DNA from: Endomicrobiales bacterium
GTDB lineage: Bacteria > Elusimicrobiota > Endomicrobiia > Endomicrobiales > CAWCFT01
Direction of reading: 5' to 3'
NCBI GenBank assembly: GCA_963794945.1
Contig: CAWCFT010000001.1
Coordinates: 96,001-160,000 of the forward strand
DNA length: 64,000 nt
In this document: positions 1-64,000 of the stretch, one piece after another
Layout: every line of letters begins with the position of its first letter
How positions within the stretch are numbered: position 1 is the first letter of the stretch
The notes under the pieces: model-generated
Told to the model about the DNA's origin: nothing
Databases searched by the model: none
The model's input: the letters and a program-made list of their open reading frames with translations, nothing else
Translations under genes and position numbers: made by a program

Positions 1-1118
1 TTGCTATCTTTTATGCAGTTTGAGATCTCTACTGCCGCCGTTATGCACATGCTGTCCGTTATGGTGGAAGCCCTTACGTCAAGAGTACCCCTGAACACGC
101 CAGGGAAACCAAGCGAATTGTTTACCTGGTTTGGAAAATCGCTTCTGCCTGTCGCTACGACCGCGGCTCCGGCCTCTATCGCTTCCCATGGCCATATCTC
201 GGGTGTGGGGTTCGCGCAGACGAACACTATCGCGCATTTCGCCATCTTTTTTATCCACTCTTTCTTTATGACTCCCGGCCCCGGGGTCGAAAGAGCTATC
301 ACGGCATCGGCGTTCTCGAGCGCTTCCTTAATGCCGCCTACAAGCCCGCCAGCGTTAGTCTCAAGGCACAACTGCCACTTCTGCGGGTGGGTCTCTTTAA
401 GCTCTTTTCTGCCCTTGTGCAGTGTGCCGTGCTTGTCAACCATTATTATCTTTCCGGGGTTTGCCCCATAAGTCATCAGGAGGCGGGCGATACAAATGTT
501 CGCGGCCCGGCTCCGACAAGCGTTATGTTTATCTTAGATATTTTTTTGTTTACGACTTTAAGCGCGTTTATCATTCCAGCTAGCGTCACCAGAGCTGTCC
601 CCTGCTGGTCGTCGTGCCAGACCGGTATTCGGCACTCTTTCCTAAGGGTGTCCAGTATCGGGAAGCATTTGGGCTGTTCTATGTCTTCTAGATTGATGCC
701 ACCGAACGAAGGCTGGAGGATCTTTACGGTATCGATTATCTTCTGCTGATCCTTTGTGTCCAAGCATATCGGGTATGCGTCAACACCGCCGAGGTATTTG
801 TAAAGCAGGGCCTTGCCTTCCATTACCGGCATGCCTGCTTCCGGCCCGATATCACCGAGGCCAAGCACCCTTGTACCGTCAGAAACCACTGCTACGCTGT
901 TCCACTTGTTCGTGAACTCGTAAGCGAGCTCTGGGTTTCTTTGTATATCCTCGCAAACGGCGGCTGACTCCCGGCGTGTACCATACGGCAAAATCGTTAA
1001 AGTCCCTGATGCGGCATTTCGGGATGACCTCGATCTTACCGCGGTAGAACGGATGAAGCTTGCGCGCTAAGGACGATGGTTTCTCGGCACTTCTGATGAG
1101 CTCTTTGACGCTTTTCAT
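1..1118 (-). CDS. NAD(P)-dependent malic enzyme (frameshifted, runs off the window start)
   Basis: Pieces 879-1118 and 476-991 carry [39 protein letters not shown] and HDDQQGTA. The gene continues to base 1 in another frame. Confidence 0.9.
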
Positions 1119-1260
1119 TGTTTTTTTCAGGCAGGAAAACCTGGATGGGATTCTTACCTATCTCTCTTTCGTTTTTATTTGAAGCAGTTATTGCCTCAGT
1201 AGTTTTTGTACTATACCATCTGTTAATCTGTAATTTGGGATCTGTAATATGTAATTACAG

Positions 1261-2313
1261 TTATACTACTGTCTCAGAAAATTCTTTTATATACTGTTCT
1301 ACTATAACTGGGTCGAACCTCGTGTGTTCGCCGAGCTTTAGCATCTGCTTAATTTTTTCATCGCTATAACCATTCATGCGCATCTCGTCCACTGCCTCAG
1401 CCACAGAGACTATCCTTGCGCCGAGCGGTATCTTCTCGCCGCTTAGGCCGTCCGGGTAGCCTGTGCCGTCGAAATTCTCGTGGTGGTGCCGTATTACAGG
1501 CACAGCGCCTTTTAGTAAATTTATGTTCCTGACCATCTCCGCGCCGGATTTCGGATGGCTGGTCTCGGCGTCGTTTGCCCTGCCGGTGGAAATGAACTCT
1601 TTGACATTGATAAAACCTATATCGTGGAGTAGAGCCCCGTAGTACAGACCCTTATATTCCTGGTCCTTAACTCCCATTCTCCTGCCGAGCGTCGTTGCGA
1701 GCTGGGCCACGTTCCACGAGTGCCCCGCAAGCTTTGGGTCGCGGGATTCAACTGCCACTATGAGTATTTCTATGCCGTTGACAAAAAAATTTCTCTGATC
1801 TTCAGACAGCCGAGCGTTATTTATGCTCACCGCGGCCAAAGAAGACAAGCTCTCAAGAATTATAGCGTCGTCTTCGTCAAACCCGCCGGCCTTTTTATTG
1901 AGTATCTCTACCACGCCCACAAGTTCGGATTCAACTATCATCGGCACACAGATCATGGACCTGGTAACAAAGCCGGAGGCCTTGTCCATCTCTTTATTGA
2001 AACGCGGGTCGCTTGCGGCATCGTTTGCGACTATCATCTTTTTGTTCTGCGCAACAAGCCCCGCTATCCCCTGCCCCATCTTTACCTTCATTTTCTGCAC
2101 AACGCCGCCCTTTTCTCCGGTCGCGACCTTGAAAGACAAGGATTGTTTGTCTTCGTCGAGAAGCATTATCGAAGAAGCCTCCGCGTTCAGCAGCTTCTCC
2201 GCGGCCATTCCCACGCGCTTAAGCAGCGCGTCTACATCCATAACCGAAGACAGGCTCTTCGCTATCTCGAATATTTCTCTCATCCCCTCAGTCGTACAAT
2301 TGTTTTTAGCCAT
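1261..2313 (-). CDS. GAF + HD-GYP domain protein (cyclic dinucleotide phosphodiesterase-like)
   Basis: N-terminal GAF (TRSMICVPM, ILNKK), then LLHDIG and HHENFDGTGYPDGL motifs. Confidence 0.88.
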   Translation of the reverse strand: MAKNNCTTEGMREIFEIAKSLSSVMDVDALLKRVGMAAEKLLNAEASSIMLLDEDKQSLSFKVATGEKGGVVQKMKVKMGQGIAGLVAQNKKMIVANDAASDPRFNKEMDKASGFVTRSMICVPMIVESELVGVVEILNKKAGGFDEDDAIILESLSSLAAVSINNARLSEDQRNFFVNGIEILIVAVESRDPKLAGHSWNVAQLATTLGRRMGVKDQEYKGLYYGALLHDIGFINVKEFISTGRANDAETSHPKSGAEMVRNINLLKGAVPVIRHHHENFDGTGYPDGLSGEKIPLGARIVSVAEAVDEMRMNGYSDEKIKQMLKLGEHTRFDPVIVEQYIKEFSETVV

Positions 2314-2378
2314 ATCATTTCCCCTTGCGACAACTACTTAAATGATCCTGATAGTTAATCTGTATTTTTTTATCGGCT

Positions 2379-4101
2379 TTATTGCGCCGTCGCCAGGACT
2401 TCTTCGAGGCTGCTACGGCCCTGTGTGACTTTTATAAGGCCGTCCTCGAGCAGCGTGCGCATCCCCTGCTCGCGCGCGAGATTCCTCACCGGCCCCGCGG
2501 CTATTTCTTTTAAAAGCAGCGCCCTCATCTGGTCCGTCATCATCAGAAGCTCGTGTATGCCGGCCCTGCCCTTGTACCCCGTCTTGTTGCAGTTATCGCA
2601 GCCGCGCCCCTTGAATATGGTAGCATTGGCGGTGTCTATATTGTGCTGCGCAAAAAATTTCTGATGTTCATCGGTAATCTCCACCCTCTCCTTGCATTCC
2701 GGACACACGCGCCTTACAAGCCTCTGGGCAAGTATGCACTCTATAGATGAAGCGATAAGGAAGCTGGGTATCCCCATTTCATGCAAGCGGGCCACGGCTG
2801 ACGGGGCGTCGTTCGTGTGGATTGTGGAGAACACAAGGTGGCCTGTCATAGCGGCTTCCATGGCTATCTGGGCGGTTTCCTTGTCTCGTATTTCTCCGAC
2901 CATTATAACGTCCGGGTCCTGCCTCAGGAACGCGCGAAGCGCCGACGAGAAATCGAAACCTATCTCTTGTACAACGTTGACCTGTATGATGCCGGAAAGG
3001 TTATATTCGACAGGGTTTTCGGCTGTGAGTATCTTAGTATCGGGAGAGTTTATCGAGTTAAGCGCGGCGTAAAGCGTGGTTGATTTTCCCGAGCCGGTCG
3101 GCCCGCAAACCAATATGAGGCCGTAAGGTTTTTGAAGCGATGCCTTGAATTTCTCAAGTGTGTCCGGCAGGAAGCCCAGCTTGTCCATATCTACTCTTAC
3201 GGAAGCGCGGTCGAGTACGCGCATGACGCACGCCTCACCGAACACCGTTGGCACGATGTTAACGCGGAACTCCACCGGGTTGCCTTTCGCCATTACCTGT
3301 ATACGCCCGTCCTGCGGCCTGCGGCGCTCGGTGATGTCCATCTGTTCCGTCATTATCTTGAGCTTCGCAATTAGAGCGTTTCTAAACGAGAAGGGCACCT
3401 GGAACGGCGCTTCCCTAAGCATGCCGTCTATGCGGTACCTGACAATAAGTTTGCTTTCAAAGGGTTCTATATGTATGTCCGAAGCTTTCTGCTGAAGGGC
3501 GCCTAGGATGATGGCGTTAACAAGCTTTTCGACTTCGGGAGCGGACGCGTCGACTTCGGTGACTTCGACTTTTACTTCCACTTTCTCCAGCTTCATATCT
3601 TCGCTGGCGGCCTTTAGCTATGCCGTCCATCATCTTTTCAACGGAGACGCTGTCTGCGAGGCCGTAGGCTTTGTCTAGAACTTTGTTGATGTCTTCGGGA
3701 AGGGTAAGGTAAGCCTGAACTTCGAAGTTGGTCCTGAGCTGTATATCTTCTATAACAAAAAAATCCCGTGGATCGGCCATAGCGACAAAGAGGACATTTT
3801 CTTCCTTAACGAAAGGCACTGCCCTGTGGCGCCTAGCGGCCGCTTCGGGGATGACTTTTGCGACTTCGGGGTCTATCTCTATTTCATCGAGGTTAACCGC
3901 TTTGACTCCCCATTCCTGGGAAAGCGTGCGCAGGAGGTCAACCCGGCTCATCATGTTGAGCCGGACAACGACAGACTGCAGAGGTTCAGATGTTTTTTTG
4001 CTTTCTTCCTGGGCTTGCTCAAGCTGCTGATCAGTAAGCAGTTTGTTATCGGTGAGTATTTCTTTGACCGTTTTTCTTCTGACGGGGCTTTTGGAAGCCA
4101 T
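2379..4101 (-). CDS. pilB: Type IV pilus assembly / T2SS ATPase PilB/GspE (frameshift near 3600)
   Basis: MshEN-like N-terminus in ORF 3517-4101. ORF 2379-3596 has ASDIHIEP, Walker A GPTGSGKST, LRQDPDVIMVGEIRD and a tetracysteine motif. Confidence 0.85.
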
Positions 4102-4619
4102 TTAATTTCCTTTTGATCCCGTATTCCTGTCGAATCTTGAAGTAACATGATTATACATGTTTTAATCCATTTTTTCAAGCAAAATTACGTTTAAAGGTTC
4201 GATGTTCAACATCACTGGTTCAAGGATCAAAGGCTCAAAGTTCAATCAAATACGAATTGTATTTTTTTATAGGTTTAGTTGACTTTAGACAGGGCCTGCA
4301 AATCTCTGCTAATTTGCAGGCTCTGTATCCAGCGAAGAGAGGGATCAATTTAATAAAAAGTGTTTTGAGCCCGACTTTTGCTTTCTGGAGGGCTCAAAGC
4401 CAAGGGAGGCTGCAATGCCGACCGTCTTTTTATAAATTGATCCCGAGCGCCCCCCAGTTGACAGAATAGATTCTTTTATTCTATAATCTGTGCTCCACGC
4501 GTACAACCGCTGACCCGACCTTCAATCAAACAGCGTTTTACCGCAGGTCTATAAAGCACAATGGTGTGCACGGGTTTTGTCAAAACGCAGCGTGGTAATA
4601 TACTATAAGGAGACTTCAG

Positions 4620-7064
4620 ATGGAATCAAGACATGGTTTTATCACGAAAACCGCTTTAAGATTTATGTCCGGCGCGGCCGTCGTGCTGTCAGCCGTAGTG
4701 TCCGCGTTCGCGGGCGAGTCAGACCTCATCCTCCCGGACTTAAGATCGGTCCAGTTTCTCGGAGTTGACGGGCACACACTGCTTCTTTACGGGATCATCA
4801 TCTGCGTGTTCGGGCTTGTTTTCGGGCTCGTGCAGTTCATGCGCACTAAGAACCTTCCCGTTCACAAATCAATGAAAGAGATTTCAGAGCTCATATATGA
4901 GACCTGCAAAACCTATCTTATTACCCAGGGCAAATTCATTCTTCTTCTTGAAGCGATGCTCGCGGTTATAATCGTGGTTTACTTCGGCGGCCTACGTCAC
5001 TTCGAAACATATAAGGTTGTAACAATCATAATCTGCAGCCTTATAGGTATCGGCGGCAGCTACCTTGTTGCCTGGTTCGGTATGAGAATCAACACTTACG
5101 CCAACTCACGCTCAGCATTCGCAAGCCTTAGCGGCAAACCGTTCCCGACATACGCGATACCAGCCCGTTCGGGTATAAGTATCGGAATGCTCCTCATCAG
5201 CATTGAGCTCCTTGTCATGCTTAGCATACTCCTTTTTATCAGCCGCGACCTAGCGGGCTCTTGCTTCATAGGTTTCGCCATCGGCGAATCGCTCGGCGCA
5301 TCTGTTCTTAGGATAGCCGGCGGAATCTTCACAAAGATAGCTGATATCGGTTCCGACCTGATGAAGATAGTTTTCAACATTAAAGAAGACGATGCCCGTA
5401 ACCCCGGCGTAATAGCGGACTGTACCGGCGACAACGCCGGCGACTCGGTCGGCCCCACGGCTGACGGCTTCGAAACCTATGGCGTAACCGGCGTTGCCCT
5501 TATATCATTCATCCTTCTCGCGATAAAAGACCCCATCCTGCAGGTCAAGCTGCTTGTATGGCTCTTCGTGATGCGCCTTGCCATGCTTCTCGCGAGCGCG
5601 GCTTCATACGGTATCAATTCGCTCATAGCGAAAGCGATGTACGCGAACAAAGATAAAATGGACTTTGAAGCCCCTCTTACTTCACTCGTCTGGATTACAT
5701 CCTTCGTTTCTATAGCTATGACGTACGTAATATCGTTCTTCATCATAAGCGACATAGGGGACGGCTCGATCTGGTGGAAGCTTTCCACCATCATCTCCTG
5801 CGGAACCATAGCGGGCGCCGTTATACCTGAGATAGTAAAGATATTCACCTCCACAAACAGCGCTTTTGTAAAGAACGTTGTAAGCTCGTCGCGTGAAGGC
5901 GGAGCGTCGCTCAACATTCTCGCGGGACTTACCGCTGGTAACTTCAGCGCCTACTGGATGGGTTTCTGCATACTATCCCTTATGGCGATAGCCTACGGCA
6001 TAAGCACACTCGGCCTCGGAGCTTTGATGCTCGCGGCCCCGGTATTCGCGTTCGGCCTTGTGGCGTTTGGATTCCTCGGCATGGGACCCGTGACAATAGC
6101 CGTTGACTCTTACGGCCCGGTAACGGACAATGCCCAGTCGGTTTATGAGCTTTCTCTTATAGAAACAATACCCGGCATCAAAGAAGAAATAAAGAAGGAT
6201 TTCGGCTTTGACCCTAACTTCGACGTAGCAAAGCATAACCTTGAAGCCAACGACGGCGCTGGCAACACCTTTAAGGCGACCGCCAAACCGGTGCTTATCG
6301 GCACGGCTGTTGTCGGAGCGACAACGATGATATTCTCCATCATTGTGATGCTCACTCAGGGTCTGGTGGTCAACATTGACAAACTCTCTATACTTTACCC
6401 CCCGTTCCTGCTCGGCCTTATCGCCGGTGGCGCGGTCATCTACTGGTTCACAGGCGCGGCAAACCACGCGGTGACCAGCGGAGCCTACAAAGCGGTAGAG
6501 TACATCAAAGAGCACATGAAACTGGACGGAAGCGCCACAAAAGCCTCCACTGAAGATTCTAAGAAAGTTGTCGAGATCTGCACGCAGTACGCGCAGAAGG
6601 GAATGTTGAACCTTTTCCTTGTTATATTCCTGAGCACGCTCGCATTCGCATGCCTCGAACCTTTCTTCTTCATCGGCTACCTTATCTCCATAGCGCTCTT
6701 CGGACTCTTCCAGGCAATATTCATGGCTAATGCCGGCGCAGCCTGGGATAACGCGAAAAAAGTCGTTGAAGTAGATCTTAGAGAAAAAGGCACCGAGCTC
6801 CACAAAGCAACCGTTGTCGGCGATACGGTCGGCGACCCGTTCAAGGACACCTCTTCGGTTGCCATGAACCCGACCATCAAGTTTACGACGCTTTTTGGGC
6901 TTCTCGCCCTTGAGCTCGCCATCGGACTTTCGAGGCCGGTAAGCCTCGCGGCTCGCGGCAATATTCTTCGCCGCTTCGCTGGTGTTCGTGGTCAGAAGCT
7001 TCACACAGATGCGCATCAAGGGAATTGGCGACAAATAAATATTCGAGCCATAATATATAAATAA
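4620..7064 (+). CDS. hppA: Membrane-bound ion-translocating pyrophosphatase, K+-independent signature (probable frameshift near 6955)
   Basis: GGIFTKIADIGSDL, DNAGDSVG, DSYGPVTDNA, GNTFKA and GDTVGDPFKDTS motifs, with many TM segments. Confidence 0.93.
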   Translation: MESRHGFITKTALRFMSGAAVVLSAVVSAFAGESDLILPDLRSVQFLGVDGHTLLLYGIIICVFGLVFGLVQFMRTKNLPVHKSMKEISELIYETCKTYLITQGKFILLLEAMLAVIIVVYFGGLRHFETYKVVTIIICSLIGIGGSYLVAWFGMRINTYANSRSAFASLSGKPFPTYAIPARSGISIGMLLISIELLVMLSILLFISRDLAGSCFIGFAIGESLGASVLRIAGGIFTKIADIGSDLMKIVFNIKEDDARNPGVIADCTGDNAGDSVGPTADGFETYGVTGVALISFILLAIKDPILQVKLLVWLFVMRLAMLLASAASYGINSLIAKAMYANKDKMDFEAPLTSLVWITSFVSIAMTYVISFFIISDIGDGSIWWKLSTIISCGTIAGAVIPEIVKIFTSTNSAFVKNVVSSSREGGASLNILAGLTAGNFSAYWMGFCILSLMAIAYGISTLGLGALMLAAPVFAFGLVAFGFLGMGPVTIAVDSYGPVTDNAQSVYELSLIETIPGIKEEIKKDFGFDPNFDVAKHNLEANDGAGNTFKATAKPVLIGTAVVGATTMIFSIIVMLTQGLVVNIDKLSILYPPFLLGLIAGGAVIYWFTGAANHAVTSGAYKAVEYIKEHMKLDGSATKASTEDSKKVVEICTQYAQKGMLNLFLVIFLSTLAFACLEPFFFIGYLISIALFGLFQAIFMANAGAAWDNAKKVVEVDLREKGTELHKATVVGDTVGDPFKDTSSVAMNPTIKFTTLFGLLALELAIGLSRPVSLAARGNILRRFAGVRGQKLHTDAHQGNWRQINIRAIIYK

Positions 7065-7065
7065 C

Positions 7066-7106
7066 AAAGAAGAAAGGCGGATATACGTTATCCGCCTTTC
7101 TTCTTT
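7066..7106. terminator. Palindrome / intrinsic terminator, AAAGRCRGATA family
   Basis: AAAGAAGAAAGGCGGATA-tacgt-TATCCGCCTTTCTTCTTT directly after hppA. Confidence 0.8.
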
Positions 7107-7203
7107 TTATGCCCATAAGCCGCCCGTAAACCTGTGGACTAAAGTCAGGGAAACGCGGAAACTCCCTATTGGATGGAAATATTATTTTTCATATTATCAG
7201 GTT

Positions 7204-7302
7204 ATGAAAACAACTTTGAAGATTTTATTAGCTTTCGCGCTTTGCGCTGAAACAGTGGCATTGGTCATAATGTTCACTCAATACCTGTCAACGGCAGGAT
7301 AA
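7204..7302 (+). CDS. 32-aa hydrophobic small protein MKTTLKILLAFALCAETVALVIMFTQYLSTAG
   Basis: Read by hand. Paralogous to the ORF at 7400. Confidence 0.5.
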   Translation: MKTTLKILLAFALCAETVALVIMFTQYLSTAG

Positions 7303-7399
7303 CCTGCCTTCAAGTACACACAGCCTACCACGATAAAAGTCGGTTTAAAGCCGAAAATACCGATTGCGAGCGGCAGTGCAAATGATGTATCGTTAAGGT

Positions 7400-7513
7400 A
7401 TGAAAACTGCCTTAAAAATACTATTAGCATGCATGTTGTGCGTTGTTACGGTCACTGTGATCGTTCTATTCGTGCAGTATATTTCAAGAAAGGGGTTAAA
7501 TCATGAAACTTAA
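7400..7513 (+). CDS. 37-aa hydrophobic small protein MKTALKILLACMLCVVTVTVIVLFVQYISRKGLNHET
   Basis: Read by hand. Paralogous to the ORF at 7204, and overlaps the start of the next gene. Confidence 0.5.
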   Translation: MKTALKILLACMLCVVTVTVIVLFVQYISRKGLNHET

Positions 7514-7742
7514 CATGAGTGTTTTAGACAGGTTTATCCGCGTGCTGATCGTTGCTTTAATAGTCGTTCTCTATTTTACCCATATTATAAGCGGCACGGT
7601 GGCCCTTATACTCGGTATAATAGCCGTTCTCCTTCTTTTAACAAGCATAATAGGTTGGTGCGCTATATACGCTCTGCTCGGCATTTCCACTAAAACCGAG
7701 CCCGGCGGCGTGCAAAATAAACAGGAAGGGGCCGGAGCATAA
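7503..7742 (+). CDS. DUF2892 (YgaP-like) membrane protein
   Basis: NMSVLDRFIR and GWCAIYALLGIST signature. Confidence 0.85.
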   Translation: MKLNMSVLDRFIRVLIVALIVVLYFTHIISGTVALILGIIAVLLLLTSIIGWCAIYALLGISTKTEPGGVQNKQEGAGA

Positions 7743-7828
7743 GTAACTCCGGCCGGGGGTTAAAAAAGAAAAAAGACAGAAGACCATTTCTGCCTTTTTT
7801 CTTTTTACTTCCCCCATCCCTTGTATAT

Positions 7829-8245
7829 TTAAGAGAGTTGTGATACCTTTTCCAATACCTCGCACGCCTTTTCCTTATTGCCGTGAAGCATGAGGTCGCT
7901 TAGAGAGACTATACCCACCAGCTGATAGTCCAGACTTAGCACGGGCATGCGTCTTACTTTCAAATTTTCCATGCGCTCTGCGGCTTCTTCCACAAAATCG
8001 TCCTCAAAACATGTCTCAACGTTGACTGTCATGAAGTCGCCGGCCCTCGCCGTGTTCGGGTCGCTGCCTTTGGCTAAGGCCCTCACGACAATATCACGGT
8101 CAGTCAAAAGCCCGATAAGCTTATCCTCATTTATGACTGGCAGCACGCCGATATTGAAGTCCCTCATCAAAAGTGCCGCCTCTTTTATTGTAGTATCACG
8201 GTTTATAGTTTGTATTTTGTGCGTCATAATGTTCCTTATCTTCAT
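7829..8245 (-). CDS. CBS domain protein
   Basis: Tandem CBS repeats (IGVLPV, GLLTDRDIV, VRRMPV, GIVSLSD). Confidence 0.9.
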   Translation of the reverse strand: MKIRNIMTHKIQTINRDTTIKEAALLMRDFNIGVLPVINEDKLIGLLTDRDIVVRALAKGSDPNTARAGDFMTVNVETCFEDDFVEEAAERMENLKVRRMPVLSLDYQLVGIVSLSDLMLHGNKEKACEVLEKVSQLS

Positions 8246-8305
8246 ACCTTCCTCCTGCACATCTGCAAAAAGCCGTTGATTCGAACTTATGCCCTGCCGC
8301 CTAAT

Positions 8306-8747
8306 TTAGACTTTCGCGTGTTCAAGCAGTTTTGCCTCAAGCTCAATGCTCGGCACGCTCGCCAATGCGATCGATATCGGGCAGCCTCCCTTGGCGGTAA
8401 GAGCGTGTTTCTGAAATTCCTCGTCACTTATACCCGGAACGTTTGCTTCAGTAACCAGTTTTATATTGCTTATCGCGTATCCTTCGCCTATCTTATCAAG
8501 TCCCACTTCGGCGGTCGTGGTTATCTTTTCCGGAGGATAGCCAGCCTTGCCAAGTATCATAGATAATGCCATCGAAAAACATCCGGCATGCGCAGCGTAC
8601 CAGTTCTTCAGGGTTAGTTCCGTGCCCGTTCTCGAATCTGGACACGAACGAATAATCCATCTTGGTATCACCGCTGCCTAACTCCATGACACCCTTGCCA
8701 GCTTTTATGGGCCCTGTCCAAATGGCCTTGCTTTTTCTGATGATCAT
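8306..8747 (-). CDS. osmC: OsmC family peroxiredoxin (frameshifted)
   Basis: SRFENGHGTNPEEL in one frame, AAHAGCFSMALS and GCPISIAL in the other. Confidence 0.88.
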
Positions 8748-8907
8748 ACCCGCCTCCAGAATATACTCCTTAAACAATTCAAATATATATGCCCCTTTAA
8801 CCAGCATTCTATCACTTCACACGCGGATTTATGATTATTCAATTCGCAATTTTATTGACTTTTTTCGCGCTCGGTATATAACCTCGCTTAGGTTCTCTCT
8901 TTTCGAG

Positions 8908-9455
8908 TTATTTATAATAATATCTTATCCCTACAGAAGGCAGCCATCCCGCCATATTACCGAATTGAGAATTCAAACTACTGTACCCAAGCCCGGCTTC
9001 AGTTCCAACGCTCAGATCAGGAAGCCCTTGAAAGAAGAATTCAACTCCGAGGCCAACGGCCAGATATGTGTTCGTCCCGCTTGTCCCTGTGTTGGAATAC
9101 GGTTCGATGCCCAGCATGCCAAAACAGTACGCCTTTAGATGCTGTTCCTTTTTGAGCAGGTAAAGTATCTTGCCGCCAATGTCGGTCGTTGTTCTGGTTG
9201 TTATCTTTATTGAAACCAATAAGGCCTTCCGCACCGATTTTCCCGGGCCCCCAATAGCGGTAAGTTAGGAAATTCACTCCGCCGTTAATCTGAACGCTCA
9301 TGCCAAGTGCGTCTCTTCCATCTTCGCTGGCACTCTGCGATGACTGTTCAGTTCCGGACTCAATACTGTCGGACCGTTGTCTCGCTGTAACCCTTGCGAA
9401 CGAAGCGCAGGCGCATATAGAAAGCGCACAAAATGTCAGAATAAAACGTTTCCTA
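8908..9455 (-). CDS. Putative outer-membrane beta-barrel protein (frameshifted, start uncertain)
   Basis: Signal-peptide-like start, amphipathic beta strands and C-terminal SVGIRYYY, split across ORFs 9041-9301 and 8908-9234. Confidence 0.5.
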
Positions 9456-9604
9456 TCTCCTCCAATATTAAAATTTATGCTGAAATACTAACATTTTGCC
9501 TACCCGGACCGCAATGACCTGTTTCTTGTTTTTACCGACTATTTTCGCCCAAAAAGAAAAAAGGCAGATAAATTCTGTTTGCCTTTTTTTACATATATTT
9601 CACT

Positions 9605-10876
9605 CTATTGATACTTGTTTATCGCGAACTTGTCGATCATGGTGCCGTCCTGTTTCCATGCGGTGATCGTCAGCATGTAGGAATTGGCCTCTACCGTTTC
9701 ATAGCACGGCTGGTCTTTCGGGTTGTACGAGAACGCGTCCCAATCGGTAGGTTTTACGTCATTGTAATATTTCGCCCCGCTGCGGCCCGTTGTGTAATAA
9801 ATAGTCCCGTCGCGCGGCTTTTTCTGTATCTTATCGCCTTTTATCGGATATGTGCGGTAAATAGCGTGTTCATGGCCGTTGAAAACAACATCGACATGAT
9901 ATTTGTCAAAAACCGGGCAGAATGCGGCTTTGACGGCCGGGTTGGGCCTTCCCAATTTGTTGTTGTACGGAGGTTTATGGAAAAGCACTATCTTCCATAC
10001 CTTGTTAGTGGATCCCAGGTCGCGTTTCAGCCATTTGCACTGGGCCTTCAGTATATCGCCGTATTTTGGCGCCTCTTCATCTTCCTGAGAATCAAGTATT
10101 GCGAAATGCGCGCAGCCGTAGTCAAAGGAATAAACCTGGCCCTTCAAAGAATCAGGGCCATTCAAAGGAAGTTTGAACTGCGCCAGATAGTAAGCCGGCC
10201 TGGAATCATCTTTTACCTTATAGTCGCAGTACATTTCATGGTTCCCAAGCACGGGCATGGCCGGTATGGTATCGATAACACCCCAGGCAGATTCAAACCA
10301 GCTTTTCCAATGGGCATAACTCTGCCCTATCTCCACAAGGTCGCCGACATTCATAAAAAATTTGGCGTCCGGATTTTGGGTGAAAGCCTGGTGAATGGTC
10401 TTGTCCCACGGCTGATAGATGAGTTTGTCCTTATCGCCGCTTTGGCTGTCGCCGAATACTATAAATTTGAATTCAAATACCTTATTGCCCTCGGTTGTAA
10501 ATGTGTGGGACTCGCCTGTAAGGCCTCCCGATGCCAGGGAATATATGTATTTTGTCCCGGGTTTGAGGCCTTTCAGTGTAACGCTGAAAATATTGCTGTC
10601 GGCAGGGTCACCGCCTGAGACCTTGGGAAGTTTCTCGCTATGCACGATTTTTTCTTTAGCAGCGCCTGACGAGCCCGCGGGTTTGTATATTATTTTGGCC
10701 TCGGACACCGAAGTATTGTCTTTCCACGAGATAGTCTGCGTCGTCTTTGGGTCATCCGACCACGTCAGTGTGATTTCTCTGCAGCCCGCCATGGCCGCAG
10801 ACAGCTCTCCTGCCGGAAAGACCGCGATGGCAAAAACTACCGCCAGGATCTTCAATATCGATCTTAGGTTCTTCAT
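9605..10876 (-). CDS. Secreted purple-acid-phosphatase-like metallophosphoesterase with FN3-like N-domain
   Basis: Signal peptide, then FGDSQ, GDLV, GNHE, FHKP and GHEH motifs. Confidence 0.88.
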   Translation of the reverse strand: MKNLRSILKILAVVFAIAVFPAGELSAAMAGCREITLTWSDDPKTTQTISWKDNTSVSEAKIIYKPAGSSGAAKEKIVHSEKLPKVSGGDPADSNIFSVTLKGLKPGTKYIYSLASGGLTGESHTFTTEGNKVFEFKFIVFGDSQSGDKDKLIYQPWDKTIHQAFTQNPDAKFFMNVGDLVEIGQSYAHWKSWFESAWGVIDTIPAMPVLGNHEMYCDYKVKDDSRPAYYLAQFKLPLNGPDSLKGQVYSFDYGCAHFAILDSQEDEEAPKYGDILKAQCKWLKRDLGSTNKVWKIVLFHKPPYNNKLGRPNPAVKAAFCPVFDKYHVDVVFNGHEHAIYRTYPIKGDKIQKKPRDGTIYYTTGRSGAKYYNDVKPTDWDAFSYNPKDQPCYETVEANSYMLTITAWKQDGTMIDKFAINKYQ

Positions 10877-11122
10877 ATGGTTCTGCCTGTTTAAATATTA
10901 TATAAAATTGATTGTTAAGAATGTATTAATAAATGTGTTGTTTTGTATTAACAGGAACCTTAACTGCCGGAGCTGCCGGTCTTAACGCAATGAGCCGAAC
11001 AAACCGGCCGCTGATAGATCCGCAAATGTAAAAATACTCAAACTAAACATCCGAAATAAAAATGGCCGATATATTCTATCCGCCATTTTAGATTCAGCCG
11101 ACTTGTTACGTCGTTCGCACTT

Positions 11123-11723
11123 TCACTTCCACTTCAAAACGAACAAACATCTCTTATTCCCTCGGAATATACATTCAAGTGTGCACACAAGTGACTTCTT
11201 TACCTCCGGACTTCTCAATGGCGCCCTGCATCCAGCCAACGCTCCCGTTGCATATAACCTCGCCGTAGTTATCATGGCCCTTCAGCAAAATTGACACGCT
11301 CCCGTTTGTGTCTTCAACCAATGACAATTCGCCCTGAGTGAAAAAGAATTTCCAAATCTGCGGAAAACGCTGGGCGATGAAGTGCTGAGAGCCTATTTTC
11401 ATGAATATCGACATCGCCGTGTTAAGGTTTGTGTGCGATACAAGCCTCATCGCTTCTGTGATCTTTGGAGTATTGCCTTTAGGCAGCACGCTTGTTATTG
11501 CGTATTCAAACTCTTTAAGAAAATCCGATGAAAAATAAGATATCCCTAGAGTTGACCCACTGACGATCTTCTCATTTTCGGGTTTCATTTTAGAAATGAT
11601 TTTGTGGAAGCTCTCATCACCGTATGTTTTTATAAGATAATCTTTCAGCCCGCCTACTATTGTACCGCGTATCTTCGCTTCTTGTATGTTATCATCCATG
11701 ATTAGTGATACCTCTCTTTTCAT
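11123..11723 (-). CDS. Hypothetical V4R/DUF2378-like protein (frameshift near 11175)
   Basis: GWMQGAIEKSGGK-V-C-H, continuing as C..RG..RC.F...W in a shifted frame. Confidence 0.5.
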
Positions 11724-11766
11724 TAGCCTCGACGTTAGCGGGAGAACACCTTGTTCTATGTCTTAT

Positions 11767-12117
11767 TTAGCTTAACAACCATTCCAAACCGGCCTTACAG
11801 TCGTCAGTTACCAGCAAGCGGGCTCCCCTGTTAACCGCCACATTCTCGGCAAATCCAGTGTTCTTGCTTTTTTCATTAAGCACCAGCGTCTTGATCGGAT
11901 AATTCATGACTTTTGCGGCACGTTCGCCCAGAAGAAATTTATCTTGATCAGTGGGCCCTCCGGACAAAGTCATCATATCAACCAAGATACGAGTACGGTT
12001 ACTAATTTTGCATTCTCCAAGCACCAGGTCTATTAGCGATGAATATTGCGAGAAAGAATACTCGCCAGTTAATTGAATTTCAAGGTAATCAGGCAGTATA
12101 TTAATTTTGTAATTCAT
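11767..12117 (-). CDS. Hypothetical protein (STAS/SpoIIAA-like)
   Basis: ILVDM, FAENVAVNRG and LEWL pattern, with an RBS. Confidence 0.55.
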   Translation of the reverse strand: MNYKINILPDYLEIQLTGEYSFSQYSSLIDLVLGECKISNRTRILVDMMTLSGGPTDQDKFLLGERAAKVMNYPIKTLVLNEKSKNTGFAENVAVNRGARLLVTDDCKAGLEWLLS

Positions 12118-12172
12118 GAGTTCCCTCTTGAAAAAATGAACAAAGACATTTTTAAATAATGAGATCTGATAA

Positions 12173-12718
12173 TTATTTGCGTTTCCCCAGTTTTTCTGCC
12201 TCGGTATGTTCAGATTCTCTCAGAACGTGCAGCATGTATTTGAACTGCTTCTTCCTGTAGGCAGGATTTTTCCAATCGTTGCCGGTTATCACCTTGCGGC
12301 AGTTCCTGCTCCTGCACTTGCAGATCAATTTGTAATCAGGGTTCGAATCCGCCAGGCCGTAATCAAAACTTATCTCCTCGCCCTTCTTTATATCCCTTTT
12401 AGCTATAAAATCCCCGTTCTCGTCGAATACAAGATTGCCGTCGCAGGAATGGTTGAAACACCATTCCACCGAAAGGTTGTTGAAATCAAGCCCGTCCGGA
12501 GGGATAAAGCCTTTCTGGGTGCCAATGCAGAAATCTATTATTTTCTTCTGTATGTCCATGGAATAATTCCTAAAATGTTTCCACGGGATAACGTCTTCAT
12601 AGTCTTTTCTGCTTATACCGCCAGCCACTTTCTGCCCTTTTTTGAAACCGAACACGGCAAAAGCACCAATACCGCCCTTGTGTATCATCGACGGCTTTAG
12701 TTCCAGCGATACTTTCAT
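12173..12718 (-). CDS. SET domain protein with post-SET cysteines
   Basis: GIGAFA, FNHSCDGN, GEEISFDY and CKCRSRNCR. Confidence 0.85.
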   Translation of the reverse strand: MKVSLELKPSMIHKGGIGAFAVFGFKKGQKVAGGISRKDYEDVIPWKHFRNYSMDIQKKIIDFCIGTQKGFIPPDGLDFNNLSVEWCFNHSCDGNLVFDENGDFIAKRDIKKGEEISFDYGLADSNPDYKLICKCRSRNCRKVITGNDWKNPAYRKKQFKYMLHVLRESEHTEAEKLGKRK

Positions 12719-12861
12719 TTTAGCTCCAGTAAATTCAGGCTATCAATTGACTAAACGAAATTATACATCTTCTCTGGCGCCTATTGCAAATCGAAATAAA
12801 AAAAGGCGGATAAAAAGTATCTGCCTTTGAAATTATTAACCGGTCGTTCATTCCTGCCAAA

Positions 12862-13253
12862 CTACCGGTTTTTCAAAGAATTTTCCGCTAAAACCGTAGC
12901 TAGACCCCACACTGCGTTCAATACAGCTAACAACAGCAAACTCTTCAACCCAAGACTCTCGTTGGGCGGCATTTTCAGCGGTATGAAAATATACCACGCC
13001 GCGAACGTTGGCAGAAGGCTCAGCATCAAACCCTTAAAAACATAAAGGTCGTCATAGAACGGAATGAGGAATATAACACCCCACAATCCTCCCCACACTA
13101 CAGGTCGATAGATATTGTCCGGCTTCCATCCCGCCGCCGGTGCATTCCAAACAGTGTAACGACCCCAGCCATGCTGAACAAATAAAAGAACATAGCCTCA
13201 ACAAATCCGCCGAAAGCCCCGCTTGCGAACACTACAGCCAGTTGTTTACGCAT
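12862..13253 (-). CDS. Hypothetical membrane protein (frameshifted)
   Basis: ATG at 13253 with an RBS. Hydrophobic WGGLWG-containing C-terminal part in ORF 12862-13098. Confidence 0.55.
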
Positions 13254-13347
13254 ACTCACCTCTTGGACAATATATAGCGTAAATAGATCTACTTTTCAAT
13301 GCTAATTTCCAGATCTCGTCGATTAGAATTTTCTCAATATAGCTCTT

Positions 13348-13572
13348 TCAAAATATCAAGTCGCGGTGAAGCCGCATGCTTTTTACTCCCACACGACCAC
13401 AGTGCGGGCAAAGAGGCCTGCGCCTGCTCCCCACGGCTCCACCGACACCAAGCATAGCGGGAGCCCACACGTGCCCGCGGGTCATAGCCTTTATCGGTTT
13501 TCCGCACGCCGGACAAACACTAGACCCGCCCGGTATCTCTGTTTCACATTTGATGCATTTATTCATAACCAT
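13348..13572 (-). CDS. Small zinc-ribbon protein
   Basis: Three CxxC motifs and a GGAG RBS. Confidence 0.5.
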   Translation of the reverse strand: MVMNKCIKCETEIPGGSSVCPACGKPIKAMTRGHVWAPAMLGVGGAVGSRRRPLCPHCGRVGVKSMRLHRDLIF

Positions 13573-13584
13573 ATAATCTCTCCA

Positions 13585-14464
13585 TTATTGTTTCTTATAA
13601 TAACCCCTTCCACCGCTCTTTGCATGTTCCCTCTCCGCCTCTGCCTTTTGCTTTATGAAAGTCCCTTGGTCAAGCTCTTCGAAAGCCGTTGCCAGCTCTT
13701 CCTGAGTGTTCATGACTATCGGCCCGCCCCATGCTACCGGCTCTTTAAGCTGTTTTCCAGTCACAAATATGTAACGCAGGCTTTCCACAGCCTTGACAGT
13801 AACCTTTCCGGAGTCGCTAAATAGGACGAGTTTGCCCAGCCACAACTTCGCTCCATCGAAATCGCCCGCGCCTTCTATAACATAACAGAAGCTCGCGTAA
13901 CCTTTTTTCGCGGTGTGCTCAAGTTCCCTTCCCTTTTTTAACTTGACATCCAGGTATTCAACGTCCACTATTAAGTCCTTGACCGGCCCATAAACATCTT
14001 CATACGCGCCGGAGATAACCCTCACCGCCCCGCCCGGTATTGTTACCACAGGGAGTTCGTTCTCAAGTACGCCGCGGTAGCGCGGTTCCATCATCTTATC
14101 TTTGGCGGGCAGGTTAACCCACAGCTGTAAACCGTGCATCAACCCATCGGTTATCTGCGGCATCTCTTGATGTATAACCCGCCGCCCGCCGTCATCCACT
14201 GGACGTCCCCGGGCCTATCTTGCCCAAGTTGCCGATGCTGTCGCCGTGGTGGACAACGCCGCCCAGCATATAAGTGACAGTTTCTATCCCTCTGTGCGGA
14301 TGCCACGGAAACCCCTTGACGTAGTCCGCCGGGTCATCGGAGCCGAAGTGGTCCAAAAGCAGGAAAGGGTCAGTAAGCTCAGTATGGTCGTGCGCGAACA
14401 CCCTGCTGATCTTTACCCCCGCCCCATCCCACACAGTTTGCCCTTCAAGAATAATTTTTTTCAT
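13585..14464 (-). CDS. Pirin family protein (frameshifted)
   Basis: DPFLLLDHF, HPHRGIETVTY, HQEMP, LQLWVNLP and GGPIVMNT. Confidence 0.92.
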
Positions 14465-14859
14465 TTATGCCTCGTGCTGTTATCCTTTAACTATTTTATT
14501 AGATTGCGCGGGAATATACGCTAGTCTGTTTCGCTATTTTTTTGACTTTTTTCCAAACCGGGGCTGCCGGTCAAAATTTTTACAATGTACCTCCGCGCCA
14601 ACCAATCCGCGACGAACGTAAGATTAACATATTCTTAACAAATAAAGCACATGAAAATTAACATTTATACGCTAAAATCGAGTAAAGATCGTGCGTTATA
14701 ATACCTGAGCCATGAAACAGAGCATGAAGGAACACGCGATACCGTTCACTGAAACTGCCGGGCCGTCGGCAGCCGTCCCTTAACACTCATACCACCACCA
14801 TCACCCCCAGCCGCCACCGCAATACTATGCTTTTGAAATCGATACAGGAACCACGGGAA

Positions 14860-16844
14860 ATGAAACATTTCAATAGCGTCGGGACTAAACTTATAATAAT
14901 ACTGACTTTCGGGATAGTGATATTGTGCTCCGTTCATGGAATGATCAATATAATTTTCCTTAGCAACAGCATGACAAGAGAGTTTGACGGAAGGATCGTG
15001 TCTATCGGCGAAAACCTCTCTGCCGGTATAACTGAACAACTAGGGGTAGCGCTGTCGTGCACAAGGGATACAATGATGAAGATCATGCTTGACCCTGTGA
15101 TCCCCGTATTCGATTCGGTTGTGGAGAAGGAAGACATAGCTTATGTAGTGCTATCCAAAAATGACGGCAAAGCTATCCTCACTGCCGGCAGCCGAGAGGC
15201 GCTAAAGGGCAGGCTTTCGGGCGTAAAAAAAGACATCCGCTCTCTCGGACAGTATAAGATAAGCCGTGTGTCGTTCAAAAGCGGTAATTACCTCGAAGTG
15301 AATATCCCCGTGCTAAAGGATAAAAATACCATGGGGGTTATAAGCCTGGGGTTCACAGATACCCGGCTCAGGAATATAATCGCGCACTCAATTTGGTTCA
15401 TGGCTTTGACTTCGCTTATAGGAATATCGATACTATGCTCGCTGATATATATTTTTATCGGTAGGTCGGTATGCGGGCCTCTTAAAGAGGTAACGACGGC
15501 GGCTAAGGAGATAGCTAACGGCAACCTGTCCCAAAAGGATATACGAGTGGAAAGCGCGGACGAGATAGGCCAGCTCGCTGGTGTGTTCAACCAGATGGCC
15601 GCCAAGCTCGGCGGGCTCGCGAAAAGGGCAAGGCTTATCGCCGAAGGCAATATAGGCTCCAATATTGTCGAGGAACGCTTAAAGGCCGGCGAGAACCTTG
15701 AGAACGCGGCTATGCACGGCGATGAAAAGACAAAGGGTGACCTTGAGGAAGCTTTCGACGGGATGCTTGCTGAACTACGCAAACTCACAGTTCAGGCCCG
15801 CAGAATAGCCGCCGACGACTTGAACAATCCTTTGCTTGACATGCGTATGCAGGGCGAGCTCGGCCAGGCATTCTCTCTTATGACTCTGAAGCTCCGCGAA
15901 CTTTCGAAGGCGGCCGAACGCCTAGCTGAAGGCGACCTTGCCGAGAGCATAAAAGGAACAGGCGTGCTCTCAAACGCTTTCAAAAAAGTAATAACAAGCT
16001 CCGAAGAAATGGCGCAAAACGCCGCTACGATAGCAACTGCGACCTTACCGTCACCGTGAACATCAGGTCGGACAGAGATTCCCTCGGCATCGCTTTCTCA
16101 AAAATGGTCTCTAACTTAAGGAGCCTTATAGCGAACGTCAAAGAGCAGTCCGAGATAGTGTCGCAATCTGCAAAGGTGCTTTCGGACATGGCTGACCAGT
16201 TTGCCCAGGCTATAACGTCCGCGATAACCCAAAACCTTCAAACCGCCGCGGCGGCGGCAACCGACGCCCACAATACCAGCGTCATGGGCGAGAAATCGCT
16301 AAAAACACTCGTTGACAAAATAATGATGATAAAGTCCGTCTCTGAAGCGTCGGCCGCCGCTATGAATAAATTATCGGACAAGTCGTCGCAGATAGGCGAG
16401 ATAGTAGGCATGATAACAAAATTCGCCGACCAGAGCAGCCTGCTGTCCCTAAACGCGAACATAGAAGCCGCCAGGGCCGGCGAAGCCGGCAGAGGGTTCG
16501 CCGTAGTCGCCGGCGAAGTAAGGAAGCTTGCCGAGAATTCATCAAACTCCGCGCAAGAGATCTCAAGTATCGTGGAAGAAGTCCGGGGCGACACAAAAGA
16601 AGTATCGGCCTCTTTCATCAACGGGCAGCAACATATAAACATAGGCGCTTCACTGACCAAAGAGTCAAGCAGAAAGTTCCGTGAAATAGTCGCCAAACTT
16701 GACAACATCTCGGGCCAGATAGAAAAAATGGCGGCTGCTTCGGAAGAAATTTCCGCCTCATCCCAGGAAACCACTTCAGCAGCTGCCCAGCTGTCCGGCA
16801 CAGCCAAGGTCCTGCGCGATGCAGTAAACAAATTCGTCGTTTAA
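14860..16844 (+). CDS. Methyl-accepting chemotaxis protein (frameshift near 16040)
   Basis: Two TM segments, HAMP repeats (DEIGQLA) and the signalling motif [32 protein letters not shown]. Confidence 0.92.
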
Positions 16845-16917
16845 ACCAACCTCCGTATATACCAGGCTATCTGTACGATCAATCCCTTTGGCAGCTTTTC
16901 AGCGGTATAACGCCACT

Positions 16918-17319
16918 TCAGGCGCGGTTTGTTGAACACGTATGAACTGCACGATGCCGTGAATATCGCTTAGTTTTTTGTTGTATTCTGTTCTCGCGCC
17001 GCTCAGCGTTATTTCCACAGGCGCGTTTTCCGCGGCTCTCTGGGAACGTACATGATATCACACAGCTGAAATCGTCATCCCAATACGCCTTGAATGCCAT
17101 CACACTGTTGTCAGGCAACCTAAAACTCACTCTCGGATTCTCTGACACATCCATCGCCACATTAAAAATGAAAGTAAACGTAGTCTCCACTCCCGGCTTG
17201 ATGGCTTCGGGCGTGGAATAGAACATGCTCAGTTCTTGGGCCTGGTCTTCGCAGTGCGTCGTAAGCGCAGATGCCGCCAGCGCTAGAAGCGAAATAATAA
17301 TATAGTTTATGACCTTCAT
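16918..17319 (-). CDS. Hypothetical secreted protein (C-terminus possibly frameshifted)
   Basis: GGAGG RBS and a signal peptide. Confidence 0.5.
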   Translation of the reverse strand: MKVINYIIISLLALAASALTTHCEDQAQELSMFYSTPEAIKPGVETTFTFIFNVAMDVSENPRVSFRLPDNSVMAFKAYWDDDFSCVISCTFPESRGKRACGNNAERRENRIQQKTKRYSRHRAVHTCSTNRA

Positions 17320-17423
17320 AATAGACCTCCGTTGGAATCTATTCTGTGATCATATTTTGTAATTATTTTCGTTTCGGTCAAATCGGTGGGATACACCAAA
17401 TACTGACAATTTTCGGCTTTAAT

Positions 17424-18420
17424 TCAGGCTGGCTCTCTTAATTCTGAAAAACGTATAAGCTTTTCCCTGGCTTCGTCCCACAGCGCGAGGGTTATGGACC
17501 TGTTCATCTGTGAGTATGTCAGGGTTTTAACTTCCTGCAGTTCCGGTATTTCCCTGTAACAGCGGTCGAGGTTGTAGTTGGGTATCCTGTAATTTAAGTG
17601 ATGTATGTAATGGTAACCGATGTTCGCGGTAAACCAGCGCAATATTCCGGGAAAATTAAAGAACGAGCTCCCCTTCACGGCCGCCTGGAACCTGTCCCAC
17701 TTATCGTCGCGGGCCCAGTATACGCCTTCAAAATTGTGGTTGATGAAAAATATCCAGATACCGAAACTGAACGCCGGGATAGCGACAGGCAGTTGAACGG
17801 CCAGGTACTGCTTGATGCCTACGGTATAATGGGCCGTGAAAATTATCAAAGCTATCATTATATCGGTAAATATAATGCTCCAAAAAGTCTTGGCGCGCGT
17901 GCCTCCTCTCGGGAACCGGTTTAAAATTAAAAATTTCAGCGCCGGACCTACCCCGAAAAGCACGAACGGGTTGCGGAATATCCGGTAACCTATCCTTTTC
18001 CAGAACGGACGAAGCCTTATATTCATTTACGGTCATAGTCCAAACGTCCCCTTCGCCGCGCTTGTCGAGGTTGGCGACAGTGGCGTGGTGTATAACGTGG
18101 CCCTGCCTGAAATCGAAGAATGCCATGAAAGTGATTATCCCGCAGATGTGTCCTATGATAAAACTCGCGAGCGGCGACCTGCGCCAGTACGATTTGTGCG
18201 AACAGTCGTGCATTATCAGGAATATCCTCACAAAGAAGAGGCTCGCGAGCGGCGCCAGCAGCAAAACCGTCCAATACCTGTAACCGTTATGCACAAGATA
18301 AAGCATAGTGAATATAAGTAAGAAATACGGAACTGACGTCACCAGCATTTGTGTTACGGACTTATAAATATCCGCCCCTTCATATTGGTTTAACTTCTGG
18401 ACCCATTCTCCGTGCTGCAT
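17424..18420 (-). CDS. Fatty acid desaturase (frameshifted)
   Basis: His boxes HDCSH, HVIHH and HYIHH, plus IPNYNL. Confidence 0.9.
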
Positions 18421-18649
18421 AAAACACTCCTTAAGTTAATGTAAGAAGCTTTCCAGTATTTTATTAGATTCCGATCTAATATTTGATTACTTGTTTCGCC
18501 TTTTCGTTGACGTTTTTACACCTCGGACTTCACAATCGCCGCCAAGCTATTTTCAGTAGTAAGAAGATCAGTTAAAAGGAGAAAAACGCCATTGAACAGG
18601 CCAGCTTTAAGTTGTAACCTTTAAAATATCGTTCAAGGCGGAGGGTTTT

Positions 18650-19639
18650 ATGCTTAAAGTTGCCATAAACGGGCTTGGAAGGATCGGAAGGGCGGCGCTA
18701 AGGGTGATCATGGACACGCCTGAACTGGAGTTGGTGGCGGTAAACGACCTCATCGCGGTAGACAACCTCGTTTACCTTCTCCAGTATGATACAGTTTACG
18801 GTCTGTACGAAAAGGCTGTCTCTAACGATAAGGGTAATTTAGCGATCAACGGAAAAAAGTTAAAGCTATATACCGAAAAAGACCCCGCTCAGCTGCCGTG
18901 GAAAAAGCTGGGTATAGATATTGTGTTCGAGTGCACCGGGTTTTTTACCGCCAGGGATGACGCGCAAAAACATATAAAAGCCGGAGCAAAAAGGGTCATA
19001 CTTTCCGCGCCGTCAAAAAGCGAGGACGTTGTGACAGTGGTCCACGGCGTAAATAAAGCCGGAAAGGACGACGCAATAATTTCCACCGCGAGCTGCACCA
19101 CCAACTGCATAACACCGGTGATAGAGATCATTGGCAGGCGGGTGGGGATCAAGAAAGCGATAATGACCACCCTGCACGCTTACACGTCTTCCCAGCACCT
19201 GGTAGACGGCCCTTCCTCTAAGTTCAGGAAAGGGCGCGCGGCGGGCGCAAACCTTGTACCGACAACAACCGGCGCGGCTATCGCAACAACAAGAGCTCTG
19301 CCGCAGTATAAAGACAAGTTCGACGGTTCAGCAGTGCGCGCGCCCATTGCCGTGGGCTCGATATCCGACATCATCCTTGTAACATCAAGAAACACTTCAG
19401 TGGAAGAAGTAAACGGTATATTCATAGAAGAATCCCAGGCATCGAGGTATAGGGGCATTCTAGGCGTCGCGAGGGACCCGATAGTCTCTTCTGACATCAT
19501 CAGGGACCCCAGGGCTTCTATTGTCGATTTAGAGATGACGCAAGTAGTCGACCATGACCTTGTAAAGATAATGAGCTGGTACGATAATGAGTGGGGTTAT
19601 GTCAACCAGATGATAAGAACGGCTATGACATTCGCCTAG
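18650..19639 (+). CDS. gap: Type I glyceraldehyde-3-phosphate dehydrogenase
   Basis: INGLGRIGR, ASCTTNC and SWYDNEWGY. Confidence 0.96.
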   Translation: MLKVAINGLGRIGRAALRVIMDTPELELVAVNDLIAVDNLVYLLQYDTVYGLYEKAVSNDKGNLAINGKKLKLYTEKDPAQLPWKKLGIDIVFECTGFFTARDDAQKHIKAGAKRVILSAPSKSEDVVTVVHGVNKAGKDDAIISTASCTTNCITPVIEIIGRRVGIKKAIMTTLHAYTSSQHLVDGPSSKFRKGRAAGANLVPTTTGAAIATTRALPQYKDKFDGSAVRAPIAVGSISDIILVTSRNTSVEEVNGIFIEESQASRYRGILGVARDPIVSSDIIRDPRASIVDLEMTQVVDHDLVKIMSWYDNEWGYVNQMIRTAMTFA

Positions 19640-19667
19640 TCAATAATCATTCAACCTGGAGAATAAA

Positions 19668-21488
19668 ATGTCAACGGGAACTGATACTCTTGCCGATATA
19701 AAACAACAGGGAATGGGAGCAATACCCGGCGTGAGGGGCGTAACTTTTCGCGTTTGGGCACCCAACGCCGAAAAGGTTTTTTTAACAGGAACCTTTAACA
19801 ATTGGAGCAAGGGTTCAACGCCTCTCGATAAAGAGGAAAACGGTTACTGGGCTATCGAAGTACCCGCTGCAAAAACCGGTGATGAATATAAGTACCTTAT
19901 CTATGGGCTCAAGGGCCCGGTCCACCGCATTGATCCTTACGCCAGAAAAGTTACTAACTCGGTCGGCAACGGAGTCATCTATGATACAAAAGCCTTCGAT
20001 TGGGACGGCGATAACTTTCGCATCGCTTCCGACAACGAGATTGTCATTTATGAAATGCACATCGGAACCTTTCACGTGAAGGAAAAGGGCAAACCCGGAA
20101 CGTTCAAGAACGCGATCGAAAAAATGCCCTACCTAAAGGAATTAGGTATAAACGCCGTGGAATTAATGCCCATCACTGAGTTCCCAGGCGACTTTTCGTG
20201 GGGATACAATCCCTCTCAACCCTTTGCCGTCAAGAGCATTTACGGTGGGCCTGACAGCCTTAAGGAATTTATCAGGGCAGCCCACAAGCACGGCATAGCA
20301 GTGATCATTGACGTCGTTTACAACCATTTTGGCCCCAGCGATCTTGACCTGTGGCAGTTTGACGGTTGGAGTGAGAATGAACAGGGCGGTATTTACTTTT
20401 ACAATGACCGCCGTTCTAAGACTCCCTGGGGGAATACACGACCCGACTACGGACGCAGCGAAGTACGCCAATACCTGCGTGATAACGCGCTGATGTGGCT
20501 GGACGAATACCGCGCGGACGGTTTGCGCTGGGACTCCATACCATATATACATACAGTCGATGGCAAAGACTCGGATCCGGACAATGAGATACCTGAAGGC
20601 TGGACACTGATGCAGTGGATCAATGAAGAGATACACAAGAAGTTCCCGGGAAAGATCAGCATCGCAGAAGGCATGCATAATAACGCGAAAATAATTAAAG
20701 ATACATCCTATGGAGGCGCCGGCTTCAGTGCACAATGGGACAGCGAATTTTTAAACCCGGTCCGTCACGCAGTAATAGAACGTGATGATGCGTCAAGGAA
20801 CCTGGCGGCGGTAACAAAAGCCGTCGAGTATCGCTACGACCTGGATTTCTACCGGCGGGTAATTTTTACTGAGTCACACGATGAGGTCGCTAACGGCAAG
20901 GCCCGGGTACCGGAGGAGATCTGGCCGGGCAATGTCAACAGTTGGTTTTCCAAGAAACGTTCCACGCTTGGAGGAGCCCTTGTACTTACTTCCCCCGGCA
21001 TACCAATGCTTTTTCAAGGGCAGGAGCTGCTGGAAGACCACTGGTTCCAGGATAAAGATCCTATCGATTGGTCACGTGCTAAGGATGAACACGGTATTCT
21101 TAATATGTACCGCGACCTGATAACCCTTCGGCGCGATTTATCGGGCACGACGCGTGGATTTTGCGGACAGAATATCCATATCTTCCATTTCGATGACGCC
21201 TCAAAGATCTTCGCTTTCCACCGGTGGGACAAACAGGGTTCGAAAGACAGCGTGGTCGTAGCAGTAAATATGACAACCCAAAGCCGTGACGGCTATTCTA
21301 TCGGATTTCCCAGGCAGGGCCTTTGGAGAACACGCTTTAACAGCGACTCTTATAACTACGGACCAGATTTCGCGAACCATCCTTCGCTCGATGTTGAAGC
21401 CCGGGAGCCTGGGTTCGACGGTCTCCCTTGCTCCGGAAAAATTAGTATCGGCCCCTACACTGTGGTGATATTTTCGCAAGACAATTAG
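19668..21488 (+). CDS. GH13 glycoside hydrolase with CBM48 (branching enzyme/TreZ-like)
   Basis: FRVWAPNA, IYEMHIGTF, SWGYNP, DVVYNHFG, DGLRWD and ESHDEV. Confidence 0.9.
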   Translation: MSTGTDTLADIKQQGMGAIPGVRGVTFRVWAPNAEKVFLTGTFNNWSKGSTPLDKEENGYWAIEVPAAKTGDEYKYLIYGLKGPVHRIDPYARKVTNSVGNGVIYDTKAFDWDGDNFRIASDNEIVIYEMHIGTFHVKEKGKPGTFKNAIEKMPYLKELGINAVELMPITEFPGDFSWGYNPSQPFAVKSIYGGPDSLKEFIRAAHKHGIAVIIDVVYNHFGPSDLDLWQFDGWSENEQGGIYFYNDRRSKTPWGNTRPDYGRSEVRQYLRDNALMWLDEYRADGLRWDSIPYIHTVDGKDSDPDNEIPEGWTLMQWINEEIHKKFPGKISIAEGMHNNAKIIKDTSYGGAGFSAQWDSEFLNPVRHAVIERDDASRNLAAVTKAVEYRYDLDFYRRVIFTESHDEVANGKARVPEEIWPGNVNSWFSKKRSTLGGALVLTSPGIPMLFQGQELLEDHWFQDKDPIDWSRAKDEHGILNMYRDLITLRRDLSGTTRGFCGQNIHIFHFDDASKIFAFHRWDKQGSKDSVVVAVNMTTQSRDGYSIGFPRQGLWRTRFNSDSYNYGPDFANHPSLDVEAREPGFDGLPCSGKISIGPYTVVIFSQDN

Positions 21489-21541
21489 GTTTTTGACTTT
21501 AAGAAAACACATAATTTTAAAACAAAGGAGGTGATATTATC

Positions 21542-21859
21542 ATGAAGAGATTAATACTAATAATGTTGGCGTTCTCGTGTTTTTGTTTTGTAGCTGGCTG
21601 CGCAACTGTGGCTTCGCCATTAACCGGCTACATCTACACCGATGTTAAAGCGCCGGCCGCAGCTACCAGCAATTCAGGCTCCGAAAAAGTAGGCACAGCC
21701 ATGGCAACGTCAATTCTCGGGTTGTTCGCCACGGGTGACGCCAGCATACAGACAGCCGCCGTTAGCGCCGGGATAAAAAAGATCCATCATGTGGATTACC
21801 ATTCCACCAGCATCCTCGGCATCTACTCAACGTATACGGTAACCGTCTACGGGGATTAG
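21542..21859 (+). CDS. TRL-like family lipoprotein
   Basis: Lipobox VAGC, SILGLFATGDASI, GIKKIHHVDY and TVYGD. Confidence 0.85.
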   Translation: MKRLILIMLAFSCFCFVAGCATVASPLTGYIYTDVKAPAAATSNSGSEKVGTAMATSILGLFATGDASIQTAAVSAGIKKIHHVDYHSTSILGIYSTYTVTVYGD

Positions 21860-21938
21860 TCGTTCAACAAGGAAAAACCGTTAACACCTTTAAAGTGCTA
21901 GCGGTTTTTTTCATTATACCCAAATCCTCCACGTTCGA

Positions 21939-24040
21939 TCACATTGTTATTGTAAGAGGGTTAGTCCTTTTAAGGTCCGACAATTGTTTCTGAATCTCCT
22001 TCAAGTCGCCTGTTGGTTTCTGGCAAGAGCCCTTTTCACATATGTAGGCAGTAAAATTCGCATCTGCCAGCTTTTTGCCTTTCAGAAGTTCCAATACGGT
22101 CGGCTGGCCGTCCTCGCCAAGTGCTAACACCCTGCCAGGCAGGAATTTACGATAGAATGGTTCTACTAGTGGCGCCGGCATGGCCCTACCTATTGCGGTG
22201 ATCACAGCTATCTCAACACCGTAATAGTATGCGTCAAGGGCGATGAGCATCTGCGCCATGTTCTCTGGATCTATCTCCGCAAGATGAGAGCTGGTATCGA
22301 ATATCTCTTGTGTGTTTCTCAAAAAGTCATTGTTATAAGTAAGCGCGTAAAGCCTTAGGAGGTTGAGAGCGGTCATTGCGTTGGAGTTTGGGGTTGAGGT
22401 GTCGTAAAACTCCCTGCCGCGCACCAGCACATCTGTGAGGCCCGCGTCCGACAAGAAATAGCTGCCGGTCGCCTCGTCCCTGAAAAGTTCGTCCTTCTTT
22501 TCCTGCAGTTCAAGCGCCCACGTGAGCCAACTCTCGTCGAAGGTCGACTCGTAAAGCGTTATAAGCCCCTGTATAAGGAAAGCGTAATCGTCCAAAATCG
22601 CCTGCCCTGGTGCTGCTCCGGCGCGGTAATATCTTCTTAATTTTCCGTCTTTATACAGCCGTTCCTTGATGAATTTTGCAGAAGCTATCGCCGCGTCGAG
22701 GTATTTATGTTCGCCGAAGGCCTGGAAGGCCATTGCCATAGAGTGTATCATAAGGCCGTTGTACTCGGTTACTATCTTGTCATCTGTAAAAGGCCGCGGC
22801 TGTTGCCGCGTTCTTCCAGCAGTTTTTCCCTTGAGCGCTTTATGCCGGCTTCGTAACGCTTCGGCCAGAGCTTTACGTCTTTAAATGTGAGTACTGTTTG
22901 ATCGCCGAAATTCCCCTCTTCGCAGACTCCGTAAGCCGCGCAAAATTCGTCAGAGACTTCCTTGCCCAGCACAACCTCAATCTCCGGCTTTGTCCAGAGG
23001 AAATACGCACCTTCAACAGTCCCAGTGTTTGCGTCTTGAGCAGTGTAAAACCCCCCGCTGGAACTCGTCATCTCCTTCAGCACGTAATTGAGCGTTTCTC
23101 TTGCTATCAACCCGTACTCGGGCCTTTTTGTCAGCAGGAAAGCCTCGATATAGGCCTCGGAAAGGTTCGCGTTATCGTAAAGCATTTTCTCGAAATGCGG
23201 GACAATCCAACAATCATCAGTTGAATACCTGTGGAGTCTGCCTCCCAGCTGATCGTATATACCGCCTTCGGCCATCCTGTCGAGCGTAGTTTCGGCCATA
23301 GCGAGCGCGCCTTCTACCCCCCTAGCGTGCATACGCATAAGTAGCATTATCGCCCTTGAAGGAGGAAATTTCGGCGCCGCGTGGAAGCCTCCATTTAGCT
23401 TATCGAAGGTTAATGAAAGGTTATTGACAGCCGTCTTAAACACCGGGTTTTCCGTAGCAGGCAGATCGGGGTACGGGTGTGACCTTACCATCGGTATTTG
23501 CTCTGCTATATCTAGAGCCCGCACCGGGTCGATATTCTTTAGGTGTTCCAGCATCTGGTCGGCTGATTTAAGAAGGGCTGCTCGCTGGTTCGCCCAGAGC
23601 ATCTGAACACGCGCAAGCGCCTTTGTAAAATCATCTTTTGCAAAATAGGAAGCCGCATAGAACGGTTTAAGGTTCGGCGTAAGGAACACTGACATCGGCC
23701 AGCCGCCGGTACCGTTTATGGATATAACCGCGTTCATATAAAGCTGGTCGATATCGGGGCGTTCCTCGCGGTCAACTTTGACCGACACAAAATATTTGTT
23801 AAGCAGCTCCGCCGTTTCCGTGTTCTCGAAAGACTCTTTCTCCATTACATGGCACCAGTGGCAGGTGGAATAACCGACGGAAAGGAAAATAGGTTTGTCT
23901 TCTGAGACAGCCTTCCTGAACGCTTCGTCCCCCCATGGGTACCAGTCTACGGGATTATACGCGTGCTGCAGCAGATAAGGGCTTTTCTCATTGACCAGCC
24001 GATTTGCTTTGATTGTTTTGGGTGCTTGAGCCGTAATCAT
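21939..24040 (-). CDS. Thioredoxin-domain protein YyaL/SSP411 family (frameshift near 22810)
   Basis: [38 protein letters not shown] and LDDYAF. Confidence 0.92.
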
Positions 24041-24260
24041 AATTGCGCCTCTTTATTTATTCTTTACTTCTCACCTCATTATATTATAAAAGGTATGAAT
24101 ATAGCCTGATTGTTTTCGCTTTTTTATTGACTTTATTTAGCTTCAATAGCCGGCCCCGCCGGGGCGGTGTTTGTAAAATATTTTAAAAATAATGCCCAAG
24201 ATCATCCCCCCGAAACGGGATCATCCTGGGCTTATTCGTGCGATGCATATAACTTTACTA

Positions 24261-24626
24261 TTAATATGTCGTATCTTTAATTGTTTTTTTCTTTTCATTC
24301 GACAGGATGCCGTTTACATCCATTTTATCGCCGTCTTTCATCTTTGACACCTTTCCGTTTGGCAGCCTGTAAGTGCCATTTTTCATCACCACCGTGCCGT
24401 TGGACAGGGTTAAGTTAACATCCATCATCTCCATCATCCCGCTCCTTACCACTATCATATTTCCGTCATTCATCATGACGTAATCGCCGGCATTGAGCGG
24501 TTGGTTGTTTGTTCCGGTAACGGTCATGGTTTCAGTTGAGGTGAAATAACTCGGCTCCGCATTTACCGCGAGAGTGAAACCTCCGACAATAAGCATTGCT
24601 GCCAAAACAATAAAATAATTTTTCAT
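24261..24626 (-). CDS. Met-rich secreted protein (DUF6799-like), copy 1
   Basis: Signal peptide and MMNDGNM...LSNGTVVMKNG...MKDGD repeats. Confidence 0.7.
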   Translation of the reverse strand: MKNYFIVLAAMLIVGGFTLAVNAEPSYFTSTETMTVTGTNNQPLNAGDYVMMNDGNMIVVRSGMMEMMDVNLTLSNGTVVMKNGTYRLPNGKVSKMKDGDKMDVNGILSNEKKKTIKDTTY

Positions 24627-24905
24627 CGTAATACTCCTTGTTTCGTTTTTACAGGATTAGCGGCCGAACGCCGGCTCTGCCAGCCATTGAGCGCTATTCC
24701 CTTTTGATTGCATCCTTTAGAACCTTACCTCCATAATTCTCGCCTTTTGCCCTTATTATAATGATAATTTCCTTTGTGAGGACAGATCTCAGAGGCTCAC
24801 CTCTTAGGTTAACTTTATCCTATTACATAACGCGCCGGTATGTAAGTGGCTGATTCTCTTTTCAAATGACTTAATTCTTCTCTTACCGTGTTTTCAGAGA
24901 AGCAT

Positions 24906-27423
24906 TCACCGTTCTGCGCCAGAGGTGGATCTTCCTCTGGCACGACCTGTTCCTACAGAAATCGGAGGATTCCATGTCGCGGTATTGATCTTCATGTCAA
25001 CTATCAGCGGGAGATGGTCCGAGGCGATTTTATCAAGGTCCGTCCTTGATACTTCCACGCGAGTGACCTTGAATTCCTGGCTGACGAAGACGTGGTCTAT
25101 TCTAGCGACAGGATAACGGCTAAAGAAAGTCGCTTTGGGTCTATGGTCATCAAGCTCTACCTGAGCGTCGCGGAGGACTTTGCTGATAATGTGGTATAAC
25201 CTCGAAAAAGGAAAAGAATTCAGATCCCCGCACAAAATTACCGGCCCGCGGCAGTCCGGGCTGTTTAGCCATTCCGTGCCTAGTAAAACATCCATATGCC
25301 GTATCCTTTCCCGTGGAAAGATTCCGAGGTGCGTATTAAAGAAATTGATCTCCGTTCCCGCAATGTTTATTACCGCCCAGATAACCCCGCGGGGTTCTAT
25401 AACCGAGTTCTTAGTTTTGACGGGAAAACGCCCCGCGCGGACCAGCTCCATCGGAAAACGGCTGAGCAGCGCTATGCCGTATTGTTCCTGGCCTACTACA
25501 ACAAGGGGATGAAAATGATAAGCCATCTCAAGTTCTTTGGCTATCAGGTGGGTCTGATCAACCTGTCCGGTGCGTTTGCGGCCCATGTCCAGTTCCTGAA
25601 GCGCGACGATATCAGGTTCGTGGCGCCCGATGGCGCGCGCGACCCTTTCAGGCGATATCTTTCCGTCGGTTCCAACACAAGAGTGCACATTATACGTGAT
25701 TACCCTGATACCGCCCGGGGCGGTTATTCTCTTTTGGGCAACCGGCATTCCGGTATATTGTTCAGGTTCTTTCGAAGGCCTGCGTTTCAAGAACCGCAAA
25801 ACCGCGAAGCGCAGGTCCAGCGGAGTTAAAAATGTTTCTTCTCTCTTTCTCGGAACAACATCAACCGGAAGCAAGGCAAAACCCGTGGTCTCCTCGATCC
25901 CTGGCCCGCCGTGCGATCCGTGTTCTACTGGGAAGGTCATAGGCCTATGTCCCGGCCTGTATCCAATAAAACTCAGGTCGCCTGCGTTGTGATGATGGCA
26001 TAGGCTTATCAAGTCTTGAGTTAGCTGGTCCAGATTCGAGCGCCCCTCGCCTAATATATTTTTCGCATCGTGCGGCAATACAAACTCTCCTTCTTCAGTC
26101 CAGGCGCGCGCTTTTCCTCCTTCTTCTGCCAGCATAACAACGGGTATCTTAGCTTTATCTACTAATTCCCGCGCGAAGCGGTGCAGTATATCCTTGTTCA
26201 TCTTTCGAGGTAAATATATATCTCCCTTCGGTCCAAAAGCCGTAACGACAAGCTTCTTATCAGGACTATAGGCGCTATCATCGTCCGCGCGTGTTCGGAC
26301 GTTTTTATTATAGAATGAGAACCCCAGAAAACTGACGCGCCGCAGCCGTTCCGCGTTCTTATCAATGCGCTGCAGGCGGAATTCTTCATTCAACCCTTTC
26401 AGGACTTCGGCTACCGCGTCTTCAACGTTTTTTTTGTATTTAACTGCGTAGGAAACGGAATCTTCCTGCCCGTGATCCGAATAGATCCAGAGGTCATAAT
26501 TGCGGCGTGAAGAATGCATGGCGTCCCGGTATATCTTCGCAATAGCTCGGTCGATACCCTGCAGAGACCAGGATCGCCGCCCGCGAGGATGGGCCGCGGT
26601 TATGGGCCACCTCGTCGTAACCTATAAAATTCAAATGCACAACCGGAAGCCCGCGCGCGATATCGAGCTTTGCCCCCATTGCCGCGAGGTCCCTCAAAAG
26701 GATACAGATTAGGGCCCGTATATAAATAAACTGGAGTTCTTTTATAATATTCTCGTCGCTGAACAACCCGCGAATAAAATCGAATATACCCATCGCGAAT
26801 TCTAGCGCCATTAACACGAATACCCGAAGCATTGATGGGATATGGGTCAACGCCAGGATAAAAGATTTAAACGGGTTGACGTCTTTCCATAGTTGGCCCC
26901 ATCCCACGGAAGTCACACAAAAATGTGATTCCTGAGCGCCGCCCCTGAAAATATTTGAATACGAACTCCCACCTTCCAGGAGCCCCTCTCCTTTTAGCGC
27001 GAGCCTCTTTTCTACTTCCATTACCGCGTCGCTTTCGTACATCCGTAAAACCTTTCCGCTGTCCCTGTCTAGGTACCCAAACCCCGGCACTACTTGCTTG
27101 ACTCCGTAAAATAATTCACCCTGGACCGAGGGAGTGCTCGAGGGCATCCCCGGGTAAAGCGTATGAAGCCTGTAAAAATTATTCTCCTTGAGTTTTTTAA
27201 GAAAAGGCATTTTATTATCAGCGAGCGCCTTGTTTAGCTTCATCCGTGATAAACCGTCTATCTGCAGGAGCACTAGCCCGGGCTTTGTCTCAGCCCCTTT
27301 TATCCTTGGAAAAGGCAAAAGCCTGGCTGACCACTCGCTTAATGAGAATAGCCGCGGTATATTGAGAAAGAAATTAAATATTTTTTCACCTGATCTTAAT
27401 TTTGATGAGACAGTCTCAGTCAT
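24906..27423 (-). CDS. Alkaline-phosphatase-superfamily + endonuclease/exonuclease/phosphatase fusion (frameshift near 26560)
   Basis: QIDGLS, PSSTPSVQ, YDEVAH, SDHGQ and HGSHGG, then TYNVH, LQE, GDLN, RIDH and SDHLP. Confidence 0.85.
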
Positions 27424-27509
27424 AGTGCCGCTGTTTAGTTCAATATATTGCCCAAGGCCATCCCGCAGGAGCGTAACATTCCCGGGCTTTCATGGGTGGA
27501 GTCTGCACG

Positions 27510-27881
27510 CTAATGTGCCGGGTTGTTAATTTTATGCACTTTGTCGCTCGACAGGTTGCCGTTCACATCTATCCTGTCGCCGTCTTTCATCTTATTAACC
27601 GACCCATTAGGCAGCCTGTAACTGCCGTTCTTCATCACCACCGTGCCGTTGGGCAGGGTTATATTAACGTCCATCAACTCCATCATCCCGCTCCTTATCA
27701 CCATCATATTTCCATCGGTCATCGTGACGTAGTCACCCATAGCGAGCGGCTGGCTGTTGACCCCGCTAACAGTACCGGTATTGCTCGCCGTTAAATATCC
27801 CGTTTCCGATTCCTCCGCCAGCGCGTAACCACCTATCATAAACATTGCTGCAACAACAATTAAATAATTCTTCATCGCCAT
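27510..27881 (-). CDS. Met-rich secreted protein (DUF6799-like), copy 2
   Basis: Clear paralog of 24261-24626. Confidence 0.7.
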   Translation of the reverse strand: MAMKNYLIVVAAMFMIGGYALAEESETGYLTASNTGTVSGVNSQPLAMGDYVTMTDGNMMVIRSGMMELMDVNITLPNGTVVMKNGSYRLPNGSVNKMKDGDRIDVNGNLSSDKVHKINNPAH

Positions 27882-28112
27882 ACTCCTTGTTTTGTTTTAA
27901 TGAACAAGCCGCCGAATGCCGTTCTTTCATGGCATGGAGCGCTTTTATCTTTAATTTCTTTTAACCTTGCCTCCATATTCTTTCCTATTAGGTCTAACTT
28001 AATTGTATTACTTAATGCGCTTGCATATGCTCGGCTGATTCTCAATCCCCATGACTTAATTCTTTCCGGCATTTTTGTTGCCGCCTAACACATGAAATAG
28101 CCGTATTTTGAT

Positions 28113-28153
28113 AAAACATAAAGGCAGATAGATCTCTATCTGCCTTTATGTTT
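28113..28153. terminator. Palindrome / terminator, AAAGRCRGATA family
   Basis: AAACATAAAGGCAGATA-gatctc-TATCTGCCTTTATGTTT. Confidence 0.75.
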
Positions 28154-28181
28154 ATTAGAAATTGCCGATTCGTAATTTTAC

Positions 28182-28556
28182 TTAATTGTTATCTTCCCAT
28201 AATTCAAGGACATTGCCGTCGGGGTCTTGTATCTCAGCCCAGAAACCCCATTCGCCCGCAGCGGTTTTAGGCGTTATCACCCTGCCCTTCTCAGCTTTGA
28301 CCTTTGAGAGGCTCTTATCTATCGATTTAACTGTTATGACCGGCATGGGCGTTTCCTTTTTATTTACCCGTTTGAACAATCCGCCGTTAACCGCGCCCTT
28401 CTCCACAGGCACCCAGTTCTTGTCCACTCTCACGGTAGTAATGTGTGAATGCCCCGCCTCGTGTGATGATATCTCCCACCTAAATACCTTTCTATAAAAC
28501 TTCCCAGCCCTTTCCACGTTGTCAGCCGGCATATCAAAACCTGTTACATTATCCAT
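28182..28556 (-). CDS. VOC/glyoxalase family protein
   Basis: FDMPADNVERAGKFY and DPDGNVLELWE. Confidence 0.88.
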   Translation of the reverse strand: MDNVTGFDMPADNVERAGKFYRKVFRWEISSHEAGHSHITTVRVDKNWVPVEKGAVNGGLFKRVNKKETPMPVITVKSIDKSLSKVKAEKGRVITPKTAAGEWGFWAEIQDPDGNVLELWEDNN

Positions 28557-28782
28557 AGATTTTACCTCCAATAAATTCTGATTTGACTTACGTAATCAAG
28601 GAGCCGCACTCCCCCCTACAGGATATATATTTGCGCCGCCAGTTCCAATTACCTTTTTCCACTTTTCACTGACCTTTTTACAGGTTAGCGCTTGTCATCG
28701 AATGAGAAGTTTTGCAGTAAAAAATAAAAAAAGACAGATAAATTATATCTATCTTTTTCCCTTTTAGTCCTTTTTAGCAAAG

Positions 28783-29193
28783 TTAGGGAAGTTTGACGCC
28801 GTCATCACATTTACCATCATTCGCAAAATACTGAATGTAATTCTTTACCGCTTCGGCCATTTGCGCCATATCGGCAGGCTTTGGGATATAATCCAACACA
28901 TATTTCTTTAGGCCTTCTTCATTCGGCCCTGCCGATGTGGCCGCTGTGAGCAGGACAATAAGAACATTCTCAGTGAAGCCTTGTTTTACTATCTCCCTTA
29001 TTGTATCCCAACCGTTCAGAACAGGCATGTATAGATCCAATAATATTACCCCAATAAATCCATTCCTGATCTTTTCAATACATTCCTTACCGTCGCAAGC
29101 TACAATAACATCCATTCCCTCTTGCCCAAGGTAACGGGATACTGCATCCCGTATCCCGGGTTCGTCATCAACGATCATGATCTTTGCGGTCAT
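28783..29193 (-). CDS. Single-domain response regulator
   Basis: IMIVDDE, LLDLYMP, LTA and YIPKP. Confidence 0.9.
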   Translation of the reverse strand: MTAKIMIVDDEPGIRDAVSRYLGQEGMDVIVACDGKECIEKIRNGFIGVILLDLYMPVLNGWDTIREIVKQGFTENVLIVLLTAATSAGPNEEGLKKYVLDYIPKPADMAQMAEAVKNYIQYFANDGKCDDGVKLP

Positions 29194-29505
29194 TTTTCCA
29201 CCTATATTTTTTGTAGCCACGTTACATTAGCCGGAGAATTCGCCGACCCGGCCGCGAATACTAACGCCTTCAGTCATTTAAATATTTTTGTATTAATATA
29301 TTACATTATTCACAACTTCCCTGCAACAGCATGAAATCGCGTCAGACGGATTTTCGCACTGCTGCCCCGGTTTTTTCTCGAACGAAGATAGCTGCAAATA
29401 AATAAAGACAGATATGTTTTATCTGCCTTTATTTATTTAATGAAGTTAGAGAAAACGCCGTACTCCGTAAGCAAATTATTGCTTTAGCCACCCACAGCGT
29501 TCCTT

Positions 29506-30390
29506 TTACACCGCCGCCGGGACTTTTTGCCAGATGTGGGCATATTCGTCGGCGAACTTCTCGAAGTGTATGGGGTTTTTCCGCGTCAGAATTCGTACGT
29601 CATCGGATACCGTTGACCGCAGCCCTTCCCTCGCGTGAGGGCCAAGGCTCGCCATTGCTTTTATATCCCACTCGCTCATGCCGTATCCTTTCAGCGCCTT
29701 TTCGAAAGCAGCATCGTCCACCGCAACGTAAGTTATGGTTCTTCCTGCCGCCTTTGAGATCAGCCCTGCCGTTTCCTTCAAAGTAAGCGCCTTAAGCCCG
29801 GTCAGTGTGTATTCCTTAAAATGGTGCGCGCCCGGGGTAAGCAGCATCTCGGCGTCGGCTGCCGCTATGTCCCGGACGTCTACAAAGCTTATCCTAGCGT
29901 CGCCGGAGTTGAAGCTCATCGTGTTCTGACGAATTTATCTGCCCGGCGTAGTAGACCGCGAAGTTCTGCATGAAGTTGTTCGGCTGTGTGATCGCGTAAG
30001 GTATGCCGCTGCGGCGCACCAGGTCGTCAATATGGCCGTGCACTTTGAAAAGAAAATGGCTCGAATCCGCGTTGGAGCCCATCAGGGACGAGCGCAGGAT
30101 AAAGCCTATGTTATTGCGTTTGGCGGCCCGATAATGTTCTCGGCCCACCCGGTCATCGGCTCGGCAAGCGGCAAAAGCATGAACACGCTGTCGAAGCCTT
30201 TCATCGCTTTCTCAAGCATATAACGGTCGCCGAGGTCCACTGCGATGCCCGGCACGCCCGCTTTTTTTATCTTTCCCTGCTCGTCCTCCGGCGCCGCAGC
30301 AGTAACATCCGCGCCCTTCGCCTTTAAGTACTGGACAAGGAGCGTACCTATATTCCCGGTTGCCCCCAATATCAATATCTTGTTGCTCAT
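29506..30390 (-). CDS. NmrA/SDR-like NAD(P)-binding oxidoreductase (two frameshifts)
   Basis: ILGATGNIG, QPNNFMQN and ISFVDVRDIA in three frames. Confidence 0.85.
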
Positions 30391-30586
30391 AAAACCCTCC
30401 TTCGCGGCGAAATATTTTTTTGCCTTCACCGCCCGCTATAACAATATACTAGATGCGGAAGGACCGTAAAATGATGTTTTTCCCAAAAACCCTGTGTTTT
30501 CTCCCATATATAACAACGCGGCTGCACTGTTTCCTGTATATGTTCTTTACGCTAAATGCTATGATATATACAGAGGAGCAAATCGT

Positions 30587-31430
30587 ATGCCGGTAGAGAT
30601 AGGGAAAATAAATACCTTAAGAGTAGTTAAAATAGTGGAGTTCGGTGCATACCTTGACGGCGGGGACCGGGGCGAGATATTACTGCCCAAAAATACTATG
30701 CCCGATAACTGCGCGGTTGGCAGCAGTATAGAGGTTTTTGTTTATTTCGATTCGGAGAGCCGTATTATCGCCACCACCAGGAGGCCGTACGCTATGGTTG
30801 GAGAAGCGGCCTATTTAAAGGTTGTTTCCACCTCTTCTTTTGGCGCCTTCGTTGACTGGGGACTGCCTCAAAAACACCTACTTGTGCCTTTTTCCGAACA
30901 TAAAAAGCGAATGGTAGTTAATCAATTCTACTGCCTGTACATATACAACGATAAACACTCCGGCCGTGTCGTGGCAACGGAGAAGTTCGATAAATTCATA
31001 GCCGCCCTTAATTCAGATTTCGTTGAGAAACAGGGCGTTGACCTCTTTATCGCCGAACAGACCGAGCTTGGGTATAAAGCAATTATCAACAACACCCACT
31101 GGGGCATGCTCTATAAAAATGAGGTGTTCCAGAAATTGGAAATAGGCCAAAAGATCAAGGGATTCATTAACAGGGTCCGGGAAGACAAAAAAATAGACCT
31201 CTCCCGTTACGAGCCCGGCTACAAAAGAGTCGAGAGCCTGCTTGACACAATACTTGCAAGCCTCAAACAACACAAGGGCTTTCTCCCCTTGAGCGACAAA
31301 ACCCCGCCCGCAGAACATCTACGCCTTCTTCGGCGTCAGCAAACAATCCTACAAGAACGCCATCGGCGGCCTCTACAAAAAGAAGCTCATACGCATCGAT
31401 CCCGACGGCATACGCCTGATCGAAAAATAA
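30587..31430 (+). CDS. CvfB family S1 RNA-binding protein (frameshift near 31315)
   Basis: FGAYLDGG, GAFVDWGL, KDL-like KHLLVPFSE and LPLSDKTP. Confidence 0.85.
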
Positions 31431-31484
31431 TTTTGATCCGGCTGTCAGGTTAAATCGAGATAAGATAACGCATTTATTTTTTCG

Positions 31485-31574
31485 TTGCCATCTCGAACGC
31501 CACTTAAATTGTCATCCCGAACGAATGTGAGGGATCTAGATTTCTCCACGCCTCTTCGTAGGATCGAAATGACA
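31485..31574 (+). repeat. REP/MITE-like palindromic element (GTCATCCCGAAC...GAGGGATCT), inverted partner at 32501-32590
   Basis: The two ~90-bp copies align by eye with few mismatches. Confidence 0.8.
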
Positions 31575-31629
31575 TGAACTCACAAACTTCAGCAATAGGC
31601 TCATTGCCCAGCCTTGCGATGATCTGCTC

Positions 31630-32439
31630 TCAATAAACCTCGAACTTGGTCGAGAGGCCGCGTTTTTTCACGCCTCTCCACAGCCAGTTGAAAAATAAGC
31701 CTGTCGCCATAAGGTAGGCGATGTTCAGCAGCGTCGCCTTCCACATTAGCCCCGGCGCGTAGGCTTTTACAAGGACAATGGAACGGAGCTCGGCGAAAAC
31801 GTAAGACGTCGGGAGTATTGCCGCGAAGAACTGCGCGCCACGCGGCAGGGTTTCAACGGGATAGAATACCCCGCTGAACGGCTGGAAAAGAAATGCGAGG
31901 CCCCACGCGACTATCTCCGCCGACTGGCCGAAACGCAAAATTATCGCAGTGGCCACAATGCCTATGCACCAGCCAAACATCAGCAGGTTGAGTATCGCCG
32001 GTATCAGCGCGAAGCCGAGTGTGAAATAGTTATAGTTGTAAAGCCAGAAAGCTATCGTTGCCATAAACGATATCGTGATAAAATGTTTTATCATCCCGTA
32101 GGTTATGGCCGCTGTAAGGAATTCAAAAGGGGACAAAGGCGATACAAAGATATTCAAAATATTTCGCGCCCAGACGTCTTCAAGGAACGTTACCGTTATA
32201 GACTGCTGCGCGCGGAATAGTATGTCCCACGAGATGAGGGCGCCTACGAAGAGCAGCATATAATCGATCTTCCCCCCGCTGTGGCTGTTGAGATAAACCG
32301 TGGTGTAGCCCCAAACCATCAGGTCCATCATCGGCCAGTAGAACATGTCCATCCAGCGGGTAAAATTGCGCGGCATAAGCGTAACATGCCGGACAACAAG
32401 CCCGTATATGCGTTTCAATGCTTTCCTGAGATTATTCAT
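31630..32439 (-). CDS. ABC-2 type transporter permease
   Basis: Six TM segments and FSGVFYPVETLP. Confidence 0.88.
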   Translation of the reverse strand: MNNLRKALKRIYGLVVRHVTLMPRNFTRWMDMFYWPMMDLMVWGYTTVYLNSHSGGKIDYMLLFVGALISWDILFRAQQSITVTFLEDVWARNILNIFVSPLSPFEFLTAAITYGMIKHFITISFMATIAFWLYNYNYFTLGFALIPAILNLLMFGWCIGIVATAIILRFGQSAEIVAWGLAFLFQPFSGVFYPVETLPRGAQFFAAILPTSYVFAELRSIVLVKAYAPGLMWKATLLNIAYLMATGLFFNWLWRGVKKRGLSTKFEVY

Positions 32440-32500
32440 TATGACTTGTCCTTTTTGTAATTCCTAATTCTTTCCTCTTGCTTCAGATGGTGCCACTTCT

Positions 32501-32590
32501 TGTCATTTCGACCCACCGAAGAGGCGGGGAGAAATCTAGATCCCTCACATTCGTTCGGGATGACAATTTAAGTAGCGCTCGAGATGACAA
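32501..32590 (-). repeat. REP/MITE-like palindromic element, inverted copy of 31485-31574
   Basis: Its reverse complement matches 31485-31574. Confidence 0.8.
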
Positions 32591-32819
32591 AGAGAGAGTT
32601 TTGGCATAGTCCCGTGTTACACCACACCGTTGTGGCGGCTCCCTTATTCTTCCTTCTTTTCTTCAGACTGTGCCGTAGTGCCACAAGATGGTCTTTGCGA
32701 GGGAGTGAAGCGACCGAAGCAATCTCGTTGTTTCCGGAGAAGTAAGATTGCCGCGCTCCTCTCCAAACTACCGGTGAGCCCTAGGCTTTCAGTCGCCCGC
32801 AATTACGGAAATTGAGTAA

Positions 32820-33542
32820 TTATTCATCCCTACTTAATTCCAAAAACGCGTCCTCAAGATTATTCTGCTTGGCCTGCGTTATAAGTTTTGCCGGGGTAGT
32901 GCGGGCTTTTATTTTCCCGTGGTGCAGGAATATCACTTCTTCGCACACCTCTTCCACTTCGTGCATGTTGTGGGACGTGTAGAGGATAGTTACCCCGTCC
33001 TGCTTTGCTATCTGCTGCAGCTGGCGGCGCACAATGCGGGCCGAAGCGGGGTCAAGGCTCGCGGTCGGCTCGTCGAGGCAGAGGAAACACGGCGAATTAA
33101 GCAGCGATTTTACCATGTTCAGCCGGGTAGATTGCCCGGAAGAAAGTTCTCCGGCTTTTTTATATTTGAACTCGGAGAGCTCAAATATCTTTAAAAGGTA
33201 ATCGGCCCGGTCCTGCCAGTGCGGCACATCATATAGATAAGAAAAAAACCTCAGATTTTCCCATATCTTGAGGTTTGATGGGAGGCTCACGTAAGCGGTG
33301 GAAAAATTCAACTTCGCGAGTATCTCCTGCCTGTGGCGCTGAATATCTTTGCCAAACACTTTTATCTTGCCCCGGGTAGGGGTTATCAGGCCCAGTATCA
33401 TATAGATGGTGGTTGTTTTGCCGGCACCGTTCGGGCCAAGAAGCCCCGTGATGCGGCCTTCAGGCAGGTCAAAGCTTATATCGTCTACCGCCGTAAAATC
33501 GTTAAAACATTTTGTGAGTTTATCTATTTCCAGAATAGCCAT
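32820..33542 (-). CDS. ABC transporter ATP-binding protein
   Basis: GPNGAGKTT, LSSGQ, LDEPT and TSH. Confidence 0.93.
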   Translation of the reverse strand: MAILEIDKLTKCFNDFTAVDDISFDLPEGRITGLLGPNGAGKTTTIYMILGLITPTRGKIKVFGKDIQRHRQEILAKLNFSTAYVSLPSNLKIWENLRFFSYLYDVPHWQDRADYLLKIFELSEFKYKKAGELSSGQSTRLNMVKSLLNSPCFLCLDEPTASLDPASARIVRRQLQQIAKQDGVTILYTSHNMHEVEEVCEEVIFLHHGKIKARTTPAKLITQAKQNNLEDAFLELSRDE

Positions 33543-33597
33543 TGCATCATCTTACAAAAGTTTGACTTTACAGGCAATATCACAATGAACCTCCGCG

Positions 33598-34230
33598 TCA
33601 CACGTGATCTTTATTGTCCGCGCCTATCGTCCCGGTTTTGAGCGGTCCGGCGAACTCGTAGGTGGCTATGATAACGCCCGTCGTGGCGGTTTTGGACTCA
33701 ATAAGCTTGAACCCTTCCGCCCGGGTTCCTTCCGCGAAAAGCCGCTTGCCGCCGCCCACGGTTACCGGAAAGGTCCAGATATGCATCCGGTCCAGCAAAT
33801 GGTTTTTCAGCAGGGTTTGAATCAGGTTGCCGCTGCCGTGCACCCAGAGGTCCGGGGCGTTCTCTTCCTTGAGCTTCTTTATCTGGCCCGCGACGTCGCC
33901 CGTAACGCAAACGGAGTTTTTCCAGGAAGGGTTGAACTGCTTATCCGAGACCACATATTTTTTTACACTGTTAAATTTGTTTGCCACCACCATATCCGTC
34001 TTCGCGTCCGGCCAGTACGAGGCGAAAATGTCATAGGTGAACTTGCCGAGCAGAAGCTCGAATGGAAGCCCCATAAAACCGGCCATCACCCCGCGGCCCA
34101 TCACATCGTCCCAATAGTTCGCCGTCCAGCCGCCGTACGCAAACCCGCCCGACGTGTCTTCCGCGGGCCCTCCCGGCGCCTGCATAACCCCGTCCAGTGT
34201 TACAAAAGTAGTGCTGATTATCTTTCTCAT
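33598..34230 (-). CDS. Dihydrofolate reductase (RibD C-terminal) family protein
   Basis: TLDGVMQAPGG, LLGKFTY, HGSGNLIQTL and GGGKRLF. Confidence 0.9.
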   Translation of the reverse strand: MRKIISTTFVTLDGVMQAPGGPAEDTSGGFAYGGWTANYWDDVMGRGVMAGFMGLPFELLLGKFTYDIFASYWPDAKTDMVVANKFNSVKKYVVSDKQFNPSWKNSVCVTGDVAGQIKKLKEENAPDLWVHGSGNLIQTLLKNHLLDRMHIWTFPVTVGGGKRLFAEGTRAEGFKLIESKTATTGVIIATYEFAGPLKTGTIGADNKDHV

Positions 34231-34364
34231 ATGTTTCTCTCCTTGTATAACTTTTCCGGCAACCTTTTTAACTTGACGATCACGTCCTGCCCGCCAAGAA
34301 ACCGGCTGATTCCGCCGAGTGACAGTCGGATCTGCGACTTCGGCTTGCGGGGCAGTCAGTGCTT

Positions 34365-34464
34365 CCCCTCTTTTGTAAAGAGGGGATTGAGGGGAGTTAG
34401 AAAGTGAGAGGCAGTAACACATTTATAGAACTCCCCCCTGCCCCTCTTTGCACAAAAGAGGGGT
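34365..34464. repeat. CCCCTCT...AGAGGGG palindromic intergenic repeat pair
   Basis: Two inverted CCCCTCTTT-N-AAAGAGGGG hairpins. Related units occur at ~37840-37965 and 40941-40977. Confidence 0.6.
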
Positions 34465-34722
34465 GTAATCGGGTATATTTTAGCAATCTGTTCATAAAAA
34501 CGCCATCAGCGTATTCTCCTTTTCTTTGCTTTTTTTCCACTTTAAGCCCGATGTAAAAAGACTCACGAAGTGGAAAATAATAAGTAAATTGTAAATTCAG
34601 GCAATTGCGCGGTATTCCCTGCTTTGGTATTCTTTAACTGTTGAAAGCGTTATACAACGAGCAAGGTAAATTGAGGGAGGCGCGGCAAGCGGCCATCCCA
34701 AACGAACAAAGGAGTAATAAAA

Positions 34723-35856
34723 ATGAAGAACATCGTGTTGGTTCATGGAGCTTTTGCAGATGGGTCAGGATGGGAAGGTGTCTACAAGATCTTAAAGAAG
34801 GACGGGTACAACGTCAGCATAGTCCAAAATCCGACGGTATCGCTGGAAGATGATGTCGCCGCTACAAAGCGGGTGTTAGCCGACCAGGACGCACCGGCTA
34901 TCCTTGTCGGCCACTCCTACGGCGGTGCGGTGATCACTGAGGCGGGCAATGACCTCAAAGTCGCGGGGCTCGTCTATATTTCCGCCTTTGCTCCGGACAA
35001 AGGAGAGTCCGTTGGCTCGCTTATTAAAAATCCGGCGCCGGGAGCGGCGGTGCCCCCGATTTTGCCTCCCAAGGATGGGTACCTGTTGATCGATAAGGCG
35101 AAGTTCCCCGCGGCTTTCGCGGCGGACGTCGATGCCGATAAGGCCGCGTTCATGGCTAACTCCCAGGTGCCTTTTGGCGTGGAAGCGCTAAACGGCGCCA
35201 TAAGCGTGCCGGCGTGGAAATTCCGGCAGAGCTGGTACCTGGTGACCACGGACGACCAAATGATCCCGCCACCGGCTCAGCGCGCCATGGCCAAGCGGGC
35301 GGGCGCTGTCGTCGTCGAGGCAAAAGGCAGCCACGCGGCCTACATGTCGCAGCCCAAAGCTGTCGCGGCTATCATCGAACAGGCCGCCAAGGGTGTGAAG
35401 ACACCTGGATCAAGAACGGATCAGTTGAAACAATTGATTTCGCACATCGAGAAAAGGGAAACGAGCAAGGCAGACATGCTTTTGGCGGATGATTTCATGT
35501 TTTCGGGGCCAACGCCGGAACCGCTCTCAAAGAAAAGTTTCATGGAGTTTCATTCGTCCCTCGTAAGCGCGTTCCCGGATTTTTCGTTCAACGCTCACGA
35601 TTTTGAAGAGAGCGGCGATAAGGTTAAGTTCAAGGTCAGTATCACCGGAACTAATCAAAGAGAGCTTAACTTTCCCATGATGGGAATAAAAGCCGCCGCC
35701 ACCTATAAGCGCGTAGCGCTGCCCGAAGAGAAGATCGAGATCGAGTTCACCGGCAACCAGGTCTCCAGCTTCAAAGTGGAAAAGGCGGCTAATGGCGGTG
35801 TTCCCGGTATGCTTTCACAGCTTGGAATCCCGATGCCCGCGCCGGCTAAGGTGTAA
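34723..35856 (+). CDS. Alpha/beta hydrolase fused to a C-terminal SnoaL/ester-cyclase-like domain
   Basis: LVHGAFADGS, GHSYGG and GSH, then AFPDFSF...ITGT in the C-terminal part. Confidence 0.8.
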   Translation: MKNIVLVHGAFADGSGWEGVYKILKKDGYNVSIVQNPTVSLEDDVAATKRVLADQDAPAILVGHSYGGAVITEAGNDLKVAGLVYISAFAPDKGESVGSLIKNPAPGAAVPPILPPKDGYLLIDKAKFPAAFAADVDADKAAFMANSQVPFGVEALNGAISVPAWKFRQSWYLVTTDDQMIPPPAQRAMAKRAGAVVVEAKGSHAAYMSQPKAVAAIIEQAAKGVKTPGSRTDQLKQLISHIEKRETSKADMLLADDFMFSGPTPEPLSKKSFMEFHSSLVSAFPDFSFNAHDFEESGDKVKFKVSITGTNQRELNFPMMGIKAAATYKRVALPEEKIEIEFTGNQVSSFKVEKAANGGVPGMLSQLGIPMPAPAKV

Positions 35857-35979
35857 GCTCAGAAAACCAAATAGAGAACAGAAAAAGACAGATAAGATTT
35901 ATTTCTATCTGTCTTTTTTATGCACGGACGTGCGGGTTCAACGCGCGTTAGAAAAGAAGCTCATCCCCGGCTCGATATA

Positions 35980-36852
35980 TCAAAAGCTGTAAATACATAA
36001 CAATGAAACGCCTTCCCCGGAAACCATGGGGAAAAAAACCAGATCGGAGGATCCCAGGTTCGCTTTTGTAATTTTACGTTTTTGCATGGATTCTATTTCT
36101 TTCCCCGTATAATAGCCCAAAGCCGCTCCGGGAAGAACGTCCGAGCCCCAGTGTTCATTCTCATTCAGCATTGAGAGCGCGGTAAGGGTGGCAACTGAGT
36201 AAGCGATAACAGGCACAAGCGGAATATCGGAGAATTCGGTCGCGACGATCACCGAAGTGGCGAACGCGCAGGATGTATGCCCCGAAGGAAACGCCTGGTT
36301 GTCTATATTGGTCCACGAGACATGCCAGTCATTATAAGGAAGGCCTGAATCGGGCAGCGGCCTTTGCAGGGTAACCTTGATAGCGCTCGTCAGAATTGTG
36401 TTTACGACTACGCTTTCAGCGCCGAGCATACCCGCCCTCTTGTATTTATCATCATCGTTAAATTCTCCGTAGATATAGAGTGACGAAAGGATCGCGGCGG
36501 TAAACGAGCCGTCGCCAAAGTGTATGAAAAAGAGGGCGGCGGTATCGGATTGATATGACCTGTTCCTTTGAAAAAAGTTTCTTGTCGTAGTATCCTGAGT
36601 GTAGAGTAACCCCGTGCCGAGGGCTATAAGCCCGGCTTTACCCCAGTTTGTCGCGGTGAAATGAAACGGCGCGATAAACATAGATTTCAGGTAATCATAA
36701 GTTAGCGGGAATTGCCGCAGATTCAAATCGTAATTATCGTTGTAGTCGTCGGCATAACATTTACCGGCCGCGAATTGAACGTTCAGCGCTACCATTGCCG
36801 TCATTAATATAATTTTCAGCGGTTTGGCCGCGATGCCTGTTATTTGGATCAT
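35980..36852 (-). CDS. PAP2 family phosphatase
   Basis: K...RP, FPSGH and HWGSDV motifs. Confidence 0.88.
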   Translation of the reverse strand: MIQITGIAAKPLKIILMTAMVALNVQFAAGKCYADDYNDNYDLNLRQFPLTYDYLKSMFIAPFHFTATNWGKAGLIALGTGLLYTQDTTTRNFFQRNRSYQSDTAALFFIHFGDGSFTAAILSSLYIYGEFNDDDKYKRAGMLGAESVVVNTILTSAIKVTLQRPLPDSGLPYNDWHVSWTNIDNQAFPSGHTSCAFATSVIVATEFSDIPLVPVIAYSVATLTALSMLNENEHWGSDVLPGAALGYYTGKEIESMQKRKITKANLGSSDLVFFPMVSGEGVSLLCIYSF

Positions 36853-37227
36853 ACTAGAGGATATACATTTGTGTCACCCCTTCCAATTACTTTCTTCCGT
36901 TTTGTACTGATAGTTTTCCACGTTTCCCCTTCATAAACAAAAAAAGACAGCTATAAAATGTTCTGCCTTTTTTCTTTTGCATCCAATTACATACGTGTCC
37001 AAATTGGACAGCATAGTTCGACAAAAGAGCCATACTGAGATTTTATCTTTTATTAATGGACATTTCAAGGTCAACTGCAATAGAGAAGCCTTCGTCTCTT
37101 CGCGATCGGTTCTCTAATAATAGGATGTTTAACTTTTAGTCAGCGGAACGTGGAATTCCGTCATAGCGCCTGGCCTCTATTTAAAATACAATCAATAGTG
37201 AAGTAACAAAATTCAAGGAGGTACACA

Positions 37228-37779
37228 ATGAAGAGATTTTATATGCTGCCGTTATTCGTTCTCCTGCTTTCAGCGGGAATGTCGTTCGCGGAAGAAGGGG
37301 GTTGTGAGCACGGCATGATGATGGAACGTCATATGTGCGGGCATTGCGGGATGGAAGGCAATGAGATGATGGAGCAGGGCAAGATTTGCCCGGAAAAGAT
37401 GATGCATCACATGATGGATTACACGCTGATGAACGTTGAGATGTACCTGGAGAACAAGGATGAGCTGGCTATAAGCCCCGACCAGAAGGACATGCTTAAG
37501 GGGATCAAGATCGGTTTCGAGAAGGCGGCGGTAAGTAAGGAGGCGGACATAAAGATCGCGATGATAGACCTCAAGGCCGCGGCGATGAGGGACACCCCCG
37601 ATTTCAGCGCCGTCAGACAGCAGGTACAGATGATCACCAAGCTCTACACGGACCTGTTCACGGCAAAGGTAGACGCCATGGAAAAAGGGTTCAACGTGTT
37701 GACCGACGCGCAGAAACAAAAGGTTCTGATGCTCAAGGAAGGAAAAAAGGAAAAGATGAAGGGCGAAATGAAGAGATAA
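37228..37779 (+). CDS. Spy/CpxP-like periplasmic protein with Met/His/Cys-rich N-terminus
   Basis: Signal peptide, ISPDQK and VLTDAQKQK (LTXXQ) motifs. Confidence 0.75.
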   Translation: MKRFYMLPLFVLLLSAGMSFAEEGGCEHGMMMERHMCGHCGMEGNEMMEQGKICPEKMMHHMMDYTLMNVEMYLENKDELAISPDQKDMLKGIKIGFEKAAVSKEADIKIAMIDLKAAAMRDTPDFSAVRQQVQMITKLYTDLFTAKVDAMEKGFNVLTDAQKQKVLMLKEGKKEKMKGEMKR

Positions 37780-38201
37780 TGGGGTAGCAAATCTTTGCCC
37801 CCCTATCCACTTCGTGAATGAAGAGGGAGACATATCTCCCCCCTCTTTATATACAAAGTTAAGAATCTCGAAGAGTCGCCTCTGGAGACCGACTTCTACG
37901 GAAGGGGCTGGAGGTGGCACATATTATCCCCCCTCTTTAAGTACAAAGAGGGGCTGGGGGAGTTCAGATCGGATTTATCTTCTGAAAATTGTAAAGGGAT
38001 TTTTGGGGACAGGTGGTTTCACGCGCATTAAACGGGGATAGTTAATGGCCTAACATATATTTTTCAACAAAGAAAACGCAGGAAGTATGGGGAGCGATCT
38101 CGTCTTTCGGCGAAACAACAGGATTGCCGCGTCGTCCCGCAAAGCGAGACTCCTCGCAAAGACACCTAAAAAAGGGTTTTTCAACACTCTCTATTTGTAA
38201 T

Positions 38202-38534
38202 TCAGCGGTTTCTGCGAGCTCTGAATGCGAAAGGCAGGAAATACTTTCTCCACAAGGTGTCGGAAGAAGAGAACCGGTTTGAACCGGCGAAGAAATCAAC
38301 AGCAGCTTCCCGTACACGGGCTACTTCTTTTACGCGTTTTACGTTCCTCGCGTCGTCAAGGGTCAGGTCAAGCAGTTCCAGCGCTCGTTCAAAAGCCTTC
38401 TGGCTGTAAGCGGCATTGTTTTTCGCCCGCCAATTCAGCGAACGTTCTATCTCACTGCCAATATTTGCCATCTGCTCAACAAACGTAAATTCGTTCCACC
38501 GCCCGGCGGCAAGTTCTTTGTGCTGAAAACTCAT
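38202..38534 (-). CDS. Hypothetical helical protein
   Basis: 110-aa ORF with EQMANIGSE and ERALELLDLT. No function recognised. Confidence 0.65.
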   Translation of the reverse strand: MSFQHKELAAGRWNEFTFVEQMANIGSEIERSLNWRAKNNAAYSQKAFERALELLDLTLDDARNVKRVKEVARVREAAVDFFAGSNRFSSSDTLWRKYFLPFAFRARRNR

Positions 38535-38658
38535 TTCTTCACCCTTTTCGATACTACCGAGGCGATCTTCCTGCGGATTTGCTCATCATCAGAATTTTGA
38601 CTCTATGCTGGCATCCGCCCGTCCGCCGAGATATATCGATCAATGTATGTCTTTCAGT

Positions 38659-39267
38659 TCAGTAACTTCTACTAACGCCGTCTATCGGAAGAAAATACCC
38701 TTTAATATTATTCAGGTTCCTTACACAAATTTGAATATGATTTTTCTCTCTAAAACCGGCATTAGGGTAAAGCAGTCTCCCCTCCCAAAAAGGGCTTCTA
38801 ACGGTATCATAAGGCTTTTCTTTAGATACGTCAATAATGGTGTGCAGTGTCTGTATCACGGCGCAATCCAACTTTCTTCTCAAAGGCACTTCTTCTTCTG
38901 ATTTAGAATTTTCTGGAATTTTTTCACCGCGTTTATTTAAGTCTTCAATTAAAAAATTATAAGTATCTTTAACAGCATCCAAAGCTTTCTGATCAAATAG
39001 ATTTAAACAGCGCCCCAAATCGATGATTGCCCCTATTACCGCAGGGTTATTGATCACTTCCGAACATCTTTCCGGATGGTCTCTCATTTCTTTAGCATAC
39101 TGCAATGCCCTGTGCGGGTCATTTTCCCAAAAGTACATACCGTGGCCGAGCCAATCATAATCATTTTTACTTGGATGCTGGCTTTCTTTTTTCAGCAATA
39201 GTTTGTCCGCTGTTTTCTGGTCACAACCATGAAACCCAAAAACAAAAGATGGTAAAATTGAATACAT
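38659..39267 (-). CDS. Hypothetical protein with ADP-ribosyltransferase-like motifs (putative toxin)
   Basis: GFHGC, WLGHGMYFWE and IQICVR motifs in AT-rich DNA. Confidence 0.6.
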   Translation of the reverse strand: MYSILPSFVFGFHGCDQKTADKLLLKKESQHPSKNDYDWLGHGMYFWENDPHRALQYAKEMRDHPERCSEVINNPAVIGAIIDLGRCLNLFDQKALDAVKDTYNFLIEDLNKRGEKIPENSKSEEEVPLRRKLDCAVIQTLHTIIDVSKEKPYDTVRSPFWEGRLLYPNAGFREKNHIQICVRNLNNIKGYFLPIDGVSRSY

Positions 39268-39274
39268 AGGGGGG

Positions 39275-39409
39275 TTATTTATAGATCTTTTCGAGTTTGC
39301 CCGTAGATGTGAGGATCCCTGCTTGATGGAGAACTTTCAAGGATTCCTTCGGGGAGGAAGCTATTTTCTTTAATTCTTTTTGATAATTCTTCTTTTCTTT
39401 TTCAGTCAT
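39275..39409 (-). CDS. 44-aa protein MTEKEKKNYQKELKKIASSPKESLKVLHQAGILTSTGKLEKIYK (putative antitoxin)
   Basis: Read by hand. AAGGAG RBS, and it ends 7 nt before the next ATG. Confidence 0.65.
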   Translation of the reverse strand: MTEKEKKNYQKELKKIASSPKESLKVLHQAGILTSTGKLEKIYK

Positions 39410-39899
39410 TGGGCAACTCCTTTCAATACTGATTATAGTTATTATTTAATATTTATGCAAGGTTTCAATTAAGGGTCTTTAGAGAGCTAACAAGCAATCA
39501 AAAGGAACATATAAATCATATATATCTGAAATCAATTTGTCAATATTTGTTCGGCAACACCCTTTCATGTGCAGTCTATGGTATTATTTTATACACTATA
39601 TTTTACTATGTCAATACACATCTGTCCGGTTAAATATCTTCTAAAGACCGTAAATCTGTCATTTCGATCCGCCTTAGGCGGAGAGAAATCTTGTCTTAGG
39701 TCGTACACAAAGATCTCTCCCGCCCACTACGATACGGCGGGCAAGCATCCCGCCCTCTCCGTCATTCCCGAAATCTTCAATCGGGAATCCACTTCCTTTA
39801 AAGACTTTTATACCATGCCTAAGGCGATCTGCCTCCGGCGGAAATGCTCTTGTTCTGGATGCCGGATTACCAATTTCCGGCATGACATCATTTTACTCG

Positions 39900-40457
39900 C
39901 TACTTCAACTCCGCGTCCAGCAGCGCGATGTACTGCTCCTTTGTCATCCCCATTTTACTAAGCTGGGCATCAACCATGGGCGCAAGGCCGGGGTTTTCCA
40001 TTGACGCCTTTATCATCTGCAGCGCCGTCTTGTTGCCCGTCAGGCCGAGGCTCTTTATGGTATCGGCAGGCGGCAAAGTAGCCGCACCTTGCGCGGGAGC
40101 CCCTGCATTGACTGCCTTGATCTTCCCGCCCTTGCCCGCGGAAGAGGAGGGCCCTGTTGAGTGTTTTTTGTGCGTGTTCGGCTTCAATGTCGCCTTCACT
40201 TCAAAGCCCGTATCTCCCACATTTTCAACCTTGAGAACCATAAGTTTATACGCCGCTCCCATGCTTCTCGCAAGCTTCGCAAGTTTCTTCACTTTACCAC
40301 CGGCTTCTTCCCTGCTTTTTGCTTCAATATCAAGCTTCAACCCAACCCCCGGCTTTGCCTTCAACTGCCCATAAACTTGCTTCAAAAACAGCTTCTCTTC
40401 CGCGCCGCTGTCAGCTTCCTTTGCCAGCTCAAACTCCCCTACGATTTTCATAGCCAT
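39900..40457 (-). CDS. Hypothetical protein
   Basis: 185-aa ORF with AAGGAGG RBS. Confidence 0.65.
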   Translation of the reverse strand: MAMKIVGEFELAKEADSGAEEKLFLKQVYGQLKAKPGVGLKLDIEAKSREEAGGKVKKLAKLARSMGAAYKLMVLKVENVGDTGFEVKATLKPNTHKKHSTGPSSSAGKGGKIKAVNAGAPAQGAATLPPADTIKSLGLTGNKTALQMIKASMENPGLAPMVDAQLSKMGMTKEQYIALLDAELK

Positions 40458-40519
40458 TGTGGCCTCCTTTCAGCCCTGGTCCGCCTTCCCCCATCAGAAC
40501 TGTGCCGCAAATATTATGC

Positions 40520-41165
40520 TTCCAATCCAGCTTCCGTTTTGCTTACATCTGTCTTCGCGAGGCCGCCTCTGGCGGGCGTGGCGATCTTGATGTTCGCCTT
40601 CCTTTCAGCTTCAATTCAAGATTCCAATTTGCTTCCAGTTAAGCTTCATGTTTGCTTCCAATTCAGCTTCCATTCTGCTTCCATCAAGCTTCCCTTAAGC
40701 TTCCTTTTTGCTTCTAGTTTAGCTTCCATTTCGGCTTCTATTTTGCTTCCATTCGTCTTCGCGAGTCCGCCTCTGGCGGGCGTGGCGATCTCGATGTTAG
40801 CCTTCCTTTCAGCTTCCATTCAAGCTTCCATTTTGCTTCCAGTTAAGCTTCATTTTCGCCAACATTCCGCGCATTAAACTCCTTCGCCCAGCAAGTCAAA
40901 TCCGCCGTGGTAGGCAGGTGGTATAAATGTTTGTCAAACTTCCTCTCCATTGATGGGAGAGGATTGAGGTGAGGGTGAGATTGACCAACTTTCAGCTTCC
41001 TATTTGCTTCCAATTAAGCTTCCGTTTTGCTTCCATCTGTCTTCGCGAGTCCGCCTCTGGCGGGCGTGGCGATCACGACGTTAGCCTTCCTTTCAGCTTC
41101 CATTCAAGCTTCCTTTTTGCTTCCAAATCAGCTTCCATTAATGCTTCCCTATCAGCTTCCCTGCC
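40520..41165. repeat. Three imperfect copies of a GTCTTCGCGAG-CCGCCTCTGGCGG-GTGGCGATC unit embedded in AGCTTC-rich short repeats
   Basis: Core copies start near 40551, 40756 and 41039. Confidence 0.8.
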
Positions 41166-41744
41166 GGCAGTTTAAGCCCTTCCTATCAATGAGCACTGAA
41201 GCCCCTCAATCTTACACAAATAGCCCTGAAATCCGCCTTCTTGTGTTGCGGAATAATCATTCATAATACAACAACTTAATGCATTTGATGTTAAACCTGG
41301 TTAGTGAAAGCCTGACATCGTTTAGTTGTAAAGTCTTTGCCCGCGAACGACGAGCAACGAGATACGAACGACTGCCTCTAGGTTTTGCACAAATATTTAT
41401 AGCAGATTTTTTGAATATTTCAAGGTTTTGAGAGTTTTGAGCGGGAGGGTTAACCCCGTTAGAGGAAACGGGCACTTTGCGAATAAAGATGGCTACATTA
41501 CACCACCATCTAACAGCATTGATTCAAACCACCGACAGGAACCGGCGGCATCCTCTAACGTGGTGAAGATTAACACTGCGCAAGCAGAAACATTAGTGAA
41601 GTCGAGTGGCCTGACATCGGAAGAGTTATGTCTCTAATTCCCACAATAGGTTCAACAAGTCAAGCCTGATAATATGAAAGCAACCTCCATCTAGTTTTGT
41701 TAAACTTATTGTATCGAGCAATAAGACAAAACGAGGAGGTTGCC

Positions 41745-42770
41745 ATGAATTATGTTGGTGTAGACTTGCACAAAGAGCGTTCTTGGTTTTACGTGACGAA
41801 CGAGCAGGGCAAACGGATTGACAGCCAGAGTATAGCAAATTTGCCAGAAGTGTTGCGATCATATTATAAAACGCTCCCACGACCATTTACACTTGCAGTT
41901 GAAACGACTTACAATTGGTACTATTTCGTTGATCTCGCCGAAGAATATGCTTACAAGGTGTATCTTGCGAATTCGTACGAGCTGAAAGCATTTGCAAAAC
42001 GAAACAAGAAAACAGAACAAGATAGATGCCCGGCTTATAGCCGATGTGCTCCGTAAGGGCTATTTACCTACAGTAGAGCTGCCAAACAAGAAGATACGAG
42101 CTATTAAAGAACTGTTGCATTGCCGGATGAGCATTGTCAGTGAACGAACGCGGAACACAGCACGGTTAAAGTCACTTCTTGATCGCCATGGACAGATGTC
42201 AACGGGTGACTATACTTCAATGAAGCAATTGAACGGTATTGCGGTGAACAAATTATCTGAACCGTGCCGGATTGCCGCAGAAAACTGGATTGAGCAAATA
42301 GGCGCTTTGAATGCGCGTGAAAACCGTATCGGGTGGCAACTACATGCAATAGCCGAAAGTGATCCCGACGCACGGAATCTTGAAAGTATTCCTGGGATCG
42401 GCAGTTTTAGTGCATTGCTTATTAAAAGCGAGATAGGCGATATTAGCCGTTTTACAACATTTAACCGCCTCTGCGCGTACGCAGGCCTTGCACCGAGAAC
42501 ATTCCAGAGCGCCGACAAAGAATATCACGGTTCTTTAAATAAGAATCGGCGTAAACACCTACAGTGGATATTGATTGAGGCAGTTCACCATTTTTCAAAG
42601 AGAGCGTTGAACGAACAGAAAAGTATGAAGCTATAGCCAAACGGAAAGCGCCCAACGTGGCGCGAGTGGCTCTTGCCAGAGATTTATTGAAAATTGTGTA
42701 TCGAGTTTTGAAAGATAAGCGGCCATATTATATACGGACTACGGCGTCCCTCGCGCTCAATGGTGCCTGA
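41745..42770 (+). CDS. IS110 DEDD recombinase/transposase (one +1 and one -1 indel relative to copy 2)
   Basis: VGVDLHK, AVETT, IDA and GLAPRTFQS motifs. Confidence 0.9.
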
Positions 42771-42900
42771 AGTGTCCGCCGCAAGGCTGACAGCTTCAAC
42801 AAGTCTGATTAGCGGAGGGGCGTCGCCCGATTCTATCATGCAGTCCGCCAAGTGCAGAGCTGCCAATAGGTGACTGAAGTCCGGATATTTTCGGAGCTTC
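42740..42900 (+). ncRNA. Predicted bridge/seek RNA of IS copy 1 (boundaries approximate)
   Basis: Internal loops carry segments matching the target and the donor junction (see findings). Confidence 0.7.
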
Positions 42901-43041
42901 TTACGATACAAAGCGGGCGAACGGCCAAAGAACTTGTTTAACAGAACAGATCAGTAGTTAGAAACTACTGCGGAGATACTTTTTGTCACCTTGACTTTTT
43001 CTTTCATAGGTGACACCGTTCATCGAATGGTAGTTTGGGGA

Positions 43042-43124
43042 ATCGCAAACTTGGAACAGTCACCTCAGGCAATCGCCGGCCTCTTGACGAGACCCGCCAG
43101 TTGTTTTTGGCGGGCCTGACTCCA
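43042..43124 (+). repeat. Diverged inverted copy of the ~110-bp repeat ending GGCGGGCCTGACWCCA
   Basis: TCGCARACTTGGAACAGT...TTTGGCGGGCCTGAC is shared with the copies at 47949 and 48936. Confidence 0.8.
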
Positions 43125-43151
43125 CTTAATATTTTACTAACACCAATTTCT

Positions 43152-44258
43152 TTAGATTGCCAATACATTTCTTAAAGCTGAATCGATTTCATCCCAATCT
43201 TTAATCCAGCAAACAGCAACCCCTAAATGGTGAAGACCGCATTCCATAATATCACGCAACCATTTTTCTTTCGGTAAAACATTAACCCACACATGGTATG
43301 CAGGAATTTTAGCGCCTCCTGAAATAACGTCAATGTCATTAATATTATTTTTATGTGTCCAAGCCAACCATTTTCTGATATTTAAATCGCTTAGCGAATG
43401 CCCTATTATCAGCATTCTTGTTGTTTGAGCATAATATAGAAAAGTCGACTGAGTCCAGGAAGACATGTTACCAGCTATATCCAAATAATCTTTCTCTCGA
43501 AATACAAGTTTATCTCTTGAATCTCTTCGATGTTCCTTTAAGGCTACTTTAACGTTAGGCGCAATCGCACCATGACTATAAATGAATGGAATGCTCCCAT
43601 GCCATACATATTGTGACCTAAATACACTTTGATATTTCCTCTTCGGCCTCACGTGTTGCCCTATTTTTGTTTCATGTTCATTAATTGCTAGTACATCTGT
43701 AATTGTATATAAAAGAGTATCTGCATTAAAACTGAGTACCGCTGTTGGGGCTTTGGGTGTATCAACTAAGTCGTTTAATATCCGAGAAAGACTAAAGATT
43801 GTCGTTTGCTTAAATTCTTTTTCCAAAAATACATATAGCTTTTCCATTTGACGTAGTTTTAAATATCTCGGATCACTCAATGCTATAATCAGCTCTTTTG
43901 TTACATTATATGTGGTAGCCTTTTTGAATAGATCATTATAAAGAGCTGACCCAAGAATTGAAATAAACTTTCTCGCATCAGTGCTACTGGAGTCTATAAT
44001 ATTTTCGGCTGCTTGAATATAGGCATCTAGACCCCAGCCCGTATTTACACAAGCTTTTTTAAATTCATCAAATGCTATTTTTGTCTTAAAAGCATCCTGC
44101 AGTACATGCCAAGTCAATTCACTCCAATTAGGAACTAACCCAGTAGAAGTTCCGGCTCCAATGCATAAAGTCCAAGGAACATTGCTTACGCTTCCCCTAT
44201 ATTTAGTTTCCAGTCCAAAGAAGGACTCTTTCAATGGTCGTACACATTTGACAAGCAT
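43152..44258 (-). CDS. SIR2-like domain protein (putative NADase defence effector)
   Basis: CIGAGTS...PNW, SFNAD, HG and IIGHSLSDLNIR motifs in AT-rich DNA. Confidence 0.8.
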   Translation of the reverse strand: MLVKCVRPLKESFFGLETKYRGSVSNVPWTLCIGAGTSTGLVPNWSELTWHVLQDAFKTKIAFDEFKKACVNTGWGLDAYIQAAENIIDSSSTDARKFISILGSALYNDLFKKATTYNVTKELIIALSDPRYLKLRQMEKLYVFLEKEFKQTTIFSLSRILNDLVDTPKAPTAVLSFNADTLLYTITDVLAINEHETKIGQHVRPKRKYQSVFRSQYVWHGSIPFIYSHGAIAPNVKVALKEHRRDSRDKLVFREKDYLDIAGNMSSWTQSTFLYYAQTTRMLIIGHSLSDLNIRKWLAWTHKNNINDIDVISGGAKIPAYHVWVNVLPKEKWLRDIMECGLHHLGVAVCWIKDWDEIDSALRNVLAI

Positions 44259-44318
44259 TGTTCGCTCCTTAAAATAGGAACTTTGACTTTAGTGAAAACG
44301 TTAGCCTGACACCATTTC

Positions 44319-46535
44319 TTATTCTTCTTGCCTGTTATTTTTTTGTATTGTATCTAAAATATTGTGTGTGTGCAACCGCAATTTCATTGCCTCTTCCGCT
44401 GTTAATTCGTCAGAGTGAGCAATTTTATTTCTTATCGATTGAAGCTCAATAAACTTCGAGTAAAATAGTTCCTTACTTGAAAATACTTCTTTAAACACTT
44501 CTTCCCAATTATCTCTCCTCGCAATTATTTTATAGTAATCCGGAAAATCAACTGATATCATTTTTGATTTTTCTTCAGGTATTGCCCATGGATATATATT
44601 TTCTTTTTTACTGTGCCTGTCTTCGGCATTTTCCTTCACATCTGAAGGTATCCTTTCATTCCACCAATTACTACTAATACCATTAAGCTTAGTTTCAACA
44701 AATGTTCTTAAATTGACCTCCAGGTCTTTCAAAATATTATAAGGCTCTGACTTTTGGTAAGCCATTTTCTTTCTCTTCTCAATATCCTTAATATATTCTA
44801 TGGCAAACAACTCATTTGACTTATTAATTGTTTCGATGATCATCAATGCAATGTTTGCTCGCCCAGCTTCATTACTTGTCATTGCACGGTATTCTTTAAT
44901 TTTTGAATAATTATTTAAAAAGAATGCAATAATCGGCTCTTTTATTAAATCTTCTACTTTTCTCTTATCCCATACACCTTTGAAATATTGCAACACCTCA
45001 ACCAAAACTCTTGTGAATATATTGAAACCATTGTTATGAAGAATAAAACCTTTTTTCCACTCATGATATTCCTCCGCAAATGAATCTATGAGGGTAAAAT
45101 ATTCATTAATGACTTTCTCGGGGAAGACAAGAATACTATCGGGAAAAGGAATCGTTTCGCTTACTTCTCCATTTTTTTGGTATAGGTTATACGTTCCCTT
45201 AACAAGCGGATCAATAATCTTTCTGTCATATAAAGTATTGCATATGTTAGCTAATTTTAGGGGATATGCCGATGCTTTGCGTTGTTGGTGTCTAGGAATA
45301 AGAATTTTACCCTTGAAATATCCAGTTTTATTAAGTTCTTTTGCTATTTTGGTTATTGCACCCTGAATAGAATTCGGATCAGTTTGTGAAAGCAAATCCC
45401 ATAACAAATTTGGATCTACAGATTTCTGTTTTTGATTAATATCAATAAAATCTCTAGCTTGTTGTTTTTTTCCAATATCTTGATATGCTGTAACACTAAT
45501 ACAATATTTTAGTTTCTCGGTATTAGCTTGGGTGTAGCCATAAATTCTATGTTGCCCATCGATGATCCAAACGCTACCATATATTTTGGGGATAGAAAGT
45601 ATCCCAAACGCCATATTGGTATCTTGCAGAAGTAATCCAGTATTTTTTGGCTCAAATGTCACTTGCTTTTCAAAACTACAAACCACATTGTTTTTAAAAA
45701 ACCCTCCATTGTCAATGTATTCAGCTATACCAGGCTCTTCTGTTGTTCCAAAAATACGTTTTTCATTAATAAATCTCTGGTAAGCATCTTCATTTCCAGA
45801 TTGAAGCCTGAACACGTAAACTAAATTCAATAGTTTTTCAACTGGTATATAAAAACTAAATATTTCTTGGTCTCCAATTGTTACTTTAAAACTTGGGACT
45901 TTATAATCAGCACTGCCTTCCTCATCTTTAATATACTTCGGTGTACAATTCAATTCTTTAAGAACATAATGAAATGTTAAAGAGCCAATTACTTTATATA
46001 ATCTTTCAAGAACATCAATATATCTACTGCACCACAAATATACATCGTTGACTCGTGCAGTCTCTATATCTTTAGGATCAATGTCAATATCATCAACCAC
46101 AAGAACATATCTTACCTCATTATATTTTGATCCGTATTTCTCAGCAATTGCCTTATTAATCTCTATTTGTTTTCCCTTAAAGATATCAATTTCATTTGCG
46201 ATACTTTTTTTCTTAGGCTGATCAGCACTTTTACATTCGACCACAAGCAACGTTCCATTCTTACCACCAACAGCATCTATTTGATATCTACCAAGCCAAG
46301 AATTATAGCCAGATTCAATATCATCAAAACCCAATATTTCAAGCAGAATTCTTACTCTTTCTTGAAATAATTCCCATTTTTTAAATTTTTTCTCTAAAAT
46401 AATCTTCCCATTATCAGTTTTTTTAATTAGGAAACCAACTTTCTTAAAAGATTCTATTTCATCCTTATTTTCCAACTCAATCTCAACTAATTTATTCTTT
46501 TGAGGACTAGGCACTTTCCATTTACTTTGCTTCAT
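44319..46535 (-). CDS. PD-(D/E)XK nuclease - DGQHR (DndB-like) - Swt1-like HEPN fusion protein
   Basis: QIDAVG..LLVVECKS, YQR, IIDGQHR, FIDIN.KQK, LEVNLR..WW and RNKIAH. AAGGAG RBS before the ATG at 46535. Confidence 0.85.
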   Translation of the reverse strand: MKQSKWKVPSPQKNKLVEIELENKDEIESFKKVGFLIKKTDNGKIILEKKFKKWELFQERVRILLEILGFDDIESGYNSWLGRYQIDAVGGKNGTLLVVECKSADQPKKKSIANEIDIFKGKQIEINKAIAEKYGSKYNEVRYVLVVDDIDIDPKDIETARVNDVYLWCSRYIDVLERLYKVIGSLTFHYVLKELNCTPKYIKDEEGSADYKVPSFKVTIGDQEIFSFYIPVEKLLNLVYVFRLQSGNEDAYQRFINEKRIFGTTEEPGIAEYIDNGGFFKNNVVCSFEKQVTFEPKNTGLLLQDTNMAFGILSIPKIYGSVWIIDGQHRIYGYTQANTEKLKYCISVTAYQDIGKKQQARDFIDINQKQKSVDPNLLWDLLSQTDPNSIQGAITKIAKELNKTGYFKGKILIPRHQQRKASAYPLKLANICNTLYDRKIIDPLVKGTYNLYQKNGEVSETIPFPDSILVFPEKVINEYFTLIDSFAEEYHEWKKGFILHNNGFNIFTRVLVEVLQYFKGVWDKRKVEDLIKEPIIAFFLNNYSKIKEYRAMTSNEAGRANIALMIIETINKSNELFAIEYIKDIEKRKKMAYQKSEPYNILKDLEVNLRTFVETKLNGISSNWWNERIPSDVKENAEDRHSKKENIYPWAIPEEKSKMISVDFPDYYKIIARRDNWEEVFKEVFSSKELFYSKFIELQSIRNKIAHSDELTAEEAMKLRLHTHNILDTIQKNNRQEE

Positions 46536-46676
46536 TTTACTCTCCTTTGATAAAATAACGGTGTCACCTATGAAAGAAAAAGTCAAGGTGACAAAAAGTA
46601 TCTCCGCAGTAGTTTCTAACTACTGATCTGTTCTGTTAAACAAGTTCTTTGGCCGTTCGCCCGCTTTGTATCGTAA

Positions 46677-46837
46677 GAAGCTCCGAAAATATCCGGACTT
46701 CAGTCACCTATTGGCAGCTCTGCACTTGGCGGACTGCATGATAGAATCGGGCGACGCCCCTCCGCTAATCAGACTTGTTGAAGCTGTCAGCCTTGCGGCG
46801 GACACTTCAGGCACCATTGAGCGCGAGGGACGCCGTA
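46677..46837 (-). ncRNA. Predicted bridge/seek RNA of IS copy 2
   Basis: Reverse complement of 42740-42900. Confidence 0.7.
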
Positions 46838-47832
46838 GTCCGTATATAATATGGCCGCTTATCTTTCAAAACTCGATACACAATTTTCAATAAATCTCTG
46901 GCAAGAGCCACTCGCGCCACGTTGGGCGCTTTCCGTTTGGCTATAGCTTCATACTTTTCTGTTCGTTCAACGCTGCTCTTTGAAAAATGGTGAACTGCCT
47001 CAATCAATATCCACTGTAGGTGTTTACGCCGATTCTTATTTAAAGAACCGTGATATTCTTTGTCGGCGCTCTGGAATGTTCTCGGTGCAAGGCCTGCGTA
47101 CGCGCAGAGGCGGTTAAATGTTGTAAAACGGCTAATATCGCCTATCTCGCTTTTAATAAGCAATGCACTAAAACTGCCGATCCCAGGAATACTTTCAAGA
47201 TTCCGTGCGTCGGGATCACTTTCGGCTATTGCATGTAGTTGCCACCCGATACGGTTTTCACGCGCATTCAAAGCGCCTATTTGCTCAATCCAGTTTTCTG
47301 CGGCAATCCGGCACGGTTCAGATAATTTGTTCACCGCAATACCGTTCAATTGCTTCATTGAAGTATAGTCACCCGTTGACATCTGTCCATGGCGATCAAG
47401 AAGTGACTTTAACCGTGCTGTGTTCCGCGTTCGTTCACTGACAATGCTCATCCGGCAATGCAACAGTTCTTTAATAGCTCGTATCTTCTTGTCTGGCAGC
47501 TCTACTGTAGGTAAATAGCCCTTACGGAGCACATCGGCTATAAGCCGGGCATCTATCTTGTCTGTTTTCTTGTTTCGTTTTGCAAATGCTTTCAGCTCGT
47601 ACGAATTCGCAAGATACACCTTGTAAGCATATTCTTCGGCGAGATCAACGAAATAGTACCAATTGTAAGTCGTTTCAACTGCAAGTGTAAATGGTCGTGG
47701 GAGCGTTTTATAATATGATCGCAACACTTCTGGCAAATTTGCTATACTCTGGCTGTCAATCCGTTTGCCCTGCTCGTTCGTCACGTAAAACCAAGAACGC
47801 TCTTTGTGCAAGTCTACACCAACATAATTCAT
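46807..47832 (-). CDS. IS110 DEDD recombinase/transposase, 341 aa
   Basis: GVDLHK, VET, KTDKIDA, IPGIG and YAGLAP..QS. Confidence 0.95.
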   Translation of the reverse strand: MNYVGVDLHKERSWFYVTNEQGKRIDSQSIANLPEVLRSYYKTLPRPFTLAVETTYNWYYFVDLAEEYAYKVYLANSYELKAFAKRNKKTDKIDARLIADVLRKGYLPTVELPDKKIRAIKELLHCRMSIVSERTRNTARLKSLLDRHGQMSTGDYTSMKQLNGIAVNKLSEPCRIAAENWIEQIGALNARENRIGWQLHAIAESDPDARNLESIPGIGSFSALLIKSEIGDISRFTTFNRLCAYAGLAPRTFQSADKEYHGSLNKNRRKHLQWILIEAVHHFSKSSVERTEKYEAIAKRKAPNVARVALARDLLKIVYRVLKDKRPYYIRTTASLALNGA

Positions 47833-47948
47833 GGCAACCTCCTCGTTTTGTCTTATTGCTCGATACAATAAGTTTAACAAAACTAGATGGAGGTTGCTTT
47901 CATATTATCAGGCTTCACTAATTACACTAACTCTCTGTCAACCTTCAA

Positions 47949-48059
47949 AAATGGTGTCAGGCCCGCCAAAGATAACCGGTGGATCTCGCCAAGAGGACGG
48001 CGGCTGCTTGAGGCAACTGTTCCAAGTCTGCGACTCCGACTTGACTTATTGTACTTATC
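47949..48059 (-). repeat. ~110-bp direct repeat downstream of KilA-N
   Basis: Aligns with 48936-49046. Confidence 0.88.
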
Positions 48060-48083
48060 CTCCAAACCACACTAAAAGCTTTA

Positions 48084-48899
48084 TTATTTCAGACTTTTAA
48101 TCGAATTACTGGAAAGAAGCGAACGCATTTGTGCAATAGCGATTTCGTTCAGCTTTATTATTCTTTCCGATTGTTTCATCCCCTGGCGTATCAGCACAGA
48201 GTTTATGCTTTCAAGGTTGCTGAGCACTACTAGTTGTTCGAGAGTTGCACAATCGCGGATATTGCCCTCTTTGCCCGGATTTTCCGAACGCCACGCAGCC
48301 GCGGTTTTACCGAAAAGAGCGACATTAAGCAGGTCAGCTTCTGAGGCGTATATATTATTTACTTGTTGTTAGCTCAATTCTTTCGGCATAAGATTTTCTT
48401 TTATCGCGTCCGTATGAATGGTATAATTAATTTTGGCAAGAGTGCGTTGAAGGTTCCAACCAAGTTTTTTCGAGGATATTTCTTCGTCTTTTAAACGCTG
48501 AAATTCTTTTATCAGATATAGTTTGAATTCCACTGAAACCCAGGAAGCAAACTCAAAGGCTATATCTTTATGGGCGTACGTGCCCCCATACCTTCCCGGT
48601 TTTGAAATAAGGCCTCGCGCTCCGGTTTGTTCTATCCACTGCTTTGCGGTAAGAACAAAACTGTTGATCCCTGCCTGTTTTCTAAACCCCTCGAATTCGG
48701 TGGGTTTAAAAAGCGGGTTGTTAAGCTGTTCCCATATGCCGAGAAATTCTATTGTATTGCGGTTTCTAAGCCAATTCTGGATTATATAGTCTGTTCTGGC
48801 AGGATCTTTATAACGCGCTATATCTGTAATACATATATAATCATCCCGTTCTTTTGAGTAGAAAGACACAACAGTGTCCAATACTTTAATGTGGCTCAT
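48084..48899 (-). CDS. KilA-N domain DNA-binding protein (one in-frame TAA at 48369-48371)
   Basis: DYICITDIAR, NWLRNRNTIEFLG and GRYGGTYAHKDIAFEFASW. The same frame continues YASEADLLNVALFG after the stop. Confidence 0.88.
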
Positions 48900-48935
48900 T
48901 TCAATTCTCCTTTTATGAGCTAAATTCTCCTCAAT

Positions 48936-49046
48936 AAATGGTGTCAGGCCCGCCAAAGATAACCGGCGTACCTCGCCAAGAGGCTGGCGGCTGCCTGAGG
49001 CGACTGTTCCAAGTCTGCGACTTCGACTTGACTTATTGTACTTATC
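48936..49046 (-). repeat. ~110-bp direct repeat upstream of KilA-N
   Basis: Aligns with 47949-48059. Confidence 0.88.
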
Positions 49047-49104
49047 TTTAACTCAGTGCCCGGGCTCTCTAAATTCACTTACTTATAACATACCAATGGG
49101 ACGC

Positions 49105-49249
49105 AAAAAAACCACAGCTATCCTATGACAGCGGTGGTTTGAAGATCAATTCCCGATATACTATCAGATTCGATTTGGCCCATTTTCCATATCCCCTAAG
49201 ATTTGGCAGGCTATAAACGGATTCTAGCTCTTTGAAGTTTTTATGTCAA
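49105..49249 (-). promoter_or_regulatory. Sigma70 promoter, short uORF and terminator facing the defence island
   Basis: TTGACA-N17-TAGAAT (49249-49221), uORF MENGPNRI (49190-49164) and an AAACCAC...GTGGTTTTTT hairpin. Confidence 0.6.
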
Positions 49250-49261
49250 GTTATTCAGCTT

Positions 49262-49777
49262 TTAGAACTTTTTTGAAAGAGTAAATCCCAGCGGGCACAT
49301 TTGCGTTCCGAGGGACAGTTTTAATCTGCCGGAATCCCTGTTGTACAGATCTACCGCCCTGATCTGGGCATCCTGGGCCGCTATTCCCGCGGCGCGGCTA
49401 TTGATGGCGCCTATTATGCCTATGGCCAAAAACCCCAGCCCTTCCGCCTGCCTTGTCGCGATACCGTTGCTGTCAGTTATGTCCCTGCTGCTTAAATACC
49501 TGTTATATCCCGTGATCAAAAACACCGCGCTGAAGATTCCGTCGAACACGGCCGAAACCCGCCTTTCGCCGCACAGATGTAACTGTTCAACAGCCGCGGG
49601 AGACTTCTCTATGCAGAGCTTACTGAAATCATCCAGCGTAAGCAGCTTTCCATCCACATTCACAAGATTTTGCCGAAAGCCGTCCCTCGAAACAAAATAA
49701 GCCGGATACCCCTCGGCGAACGCTACGTCCTTAAAACACAATAATACCAGACAAAATACAACCATCTTAATTTTCAT
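49262..49777 (-). CDS. Hypothetical exported/membrane protein
   Basis: Signal peptide, two hydrophobic segments and a C-terminal F. Confidence 0.6.
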   Translation of the reverse strand: MKIKMVVFCLVLLCFKDVAFAEGYPAYFVSRDGFRQNLVNVDGKLLTLDDFSKLCIEKSPAAVEQLHLCGERRVSAVFDGIFSAVFLITGYNRYLSSRDITDSNGIATRQAEGLGFLAIGIIGAINSRAAGIAAQDAQIRAVDLYNRDSGRLKLSLGTQMCPLGFTLSKKF

Positions 49778-49791
49778 TCTTGTCTCCGATT

Positions 49792-49821
49792 AACCGTTAC
49801 AACCGCGTAGGTTGCAACGGT
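49792..49821. repeat. REP-like palindrome flanking the RAYT
   Basis: AACCGTTACAACC-gcgta-GGTTGCAACGGT. Confidence 0.8.
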
Positions 49822-50477
49822 CATTCCAACAACAAATCTTTTATTTTATGTAATTCCTGCTGATAAGATATTCTGTCTTCCACAAAGTTTTTATATTCAC
49901 CTGAGCTGATCGTGATAAGGTCGCGATGACTGGTTAAATTATTTCTATCGTAAATTCCGCTTAGGTATTCCTTGTAAGATGAGGCCTTCCATGATTCGGG
50001 TTTATCGGTTAATTCGGATGTAACAGGATTTAGATGGACGTATCTTGTTAAATGGAGTAAATATTCGTTTGTGTTGACCAGCACGCTTTTGAACCTGCTC
50101 TCCCATAGAGGCCCTTTTCTTTCGTGCTTTGTATTAAAATATCTAGTATAGCTGTTTAAAACGTTGTTCATGAAAACTGATATTCCTTTTCCAGTGTTCT
50201 GCTTCAACACAAAATGCACATGAGTCGGCATAATACAGTACGCGATTATTTGCACCAGATCATTTTTCGTATCATGGAATCCCATGAAATCAAGTTTATT
50301 TTCTCTTAAAAGCTTGTCGTATCTTGAAAAACTGATATCCGGTTTTTCCTTTTGATAGAACTTTACAGCTTCAAGCATCCTGAAATAATCCGTCTCCGTA
50401 TTAAATATAATGTACCGGGCTATACTTCTCGAAAACACGTGGTATACTTGTCCCTCAACTAACAAATCCTTTCTCAT
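49821..50477 (-). CDS. REP-associated tyrosine transposase (RAYT, IS200-like Y1 HUH)
   Basis: YHVFSR, YCIMPTHVH (HUH), LWESRF, YVHLNPV and W..SSY. Confidence 0.9.
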   Translation of the reverse strand: MRKDLLVEGQVYHVFSRSIARYIIFNTETDYFRMLEAVKFYQKEKPDISFSRYDKLLRENKLDFMGFHDTKNDLVQIIAYCIMPTHVHFVLKQNTGKGISVFMNNVLNSYTRYFNTKHERKGPLWESRFKSVLVNTNEYLLHLTRYVHLNPVTSELTDKPESWKASSYKEYLSGIYDRNNLTSHRDLITISSGEYKNFVEDRISYQQELHKIKDLLLE

Positions 50478-50490
50478 CCTGATCCCTTTT

Positions 50491-50521
50491 AACCGTTACA
50501 ACCTACGCGGTTGTAACGGTT
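50491..50521. repeat. REP-like palindrome flanking the RAYT (inverted copy)
   Basis: AACCGTTACAACC-tacgc-GGTTGTAACGGTT. Confidence 0.8.
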
Positions 50522-50855
50522 ACTTCTCAAGTTTAAGAATGTTGTAAAGGCCGTCACGCAGTTGTTCTTTGTCTACGGCGGTGCCGAACCTTATGCCGGC
50601 AACGTAGTAGCCGTTCCTGGAGGACACGTGCATTACCTTTCCCAGGGCGTGCTCAAACACGTGGTCGGTTCCCAGCGTGAAGCTCAAGTGGATCAATTCA
50701 TTGTCCCTTACCGGAAAGCGCGTTTCTATCTGCAGGCCGCCCAGGCTTACGTCGTAAATAACTCCCCATCCCTCGAAATTTTCCCTCTCGTAGAAGCGCA
50801 TAAGCACTGGGATGGAAGCGCTGAACCGGATATTGCTGCGGTATTCTTTTGTCAT
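50520..50855 (-). CDS. PilZ domain protein
   Basis: RxxxR (RSNIR) and DVSLGG. Confidence 0.85.
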   Translation of the reverse strand: MTKEYRSNIRFSASIPVLMRFYERENFEGWGVIYDVSLGGLQIETRFPVRDNELIHLSFTLGTDHVFEHALGKVMHVSSRNGYYVAGIRFGTAVDKEQLRDGLYNILKLEK

Positions 50856-51244
50856 TTATCGAGCTCACCGGAAATTTTCGGGAACAACGCGTCTTTGCCC
50901 GTGAATTCATCGTCGGACTTAAGCAGAAGGAACAGGCCGCCGCGCAGGCGCTCGCGTTCTATATCGCCTTCCGCGAAGGTTATGCCTACCACGAAATACC
51001 CGCCCCGAGATGACACGTGCACCACTTTACCCCGCACGTCCTCGAACTCGAACCCCTCGCCCAGCTTGAAGCTGAGCAAAACTTCGTCGTTTACCGAGAT
51101 GCGGCTTATTGTCTCAACCTTAAAGCCGCCCAGGCTCAGGTCGAACATCACGCCCCATATCTCAAAATCAATCGTGCCCTTGAACTTGAGCAGGACCGGT
51201 ATGGAACAGCTGATACGGGTATTCTTTCTGTGTTCTTTAGTCAT
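50852..51244 (-). CDS. PilZ domain protein (tandem paralog)
   Basis: RKNTR and DLSLGG. Confidence 0.85.
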   Translation of the reverse strand: MTKEHRKNTRISCSIPVLLKFKGTIDFEIWGVMFDLSLGGFKVETISRISVNDEVLLSFKLGEGFEFEDVRGKVVHVSSRGGYFVVGITFAEGDIERERLRGGLFLLLKSDDEFTGKDALFPKISGELDK

Positions 51245-52366
51245 TTGTTTTCCTCAGGTTCCCGATAGACGTCAGCACGACAAAAGACGGCTCGTCGTCG
51301 TAGAGCAGGAACATTTTACCGTCCGCGGCGGCTATAGCCGAAAGGGCTCCCAAGCGCGGCGCCGGTATAACGTAGCGCTGCATCAGCGCGAGGCCGCCGA
51401 ACCCGTTCATTTTGAAGGCGTATAGGGTATTGTTCTTTAGATCGGCTATATACATTGTTTCGCCGTCCCAGCACGGGCCGACCGGGTTTGTTACGTCGCT
51501 TTTGAACTTGTTTACAAGCGACACCGAGCGGTCAACTGAGTACTGGCAAACCTCTCCCGTCACGGACAGCACAGCCACAAAGTGTTGTCGGCGAAGCTCA
51601 TGCCCGGAAGGGTGTACTTTGGCAGTGGTATTTTTTTGAGGACGTCGAGGTTCTTGTTTTGCGCGTGCTGGCGGAGGATAAAGTCGTTGCCGGCGGTCCA
51701 GATGAAGTTGTCGCGGCTGGCGAGCGCCATAGGGCCGAAATCGGCGAAGTATGAAGAATTAACAAGGTTTATCTTATCCTTGAAAATAATGTACTGGTAA
51801 ACCGTCTGCGTGTACCAGCTGGCCACCCACACGTTCTTGCCCGATACCGCCATTGACGTCGCGTGCGCGTACGGCAGGCCGATGCGCACGCTGGCAGGGC
51901 GGCCAAACACCGATACCCCTCCCCACACGAGAACCGCAAGAATAGCCGCGGCCGCGAGGGCGACCCAATGCTTCGGCAATTTTTTTAGCCTGGTAAAGGC
52001 ATCCTCTTCAGGCGCCCCGTAGTACGACAGCATGGCGTGGTCTACAACCTTTTTAACTTCGGAATTGGAGAAGGAAGAGCAGATGCAGTCCGAAGCGCCC
52101 GCGCGCATGAACTCCACGGCCAGGCGGGCGTTGTGTTCCTCCAGGAAACAGAGTATGGGTTTTTTCGGGAACGTTGATTTGATCTTGCTGAACACATCGT
52201 CTTTTAAGGACGAATCAACTATGACCATATCGATCGGCTGGCGCAGGTAAGCGTTCAGGGAAGTGATGTTTTCAGCGACTATAACGTCGTGCTTTTCATG
52301 CCGCAGTATGTCCGAGAGGCGCTTAGCGTCTTCCGTTTTAGTCAATACCAGCAGAATGGTGCTCAT
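51237..52366 (-). CDS. Degenerate receiver domain + TM + beta-propeller-like protein (frameshift near 51575)
   Basis: REC-like N-terminus (AVEFMRAGASD), a TM segment and repeated beta-strand blades. Confidence 0.6.
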
Positions 52367-52410
52367 GTGGTTCCCCTTCTTTTGAGATCGTTGAAAAACC
52401 CCAACGATCT

Positions 52411-52533
52411 CTGATTACACAGATTAATTAACACAAGATTACGCAGATTAAGGCAAGATACACAAATTAAGGCTCGTGATGTAGGTGTAATCAATGTAAT
52501 CGGTGTAATCTCAGTTAAAATCTGTGTAATCAA
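52411..52533. repeat. GATTACAC/GTGTAATC short-repeat palindromic element
   Basis: Repeated GATTAC units, followed by their complements GTAATC. Confidence 0.65.
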
Positions 52534-52534
52534 A

Positions 52535-53641
52535 CTACGGTTCGGGAATAACAAAATCTTCGCCGGCTTTCGGAATGCCGCGGTCGGTTTTACCGGCGTT
52601 AGCGTTGTATATTACCTGCCACTTGTTGGAATTATTGTAAAATTTTTCCGCTATATCGCGGAGCGTGTCGCCTTCCTTTGCCGTATAATGCTGGGGCCAG
52701 GTGACCGGCGGCTGGGGCCTGGGTTTGGCTTGTCTCTTCGCGGCGGCTTCAATAGCGAGGCCGTCTTCCTTGTCGGGGCCCGGTTTTGGGGGCGGCGCTA
52801 CGGCTTTCACAAGGCTGCGGTCCATGTACCTATCCGAAAATCTTTCACCGTTGAACCGGTAGTGCACCGCGAACCGGAAAGAAGCATATTCCTTTGAGCC
52901 CGTCGGCCAGGAGAAGGCCGTGTCGAAACCTATCGGCCACAGGTAGGAGCTCAAGCCCGCGTTGAGGCTCGGCTCCGCGGAACTCGAGGAACCCGCGTAC
53001 CCCATGCGGAAAACCATCAGGCCGTCAAAGAACTGTTTCTCCCATCCGGCCGACAAGTACATCATCGATGACGAATATGAAAGGTCGGCGTTAAACTGCT
53101 TCTTATAGACTAACCCGGCGGAAGCGGCAGTATTGGCCTGAGGGCTGTTTCCCGAGAACATGTTGCGAGCGGCAAAGCCGAGGCTTAAATTTTCCCGGAT
53201 ATCCGCCTGCACGCCCGCGTCCGAAAGGAACTGCGTCGAGCCGTTGGTATCGCTAGACAATAGTTTTACCGTAGCGCCGTAGCGGAACGGCCGTTTCTTG
53301 AAAATAGTTTTCCTGGCGAAGGAAAAACCGGTCTGCTGGATCTTCGCGCCGTCAATTTCCCTGTCGGAAAATTGTATGCCCCAGCCGGGCCGGACATAAA
53401 CCGCGCTCCCTTCGAACCCCGGGTCGCCGAGGCTGTAAAAGCTGTTGACGCCGGCCTCCGCTTCCTCGTATTTTATATCCGCGAGGCCCGCCGGGTTCTG
53501 GTAAACGTCGTCGATGTCACCGCTTACTGCCGTAAACGCCCGCCCCACACCCTGCGCCCGTGTGCCGGTGAAATCATCGCTGGCTGACGCGGCCGCGCAA
53601 AAGCAAGCGCAAAAGGCAATAAATAGAATTATTTGTTTCAT
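52535..53641 (-). CDS. Outer-membrane beta-barrel (PorV/FadL-like) protein with C-terminal LysM
   Basis: GTRAQGVGRAFTA, YQNPAGL and GDTLRDIAEKFY..WQVIYNAN. Confidence 0.8.
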   Translation of the reverse strand: MKQIILFIAFCACFCAAASASDDFTGTRAQGVGRAFTAVSGDIDDVYQNPAGLADIKYEEAEAGVNSFYSLGDPGFEGSAVYVRPGWGIQFSDREIDGAKIQQTGFSFARKTIFKKRPFRYGATVKLLSSDTNGSTQFLSDAGVQADIRENLSLGFAARNMFSGNSPQANTAASAGLVYKKQFNADLSYSSSMMYLSAGWEKQFFDGLMVFRMGYAGSSSSAEPSLNAGLSSYLWPIGFDTAFSWPTGSKEYASFRFAVHYRFNGERFSDRYMDRSLVKAVAPPPKPGPDKEDGLAIEAAAKRQAKPRPQPPVTWPQHYTAKEGDTLRDIAEKFYNNSNKWQVIYNANAGKTDRGIPKAGEDFVIPEP

Positions 53642-53659
53642 AGAAGTTGAGTTAAACCG

Positions 53660-53895
53660 TGTCGTCTTTGCGAATCCCGCAAGGCGGGATGAAGCAATCT
53701 CGCTTTCCGACTTTACAGCAAGATTGCCGCCCGCCACTAAGTCTTCGGCGGGCAGGCGTCGCGGAGTTTATCCGCCTGGCGGGACTCCCCGCAATGACAC
53801 CTATTCATATAAACGCTGTCATTTCGATCCCGCCGAGGCGGGAGAGAAATCTTAAGATTCCTCGTCCCGCCTTGCGGGACTCGGAATGACAATTT
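53660..53895. repeat. Two adjacent REP/MITE-like palindromic elements (GTCTTTGCGA...GAAGCAATCT and GTCATTTCGA...GAGAAATC types)
   Basis: Same end motifs as the elements at 31485, 32501, 32690, ~38090 and 39657. Confidence 0.7.
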
Positions 53896-53930
53896 AATTA
53901 CTGCCTTAACACGGCACTGCCGGCCAGCTT

Positions 53931-54479
53931 TTATTGTTTTGATTCAAAAACTATGTTCAGTTCACCGAAAACCACGTTCGCTTCAATAACGAGCGCGTTT
54001 GCCTTGTTATTGAAACTTTCCGTGCGATAAGTATATTTTCCGAACGCTATTTCATTATTGTCGGGCATATGCGCACCAGCGAACACGGAATTCACATTTA
54101 TGATCACCGGCATTTTGGGGTCGATTTTAATTGTAGTTGAACCAAACACAGTGTCAACTTTCTTGCTGACACTCCCGTTCGCGAGCGATATACCGGTAAA
54201 ATCAATGATCCTCTTTCCGAAAACCACGTTGTTCTCATTCTCAGGGTTAATGGTTGCCGTGCTGCGCGGTTCACATACGTGATGCCTGCCGCAGAAAGAA
54301 CGGCCTATAAGTATCCTGCAGCCGAAATAAATCATCATCAGTGCGAAAAATATCCTGAATATTGGAATGTGTATGCCTAATAAAATATTCAGTATAACCG
54401 ACAGCCCCAACAAAATTAACAATACACCCCAGAACAGCCCGCTCATAAAAAAACATCCCATACGCATTCCCTCCTCCAT
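53931..54479 (-). CDS. LiaF-like membrane protein
   Basis: N-terminal TM segments, repeated VFG motifs and ANVVFGEL. Confidence 0.7.
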   Translation of the reverse strand: MEEGMRMGCFFMSGLFWGVLLILLGLSVILNILLGIHIPIFRIFFALMMIYFGCRILIGRSFCGRHHVCEPRSTATINPENENNVVFGKRIIDFTGISLANGSVSKKVDTVFGSTTIKIDPKMPVIINVNSVFAGAHMPDNNEIAFGKYTYRTESFNNKANALVIEANVVFGELNIVFESKQ

Positions 54480-54489
54480 TCAAGAGAGC

Positions 54490-54984
54490 TTATTTCGCGC
54501 TATTACCCGCCCGGCGGTTACGGAACCAGGGGAATATCTCGTTGACTTCACTCTTGTAGCTGAGGTATTCCCCGCCGAATTTTTGTTCAAGATAATCGTC
54601 CTCTTCCCTTATCAGCAGTTTAAAAAGCGCGTACATGAAAATTGGTATGAGCAGCCACAAAACGCGCCCCGAGATAACAACCAGCCCGGGTATGATAAAG
54701 AATATCCAAGCGGCGTAGAGTGGATTGCGTGAAAATGAATACATGCCGTCGGTAGCCAGTTTCCCTTCTCTGAACGCCTTGGACACCCGCTTCCCCGACA
54801 GCACCAGCATGACTATACCGGCAGCTGTGAGCAACGCTCCGGTGGCCGTCATTAAAGTACCGTTAAGCACCAGTGAATGTGCCCGCTGAAAAAAGCGCTC
54901 GCTTACCGCGCCAAACGCGGCGGCAAAAAGTATGGTCCTTAACACTAATTTTATTCCTATTCCAGCTAGAGTCATATTTTTCAC
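54490..54984 (-). CDS. Isoprenylcysteine carboxylmethyltransferase family membrane protein
   Basis: LATDGMYSFSRNPLY and EEDDYLEQKFGGEYLSYK. Confidence 0.88.
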   Translation of the reverse strand: MKNMTLAGIGIKLVLRTILFAAAFGAVSERFFQRAHSLVLNGTLMTATGALLTAAGIVMLVLSGKRVSKAFREGKLATDGMYSFSRNPLYAAWIFFIIPGLVVISGRVLWLLIPIFMYALFKLLIREEDDYLEQKFGGEYLSYKSEVNEIFPWFRNRRAGNSAK

Positions 54985-55008
54985 TCGTTGGCCCGCTCAG
55001 CCGCGGCC

Positions 55009-55212
55009 TCAAATACCGATATTGTTGTTTATTGACCTTACCGCCTGCTCGTGTTCGGTTGTATTTTTTCGTGTGTTTTTGGCTATCTCTTCAAGAAGAA
55101 GCAGGGCTTTGTTTATCTTCCAGTACCAGCATATAACTTCCCGGCAAACCAAAAAGAAAATTATCAAAAACAACAAAACGACTATGGCCGGCCCGAATAT
55201 TGAAGTGATCAT
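55009..55212 (-). CDS. Small membrane protein
   Basis: GGAGG RBS, a TM segment and REVICWYWKIN. Confidence 0.7.
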   Translation of the reverse strand: MITSIFGPAIVVLLFLIIFFLVCREVICWYWKINKALLLLEEIAKNTRKNTTEHEQAVRSINNNIGI

Positions 55213-55314
55213 TAATGCCTCCGTTTAGAGCGCCAGCTACGCATTTTGAGGCCGCAATTTTGCGACCTCAAACTTAAAAACTCGGTTTCTATCAATTATC
55301 TCGCACCCCGCAAA

Positions 55315-55474
55315 TAAAAAACCACGCTGCGTGTGCAGAGTGGTACTGTTAGTGCTAATGCGCGTTCAAAATGATCGGAATACAACAGGATCTTTCCACG
55401 TCCCCAATTCTCCCGCCATCCGTTTTTAAATTAACAACTATTTTAAATATATCTCCCTGGAACTTAAACGTTAA
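55315..55474 (-). promoter_or_regulatory. Leader element A: promoter, 14-aa peptide MERSCCIPIILNAH (55399-55355) and terminator
   Basis: TTAACG-N17-TATATT, GGGAG RBS, GTG start and ACCAC..GTGGT-U6 hairpin. Paralog at 62416-62572. Confidence 0.7.
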
Positions 55475-55511
55475 TATCGCGGGCTTTTCCAATATTCTCT
55501 TTGTCATGAGG

Positions 55512-55706
55512 CTACCGGGGGTATTTGCGGGGTTTTGACCTTCTGTCGTTTGGCCCGTCAGGGTACCTTACGGAATCAAAACTCCCAACCACCGTTCCAT
55601 GTGTCCCTTCAACATGCAAAGAGATGTGTTTCGGCGGAGTAATAGTTTTAAACTTGGACACATCGTCCAACAACGCAAGGTAAGTTACATGCACCAATTT
55701 AAGCAT
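55512..55706 (-). CDS. Hypothetical 64-aa protein
   Basis: GAGGG RBS and an upstream promoter TTGACT-N17-TATATT at 55829-55801. Confidence 0.4.
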   Translation of the reverse strand: MLKLVHVTYLALLDDVSKFKTITPPKHISLHVEGTHGTVVGSFDSVRYPDGPNDRRSKPRKYPR

Positions 55707-55856
55707 TGCGTACCCTCAGCAAAGAACAACCTTCAAACCAACAGCCATCAATATTAGTTCAATTCCCAGTCCAGTTTTGAAGTTTAGCTTTATGGCTTAA
55801 AATATAACTCTTTTGAACTGATTAGTCAAATTATTCAACAATTTCAACAACATTTC

Positions 55857-56073
55857 TTATAAGCGGCAACTTATAAGCGGTAAGTGGTAAGTGATAGGTG
55901 GTAAGTAAAAACCTTACCTTTGTCTTACTTATTGACTTTTCTTATAACTTGTGTGTACGCCTCTTTAGCTATAAGCGGCAAGCTTTAAGTTGTAAGTGGT
56001 AAGTAAAAACCTATTTAGTGTCTTAGTTTTAAGACTTTTCTAATAACTTACAACTTGTGGCTTATAACTTGTT
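55857..56073. repeat. Two tandem copies of a TAAG-heptamer-repeat palindromic element
   Basis: ATAAGCGGCAA...GTAAGTGGTAAGTAAAAACCT...GACTTTTCT...ATAACTTGT occurs twice. Confidence 0.7.
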
Positions 56074-56170
56074 CATCATTCGCCGATTATTTCCCCCTGC
56101 GCATGCTCCTTCACAAAGGCTTTGGAGAATGAGCCTGCTTCGGTGGATTTCGCAGTAATGAGGGCTCAAT

Positions 56171-56590
56171 TTATTCACCGATTAATTTAATCAACACACG
56201 TTTCGGCCTTTTGCCGTCGAATTCACCGTAGAATATTTGTTCCCAGGGGCCGAAGTCCAGGCTGCCGCCCGTTACCGCCACCACCACCTCGCGGCCCATT
56301 ACCTGGCGTTTGAGGTGCGCGTCGCCGTTGTCTTCACCGCTTCTGTTGTGGCGGTAATGGCTGACCGGTTCGTGCGGGGCAAGCTGTTCCAGCCAATCCT
56401 TGTAATCCTGGTGGAGGCCGGTCTCGTTATCATTGATGAACACGCTCGCCGTTATGTGCATCGCGTTTACAAGGCAGAGTCCCTCTTTAATTTTGCTTTC
56501 TTTGAGGGCTACCTCCACATCATTTGTAATATTGACAAAACCCACCCTGTTGGGAATATTAAATGTCAGTTCTTTTTTGTAAGATCTCAT
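56171..56590 (-). CDS. yjbQ: YjbQ (UPF0047) family protein
   Basis: [21 protein letters not shown] and [16 protein letters not shown]. Confidence 0.92.
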
Positions 56591-56642
56591 TGGCTTCTCC
56601 TGGCCGGCGTTTTTCTCATCGGGTTTTAACAAACTTTATTTT

Positions 56643-57110
56643 CTAGATCTCTTTTTCTACAACGCGAAGCATGCTTTCGTCGGCTTTGGCGTCGGCAAGC
56701 GGGAAAAGATATTTATCTTCGTATTCCGCGTGTTTTATCAGAGTGTATATAGTCTCGTTGACCAGCGACATGAATTGTTCTCTCAGCTTGTTATCGCCTT
56801 TGGATATCTCGCCCGCCATCGCCTTTATCTTTTCGAAGCTCGCGGTAAGGACTTTATGCTCTTCCAATATGCTGTCGAGGCAGGCGCGCTCGTCTTTTGT
56901 AAGGGCCCTGCTTTTCAACAACTCATTTATGACAGTCTCTTCATAAGCGAAATGGAGCGGTATGTGTTTATAGAAGAAATCCAGCGTGTCGGCTGTATCT
57001 TCGCAAAAATTGGCCCTGTCATACTTGAGTATAAAATCCTGCATGAACACCGTTTTTTCCACCCCTTCGGTGTGGGTGTCGTAAATAAGGTCCAGTATCT
57101 TATTATTCAT
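56643..57110 (-). CDS. Hemerythrin-like (HHE) protein, copy 1
   Basis: HFAYEE, EH and HAEYEDKYLFP. Confidence 0.8.
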   Translation of the reverse strand: MNNKILDLIYDTHTEGVEKTVFMQDFILKYDRANFCEDTADTLDFFYKHIPLHFAYEETVINELLKSRALTKDERACLDSILEEHKVLTASFEKIKAMAGEISKGDNKLREQFMSLVNETIYTLIKHAEYEDKYLFPLADAKADESMLRVVEKEI

Positions 57111-57144
57111 GTTTCCTCCAAGACAGCCTGGCCCGATCATTAAT

Positions 57145-57588
57145 CTATTTCCCCAAATAATACTTTATCTTTATAGTTATTGTTTTTGTCCCGGTGTTAA
57201 CATCAAAGCTGGAAGCCTTATAAGACGGCGGGCCTATGATAGTTGAAGCGTTGTTCGACGTGCCAACGCCTTTTTTTGGTATGCCCAGCCAGTTAGTTTC
57301 CATTTTCCCGGTCCAATTGTCGTCGTGCAGGACGCTTACCGCGTATGAGCCCGGGGGCAGGCCTGTAAATTCAGCCTTGCTGGCGCCGTTGGTTATGGAG
57401 CTGGTAATTATCTGGTAAGTTTTTTTGTAGTCCTTGGGGAAACCGTCTTTGCCGCGGAACAGCAGAACCTGGGCGACACCGTCATCGTTCCGGAACCCGG
57501 CCATTTTAACGGTAAGCGCGCCCGGGCTGTCCGCGGCTGCCGCACGCGCGGCCCAAAGAATAAGGAAAAGACAAAATAATTTTTTCAT
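57145..57588 (-). CDS. DUF2141 secreted protein
   Basis: GSYAVSVLHDDN and GIPKKGVGTSNN. Confidence 0.85.
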   Translation of the reverse strand: MKKLFCLFLILWAARAAAADSPGALTVKMAGFRNDDGVAQVLLFRGKDGFPKDYKKTYQIITSSITNGASKAEFTGLPPGSYAVSVLHDDNWTGKMETNWLGIPKKGVGTSNNASTIIGPPSYKASSFDVNTGTKTITIKIKYYLGK

Positions 57589-57598
57589 GGTATTTAGC

Positions 57599-57736
57599 TC
57601 ATTTTGCCGTCTTGACAACGGCCTCCTCTTCAGGATGCCCGCGCGTCGCTCTTTTAATTTCCGAAAACAGGCTTAAGAGATACATGGTCGCCGCGGCGGA
57701 GATCAAAAATATTAATATCGTTGTCCGCTTTTTCAT
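57599..57736 (-). CDS. 45-aa small membrane-anchored protein
   Basis: Read by hand (MKKRTTILIFLISAAATMYLLSLF...). It fills the gap in the operon. Confidence 0.45.
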   Translation of the reverse strand: MKKRTTILIFLISAAATMYLLSLFSEIKRATRGHPEEEAVVKTAK

Positions 57737-57741
57737 AACGC

Positions 57742-58558
57742 TTATTCCCCGTGAACTACCACGTCCTGTATCCTTAAGCCGTACTTTGCCTCAAGCTCCC
57801 GTGCCTGCTTCCTGATCTTGTCATGCCAGCTACGCTGGTTGGCCCGGGCCCATTCGAACTCGGCAAGTCTGTCCGGAAAATGCGTTCTGTAAACCGGCAG
57901 CATCTTGTCTATAGCAGAACCCCGCATGTTGAAGAGCTCCACCCAGAACAAAACCGGCGCCGGCCTCTTTTAGCGAGGAGAAAACATCGTCTAAATTACC
58001 CAGGCCCGGCAGGACGGGCGAAATGAAGCCGAAGGTCCTTATCCCTTTTTCACGGGCTTGTTTTAACGTCCCGAGGCGCTCGTCGGGAGAAGACGCGCGG
58101 GGCTCGAGTATCCGGGCGGTTTCCGCGTCTAGCTGGCTGATGCTCATCCCGAGCTCGATATCCAGCTCTTTCAGGAGGTCAAAATCCCTTTCGACGAGCG
58201 ACGACTTGGTAAGTATATCTATAGCGAACTTATCCCGGAACCCGGAAGCCGCAAAAACTTCCAATATCTTTCTCGTCAGGCGGAACTTGGCTTCCTCCGG
58301 CATGTAACAATCGCAAACGCTGGAGATGAATATTGACCCGGGCTTATGCTTTTCTATCTCGCCGCGCAAAAGCTCGGGGCAATTCGCCTTGGCGAAAACG
58401 AATTCGCCCCACTTGTCGGGTATATTCTGGAACTTCTTGATAAAGTCAGCGTAGCAGTACTTGCACGCGTGCGAGCACCCGGTGTACGGATTAATAACGT
58501 AATCCGAAAGCTTCGACCTGGTCATGCAGGTTTTTGACTGTATTTCCCTTATATTCAT
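57742..58558 (-). CDS. Radical SAM protein, spore-photoproduct-lyase-like (frameshift near 57950)
   Basis: INPYTGCSHACKYCYA, ILTKS, LEPRAS and ISPVLPG. Confidence 0.88.
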
Positions 58559-58576
58559 TGTATAAAAGTTTGAACA

Positions 58577-59059
58577 CTAATACACAATCCTGGATATGGC
58601 TTTTTTTACGGCGCCCAATACTTTATCGTCGGCTTTCGCGTCGGCCAGCGGGTACAGATATTTGTCCTCGAAATCTGCGTGCGCTATCAAAGCGTGGATC
58701 GCCTCGTTGACCAGTGCCATGAATTCTTCCCTCTGGCCTTTTCCGGCCTTGGCGGATTTTTCCGCCGTTTCTTTGATGTTCTCAAAATCCGCTAACAGCA
58801 TTTTATGCTCACTAAGTATCTTGTTCAGGCACAAGGCTTCATCTTTGGTAAGGGCCTTGCTTTTCAACAACTCATTTATCACCGTCTCTTCGTAAGCGAA
58901 ATGTAGCGGTATATGTTTGTAGAAGAAATCCAGCATGCTGAATATATCTTCGTTGAAACCGCCCTTTTCCTTCTTTAGGATAAAATCCTTTAAGAATACC
59001 GTCTTTTCCTTACCTTCGGTATGCTTGTGATAAATAATGTCCAGCACTTTTTCTTTCAC
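58577..59059 (-). CDS. Hemerythrin-like (HHE) protein, copy 2
   Basis: Close paralog of 56643-57110. Confidence 0.8.
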   Translation of the reverse strand: MKEKVLDIIYHKHTEGKEKTVFLKDFILKKEKGGFNEDIFSMLDFFYKHIPLHFAYEETVINELLKSKALTKDEALCLNKILSEHKMLLADFENIKETAEKSAKAGKGQREEFMALVNEAIHALIAHADFEDKYLYPLADAKADDKVLGAVKKAISRIVY

Positions 59060-59108
59060 AGGCGCCTCCGTTGCGCGCGCAACCGCCGCGGCTTGTATCG
59101 CAATGTTT

Positions 59109-60188
59109 TTACTTGACTGTTTCTACCGACCAGTTTTCCTTATAACTCTGGCCCGAGTCGCTGCCTCCGTTCACGGTTATCCAGTAAAGCCAGCCCTGGC
59201 TTCCCCAGAATTCCGACTGGCCCCAATAGATCGTGTCAACCACGATATCCGTGTCCGTATGGAAAGTGATAAAATCGCCGTAGTCACGGCCGAAGAATTT
59301 ATCCCCGTTCTTAAACCCGCTGGTGAGGTCGACGGGGACCCAGCCGATACCTTTTGCCCAGAACTCCGCTTTTACATGGGTCTGCGGGCCTGACACGGCC
59401 CACCTGCCAACCAGCGCCCGCGCCGGGATCCCGTTGGCTCGCAGTACGGCGGTAAAAAGCAGGGCAAACCCGCCGCAATCTCCCGTTAAAGTCCTGCAAA
59501 TTATCGAAGGCTGGCTGTGCGAGTGCACAAAGCTTTCGGTGGAATATGTCCCTTTTTCGGTGATGTACCTGTAAACATTGTAAGCGAAAACAATATCCTT
59601 ATCCGAACCGTTCTTTACCATCCCGGGAGTTTCTTTGAGCCATGACTTAAACTCATCGCTGTCCCAATCAACTGTTTTAGACGCCCGAAGATAGAGGTTC
59701 CTTGAAGCCTCGTCCAGTTCTTCCACTGGCTGGTCATATTTGCCGGGGACAAGTTCCCTCGCGTAGAGGTCGAGCTGGTATTCAACCGCGAAATCGATAT
59801 TGTGGCAGGTCTGGGGGTCGGTCTTCACGCGTTCCAGGAACATCTCCCTTTTTGCGGGGCTCAACTCGTTGACTATAGACGCGCCGTCCGCGCTACCGCC
59901 GAGGAACGCCTGATAGTTAACAAGTGACTGTGTTTCGTGCGAGGGCGGTTTGGGCGTCAGCAATATCCATTCAGTTACGTTCATTGACGGCTTGCTTATG
60001 TTTACCGACAATCTTGCCTTTACCCTTTTGACTTTACGGGTCTTGATGATGTAATCCAGCGAGGGGTCGAATTTCCAGGGCGCTGGTTCTGAAGCGCGAG
60101 CACGTTTATTTACAATGTAATGGTTTAGAATAGATACCGCGCAGACGGCAGTTAATATAAATACTAAAACCGTTATCAGTTTCTTCAT
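59109..60188 (-). CDS. Transglutaminase-like domain protein
   Basis: GDCGG..LRANGIPAR, HVKAEF and GWVPVD (Cys-His-Asp). Confidence 0.88.
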   Translation of the reverse strand: MKKLITVLVFILTAVCAVSILNHYIVNKRARASEPAPWKFDPSLDYIIKTRKVKRVKARLSVNISKPSMNVTEWILLTPKPPSHETQSLVNYQAFLGGSADGASIVNELSPAKREMFLERVKTDPQTCHNIDFAVEYQLDLYARELVPGKYDQPVEELDEASRNLYLRASKTVDWDSDEFKSWLKETPGMVKNGSDKDIVFAYNVYRYITEKGTYSTESFVHSHSQPSIICRTLTGDCGGFALLFTAVLRANGIPARALVGRWAVSGPQTHVKAEFWAKGIGWVPVDLTSGFKNGDKFFGRDYGDFITFHTDTDIVVDTIYWGQSEFWGSQGWLYWITVNGGSDSGQSYKENWSVETVK

Positions 60189-60206
60189 GGGTTAAGTAAC
60201 TCTTTC

Positions 60207-61025
60207 TTATTTCCAGCTTACATCCATCTTGTTGCGTTTTGGTATCTGGTGGTATTTGTATTTTGGGAAGCCGACCATCATTGCTCCGGTGCAGGCGTCC
60301 TCTTCCGGTATGCCGAGCTCTTTTTTTACTTCCGGCGAATAGGTGGCTGCTATCCTTACGAAACCCGCCCAGCAGGTGCCGAGGCCAAAGGCCGGAGCGG
60401 CGAGGTCGAACGTGGCGAGTGTGATAGCCGAATCGCCCGCTGCCATCTGGTTATCTTTATTTGCGTGGGTTATTACAATATGCGGAGCGTTGCGGCAGAG
60501 AGCGTCGCAACCGTTGTCGTAATCTTTTATCAGCCACGAAAAATCCAGGGCGGCTGCTATGGGAAGGTTTTTTTCAACAGCGGAGCGCATCCAATCGATA
60601 ATCGTCTTTGTAAGCGCTTTTACTTTAGCCGTGTCATGCACCACTATCCAGCGCACAGGCTGGGCGTTCATGGCCGTAGGCGCGTAGCGGGCGGCGTCCA
60701 GCACTTCTTCTAAAGTTTTTTTGGGGACCGGTTTTTGAAGGTAGGCCCGCACTGAGCGCCTGAAGCGGATATAGCTGCCTATCTGCTCGGCAGGTACGGC
60801 GTGTATCTTGCCGGATGACATGGCCTTCTCGAGCAGCGGCGACGTTACGTTTGCCGCGCCATTGGGGCAGACGGCTTCGCAGTGCCCGCAGAACAGGCAG
60901 TTTACGGCGTCGTCCGGCAAAACCACAGGATAACCGCCCTTATCGATAGTTATGATCTCCGCCGGGCAAAGCTCCGTGCATGCCCCGCACCGGCTGCATT
61001 TTGTGTTGTCGAATACCGTCGTCAT
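60207..61025 (-). CDS. Nitroreductase with N-terminal 2x[4Fe-4S] ferredoxin domain
   Basis: CSRCGACTELCP, CLFCGHCEAVCP, RRSVRAY and APTAMN. Confidence 0.92.
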   Translation of the reverse strand: MTTVFDNTKCSRCGACTELCPAEIITIDKGGYPVVLPDDAVNCLFCGHCEAVCPNGAANVTSPLLEKAMSSGKIHAVPAEQIGSYIRFRRSVRAYLQKPVPKKTLEEVLDAARYAPTAMNAQPVRWIVVHDTAKVKALTKTIIDWMRSAVEKNLPIAAALDFSWLIKDYDNGCDALCRNAPHIVITHANKDNQMAAGDSAITLATFDLAAPAFGLGTCWAGFVRIAATYSPEVKKELGIPEEDACTGAMMVGFPKYKYHQIPKRNKMDVSWK

Positions 61026-61048
61026 GTTCTCTCCATATTTAAAAGCAT

Positions 61049-61879
61049 TTATTTAACCTTTATAAAACCCTGCTGGTCGACAATTTTCTGGCCGTTATCT
61101 CCGAGCACGAAGCCGAGGAAATCTTTGACAATACCCGACGGAGCGCCGTTTAGATACAAAAGCAGCGGGCGAGCGTACGGGTACTTGCCGGACAACACGA
61201 CCTCTTTGGAAGGGGCAATACCGTCTATCTTCATTGTTTTTACGGCTTCCGTTATGTTGCCTATGCCCACGTAGCCTATCGCTCCGGGTGTTTTAGAGAC
61301 CATGTCCGCAACCGACTGGTTGGAATCCTTTATAACAGCGCTCTGAACCACATTGTTCTTAAACAAAGCCAGCTCGCTGAACGACTCGTGCGTGCCTGAC
61401 TTCTCGTCACGCGACACAACCGATATTTTTTCGTTCGCCCCGCCAACCTGCGACCAGTTGGAAGTTTTGCCTGTGAATATCTCGAAAACCTGGATTTTAT
61501 TAAGCGATTCTACCGGGTTTTTCGCGTTCACTATCACCACTATCCCGTCCATGGCAATGACGTGCGCCTTGATGTCGATCTTCTTAGACAGGGCATCGCT
61601 CAGTTCGGCCTCTTTTAGTGGCCTGGAAGACGCGCCGATGTCGCACGTGCACGCTATCAGCGAATTTATACCGGCGCCGGAACCGCCGCCGATCACCTTG
61701 ATGTCCGCGCCGGGGTTCCCTTTTTTAAATTCCGCCGCGCAGGACTGCATTATAGGCAGTATTGTAGTTGAACCTTCGACGACCAGCGAATTTTGTTTGC
61801 CCGCGACCCCTGAAACGATACCGCTTAAAACCAGCACTACAAACAGAACCGACACGAACACGGCAGCAGCTTTTTTCAT
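61049..61879 (-). CDS. pstS: Phosphate ABC transporter substrate-binding protein (PstS family)
   Basis: EGSTT, GGGSGAG, SSRPLK, SGT and YPYARPL. Confidence 0.85.
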   Translation of the reverse strand: MKKAAAVFVSVLFVVLVLSGIVSGVAGKQNSLVVEGSTTILPIMQSCAAEFKKGNPGADIKVIGGGSGAGINSLIACTCDIGASSRPLKEAELSDALSKKIDIKAHVIAMDGIVVIVNAKNPVESLNKIQVFEIFTGKTSNWSQVGGANEKISVVSRDEKSGTHESFSELALFKNNVVQSAVIKDSNQSVADMVSKTPGAIGYVGIGNITEAVKTMKIDGIAPSKEVVLSGKYPYARPLLLYLNGAPSGIVKDFLGFVLGDNGQKIVDQQGFIKVK

Positions 61880-61913
61880 ACCCGGCCTCCCTTATTTATG
61901 ATGCAACTGTTAC

Positions 61914-62354
61914 TTAATGTTCAGGTGAATTTGAGAAAATTGACAGCGCTATCCCGGCCGTCAGCGCCAGCGCGCCGTATAGCGAACCCTTCCACGGAGC
62001 GCCGGCTTTAGTGCTTTTGTACAGCATATAATTATTGATTGCCAGCCCCGAGCAGTATATCAGCGCTATCGAAGGGACCGCGTACCTGTAAAACACGTTT
62101 TGAACATAATAATTTACTACGGTGCAAACGATGAGCAGAATCGAGACCACAAGGAAGCCCAGCCCGCCAAGCCTGAGCAGTGAGAGTATTACAGGCTTGA
62201 GCGAAGGGTCTATCTCGTTCCAGTGTTTGCCCGCCGCCTGCTCGTGAAAAGGAAGGTACTTGTCGGCGAGCAGGCTTTTAACCGCCATCACCATGCTTAC
62301 TGTTCCGGTTAAAATATACAGCGCGGCAGGAATAATTTTTAGAATTTCACGCAT
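61914..62354 (-). CDS. Hypothetical 4-TM membrane protein
   Basis: Four hydrophobic segments. Confidence 0.7.
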   Translation of the reverse strand: MREILKIIPAALYILTGTVSMVMAVKSLLADKYLPFHEQAAGKHWNEIDPSLKPVILSLLRLGGLGFLVVSILLIVCTVVNYYVQNVFYRYAVPSIALIYCSGLAINNYMLYKSTKAGAPWKGSLYGALALTAGIALSIFSNSPEH

Positions 62355-62415
62355 TTTTTTTCCTGGGACTGGCTCCCCCCGACCCACCTGCGGGCCATTT
62401 TACCTCTCAGAAATC

Positions 62416-62572
62416 AAAAACCACGCTGCTAAACAGTGTGGTTTCGTACGGCGTTTATGTTCGTATTAAAATGGTCGGACTGCAACAGGATGCTTGCACG
62501 CCAAGGTTCTCCCTATACCCGTTTGAAGTGAACAACTAAATCAAATATATCTCTTTGGAACTTGCATGTCAA
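62416..62572 (-). promoter_or_regulatory. Leader element B: promoter, 14-aa peptide MQASCCSPTILIRT (62499-62455) and terminator
   Basis: TTGACA-N17-TATATT, GGGAG RBS, GTG start and AAACCAC..GTGGTTTTT hairpin. Confidence 0.7.
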
Positions 62573-62582
62573 CACTGGAGGT

Positions 62583-63173
62583 TTACAGCACGCGGCAGAC
62601 CAGCTCACCTTTGCCTATGGGGATCACGACAGCGTCCACGCGCGCGTCCGCCAGGACCTTATCTATGAACAGTTTTAGTTCTTCACCGTGGCTTATCACG
62701 TTGTCGGCCACAAGCATGCCCCCCTTCACCATTTTCGGAATGACGATATCATAGATGTCGCTGTAAACCTCTTTCTCGGCATCCAGGAAGCAGAATGATA
62801 TTTTATCGAGGCCGGCAAGGTTTATCTTAGCGTCGCCTTCGGTAAGCTCTACGGCGTCTTCGACGCGGGCGAGCCTGAATGTTTCCCTGGCGAGGCTGGC
62901 CTTTTCGGGCAGTATCTCAAACGTGTGTATCTTCCTTTTTAACTGCCTGCAGGCAAGCGACAGCCACAAGGTTGAATAACCTGCGCTGGTGCCCACTTCG
63001 ACGGCTTTGCCTTCCGGCGAGGAGGCGAGCAGTATCGCAAGGAATTTGCCGGTTTCGGCCGGTACCTGCCTGAGCCGCTTTAGCTTCGGAGTGCCGTCCT
63101 TGCGGTCCCTGGCGTCTATAGCCGAAAGGTACTCCATGCGCTCGCGTATCTCCACAGATATGGACTTGAACAT
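62583..63173 (-). CDS. SAM-dependent O-methyltransferase
   Basis: [20 protein letters not shown] and LVADNV. Confidence 0.9.
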
Positions 63174-63201
63174 TGGAACCTCTTTTTTGTGCGCTAACAG
63201 G

Positions 63202-63729
63202 TCATTTTCTCAGTATCTTCGGCAGGTGGTGTACGATTATTTTCTCAACAACCTTTCCTCCGGTCGCCGCGTCTTTGCCGGTCAGCTCCAGGTAGTGCAC
63301 TATAGGGAACGGAATCATTTCTGTCTCGTTAATATATATATCGCTAAGATATGCGGGCTTGCCGTTTATATCTGTCACCGCAGAAACGCCGTCCGGACTT
63401 TCAACAACTTTAATGTCCTTCTTCTTAAAACCCTTCACAACAAGCCGATACGCCTTAACGTTATCGTCGTAGCTGCACTTAAAACCGTATCCCAGCTTAT
63501 CGAAAGCGCCCAGCTCTTCCCTTCCGCCATTTTTTGCAAGCAGTACCCAGTAAGCCTCGACCGGCTTTTGGGGGTCGATCTTCCCATCGGGACCGATATT
63601 CACGTCGTAGTGGACCTCATTCGCGTTCTTGCTGCGGCGTATGACGAACAGCGGTTTTGACAGCGCGAAAGCGTCGGCTGCGTTTATAAGCAATACTAAG
63701 GCTAGTATTATATTTTTAACGTTCGCCAT
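63202..63729 (-). CDS. DUF4833-like secreted protein
   Basis: [16 protein letters not shown] and PVEAYW. Confidence 0.75.
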
Positions 63730-63732
63730 GGG

Positions 63733-64000
63733 TTATCTTTCTTCTATTTTCCTTACTTCAACGCTCGTACCTTTACCTTGAAGAATAGGGCAGTCTCTCG
63801 CTGTCTTTACGGCCTCACCAAAGTTAGCGGCTTTGATAAGTATGTAGCCGACGACGGATTTATTCTTTTTGGTGTAGGGCCCATCCTTGATAACGTTTTT
63901 CGGCTTTAACACTTTCCCTTCCGCCGACAAATGATGACCGCCGGTCGCAAGCCTGTTCTTTGACGCGATGCTCTTGACCCATTTGTCCCACTGCGCCATG
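63733..64000 (-). CDS. YciI family protein (5' end outside the window)
   Basis: DGPYT...VGYILI.A...EA...A.CP...VEVR. Confidence 0.8.
   Translation of the reverse strand, partial: MAQWDKWVKSIASKNRLATGGHHLSAEGKVLKPKNVIKDGPYTKKNKSVVGYILIKAANFGEAVKTARDCPILQGKGTSVEVRKIEER

Follow-up and report, generated by a model that had tools for sequence, protein, structure and literature searches.

A TIRtron consists of a RAYT-like Y1/HUH tyrosine transposase gene (TIRYT) bracketed by non-palindromic terminal inverted repeats (TIRs). These TIR-associated tyrosine transposases (Di Nocera et al., 2013, PMC3733652) correspond to subclass 2.1 of the TnpAREP proteins (Quentin et al., 2018, PMC6006769). Their TIRs have the consensus end GGGGWSAS (PMC3733652), which the authors regard as unlike a DnaA box (PMC3733652, PMC6006769), and the TIR families are described as "moderately abundant", occurring as dimers or clusters, with a Bac_DnaA_C-like C-terminus in subclass 2.1 (PMC3733652, PMC6006769); the C-terminal helix-turn-helix types given for this subclass are Bac_DnaA_C, HTH_23 or HTH_28 (PMC6006769). 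The available text of these descriptions reports no assay of a transposase binding or cutting its TIR (PMC3733652, PMC6006769). Comparable partnerships of Y1 genes and short repeats are the REP/RAYT systems, REPtrons and REPINs (Nunvar, 2010, PMC2817692; Bertels & Rainey, 2011, PMC3116915; Ton-Hoang, 2012, PMC3333891). Elements of the IS1111/IS110 group insert into REPs (Tobes & Pareja, 2006, PMC1525189; ISPpu9, PMC12288879), have Tn21-family TIRs and attC sites as further targets (Partridge & Hall, 2003, and Post & Hall, 2009, cited in PMC11187229), and are guided by seekRNAs or bridge RNAs (PMC11187229, PMC11208160).

In this study, we have explored a window of 64 kb (the whole stretch of DNA that was analysed) from an Endomicrobiales bacterium, in which CCTGACAYC-like sites part the genes of a small island. 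Based on our results, the sites are, with a probability of roughly 85%, dispersed and mostly solo TIR copies of a TIRtron whose cognate gene lies on another contig, C15. The repeat type is already known and is not a new integron-like gene-capture system.

The CCTGACAYC sites of the island

Exact CCTGACAYC occurs five times in the window against 0.49 expected (none of 100 shuffles gave as many as five), and all five matches fall within 41311-48948, starting at 41311, 41610 and 44305 on the plus strand and spanning 47953-47961 and 48940-48948 on the minus strand. Reading of the sequence adds two copies split by an insertion sequence (IS) and one copy with a single mismatch (CCTGACTCC), giving eight sites in 7.7 kb, five on the plus and three on the minus strand. 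One split site has its CCTGA (41665-41669) parted from CACC (43014-43017) by IS copy 1, and its mirror image surrounds IS copy 2 (Table 1). A weak copy, ACTAACACC, is present at 43137-43145, and several sites have TTAGTGAA or AAGTCAAG just ahead. Throughout 41.3-49.05 kb neighbouring genes are always parted by a site, and the orientation of the sites flips across the DGQHR gene. The original prediction had reported this cluster, the placement between all genes and the flip, all of which we recovered; it had also seen the motif in no intergenic DNA elsewhere in the window, which holds for every exact match but not for a decayed copy at ~28770-28805.

No fold was obtained for the short sites (z above 0; free energy from 0 to -0.9 kcal/mol); they are neither self-complementary nor attC-like, and have no hairpin with a T-run. 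The "long" versions (~118 nt) exist in only three copies in the genome, all of them in the island. Among the genes between the sites, the 368-aa gene scores 23.8 bits with SIR2_2, under the cut-off of 24.5, has no PADLOC match, and was found in just one of the 31 genomes searched (G000, its own genome). The DGQHR gene, whose stop codon lies 5 nt from the nearest site, has distant matches in just 2 of 400 other genomes of the phylum. The KilA-N gene aligns ungapped over 819 nt with that of the related genome G003 (84% nucleotide identity), where its in-frame TAA reads AAA. At 49790-50528 of the window there is also a classical-looking REPtron, the palindrome of which occurs only twice.

Table 1. 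Features of the island (positions in the window).
Feature	Position	Strand	Remarks
Solo TIR-like site 1: single 9-mer TTAGTGAAA, then GCCTGACATC and GTT	41301..41322	+	
Solo TIR-like site 2: TTAGTGAAG, 8-nt spacer, CCTGACATC	41593..41618	+	
Left half of site split by IS copy 1: GGTTCAA-CAAGTCAAG-CCTGA	41642..41669	+	right half CACCGTT at 43014-43020
IS1111-type (IS110-family) copy 1, 1344 nt	41670..43013	+	
"Long" element, copy 3; hairpin at end, then CCTGACTCC at 43115-43123	43039..43128	+	82-84% identity to the other two
368-aa SIR2-like gene, GC ~36%	43152..44258	-	weak SIR2_2 match
Solo TIR-like site: TTAGTGAAA, 7-nt spacer, CCTGACACC	44289..44316	+	between two AT-rich genes
DGQHR (DndB/DpdB-like) and HEPN_Swt1 gene, ~738 aa, GC ~32%	44319..46535	-	PDC-M34B-like matches
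Right half CACCGTT of TIR site split by IS copy 2	46557..46563	-	
IS1111-type copy 2, intact	46564..47907	-	357-aa transposase gene at 46807-47880
Left half of TIR site split by IS copy 2	47908..47935	-	1 difference from right TIR of C15 gene
"Long" element: two 9-mers, ~85-nt insert, CCTGACACC at 47953-47961	47942..48059	-	
KilA-N / PDC-S22-like gene	48084..48899	-	in-frame TAA at 48369-48371
"Long" element with CCTGACACC at 48940-48948; right island edge	48929..49046	-	91% identity to 47942-48059

The TIR of a Y1/HUH transposase gene

Contig C15 carries a 294-aa Y1_Tnp gene (Pfam E 3.6e-18), the only full-length TIRYT gene found in this 86%-complete genome. Its product scores 88.2 with the NCBIfam model REP_Tyr_transpos (cut-off 80) and has TnpArep 4er8 as best PDB match (E 5.7e-6); it has the HUH motif and the catalytic Tyr, with H60, H62 and Y119 invariant in an alignment of five orthologues. 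The gene is bracketed by inverted copies of TTAGTGTAG-TTAGTGAAG-CCTGAC(A/G)CC, with 32 of the 36 aligned positions identical. This TIR of ~30 nt is built of two subterminal tandem 9-mers (e.g. TTAGTGTAG-TTAGTGAAG) and a terminal AGCCTGACACC(GT), and the promoter-like sequence TTGACA-N17-TAATAT directly follows it. The island motif CCTGACACC is the outer end of this TIR. The original prediction of REP-like repeats tied to a Y1 transposase was right in this respect, as the same TIR flanks a RAYT-like gene.

The TIR type is conserved around orthologues and homologues of the gene. Orthologues with the same kind of TIR are found in four other genomes of the order, the nearest genomes compared being from other families; identities are 72% for G003 and 62% for G001. 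On either side of the orthologues of G003, G001 and G014 are inverted repeats of 28-33 nt that share this architecture and have (G/T)CTGACAC as their end in every case (30 nt with 100%, 28 nt with 96% and 33 nt with 91% complementarity, respectively); the G016 orthologue has the motif on one side only. Among 80 homologous loci from many phyla, GGKGTCAGG points outward in a flank of 31, of which 17 have it in both flanks, compared with a single locus for the opposite, control orientation; an inverted repeat of at least 14 nt flanks 61 of the 80, as counted by a crude script. RCCTGACACC has 27 copies in G003, some of them inside giant ORFs, against one for the reversed control.

In its own genome the repeat is intergenic and low in copy number. 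As a bare 9-mer, the motif occurs 62 times where ~44 are expected from length alone; in this form it is not over-represented genome-wide, and it is the extended form, with a 9-mer or hairpin context, that stands out. Curated by reading 136 matrix matches, this form amounts to ~25 sites at 12 loci, eight of them packed into the 7.7-kb island. Genes adjoining 3 of the 12 loci have strong PADLOC matches, and other sites adjoin housekeeping-type genes (phosphatidylserine decarboxylase, glycosyltransferase, lipocalin).

The locus resembles published TIRtrons in its Y1/HUH RAYT-like gene between non-palindromic TIRs and in the dispersed, partly clustered and moderately abundant copies. A putative C-terminal helix-turn-helix would be a further likeness, its match to Bac_DnaA_C (E 2.8e-5) lying below the Pfam cut-off (24.5 against 31.5 bits). 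Read outward, the TIR gives GGTGTCAGG, by sequence a variant form of the conserved TIRYT end GGGG(A/T)(C/G)A(C/G): the end GGTGTCAG matches GGGGWSAS at 7 of 8 positions, with T instead of G at the third. There are also differences. The host is an uncultivated member of Elusimicrobiota, a term absent from the available text of PMC6006769; the two tandem 9-mers beside the end do not appear in the accessible parts of the TIRtron descriptions; an eight-copy array parts all genes of a small defence-type island; and an IS1111-type element targets the TIR core. REP/RAYT systems likewise combine a single-copy Y1 gene with inverted short repeats that are also scattered in intergenic DNA, as far as the consulted descriptions go. 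Unlike in those systems, the repeat has no hairpin, GTAG is not a fixed 5' tag, and there are ~25 copies rather than hundreds. A classical REP/RAYT family (GTAG-tagged imperfect palindrome, more than 100 copies) was rejected for the missing hairpin, the ~25 curated copies and the near-chance frequency of the bare 9-mer.

We infer that the TIRYT would act in trans to spread copies of its TIR, a route already proposed for RAYTs and REPs, and that its putative DnaA-like helix-turn-helix may read the 9-mers. The island would be a variable, partly foreign stretch (32-36% GC) in which repeats and ISs gather because insertions are probably tolerated there. Against the TIRtron reading, solo sites show at least two 9-mer subtypes, TTAGTGNAG and TTAGTTCAA-TAAGTAAAG, yet there is one full-length TIRYT. 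Passive accumulation alone does not explain why 8 of ~25 sites lie in 7.7 kb, one per gene pair, nor the ~85-nt inserts of the three "long" copies.

An IS1111-type element in the TIR core

IS copy 2 encodes a 357-aa protein with the Pfam domains DEDD_Tnp_IS110 and Transposase_20, named IS110 family RNA-guided transposase in NCBIfam; compared with copy 2, copy 1 has two single-base indels that disrupt its reading frame and may be assembly errors. All five copies in the genome are inserted at AAG(C/T)CTGA^(C/T)(A/T)CC, in agreement with the original prediction that an IS110-family element targets the sites. Three of the five insertion sites carry 9-mers, and two of the occupied sites are in the island. 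The element has an 8-bp subterminal inverted repeat (TATGAAAG/CTTTCATA), against the 11-13 bp usual in IS1111 (PMC11187229), and a non-coding region of ~243 nt downstream (3') of the transposase gene. With its DEDD and Transposase_20 domains, subterminal repeat, 3' non-coding region and single target, it belongs to the IS1111 group, and like other IS1111/IS110 elements it inserts with strict site specificity into multicopy repeats or transposon ends.

A seekRNA from the 3' non-coding region would lead the IS to the core. A candidate guide (AATGGTG+CCTGA, 42759-42770), found by eye, lies in a predicted stem-loop (z -1.98) and has no match in Rfam; as AAUGGUG followed by CCUGA, it would pair with the top strand right of the insertion point and with the bottom strand left of it. 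In the IS the complement to the top strand comes ahead of the match to the bottom strand, and the same order, along with the subterminal repeat and the downstream non-coding region, is described for IS1111 seekRNAs (PMC11187229). Our literature search found no report of an IS1111-type element targeting the TIR end of a TIRYT.

Alternative readings and significance

The sites could instead form a gene-capture platform, on which the Y1/HUH enzyme in trans would cut and paste single-gene modules between two TIR sites and so assemble a defence islet integron-fashion, without attC or IntI. The sites do bracket each gene in 41.3-49.05 kb, and 118-nt direct repeats, 987 nt apart, flank KilA-N, whose homology with G003 is limited to the gene and ends 24-28 nt from these long elements. 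Direct-repeat pairs also flank the SIR2-like gene and a Fic/SoFic gene on C5, and one surrounds a toxin-antitoxin pair and response regulator on C1; cargo lies between inward-facing pairs in three cases (DGQHR; CheB/CheR with a histidine kinase on C2; a pair of ORFs in metagenome locus L060). The AT-rich DGQHR and SIR2-like genes have no relatives nearby, and the PADLOC matches at 3 of 12 loci point the same way. We nevertheless consider gene capture unlikely, as no module was met twice together with its sites. KilA-N, the one island gene with close homologues, has them in G003 (95% aa) and G014 (62% aa) without an adjoining site; the site-adjoining Fic genes of G000 and G003 are just 29-30% identical; orientation relative to the genes is inconsistent; in G003, with its 27 motif copies, none of the 18 stretches read contained an array of this kind; and some sites adjoin housekeeping-type genes. 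In the search for close relatives, scans of metagenomes and genomes with a flanking gene and the DGQHR gene returned no match, and the contigs of public sequencing runs were thin and showed no junctions. Like integron arrays, the island has single genes parted by one short site of a kind that IS1111-family elements target. Unlike them, it has no IntI or other match to a tyrosine recombinase family in the 10 ORFs scanned (38.6-50.5 kb), no attC-type imperfect palindrome, sites of mixed orientation, and no sign that a gene travels with its site. With such sites and with KilA-N homologues lacking one, the possible integron-like cassette array first proposed is not supported; the reported absence of a tyrosine integrase is true of the scanned island ORFs, but a cognate Y1/HUH transposase is present on another contig. 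More doubtful still is that the array is a working exchange platform driven by the TIRYT in trans on single-stranded DNA, in which cuts at the CCTGACACC core of two same-orientation sites would release a one-site, one-gene circle able to re-insert at another site. No Y1 transposase is known to cut out and paste in single-gene modules. If true, the DGQHR-HEPN, SIR2-like and KilA-N genes would be shuffled singly by an HUH-driven analogue of integrons, and for the IS1111-type element the core would be a safe place to land.

A cis-regulatory motif of the island genes (operator, promoter element or terminator) unrelated to transposition might be suspected from the nearness of sites to the start or end of genes (tens of bases at most) and from the promoter-like sequence after the TIR on C15. 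It is highly improbable given that this 30-nt sequence makes up the inverted ends of transposase genes in at least four genomes, that orientation and gene distance vary, that hairpin and T-run are missing, and that copies lie inside giant ORFs of G003. Hardly credible is the idea that the IS itself gave rise to the sites, as footprints or as sequence that it brings along: two island sites are occupied and all five copies abut the core, but on C15 the TIRs bracket the Y1 gene and no IS is there, the IS ends themselves are without the 9-mers, and a close homologue of the IS (E up to 1e-30) was found in one of 31 genomes and in none of G003, G001, G014 and G016, which have the TIR family.

In conclusion, little work has followed the naming of TIRYT/TIRtron elements, and this locus offers a clean example from Elusimicrobiota, with the GGKGTCAGG end found around homologues in many phyla. 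The tandem 9-mers beside the end are a plausible binding target for the DnaA-like C-terminal domain. Targeting of a TIR end by an IS1111-type element extends the known homing of this group into REPs, attC sites and Tn21 ends. Whoever annotates short, non-palindromic repeats between the genes of defence islands should first compare them with the flanks of Y1 transposase genes, and only then propose a new recombination system.

The repeat and its transposase gene

Scanning and reading of the sequence bore out each of the CCTGACAYC sites that the original prediction had listed, and also its claims that a site delimits every gene at 41.3–49.05 kb of the window (hereafter the island) and that the orientation of the motif switches across the DGQHR gene. 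Five exact copies lie in the 64-kb window as compared to 0.49 expected from shuffles, none of 100 shuffles having given five. Genome-wide, the bare 9-mer is unremarkable (62 copies in 2.9 Mb vs about 44 from length alone) and it is a longer form that is distinctive, in which the motif follows a single 9-mer or a pair of 9-mers with the pattern T(T/A)AGTNNA(A/G), for example TTAGTGTAG-TTAGTGAAG-CCTGACACC-GTT or TTAGTTCAA-TAAGTAAAG-CCTGACACC-ATT. This form occurs at about 25 places in 12 loci, curated by hand out of 136 matrix hits, and 8 of the 25 fall within the 7.7-kb island. Copies are mostly solo and, on ORF maps, almost all intergenic; GC in 3-kb windows around them is under the genome median at most sites, from which we draw no conclusion because intergenic DNA is AT-richer in any case.

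On contig C15 of the source genome, two full 30-nt copies in inverted orientation, separated by about 960 nt and with CCTGACACC on the outside, enclose one gene of 294 aa. Its product matches Pfam Y1_Tnp (E 3.6e-18) and the NCBIfam model "REP-associated tyrosine transposase" (88.2 bits, cut-off 80), and has a sub-threshold C-terminal match to Bac_DnaA_C; the HUH residues H60 and H62 as well as Y119 are invariant in five orthologues, and the best related solved structure is TnpArep of E. coli (4er8). By these sequence features it is a Y1/HUH transposase. Matches were found in 13 of the 31 genomes searched (the source genome counted), and the closest orthologues, in other genomes of the order, are flanked by repeats of the same type: AGTTAGTGAAGTTAGAGAAGCCTGACACCA in G003 (72% identity; 30 nt, 100% complementary), AATAAGTAAAGCAAGTAAAGCCTGACAC in G001 (62% identity), a repeat arm ending ...AAAGCAAGTCTGACACCGGGG in G014, and the motif at one flank only in G016. 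In G003, RCCTGACACC occurs 27 times and the reversed control once. By a crude script, 61 of 80 homologous loci from many phyla have an inverted repeat of 14 nt or more in their flanks, many of these repeats starting GGGGTCAGG; GGKGTCAGG points outward in a flank at 31 of the 80 (on both sides at 17), the opposite orientation being seen at 1.

RAYT-like genes between long terminal inverted repeats (TIRs) have been named TIRtrons and their enzymes TIRYTs by Di Nocera et al. (2013; PMC3733652), who describe GGGGWSAS as common to many TIRs, and TIR families as "moderately abundant", many copies being "in dimers or clusters". The motif studied here, read outward as GGTGTCAG, agrees with GGGGWSAS at 7 of 8 positions. 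A hairpin or attC-like structure of the short sites was considered and dropped, as these sites do not fold; they are therefore TIRs rather than REP hairpins. Based on this and on the fit to GGGGWSAS, we assign the repeat to the TIRtron TIRs, an obscure but known kind to which it adds a new member.

Two tandem 9-mers adjoin the TIR end, an observation of our own. Because domain IV of DnaA recognises 9-mers, this suggests that they may be a binding site of the DnaA-like domain. Most TIRYTs belong to TnpAREP subclass 2.1, with a C-terminal Bac_DnaA_C-like or HTH domain, according to Quentin et al. (2018; PMC6006769), where GGGGWSAS is described as unlike a DnaA box. Two subtypes of 9-mer exist among the sites, yet the 86%-complete source genome holds a single full-length cognate TIRYT gene.

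Three of the island sites are long elements of about 118 nt each, with about 85 nt inserted between the 9-mers and the core, and the genome has no others. Their folding z scores (-2.16, +0.58 and -2.43) are mixed, so a structure is not convincing; Rfam gave no family at gathering score in the window and no match at E up to 1 in 41000–49500. At two sites of G003 (loci L029 and L033), a GC-rich hairpin replaces the 9-mers directly before CCTGACACC, which recalls the three long elements, where the end likewise consists of a hairpin and the core.

Further relatives of these repeats were seen. Outside the island, a decayed ninth TIR copy of the window (TTAGCAAAG-TTAGGGAAG-TTTGACGCC) equals the core of the left TIR on C15 apart from CC to TT. 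A second, classical-looking REPtron encodes a 218-aa RAYT-like protein (Y1_Tnp E 3e-9; REP_Tyr_transpos 58.6 bits, under cut-off), and its gene lies between two inverted copies of a palindrome that contains GTAG, AACCGTTACAACCGCGTAGGTTGCAACGGT, the only two in the genome. In G003, 6.1 kb of locus L025 (contig C25, 3613–9721) lie between two TIRs oriented outward as at the transposase gene; the segment carries an IS110 fragment, an IS3-type transposase pair, an AAA_14/DUF4143 ATPase and a Schlafen AlbA_2 protein, without a Y1 gene, and may be a TIRtron that has decayed or that carries cargo. Sequences resembling a full TIR (9-mers followed by GCCTGACACC) also lie inside very long ORFs of G003, with frames intact: L027 (contig C13, 3150–3190 and 12230–12270) and L034 (contig C15, ~3000–3040), in ORFs of 4780 and 1756 aa.

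Features of the island and its surroundings (window coordinates)
Feature	Position	Strand	Basis
Decayed TIR copy	~28770-28805
TGCTTCC/AGCTTCC-based repeats, left border of island	40517-41160
Exact CCTGACAYC	41311, 41610, 44305	+	motif scan
Exact CCTGACAYC	47953-47961, 48940-48948	-	motif scan
Core split by IS	CCTGA 41665-41669, CACC 43014-43017		sequence reading
Mirror split core	CACCGTT 46557-46563, left half 47908-47935	-	sequence reading
One-mismatch copy CCTGACTCC	43115-43123		sequence reading
Weak copy ACTAACACC	43137-43145		sequence reading
IS copy 1	41670-43013	+
IS copy 2	46564-47907	-
Long element	43039-43128	+
Long elements	47942-48059, 48929-49046	-
SIR2-like gene (weak SIR2_2 match, no PADLOC hit)	43152-44258	-
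DGQHR (DndB/DpdB-like) gene with HEPN_Swt1 and PDC-M34B-like hits	44319-46535	-
KilA-N/PDC-S22-like gene, one in-frame stop codon	48084-48899	-
Second REPtron	49785-50532
218-aa RAYT-like gene	49821-50477	-

Island genes and the cassette question

The original prediction saw in the island a possible integron-like array of gene cassettes bounded by the sites. The layout has features of such an array: each pair of island genes is parted by a site, single genes are enclosed by direct-repeat pairs, and in three cases cargo lies between inward-facing pairs. Moreover, the KilA-N gene aligns with its G003 homologue (95% aa and 84% nt identity, no gap in 819 nt) over no more than the gene itself, the homology ending 24–28 nt before the flanking long elements. 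However, the KilA-N genes of G003 and G014 have no adjoining site, a unit of gene plus site was never found twice, and the orientation of sites relative to genes is inconsistent; in G003, the 18 stretches that we read hold pairs and no array. Fic genes lie at sites in both the source genome and G003, but they are just 29–30% identical, and we therefore rejected them as a shared module. The array is thus unsupported and we consider it improbable.

The wider comparisons were as follows. Proteins flanking the island have matches of just 33–56% identity in other genomes, with no shared neighbourhood, and no relative turned up when metagenomes were scanned with the flanking gene of 268 aa. An 18-nt stretch of the TIR matched metagenome contigs in six stretches at five loci, where one site pair encloses two unannotated ORFs next to a Y1 gene; the contig with this pair shares only a PPDK gene (76% identical) with the source genome, hence there is no synteny between the two. 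In six public sequencing runs, the share of sampled words present did not exceed 0.21; four of the runs gave only short, thin contigs without joints, which have no bearing on excision or circles.

The SIR2-like and DGQHR genes are adjacent on the same strand (43152–46535), at 32–36% GC in a genome of 46.5% GC. The DGQHR protein has matches in 3 of 401 genomes of the phylum including the source (the other two at 30–31% identity), no relative in a genome-collection scan, and no match to its first ~200 residues; the SIR2-like protein was matched in 1 of 31 genomes, and no homologue of either gene was found in the 30 relatives searched. Together they may form a foreign defence system of two genes. 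In the KilA-N gene, TAA stands at 48369–48371 where the G003 gene reads AAA, and is either a true nonsense mutation or an assembly error. The dense repeats at the left border of the island (19-nt units x11, 138-nt units x3) may be a repetitive coding region on the minus strand, broken by frame errors, that runs into the ORF at 39900–40457. Elsewhere in the genome, the neighbours of sites include a SoFic gene with a Dcm/Vsr pair, an AbiLi/PDC-M38-like pair and a toxin-antitoxin antidote gene, and ordinary-looking genes too; strong PADLOC hits in adjacent genes were obtained at 3 of 12 site loci, as a raw count.

An insertion sequence at the TIRs

The two IS copies of the island (1344 nt, inverted to each other) are 100% identical bar two single-base indels, at 42016–42017 and 42602–42603 of copy 1, which break its reading frame and may be assembly errors. 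From the intact copy, a protein of 357 aa with DEDD_Tnp_IS110 and Transposase_20 domains is encoded (NCBIfam name "IS110 family RNA-guided transposase"). All five copies in the genome are inserted at AAG(C/T)CTGA^(C/T)(A/T)CC, where 9-mers are present for three copies and the sequence is a look-alike for the other two, and the original prediction was right that the IS110 targets the REP-like sites. An IS110 fragment by a TIR in L025 of G003 was rejected as a counterpart: it is no close homologue, and the TIR is left unsplit.

The element shares two features with the IS1111 type as described in PMC11187229: a subterminal inverted repeat, here of 8 bp (TATGAAAG/CTTTCATA), and a non-coding region that follows the gene, here of ~243 nt. 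In this region, at 42759–42770, AATGGTG-CCTGA lies inside a predicted stem-loop (z -1.98); AATGGTG is complementary to CACC(A/G)TT of the right flank and is followed by CCTGA as in the left flank, making this stretch a candidate guide. We also considered an IS-mediated inversion of 43021–46556. CACCGTT is present at both junctions, so these flanks are compatible with either order; the present one is mildly favoured by AAGTCAAG, left of IS copy 1, which resembles the intact long elements at their 5' end.

Targeting by IS1111 members has already been published for REPs, for attC sites and for the TIRs of Tn21-family transposons (in part as cited in PMC11187229), and in the literature searched we found no report of an IS1111 member targeting the TIR of a TIRYT. 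The element of the island is an IS of known type, homing into a TIRtron TIR family.

Follow-up and report, generated by a model that had tools for sequence, protein, structure and literature searches.

An IS1111-type insertion sequence in an Endomicrobiales genome with a predicted bridge RNA in its 3' tail

The insertion sequence and its recombinase

The window, that is, the whole stretch of 64,000 nt that was analysed, carries a 1344-bp insertion sequence of the IS110/IS1111 type in two inverted copies. Copy 1 lies at 41667..43010 on the plus strand (ends placed by the 7/3-nt convention) and has a frameshifted transposase, and copy 2, which is intact, was placed at 46567..47910 on the minus strand by sequence comparison of the window copies. 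Whole-genome comparison gives a total of five copies; the intact 341-aa protein is encoded by copy 2 and by a copy on contig C3, while copy 1 and the two others are frameshifted. Both window copies have the junctions AAGCC-TGATAATATG and CATAGG-TGACACCGTT, with the AAGCC and CATAGG borders that a preliminary description of this DNA had read. The junctions are common to the five genomic copies, one copy being off-consensus. The third copy, outside the window at C1:172964-171618, has the junctions AAGTC-TGA and CATAGG-TGGTACC.

Several features of the element's DNA are those of the IS1111 group. The noncoding region is longer downstream than upstream, with 240 nt 3' of the stop vs 78 nt 5' of the gene. 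Subterminal inverted repeats lie 7 nt in from the left end (41674..41683, plus strand) and 3 nt in from the right end (42998..43007, minus strand), matching at 9 of 10 bp; this repeat is short against the usual 11-13 bp and inside the range of 7-17 bp, and its register is shifted in most close homologs. A -35 box, TTGACT, was read from the sequence at 42991..42996 on the plus strand, which on the predicted circle stands 17 nt before TAATAT (41670-41675), and joined ends would thus form a TTGACT-17-TAATAT junction promoter. A promoter scan blind to the circle junction returned 2 sites vs 1.9 expected, and no circle joint was seen among the assembled contigs of four contig sets. A single 194-nt contig of an RNA library matches the 3' half of the tail at every position, though it gives neither strand nor ends and DNA carry-over is possible; the same run gave no contig over the middle of the gene.

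Two smaller observations concern the copies themselves. A +A frameshift is common to copy 1 (42016) and the C2 copy (G000 C2:82255-80908), which sit at different sites, suggesting either mobilisation in trans after inactivation or a common assembly error. At the left end (41684-41744), the segment GCAACCTCC has its complement in GGAGGTTGC, which covers the ribosome-binding site, and comparable complementary pairs are visible in the left ends of homologs; this pairing is a possible translation-damping hairpin.

The intact gene (46807..47832, minus strand) was assigned from Pfam, NF033542 and alignments as a 341-aa DEDD recombinase with the residues D7, E53, D91, D94 and S255. Its counterpart in copy 1 (41745..42770, plus strand) carries +1 and -1 frameshifts, +A near 42016 and -C near 42602, which leave only 103 aa in frame. 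The protein matches PF01548 (E 9e-25) and PF02371 (E 2e-19), the DEDD RuvC-like and Transposase_20 domains, and scores 221.8 bits against the IS110-family model NF033542, whose cut-off is 140. Among 50 aligned sequences D7 is nearly invariant and E53, D91, D94 and S255 are invariant, and these catalytic residues align with those of the IS621 and ISCro4 chains, as expected of an IS110 recombinase. The length falls inside the IS1111-group range of 330-350 aa, and the group motif GL-P----S/T-G reads GLAP....SA here and SG or SA at its end in close relatives. Identity to IS4321, ISAzs32 and ISEc11 is 21-25% (25% to ISEc11, 21% to IS4321), and the proteins of IS621 and ISCro4/IS622 are matched only at E 3e-12 and 2e-10. 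A quick tree of 33 rows, built without IS621 or ISEc21, places the recombinase on its own branch, which groups neither with the long IS110-type outgroup nor with the ISEc11+IS4321 or ISAzs32 clade. Because of this low identity and separate branch, membership of the IS1111 group rests on DNA and RNA features. Two scans of viral contigs found no relatives of the element, and related genomes gave weak matches in 4 of 60, none close.

Between the inverted copies (43152-46586) lie a SIR2-like gene (368 aa) and a gene with DGQHR/DndB and HEPN domains (755-aa ORF), likely a defence pair in a composite-transposon-like arrangement. To the right, a KilA-N domain gene (48369-48956) sits between two copies of a 118-nt repeat. 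Just left of copy 1, positions 40518-41147 hold degenerate 11-12-nt tandem repeats rich in GCTTCC, and further left (7061-39539) intergenic repeat families, with terminator-like 49-nt and promoter-like 64-nt units, are interspersed between short genes.

The predicted fold of the 3' tail and its four guide segments

The predicted bridge or seek RNA spans 42735..42899 on the plus strand (approximate ends), and the same sequence occupies 46678-46842 on the minus strand in copy 2. The preliminary description had placed four guide matches in it, and the letters were verified at all four positions, namely AATGGTG at 42759-65, AAGTCTGA at 42801-08, TATCA at 42834-38 and ATAGGTGA at 42866-73. All four guides do lie in these segments, but the exact register is different, with the 5' guides running through the core. 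The 5' target guide (42760..42768, plus strand) is predicted to pair with the plus strand over TG and the 7 nt to its right, and the 3' target guide (42801..42807, plus strand; AAGTC+TG) with the minus strand of the left flank over 5 nt plus core. Likewise, the 5' donor guide (42830..42838, plus strand) would pair with the plus strand over TG and 7 nt of the left end, with 2 mismatches in this element against the family form, and the 3' donor guide (ATAGG+TG) lies at 42866..42872 on the plus strand. Within the 5' target guide, C42766 mismatches A in four of the five own sites. The site of the C1 copy departs from consensus exactly where the RNA does, in that T42804 becomes exact and C42766 pairs with G. 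A perfect guide match was not found in the genome (0 observed vs 0.15 expected).

The last A of each 3' match, together with the next base, likely forms the handshake position. In the target loop the putative dinucleotide (42808..42809, plus strand) is AT, equal to the two donor bases after TG, and in the donor loop (42873..42874, plus strand) it is AC, equal to the two target bases after TG.

How often such matches arise by chance was gauged with 5000 dinucleotide shuffles of 42740-42900. A single match occurred in 9 shuffles for the left donor, 62 for the right target, 386 for the left target and 460 for the right donor; two or more together occurred in 53, and three or more in none. Two other candidates were set aside. 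A left-target guide at 42765-70 (GCCTGA, exact at four sites) is unconserved and falls outside the top of the unbiased scan described below, and the same holds for target-like letters within the inner hairpin.

The fold called for by the preliminary description has a predicted energy of -65.6 kcal/mol for 42735-42900 (z -2.48), a value reached by 2 of 200 shuffles. Its outer stem and both inner hairpins are present and covary strongly, the named helices showing 194 two-sided changes vs 62.6 when shuffled and at most 43 when slid. The outer stem of the target loop pairs 42744..42757, which is protein-coding in intact copies, with 42811..42823 (both plus strand); 98.7% of its alignment cells are paired and two-sided changes occur at 10 of 13 pairs. 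Inside the loop stands a GAAG...CTTC hairpin (42769..42797, plus strand), with the strands TGAAG at 42768-72 and CTTCA at 42794-98, supported by fold and covariation. Between the donor guides, a GCAG...CTGC hairpin (42840..42864, plus strand) has two-sided changes at 7 of 9 pairs, and both the donor guides and this hairpin are kept across 42 aligned sequences. The structure is conserved with its guide segments in loops, as in a bridge RNA. Rfam gave no match at E <= 1 within 41000-48500 of the window.

Two further helices compete. The long-range helix P1 joins 42735..42740 (plus strand) to 42878-42883 and covaries (38 two-sided changes vs 14.3); it would enclose the donor guides in a multiloop, an arrangement described for IS1111 orthologues (PMC11208160). 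A 3' hairpin at 42876..42899 (plus strand) uses the same 42878-42883 and covaries too (48 vs 14.6). The two are mutually exclusive, and the alternative folds are ~3 kcal/mol apart. On a tree each has 1-3 independent pairs, none opposing, which falls short of significance.

The target loop also overlaps the end of the coding sequence. The reported overlap with the last codons and stop of the recombinase is found in copy 2, which ends N-G-A-stop. The stop of copy 2, at 42768-70 in copy-1 coordinates, is a TGA directly 3' of the 5' target guide, as it is in 37 of 46 rows of the homolog alignment (33 of 42 homologs). It comes earlier in 6 of the 46 rows and later in 3, so the tail of the protein is not essential. 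The mutually exclusive covarying 3' helices and the stop overlap suggest a translation-coupled switch, a hypothesis still because independent tree events are few. Ribosomes reaching the in-loop stop would unfold the target loop and P1, the freed strand would snap into the 3' hairpin, and active bridge RNA would come only from untranslated or processed transcripts. A literature search found no paper on an IS110 bridge RNA overlapping a stop codon; figures were outside its coverage and may show one. In distant relatives (L060, L064, L065, L085, L146, L152, L170), the tails are longer and GGGTTGG occurs a second time 3' of the target loop, which may represent a duplication of that loop.

Covariation of the guides, and the probable register and core

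A protein search returned 575 relatives at E <= 1e-40, and scans with the alignment of these gave 80 genome and 80 metagenome loci. The best-ranked 74 loci (L018-L053 and L098-L135; 34-92% identity) and 5 own-genome loci were used; all RNA anchors were found in 53 of these 79, leaving 46 after removal of 7 duplicates, and 41 homolog rows once the mis-parsed L130 and 4 own-genome rows were set aside. Rows without an end are excluded from the count for that end. The anchors consist of conserved letters only and fix TGAT at the left end and A, T and G in the left donor; since the end-finding patterns fixed those letters, invariance there is partly by construction.

An unbiased scan of 4736 pairs of RNA column and DNA position in the 41 rows placed predicted guide pairs at six of the top seven. 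Left-flank positions -1, -3, -4 and -5 go with 42805, 42803, 42802 and 42801, left-donor -3 with 42868, and right-flank +3 with 42764. The left-target guide is exact at 158 of 190 cells vs 110.5 when permuted (183 of 190 with wobble), and the left-donor guide at 204 of 245 vs 186.4; for neither was any of 10,000 permutations as high. For the right-target guide the count is 181 of 245 vs 169.5 (21/10000 as high), with +3 significant (p 0.0006), +4 and +6 marginal and +7 null; the 5'-most letters assigned to it earlier (42759-60) show no covariation. Among close relatives the right-donor guide does not vary (3662/10000 as high). Where the left-target guide departs from exact pairing, the cause is mostly a G-U or U-G wobble (23 to 25 cells) and less often a mismatch (6 to 7).

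Phylogeny was taken into account with a tree of transposase residues 1-322, omitting the part that overlaps the RNA. Changes at left -1 ran in the same direction in 5.7 of 7 independent pairs with none opposite (median p 0.03), and at left -3 in 4.4 of 5 with none opposite. Left-donor -3 (4 pairs) is short of significance, and the right target has only 2 independent pairs. Automatic calling of ends and guides in distant loci was clean only for L053, L134, L135 and L187, the others being noise and uncounted. L187, a haloarchaeal relative of ~30% identity, has a changed donor guide and changed handshake bases that follow its own sites.

Homolog covariation, the check that the preliminary description had proposed, thus supports the guide assignments. 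The support is strong for the left target, moderate for the left donor and weak for the right target, and for the right donor it comes from one distant relative. As in bridge RNAs, target guides covary with insertion sites, the left with tree support and the right at +3 only.

The same junctions bear on the core. An identical TGA core had been proposed earlier, which does not hold: of 49 homolog junctions 44 are TGA, 2 CGA, 2 TGG and 1 CGG, and the C1 copy, with TGA at one junction and TGG at the other, indicates that an identical TGA is not required. L146 and L148 are 99.7% identical and both begin with TGA, ending with TGG and CGA, respectively; the T/C position at the right junction is thus derived from the target. 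All three right-junction bases come from the target, as the 7/3 IS1111 end convention implies and as one-strand transfer would give. The shared core is likely TG. Pairing extends to -5 left of TG in both target and donor, and right of TG in the donor to +7 in 36 of 36 rows and to +8 in 0 of 36, which would correspond to the 14-nt site of IS621 (7+2+5) read on the minus strand. The guide order with right guides first would then follow from the IS621 geometry with the DNA flipped. Handshake bases agree with this register: in 32 of 32 rows the target-loop AT is identical to the two bases that follow in the donor, and in 26 of 32 the donor-loop pair is identical to those that follow in the target. 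They are nearly invariant, the covariation coming from L187 only, where the positions read AC and AA and match its own donor and target. L187 lies on a Natrinema plasmid and has the same CATAGG-TGA right end and guide order with the whole bridge RNA 5' of the gene, indicating that guide order is independent of RNA position. Four guide-like matches stand in this order in ISEc11 as well, but inspection by eye did not show the handshake pattern there, and the claim is therefore not extended to all IS1111 elements. The passages of the literature that were consulted do not join IS1111 with a handshake; figures were outside the search and may show the flipped register.

What is observed is the element with its junctions, the conservation of the fold and the covariation between guides and DNA. 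Beyond this, it is highly probable that the 3' tail of this IS1111-type member of the IS110 family encodes a two-loop bridge RNA guiding the DEDD recombinase, a mechanism established for relatives (PMC11208160, PMC11208158, PMC11187229). The ends would join into a circle, whose TTGACT-17-TAATAT promoter would transcribe gene and tail. The target loop would pair with both strands of the 14-nt site AAG(C/T)C-TG-(A/G)CACCRT, and the donor guides with ATAGG-TG-ATAATAT, in a geometry of 7 nt, 2-nt core and 5 nt with a handshake dinucleotide after each 3' guide and the minus strand read. That strand would be cut just left of T and transferred, so that the left junction inherits the donor TGA and the right junction the target (T/C)G(A/G).

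A variant of the same bridge-RNA mechanism, with a GA core or a 3-nt TGA overlap and the handshake one base on, is rather unlikely. It draws on GA being the only dinucleotide under all four guides in the family consensus, on the 5' target guide leaving T unpaired, and on an invariant second core base, which would mirror IS621 (PMC11208158). L107, where this element's C in the 5' target guide meets a G target and both 3' guides switch from A to G together with the target, is ambiguous, fitting a GA core equally well. Against GA stand the target-derived T/C of the 99.7%-identical pair and the reach of the donor guide, which ends at +7 from TG; counted from GA, the seventh base pairs in 0 of 36 rows.

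Less probable still is that the target loop alone, as a ~80-nt seekRNA, is needed, the ends being read by the protein through the subterminal repeats and the donor segments being dispensable. An 82-nt short seekRNA was sufficient for movement of ISEc11 (PMC11187229), a target-loop-only RNA was dominant for CazIS110-1 (bioRxiv 10.1101/2025.10.25.684509), and in this element two bases of the 5' donor guide are mismatched and the tree lends little weight to donor covariation. Nevertheless, the 3' donor guide follows the right end without mismatch in 35 rows (A/A 15, G/G 11, T/T 3, wobble 6), the conserved donor guides and hairpin change with the donor in L187, and circle formation and integration of CazIS110-1 required full-length RNA (bioRxiv 10.1101/2025.10.25.684509). 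That the matches are accidental, or remnants of duplications, with no guide role and with the protein alone setting specificity, is very improbable: single matches are short (5-8 nt) and two of them turn up in 8-9% of shuffles, but triple matches do not, and the covariation, which involves host DNA outside the element, has mostly wobble-type departures and no opposing tree pairs, already largely refutes this reading.

TIRtron ends as targets and relation to known systems

Three of the five copies have inserted into inverted-repeat ends of the HUH TIRtron type, and the outer end of such a repeat is the usual target of the element. A Y1 (HUH) transposase gene (PF01797) lies on contig C15 between 35-bp repeats at 88210-88244 and 89156-89190, which are 94% complementary and bear the target, the organisation expected of a TIRtron. 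The left flank of copy 2 (47911..47932, minus strand), together with its right flank at 46557-46566, equals 30 of 31 nt of this 35-bp repeat. The left flank of copy 1 (41650..41666, plus strand), together with 43011-43020, forms a TIR-like repeat; this related repeat is also the site of the C2 copy and is found empty elsewhere in the genome. The sites of the remaining two copies are not evidently repeats. The empty motif AAGCCTGACAYC occurs 7 times in the genome vs 1.2 expected, and the local target variant is GGTGTCAG, for which the guide carries the matching change. Read on the other strand, homolog targets are GGGGTCAG, which fits the TIRtron motif GGGGWSAS (PMC3733652; bioRxiv 10.1101/279083); the wider clade uses a site of the GGGGTCAG type, and the same junctions are kept by many relatives at 26-38% identity. 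A literature search found no paper joining IS110 elements with TIRtrons, and an IS110 element using these repeats is not mentioned in the portions of the TIRtron literature consulted. A combined reading, in which the target loop is a dual-coding switch, the clade, widespread and with a core other than CT, parasitises TIRtron ends by RNA guidance, and the IS1111 guide order is IS621 chemistry flipped, is put forward only tentatively, as doubtful in its entirety.

Much of the arrangement has precedents. The order of right guides before left, observed as the preliminary description stated, is not a novel feature: it is the published IS1111 pattern, in which the top-strand match precedes the bottom-strand match, and the inverted guide order, an RNA 3' of the gene and natural reprogramming have all been described for this group (PMC11187229). 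For 93% of IS1111 elements a bridge RNA has been predicted (PMC11208160). Like ISEc11, ISPa11, ISKpn4 and ISPst6, the element has a long noncoding region 3' of the gene, and with the IS1111 seekRNA elements it shares repeats 7/3 nt from the ends, a (here predicted) junction promoter, a protein of ~340 aa, the top-strand match 5' of the bottom-strand match, and targeting of repeats of other mobile elements (PMC11187229). It differs from those elements in its shorter repeat, the target loop overlapping the coding sequence, the TIRtron-end target, and donor guides that are identifiable and partly covary (PMC11187229).

Like IS621 and ISCro4/IS622 (PMC11208160, PMC11208158, bioRxiv 10.1101/2025.05.14.653916), it has a target loop followed by a donor loop with both strands paired, a 14-nt site of 7+2+5, a DEDD and serine active site and, probably, a handshake. 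It departs from IS621 and ISCro4 in having the RNA at the right end, in using the opposite DNA strand, in a core that is probably TG (on the cut strand, CA) where theirs is CT, and in donor guides that would lie in a multiloop. CazIS110-1 also has several copies per genome, and its transfer of one strand would account for the presence of a single parent's core at each junction here, with the strand preference here deduced from natural junctions only (bioRxiv 10.1101/2025.10.25.684509). The Y1 gene between 35-bp inverted repeats resembles TIRtron/TIRYT elements (PMC3733652; TnpA-Y1 subclass 2.1, bioRxiv 10.1101/279083).

On these sequence grounds the element is best filed as a well-supported putative member of the IS1111-type seek/bridge elements, predicted to work like an IS621-type bridge system. 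The mechanism is published, and the element is a further example of it, which adds natural covariation evidence for an IS1111-type RNA with donor and target guides in the IS621 register, a point that matters because the seekRNA and bridge RNA papers differ on donor guides in such RNAs. Its intact recombinase is distant from all those tested so far (no named IS1111 member exceeds 25% identity) and is plausible as a new programmable recombinase; a TG core, if confirmed, would widen the sites open to bridge editing. The work further points to TIRtron ends as a target class that can be tested, and suggests that translation and guide folding may be linked.

Repeats related to the target also occur around the two copies. 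A ~118-nt repeat ending GCCTGAC(A/T)CC lies at 43039-43127, 47942-48059 and 48929-49046, and single copies of this end motif lie at 41308, 41609 and 44304. They stand between island genes, often facing a gene, and are possibly non-autonomous TIRtron derivatives. In addition, a REP-associated tyrosine transposase-like gene (49821-50477, within 49790-50522), below the NCBIfam cut-off, is flanked by 31-nt palindromic inverted repeats of a different sequence.

Follow-up and report, generated by a model that had tools for sequence, protein, structure and literature searches.

The window, as we call the whole 64,000-nucleotide stretch of DNA analysed here, contains two adjacent AT-rich genes, one encoding a predicted nuclease-DGQHR-HEPN fusion and the other a SIR2-like protein. 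The locus raises the question of whether these genes form a single anti-phage module, as a first-pass annotation of the sequence had proposed, or two independent defences, and of how the fusion protein might act. The reading we favour, at a probability of roughly 0.6, is that of independent anti-phage cassettes, namely a fusion in which the DGQHR domain would trigger a DNase and an RNase, plus a lone, NAD+-consuming SIR2 enzyme.

Locus and mobile-element setting

Both the fusion and the SIR2 gene are real and intact, and their ORF coordinates agree with the co-orientation and 60-nt spacing noted at first pass. The genes and the elements surrounding them are as follows.

41658..43020, plus strand: second IS110 copy, inverted and 99.7% identical to the first, with a transposase frame broken by two 1-nt indels
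43039..43127, plus strand: ~90-120-nt repeat downstream of the SIR2 gene, ending in a CCTGACACC motif, with inverted copies at 47942-48059 and 48929-49046
43152..44258, minus strand: stand-alone immune-type SIR2 gene, 368 aa, predicted NADase, probably a separate cassette
44259..44318, plus strand: 60-nt intergenic gap holding the SIR2 ribosome-binding site and, at ~44303-44316, a CCTGACACC motif oriented towards the fusion gene
44319..46535, minus strand: nuclease-DGQHR-HEPN fusion gene, 738 aa from ATG (AlphaFold2 mean pLDDT 87)
46557..47919, minus strand: first IS110 element, with an intact 357-aa transposase frame (46807-47880), inserted into a CCTGACACC-type site ~25 nt upstream of the fusion ATG
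48369..48956, minus strand: KilA-N gene, PADLOC candidate PDC-S22 (1.7e-89), also a motif-bounded island gene
49821..50477, minus strand: Y1 (HUH) tyrosine transposase, REP-associated type, below the family cut-off

A longer, 755-aa frame of the fusion with a TTG start was rejected, as the TTG falls within the IS110 end, and the ATG start was taken. Genomic GC content has a median of 48.4% across 1166 long stop-to-stop frames, compared with 31.9% for the fusion gene (lowest 0.3% of these frames) and 36.5% for the SIR2 gene (lowest 2.5%), which bears out the earlier description of an AT-rich pair and supports a foreign origin. No Pfam match to TIR, HerA, Dnd, Dpd or DNA-methyltransferase families was found among the 53 ORFs scanned (8 + 45, a subset of the window's ORFs), in keeping with the first-pass report that a dnd, dpd, TIR or HerA partner is absent.

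Two inverted IS110 copies bracket the gene pair and an IS110 target motif lies within the gap, neither of which had been recorded at first pass. The CCTGACACC motif in the gap also borders unrelated accessory genes of the same genome. The fusion and SIR2 genes likely lie in a variable island or mobile-element hotspot. Since one IS110 copy ends only 25 nt before the fusion and no promoter-like site was found between that copy and the ATG, the fusion may be poorly expressed here. Inward-facing terminal motifs were considered as a family trait and rejected as not general, occurring in 1/74 fusion loci and 0/56 SIR2 loci (shuffled 0.26 and 0.24, respectively). An integron cassette array was also rejected, with no integrase scoring over the cut-off (TIGR02249 best, 80.9 of 265 bits). 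Four low-depth contig sets with little coverage of the locus included no junction skipping either gene, and a 151-nt contig from a second study matched positions 44237-44387 exactly.

Domains and conserved residues of the fusion protein

Three domains are predicted in the fusion protein.

45936..46379, minus strand: PD-(D/E)XK restriction-endonuclease fold, aa ~53-200, with Q85, D87, E100 and K102
45336..45896, minus strand: DGQHR (DndB/ParB-like) domain, aa ~214-400, predicted NTP-binding switch
44331..44750, minus strand: Swt1/AbiF-type HEPN domain, aa ~596-735, with R702 and H707, predicted RNase

The architecture given in the first-pass annotation agrees with motifs, Pfam and TIGR scores, and model folds. 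Its signature motifs lie at residues 85-102 (QID..VECK), 325-330 (IDGQHR) and 702-707 (RNKIAH), and the central domain carries QR (253-254), DGQHR (326-330) and FxxxN (363-367), motifs common to ParB-fold DUF262-type and DGQHR domains (PMC4619093). Pfam matches over the cut-off were DndB (PF14072, 214-388) and HEPN_Swt1 (PF18731, 602-730), and the DGQHR model TIGR03187 scored 103.9 bits (cut-off 58.85); the N-terminal domain had no Pfam match. Comparison of the domain models by VIA-align, which barely covered the helical region at 400-590, placed the N-terminal domain with AF1548 (Z 12.8), Can2 (10.2) and NucS (9.5), the DGQHR domain with ParB-like PadC (7.2) and KorB (6.3), and the HEPN domain with AbiF (7.9) and the Swt1 C-terminal domain (7.8). 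The whole 738-aa model had no Foldseek match at E 0.001 or better, and searching PDB sequences with a profile of the fusion turned up nothing meaningful.

All eight catalytic positions are retained in 25/25 full-length near relatives. Across a wider set of 106 homologs the DGQHR motif, including R330, is invariant (106/106), the set having come from a whole-protein search; in loci gathered by two other searches, which had DGQHR in their patterns, conservation of the motif is circular. Searches for the fusion form covered lengths up to 1292 aa. The HEPN residues R702 and H707 are present in 96/106 and 90/106 homologs, respectively, and both nuclease motifs flanking the DGQHR domain are kept in homologs down to ~25% overall identity. 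The nuclease lysine K102 is substituted in 25/106 homologs, so in some lineages the predicted DNase may be weak or a binding module. Certain homologs carry reader domains (EVE in P0085 and P0082, HARE-HTH in P0072); in the fusion protein itself no modified-base reader domain was found. An extension in the near-clade homolog P0017 matched, at 0.91, a cluster that is 49% EVE, which is a lead only; BLAST aligned it with neither of the two EVE extensions.

Distribution and modification partners of the fusion family

The fusion family is tied to DNA-modifying enzymes, yet the copy in the window has no adjacent one. Pfam-confirmed methyltransferase or radical-SAM genes lie within 2.5 kb in 37/80 fusion loci versus 1/72 SIR2 loci, and within 300 nt in 31/80 (methyltransferase genes in 23/80). 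Seven out of seven viral full-length fusions adjoin such a partner, either Dam (6) or radical SAM (1). These counts are not independent, given that the partner HMMs were built from the same neighbours and that Dam-linked loci fall mostly in one clade. Other neighbours include DpnI, DpnII-like, HaeIII, SacI, MutH/Vsr and AIPR genes. The fusion tree was inferred with FastTree, its long branches are unsure, and 2/80 loci with short anchor frames were excluded.

The family is patchy, occurring on plasmids, prophages and islands. In the host phylum, 400 other genomes yielded neither a full-length fusion (two shorter relatives only) nor the SIR2 family, and the near clade was absent from 400 further genomes of the class to which locus L001 belongs. 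Near-clade flanks come from L001 only, with <1 kb on each side, and "partnerless" for the closest clade thus refers to the window, L001 and sister clades; R-M genes are nearby in 2/5 of the latter (L002, L004).

The partner genes also argue for the strongest alternative, in which the fusion would supply the restriction activity of an R-M-like system, cutting DNA that lacks its partner's mark with HEPN as back-up, and in which the present copy would be an orphan that lost its partner and survives by being silent or by being covered by a methylase elsewhere. The partner (a Dam-type, N4/N6 or C5 methylase or a radical-SAM enzyme) often overlaps the start or stop codon of the fusion, the IS110 directly upstream could silence an orphan, and a methylase fragment at locus L022 is displaced 3.8 kb upstream of the fusion, being adjacent in its sister L017. 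In the source genome (G000, 86% complete) there is no match for a Dam, DndC, DpdA or radical-SAM partner, and no cognate methyltransferase adjoins the fusion among the window ORFs scanned; a Type III-like and a C5 methylase are encoded elsewhere, so a mark from a distant gene is possible. Against this reading stand at least seven partnerless copies with all motifs intact (L005, L010, L023, L032, L035, L045, L060), spread over several branches and with no methylase or radical-SAM match within 3 kb, as well as the full retention of catalytic residues among near relatives. Partner chemistry also varies by clade (m6A, m4C/m6A, m5C, radical SAM), and several loci hold a separate restriction enzyme of their own. 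As neither the present copy nor at least seven further intact ones have a partner nearby, a simple restriction enzyme needing its own methylase is disfavoured, and we regard the R-M interpretation as unlikely.

Less probable still is a guard function similar to that of PrrC or AIPR-type genes, whereby the fusion would watch over a resident R-M complex, or the cofactors of that complex, and fire the HEPN RNase upon phage inhibition, the nuclease fold serving mainly to bind DNA. Such a model has been put forward for the HEPN domains of R-M loci (PMC3710099, section 10), and it accords with the better conservation of the HEPN residues than of the nuclease lysine and with the presence of the fusion within or beside complete R-M operons (L002, L004, L041, L051). 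However, no single guarded system is common to the family, no neighbour that could be guarded adjoins the solo copies, and the DNase motif is wholly intact in the near clade.

The SIR2 protein

The match to Pfam SIR2_2 is weak (5e-05; 23.8 bits, just below the 24.5 cut-off), and the SIR2 fold is clear in structure comparison (KomC 2e-09, also ThsA and DSR2). The model has seven strands of three or more residues, with a helical insert of ~120 aa following strand 1. Key residues are GAG 34-36, N178 and H229, the latter two being invariant across 93 sequences, and the CxxC pair of a zinc site is absent from the sequence. Homologs are ~350-390 aa long, 47/93 of them match the ThsA SIR2 model, and a weak search at 672-2000 aa found no longer fused form. 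PADLOC gave no match to the protein, and no recurring neighbour family was detected in 72 SIR2 loci.

Do the fusion and SIR2 genes travel together?

The first-pass annotation had raised a possible coupling of the fusion, as a DGQHR sensor, to NAD+ depletion by SIR2, and had called for a check of homolog co-occurrence. This check proved negative. The SIR2 family was found near the fusion in 0/80 fusion loci (67 with at least 1.5 kb downstream), the fusion near SIR2 in 0/72 SIR2 loci (only 29 with at least 2.5 kb upstream), and the pair in 0/42 viral loci. Across whole genomes, 1/80 fusion-bearing genomes had the SIR2 family anywhere, on a match with an internal stop and outside the 10-kb flanks; the source genome served as positive control in one of the two whole-genome scans. 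Because their relatives were never found adjacent elsewhere, the two are likely separate anti-phage genes that landed side by side. Shared orientation, 60-nt spacing and AT-richness favour a two-gene module, and both genes lie within the same IS110 pair and the same longer-repeat pair, making co-transcription or a single joint move possible. The GC contents of the two genes are, however, unlike, and a mobile-element motif occupies the gap. A joint module is not supported and should be dropped, its residual probability being very low.

Proposed mechanism

By analogy with better-known proteins, the fusion is most likely a nucleotide-gated DNase-plus-RNase abortive-infection protein, and the earlier proposal of a DGQHR sensor gating both activities appears a reasonable mechanism. 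On the pattern of SspE and DndI, where a ParB-fold NTPase licenses a nuclease, and of PrrC/RloC, where an NTPase gates a HEPN RNase, the DGQHR domain would bind and hydrolyse NTP and thereby hold both cutting domains off in a healthy cell. It may be triggered by altered DNA (a foreign base mark or the loss of the usual mark) or by an altered nucleotide pool, upon which the N-terminal domain would nick or cut DNA. HEPN domains from two subunits would build an RNase, halting translation and leading to abortive infection. Because intact copies persist with no methylase close by, what triggers the fusion in this lineage is more probably an invader-borne feature than a missing cognate self-mark. 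The SIR2 protein would work on its own, through phage-triggered oligomerisation and NAD+ depletion.

DGQHR/DndB-type domains in defence may serve as a regulator, a nucleotide-degrading effector or a switch (PMC10853773). That the fusion instead lies outside defence, acting like DndB as an ATP-modulated DNA-binding protein that regulates adjacent modification genes, its nuclease domains being vestigial, would fit the reported role of DndB as an ATP-dependent negative regulator (PMC10853773), but is highly improbable given the deep conservation of both nuclease motifs, the patchy spread on mobile elements and the lack of anything to regulate at this locus.

For the nucleotide-gated fusion, we tentatively suggest a further step, namely that in the window's clade a single gene makes up a complete immune system, whose DGQHR nucleotide switch would fire DNase and RNase on phage-borne DNA chemistry with no need of a self-mark. 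The methylases and B12/radical-SAM enzymes found elsewhere in the family would then be interchangeable tuners, the radical-SAM enzymes writing a DNA modification that would be novel. If so, the solo fusion gene would be the easiest route to finding out what is sensed by DGQHR domains. A single, partnerless gene in which DGQHR lies between an intact predicted DNase fold and a predicted HEPN RNase makes the role of this domain testable with a single clone and three point mutations, and protection by solo copies would mean that the family is more than restriction-modification in which the methylase has been exchanged. The SIR2 protein is another candidate single-gene NADase, of modest interest.

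Comparison with known systems

The first-pass description of an undescribed module holds in that PADLOC 2.0.0 (2023) gave no full-length system match, the fusion yielding partial DpdB and PDC-M34B matches only, and a literature search that included systems described after 2023 returned no such named system. It does not hold for the class, which was predicted in 2013, when fusions of DGQHR/ParB with PD-(D/E)XK and HEPN domains were proposed as R-M-linked cell-death systems (PMC3632139, PMC3710099, both in excerpt). The domain families and the R-M-linked context in these excerpts (Makarova, PMC3632139; Anantharaman, PMC3710099) are the same as here; the three-domain order, the radical-SAM partners and the solo form are not given there. 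The excerpt of Anantharaman 2013 cites a "Swt1-like HEPN fused to ParB (Saro_3948)" (PMC3710099), which may be the same gene as SARO_RS17535, a full-length fusion homolog on plasmid pNL1 of Novosphingobium aromaticivorans.

The SIR2 protein has the features by which SIRim proteins are defined, i.e. a Rossmann SIR2 fold of at least seven strands, the catalytic Asn and His, and no zinc site (10.1101/2024.09.18.613514), as in KomC of Kongming, ThsA of Thoeris and DSR2, and NADase activity is predicted from sequence and model. Thoeris combines a ThsA SLOG/Macro sensor with a TIR-domain ThsB, whereas the present 368-aa protein has a SIR2 fold only, and scans of 53 window ORFs and of 100 genes neighbouring SIR2 homologs detected no TIR. 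DSR1/DSR2 have a large C-terminal sensor (about 1000 aa), unlike this protein, and SIR2-HerA, Kongming and SPARSA have an adjacent HerA, HAM1/NDK or short Argonaute, none of which was among the SIR2 neighbours scanned.

The fusion shares its DGQHR domain with DndB and DpdB but is twice as long, and scores far below the equivalog cut-offs, with 44.7 of 450 bits to TIGR04172 (DndB) and 49.7 of 300 bits to NF041060 (DpdB), with neither dndC nor dpdA found in the source genome at its 86% completeness. Type II R-M systems have an adjacent cognate methyltransferase, in contrast to the fusion here. Type IV (modification-dependent) restriction combines a modified-base reader with cleavage confined to modified DNA; reader domains (EVE or HARE-HTH) were seen in three homologs of the fusion, not in the fusion protein itself. 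The C-terminus fits HEPN RNases of the Swt1/Abi2 family in fold and Rx4H motif, and RNase activity is predicted. As in SspE, DndI and GmrSD/BrxU, a ParB-fold DGQxR domain stands beside a nuclease; in SspE the DGQxR arginine is needed to hydrolyse GTP, a step that licenses cleavage (PMC13251355), and the analogous R330 of the fusion is invariant. Those proteins combine DUF262 (DGQQR) with a C-terminal HNH domain, whereas the fusion belongs to the DGQHR/DndB branch, with PD-(D/E)XK at the N-terminus and HEPN at the C-terminus, and no phosphorothioate genes were found in the genome. The anticodon nucleases PrrC and RloC rely on an N-terminal ABC ATPase, whereas the fusion would use a ParB-like switch and has an extra DNase fold. 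In both cases an NTP-handling domain gates, or in the fusion would gate, a C-terminal HEPN domain, and the R-M-linked state of PrrC and the stand-alone state of RloC (PMC3710099, in excerpt) are both seen in the fusion family.

Domain composition of the fusion protein and its SIR2-like neighbour

The genes under study and the insertion sequences flanking them are arranged in the window as follows.

41658-43020, inverted relative to copy 2: IS110 copy 1, transposase frame split
43152-44258, (-): SIR2 gene, 368 aa
44319-46535, (-): fusion gene, 738 aa, 60 nt from the SIR2 gene
46557-47919, inverted relative to copy 1: IS110 copy 2, frame intact

The 738-aa frame, the 60-nt spacing and the three domains proposed in the first-pass annotation were borne out by the frames, profile scores and fold alignments. 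Pfam DndB (residues 214-388), Pfam HEPN_Swt1 (602-730) and TIGR03187 (DGQHR) all scored above cut-off. In an AlphaFold2 model (pLDDT 87), residues 53-200 aligned with restriction-endonuclease folds (AF1548, Z 12.8; Can2, 10.2; NucS, 9.5), residues 222-371 with the ParB-like PadC (Z 7.2) and residues 590-738 with the HEPN domains of AbiF (Z 7.9) and Swt1 (7.8), the latter two regions being modest matches (Z <8) that lean on the matching sequence profiles. The closest relatives share 49-60% identity, those with a taxonomic name being Patescibacteria, and the catalytic residues are all conserved in 25 of 25 full-length closest relatives. An EVE domain, a modified-base reader, forms an N-terminal extension in homologs P0085 and P0082. 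Homolog P0072 is similarly extended by HARE-HTH, also a modified-base reader (PMC10853773), and the close relative P0017 carries a 200-aa N-terminal extension with an unnamed, possibly EVE-like domain.

The SIR2 protein scored slightly below the cut-off of Pfam SIR2_2; its model (pLDDT 94) resembles the KomC, ThsA and DSR2 folds, and GAG, N178 and H229 are invariant among 93 homologs, which upholds the earlier SIR2-like call. The family comprises 314 cluster representatives at E 0.001, the best 150 of which are at most 476 aa; homologs of 672-2000 aa were sought and not found. The protein has the features by which SIRim is defined in the available text of 10.1101/2024.09.18.613514, and the gene is likely a single-gene system with predicted NADase activity. 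Its neighbours in other genomes vary (100 chosen of 157 listed, plus one extra), including R-M, CBASS, Shedu, reverse-transcriptase, RES and Fic genes, integrases and one Y1 transposase.

The two genes do not form a conserved module

The first-pass annotation had proposed an undescribed two-gene anti-phage module, which fails on co-occurrence of homologs. The SIR2 profile, built from 93 homologs, matched none of 80 fusion loci (the best 80 of at least 481 confirmed matches in GTDB genomes, most of them incomplete; 67 with ≥1.5 kb downstream) and none of 42 viral loci. Across the 80 fusion-bearing genomes the SIR2 family was matched once, by a sequence that contains an internal stop and does not lie in the flanks of the fusion. 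In the reverse test, none of 72 SIR2 loci was matched by profiles made from three parts of the fusion (the nuclease, DGQHR and middle domains); this direction is weaker, as upstream sequence of 2.5 kb is available for just 29 loci. A GmrSD gene, of a family other than the fusion's, lies 2.5 kb away at one SIR2 locus. At another, the SIR2 homolog is directly followed by a gene for a CBS-domain protein whose HEPN signal is weak (L124:8836-9810), also outside the fusion family, in a layout like the CBS-HEPN of DS-11.

Mobile context and probable foreign origin

The pair is flanked by the two inverted IS110 copies, which are 99.7% identical and both occupy a short target motif of CCTGACACC type. 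An unoccupied copy lies in the 60-nt gap, which we read as a seam between mobile units. Within 41301-49046, such motifs (~41309, 41608, both IS110 sites, 43113, 44303, 47963 and 48950) are nested and point inward to the fusion from both sides. They resemble the terminal repeats of TIRYT: their reverse strand is one base off GGGGWSAS, the consensus given in the available text of PMC3733652 and PMC6006769 for repeats associated with TIRYT tyrosine transposases. Elsewhere in the genome the motif stands on both sides of a CheB/CheR and PAS sensor-kinase pair (contig C2, L210:3532-8260), before a cluster of Vsr, C5 methylase, NgoFVII-type restriction and ABC-ATPase genes (C5, L211:277-4620) and beside a second Y1 transposase (C15, L212:3241-4796). 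Contigs C1, C2 and C3 hold five near-identical IS110 copies (98.5-100%); the insertion site is of CCTGAC(A/T)CC type in all four copies whose right flank is readable, so the element appears to target this repeat family. Comparable bracketing was found at only one of 74 fusion loci, a distant WOR-3 homolog (L015:9919-12600) flanked on both sides by MITE-like pairs and by CTGACCCC / GGGGTCAG motifs that point inward. An integron integrase was looked for and not found.

Other genes of the island include a KilA-N gene (48369-48956) that matches PDC-S22 and is shorter than the model (195 versus 281), and a 202-aa gene (38659-39267) with weak likeness to PD-T4-9A (1e-05). The stretch 40378-41160, non-coding or poorly coding, contains a 138-nt sequence in three copies as well as numerous short repeats rich in TTCC/GCTTC. 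Sigma-70-like sites (11/12) lie upstream of the entire array (49221-49249, -) and antisense to the fusion 3' end, overlapping the SIR2 start (44248-44275, +); either could be chance, since 24 were found versus 18 expected.

The reported AT-richness of both genes was confirmed, their GC falling in the lowest 0.3% (fusion) and 2.5% (SIR2) of the genome's long frames. A search of 400 further genomes from the host phylum found neither family at full length, which fits horizontal acquisition.

Modification genes accompany many fusion homologs

Clustering and Pfam scans of 105 chosen neighbours at the 80 fusion loci (the best of at least 481) identified Dam-type methylases at 16, mostly overlapping the fusion stop codon, N4/N6 methylases at 7, MT-A70 at 1, C5 at 4, B12/radical-SAM proteins at ~11 and GHKL ATPases at 4; DpnI, DpnII-like, HaeIII, SacI, MutH/Vsr and AIPR genes also occur. 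By profile, a methylase or radical-SAM gene lies within 300 nt at 31 and within 2.5 kb at 37 of these 80 loci, and at 1 of 72 SIR2 loci, the profiles having been built from the same neighbours counted and related loci not being independent. Partner type tracks fusion clade in the tree. Such a partner accompanies each of the 7 full-length viral copies, and on plasmids the fusion stands alongside another DGQHR gene, a radical SAM gene and an ATPase.

The B12-binding radical-SAM gene (CxxxCxxC) occupies the methylase slot at L019, L030, L031, L033, L040, L044, L046, L062, L068, L072 and L173 and on plasmids L156 and L157. No PADLOC or specific NCBIfam name was found for it, and it is a candidate writer of an unknown DNA mark. 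Among viral contigs (L176-L189, L198), the gene directly after an N4/N6 methylase is on 11 contigs a shorter one of ~340 aa that encodes the DGQHR domain alone, a recurring pair. In Bipolaricaulota (L048, L049, L053, L055, L064) a HEPN-less 500-aa form is coupled to a metallophosphoesterase gene. Three unrelated genomes share a ~250-aa gene with no Pfam match ~550-730 nt upstream of the fusion (L008:4359-5132, L015:8654-9424, L038:8492-9217).

Intact copies without a partner

Of the fusion loci, 59 extend 1.2 kb or more to either side; among these, profiles detected a partner at 31 and Pfam at L020 and L036; at L068 and L078 a radical-SAM/GHKL module lies a little farther away, and about 24 have no partner nearby. 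With L036 and L078 set aside, ten partnerless loci are complete triples by profile. Three of these were removed: L022 has a displaced methylase fragment, L006 a split nuclease frame and L008 a K-to-Y replacement. This left seven solo copies with all motifs intact (L005, L010, L023, L032, L035, L045, L060), with no methylase or radical-SAM gene found within 3 kb, many neighbours having no Pfam family. The window's fusion is an eighth. Its near relative L001, the sole one with flanks read, has ObgE upstream and an unknown gene downstream. In searches of the genome that carries the window, Dam, DndC, DpdA and the radical-SAM partner were all without a match, in agreement with the earlier statement that dnd and dpd are absent from the window. 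The genome does have a Type III-like and a C5 methylase, each adjoining an apparent restriction gene of its own.

We consider it unlikely that the fusion is an orphaned restriction subunit, and a role as guard of other systems more doubtful still. Because the fusion persists without a modifier, a trigger borne by the invader is favoured over loss of a cognate self-mark.

Relation to known systems

The claim that the locus is undescribed holds in part. The class had been predicted: the available text of PMC3632139 describes a DGQHR/DUF262 ParB-like core often fused to HNH, PD-(D/E)XK and HEPN domains as a possible cell-death system tied to DNA modification, and that of PMC3710099 lists Swt1-like HEPN fused to ParB. 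The fusion is not described in the available portions of PMC3506569, PMC4619093, PMC12839542, PMC12914056, PMC13092281 and 10.1101/2024.07.02.601686, and the accessible literature on DGQHR, DndB, HEPN and ParB yielded no named or tested system, although supplementary tables of recent screens may contain one. We regard the fusion as an unnamed, putative variant within this predicted class; the copy in the window, having no partner nearby, is simple to test.

According to the accessible text of PMC13251355, the DGQQR arginine of SspE is required for GTP hydrolysis; marked DNA stimulates this hydrolysis, and the hydrolysis licenses the nuclease; DndI behaves similarly with ATP (PMC11662687, accessible part). 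An NTPase gates the HEPN RNase in PrrC and RloC, one R-M-linked and the other alone (PMC3710099, section 10), and HEPN dimerisation is established (PMC13092281, accessible part). Alongside the observed architecture, residues and context, we infer by analogy with SspE, DndI, PrrC and RloC that the DGQHR domain would be the nucleotide switch of the fusion, which joins two known layouts, the gated nuclease of SspE/DndI type and the gated HEPN RNase of PrrC/RloC type.
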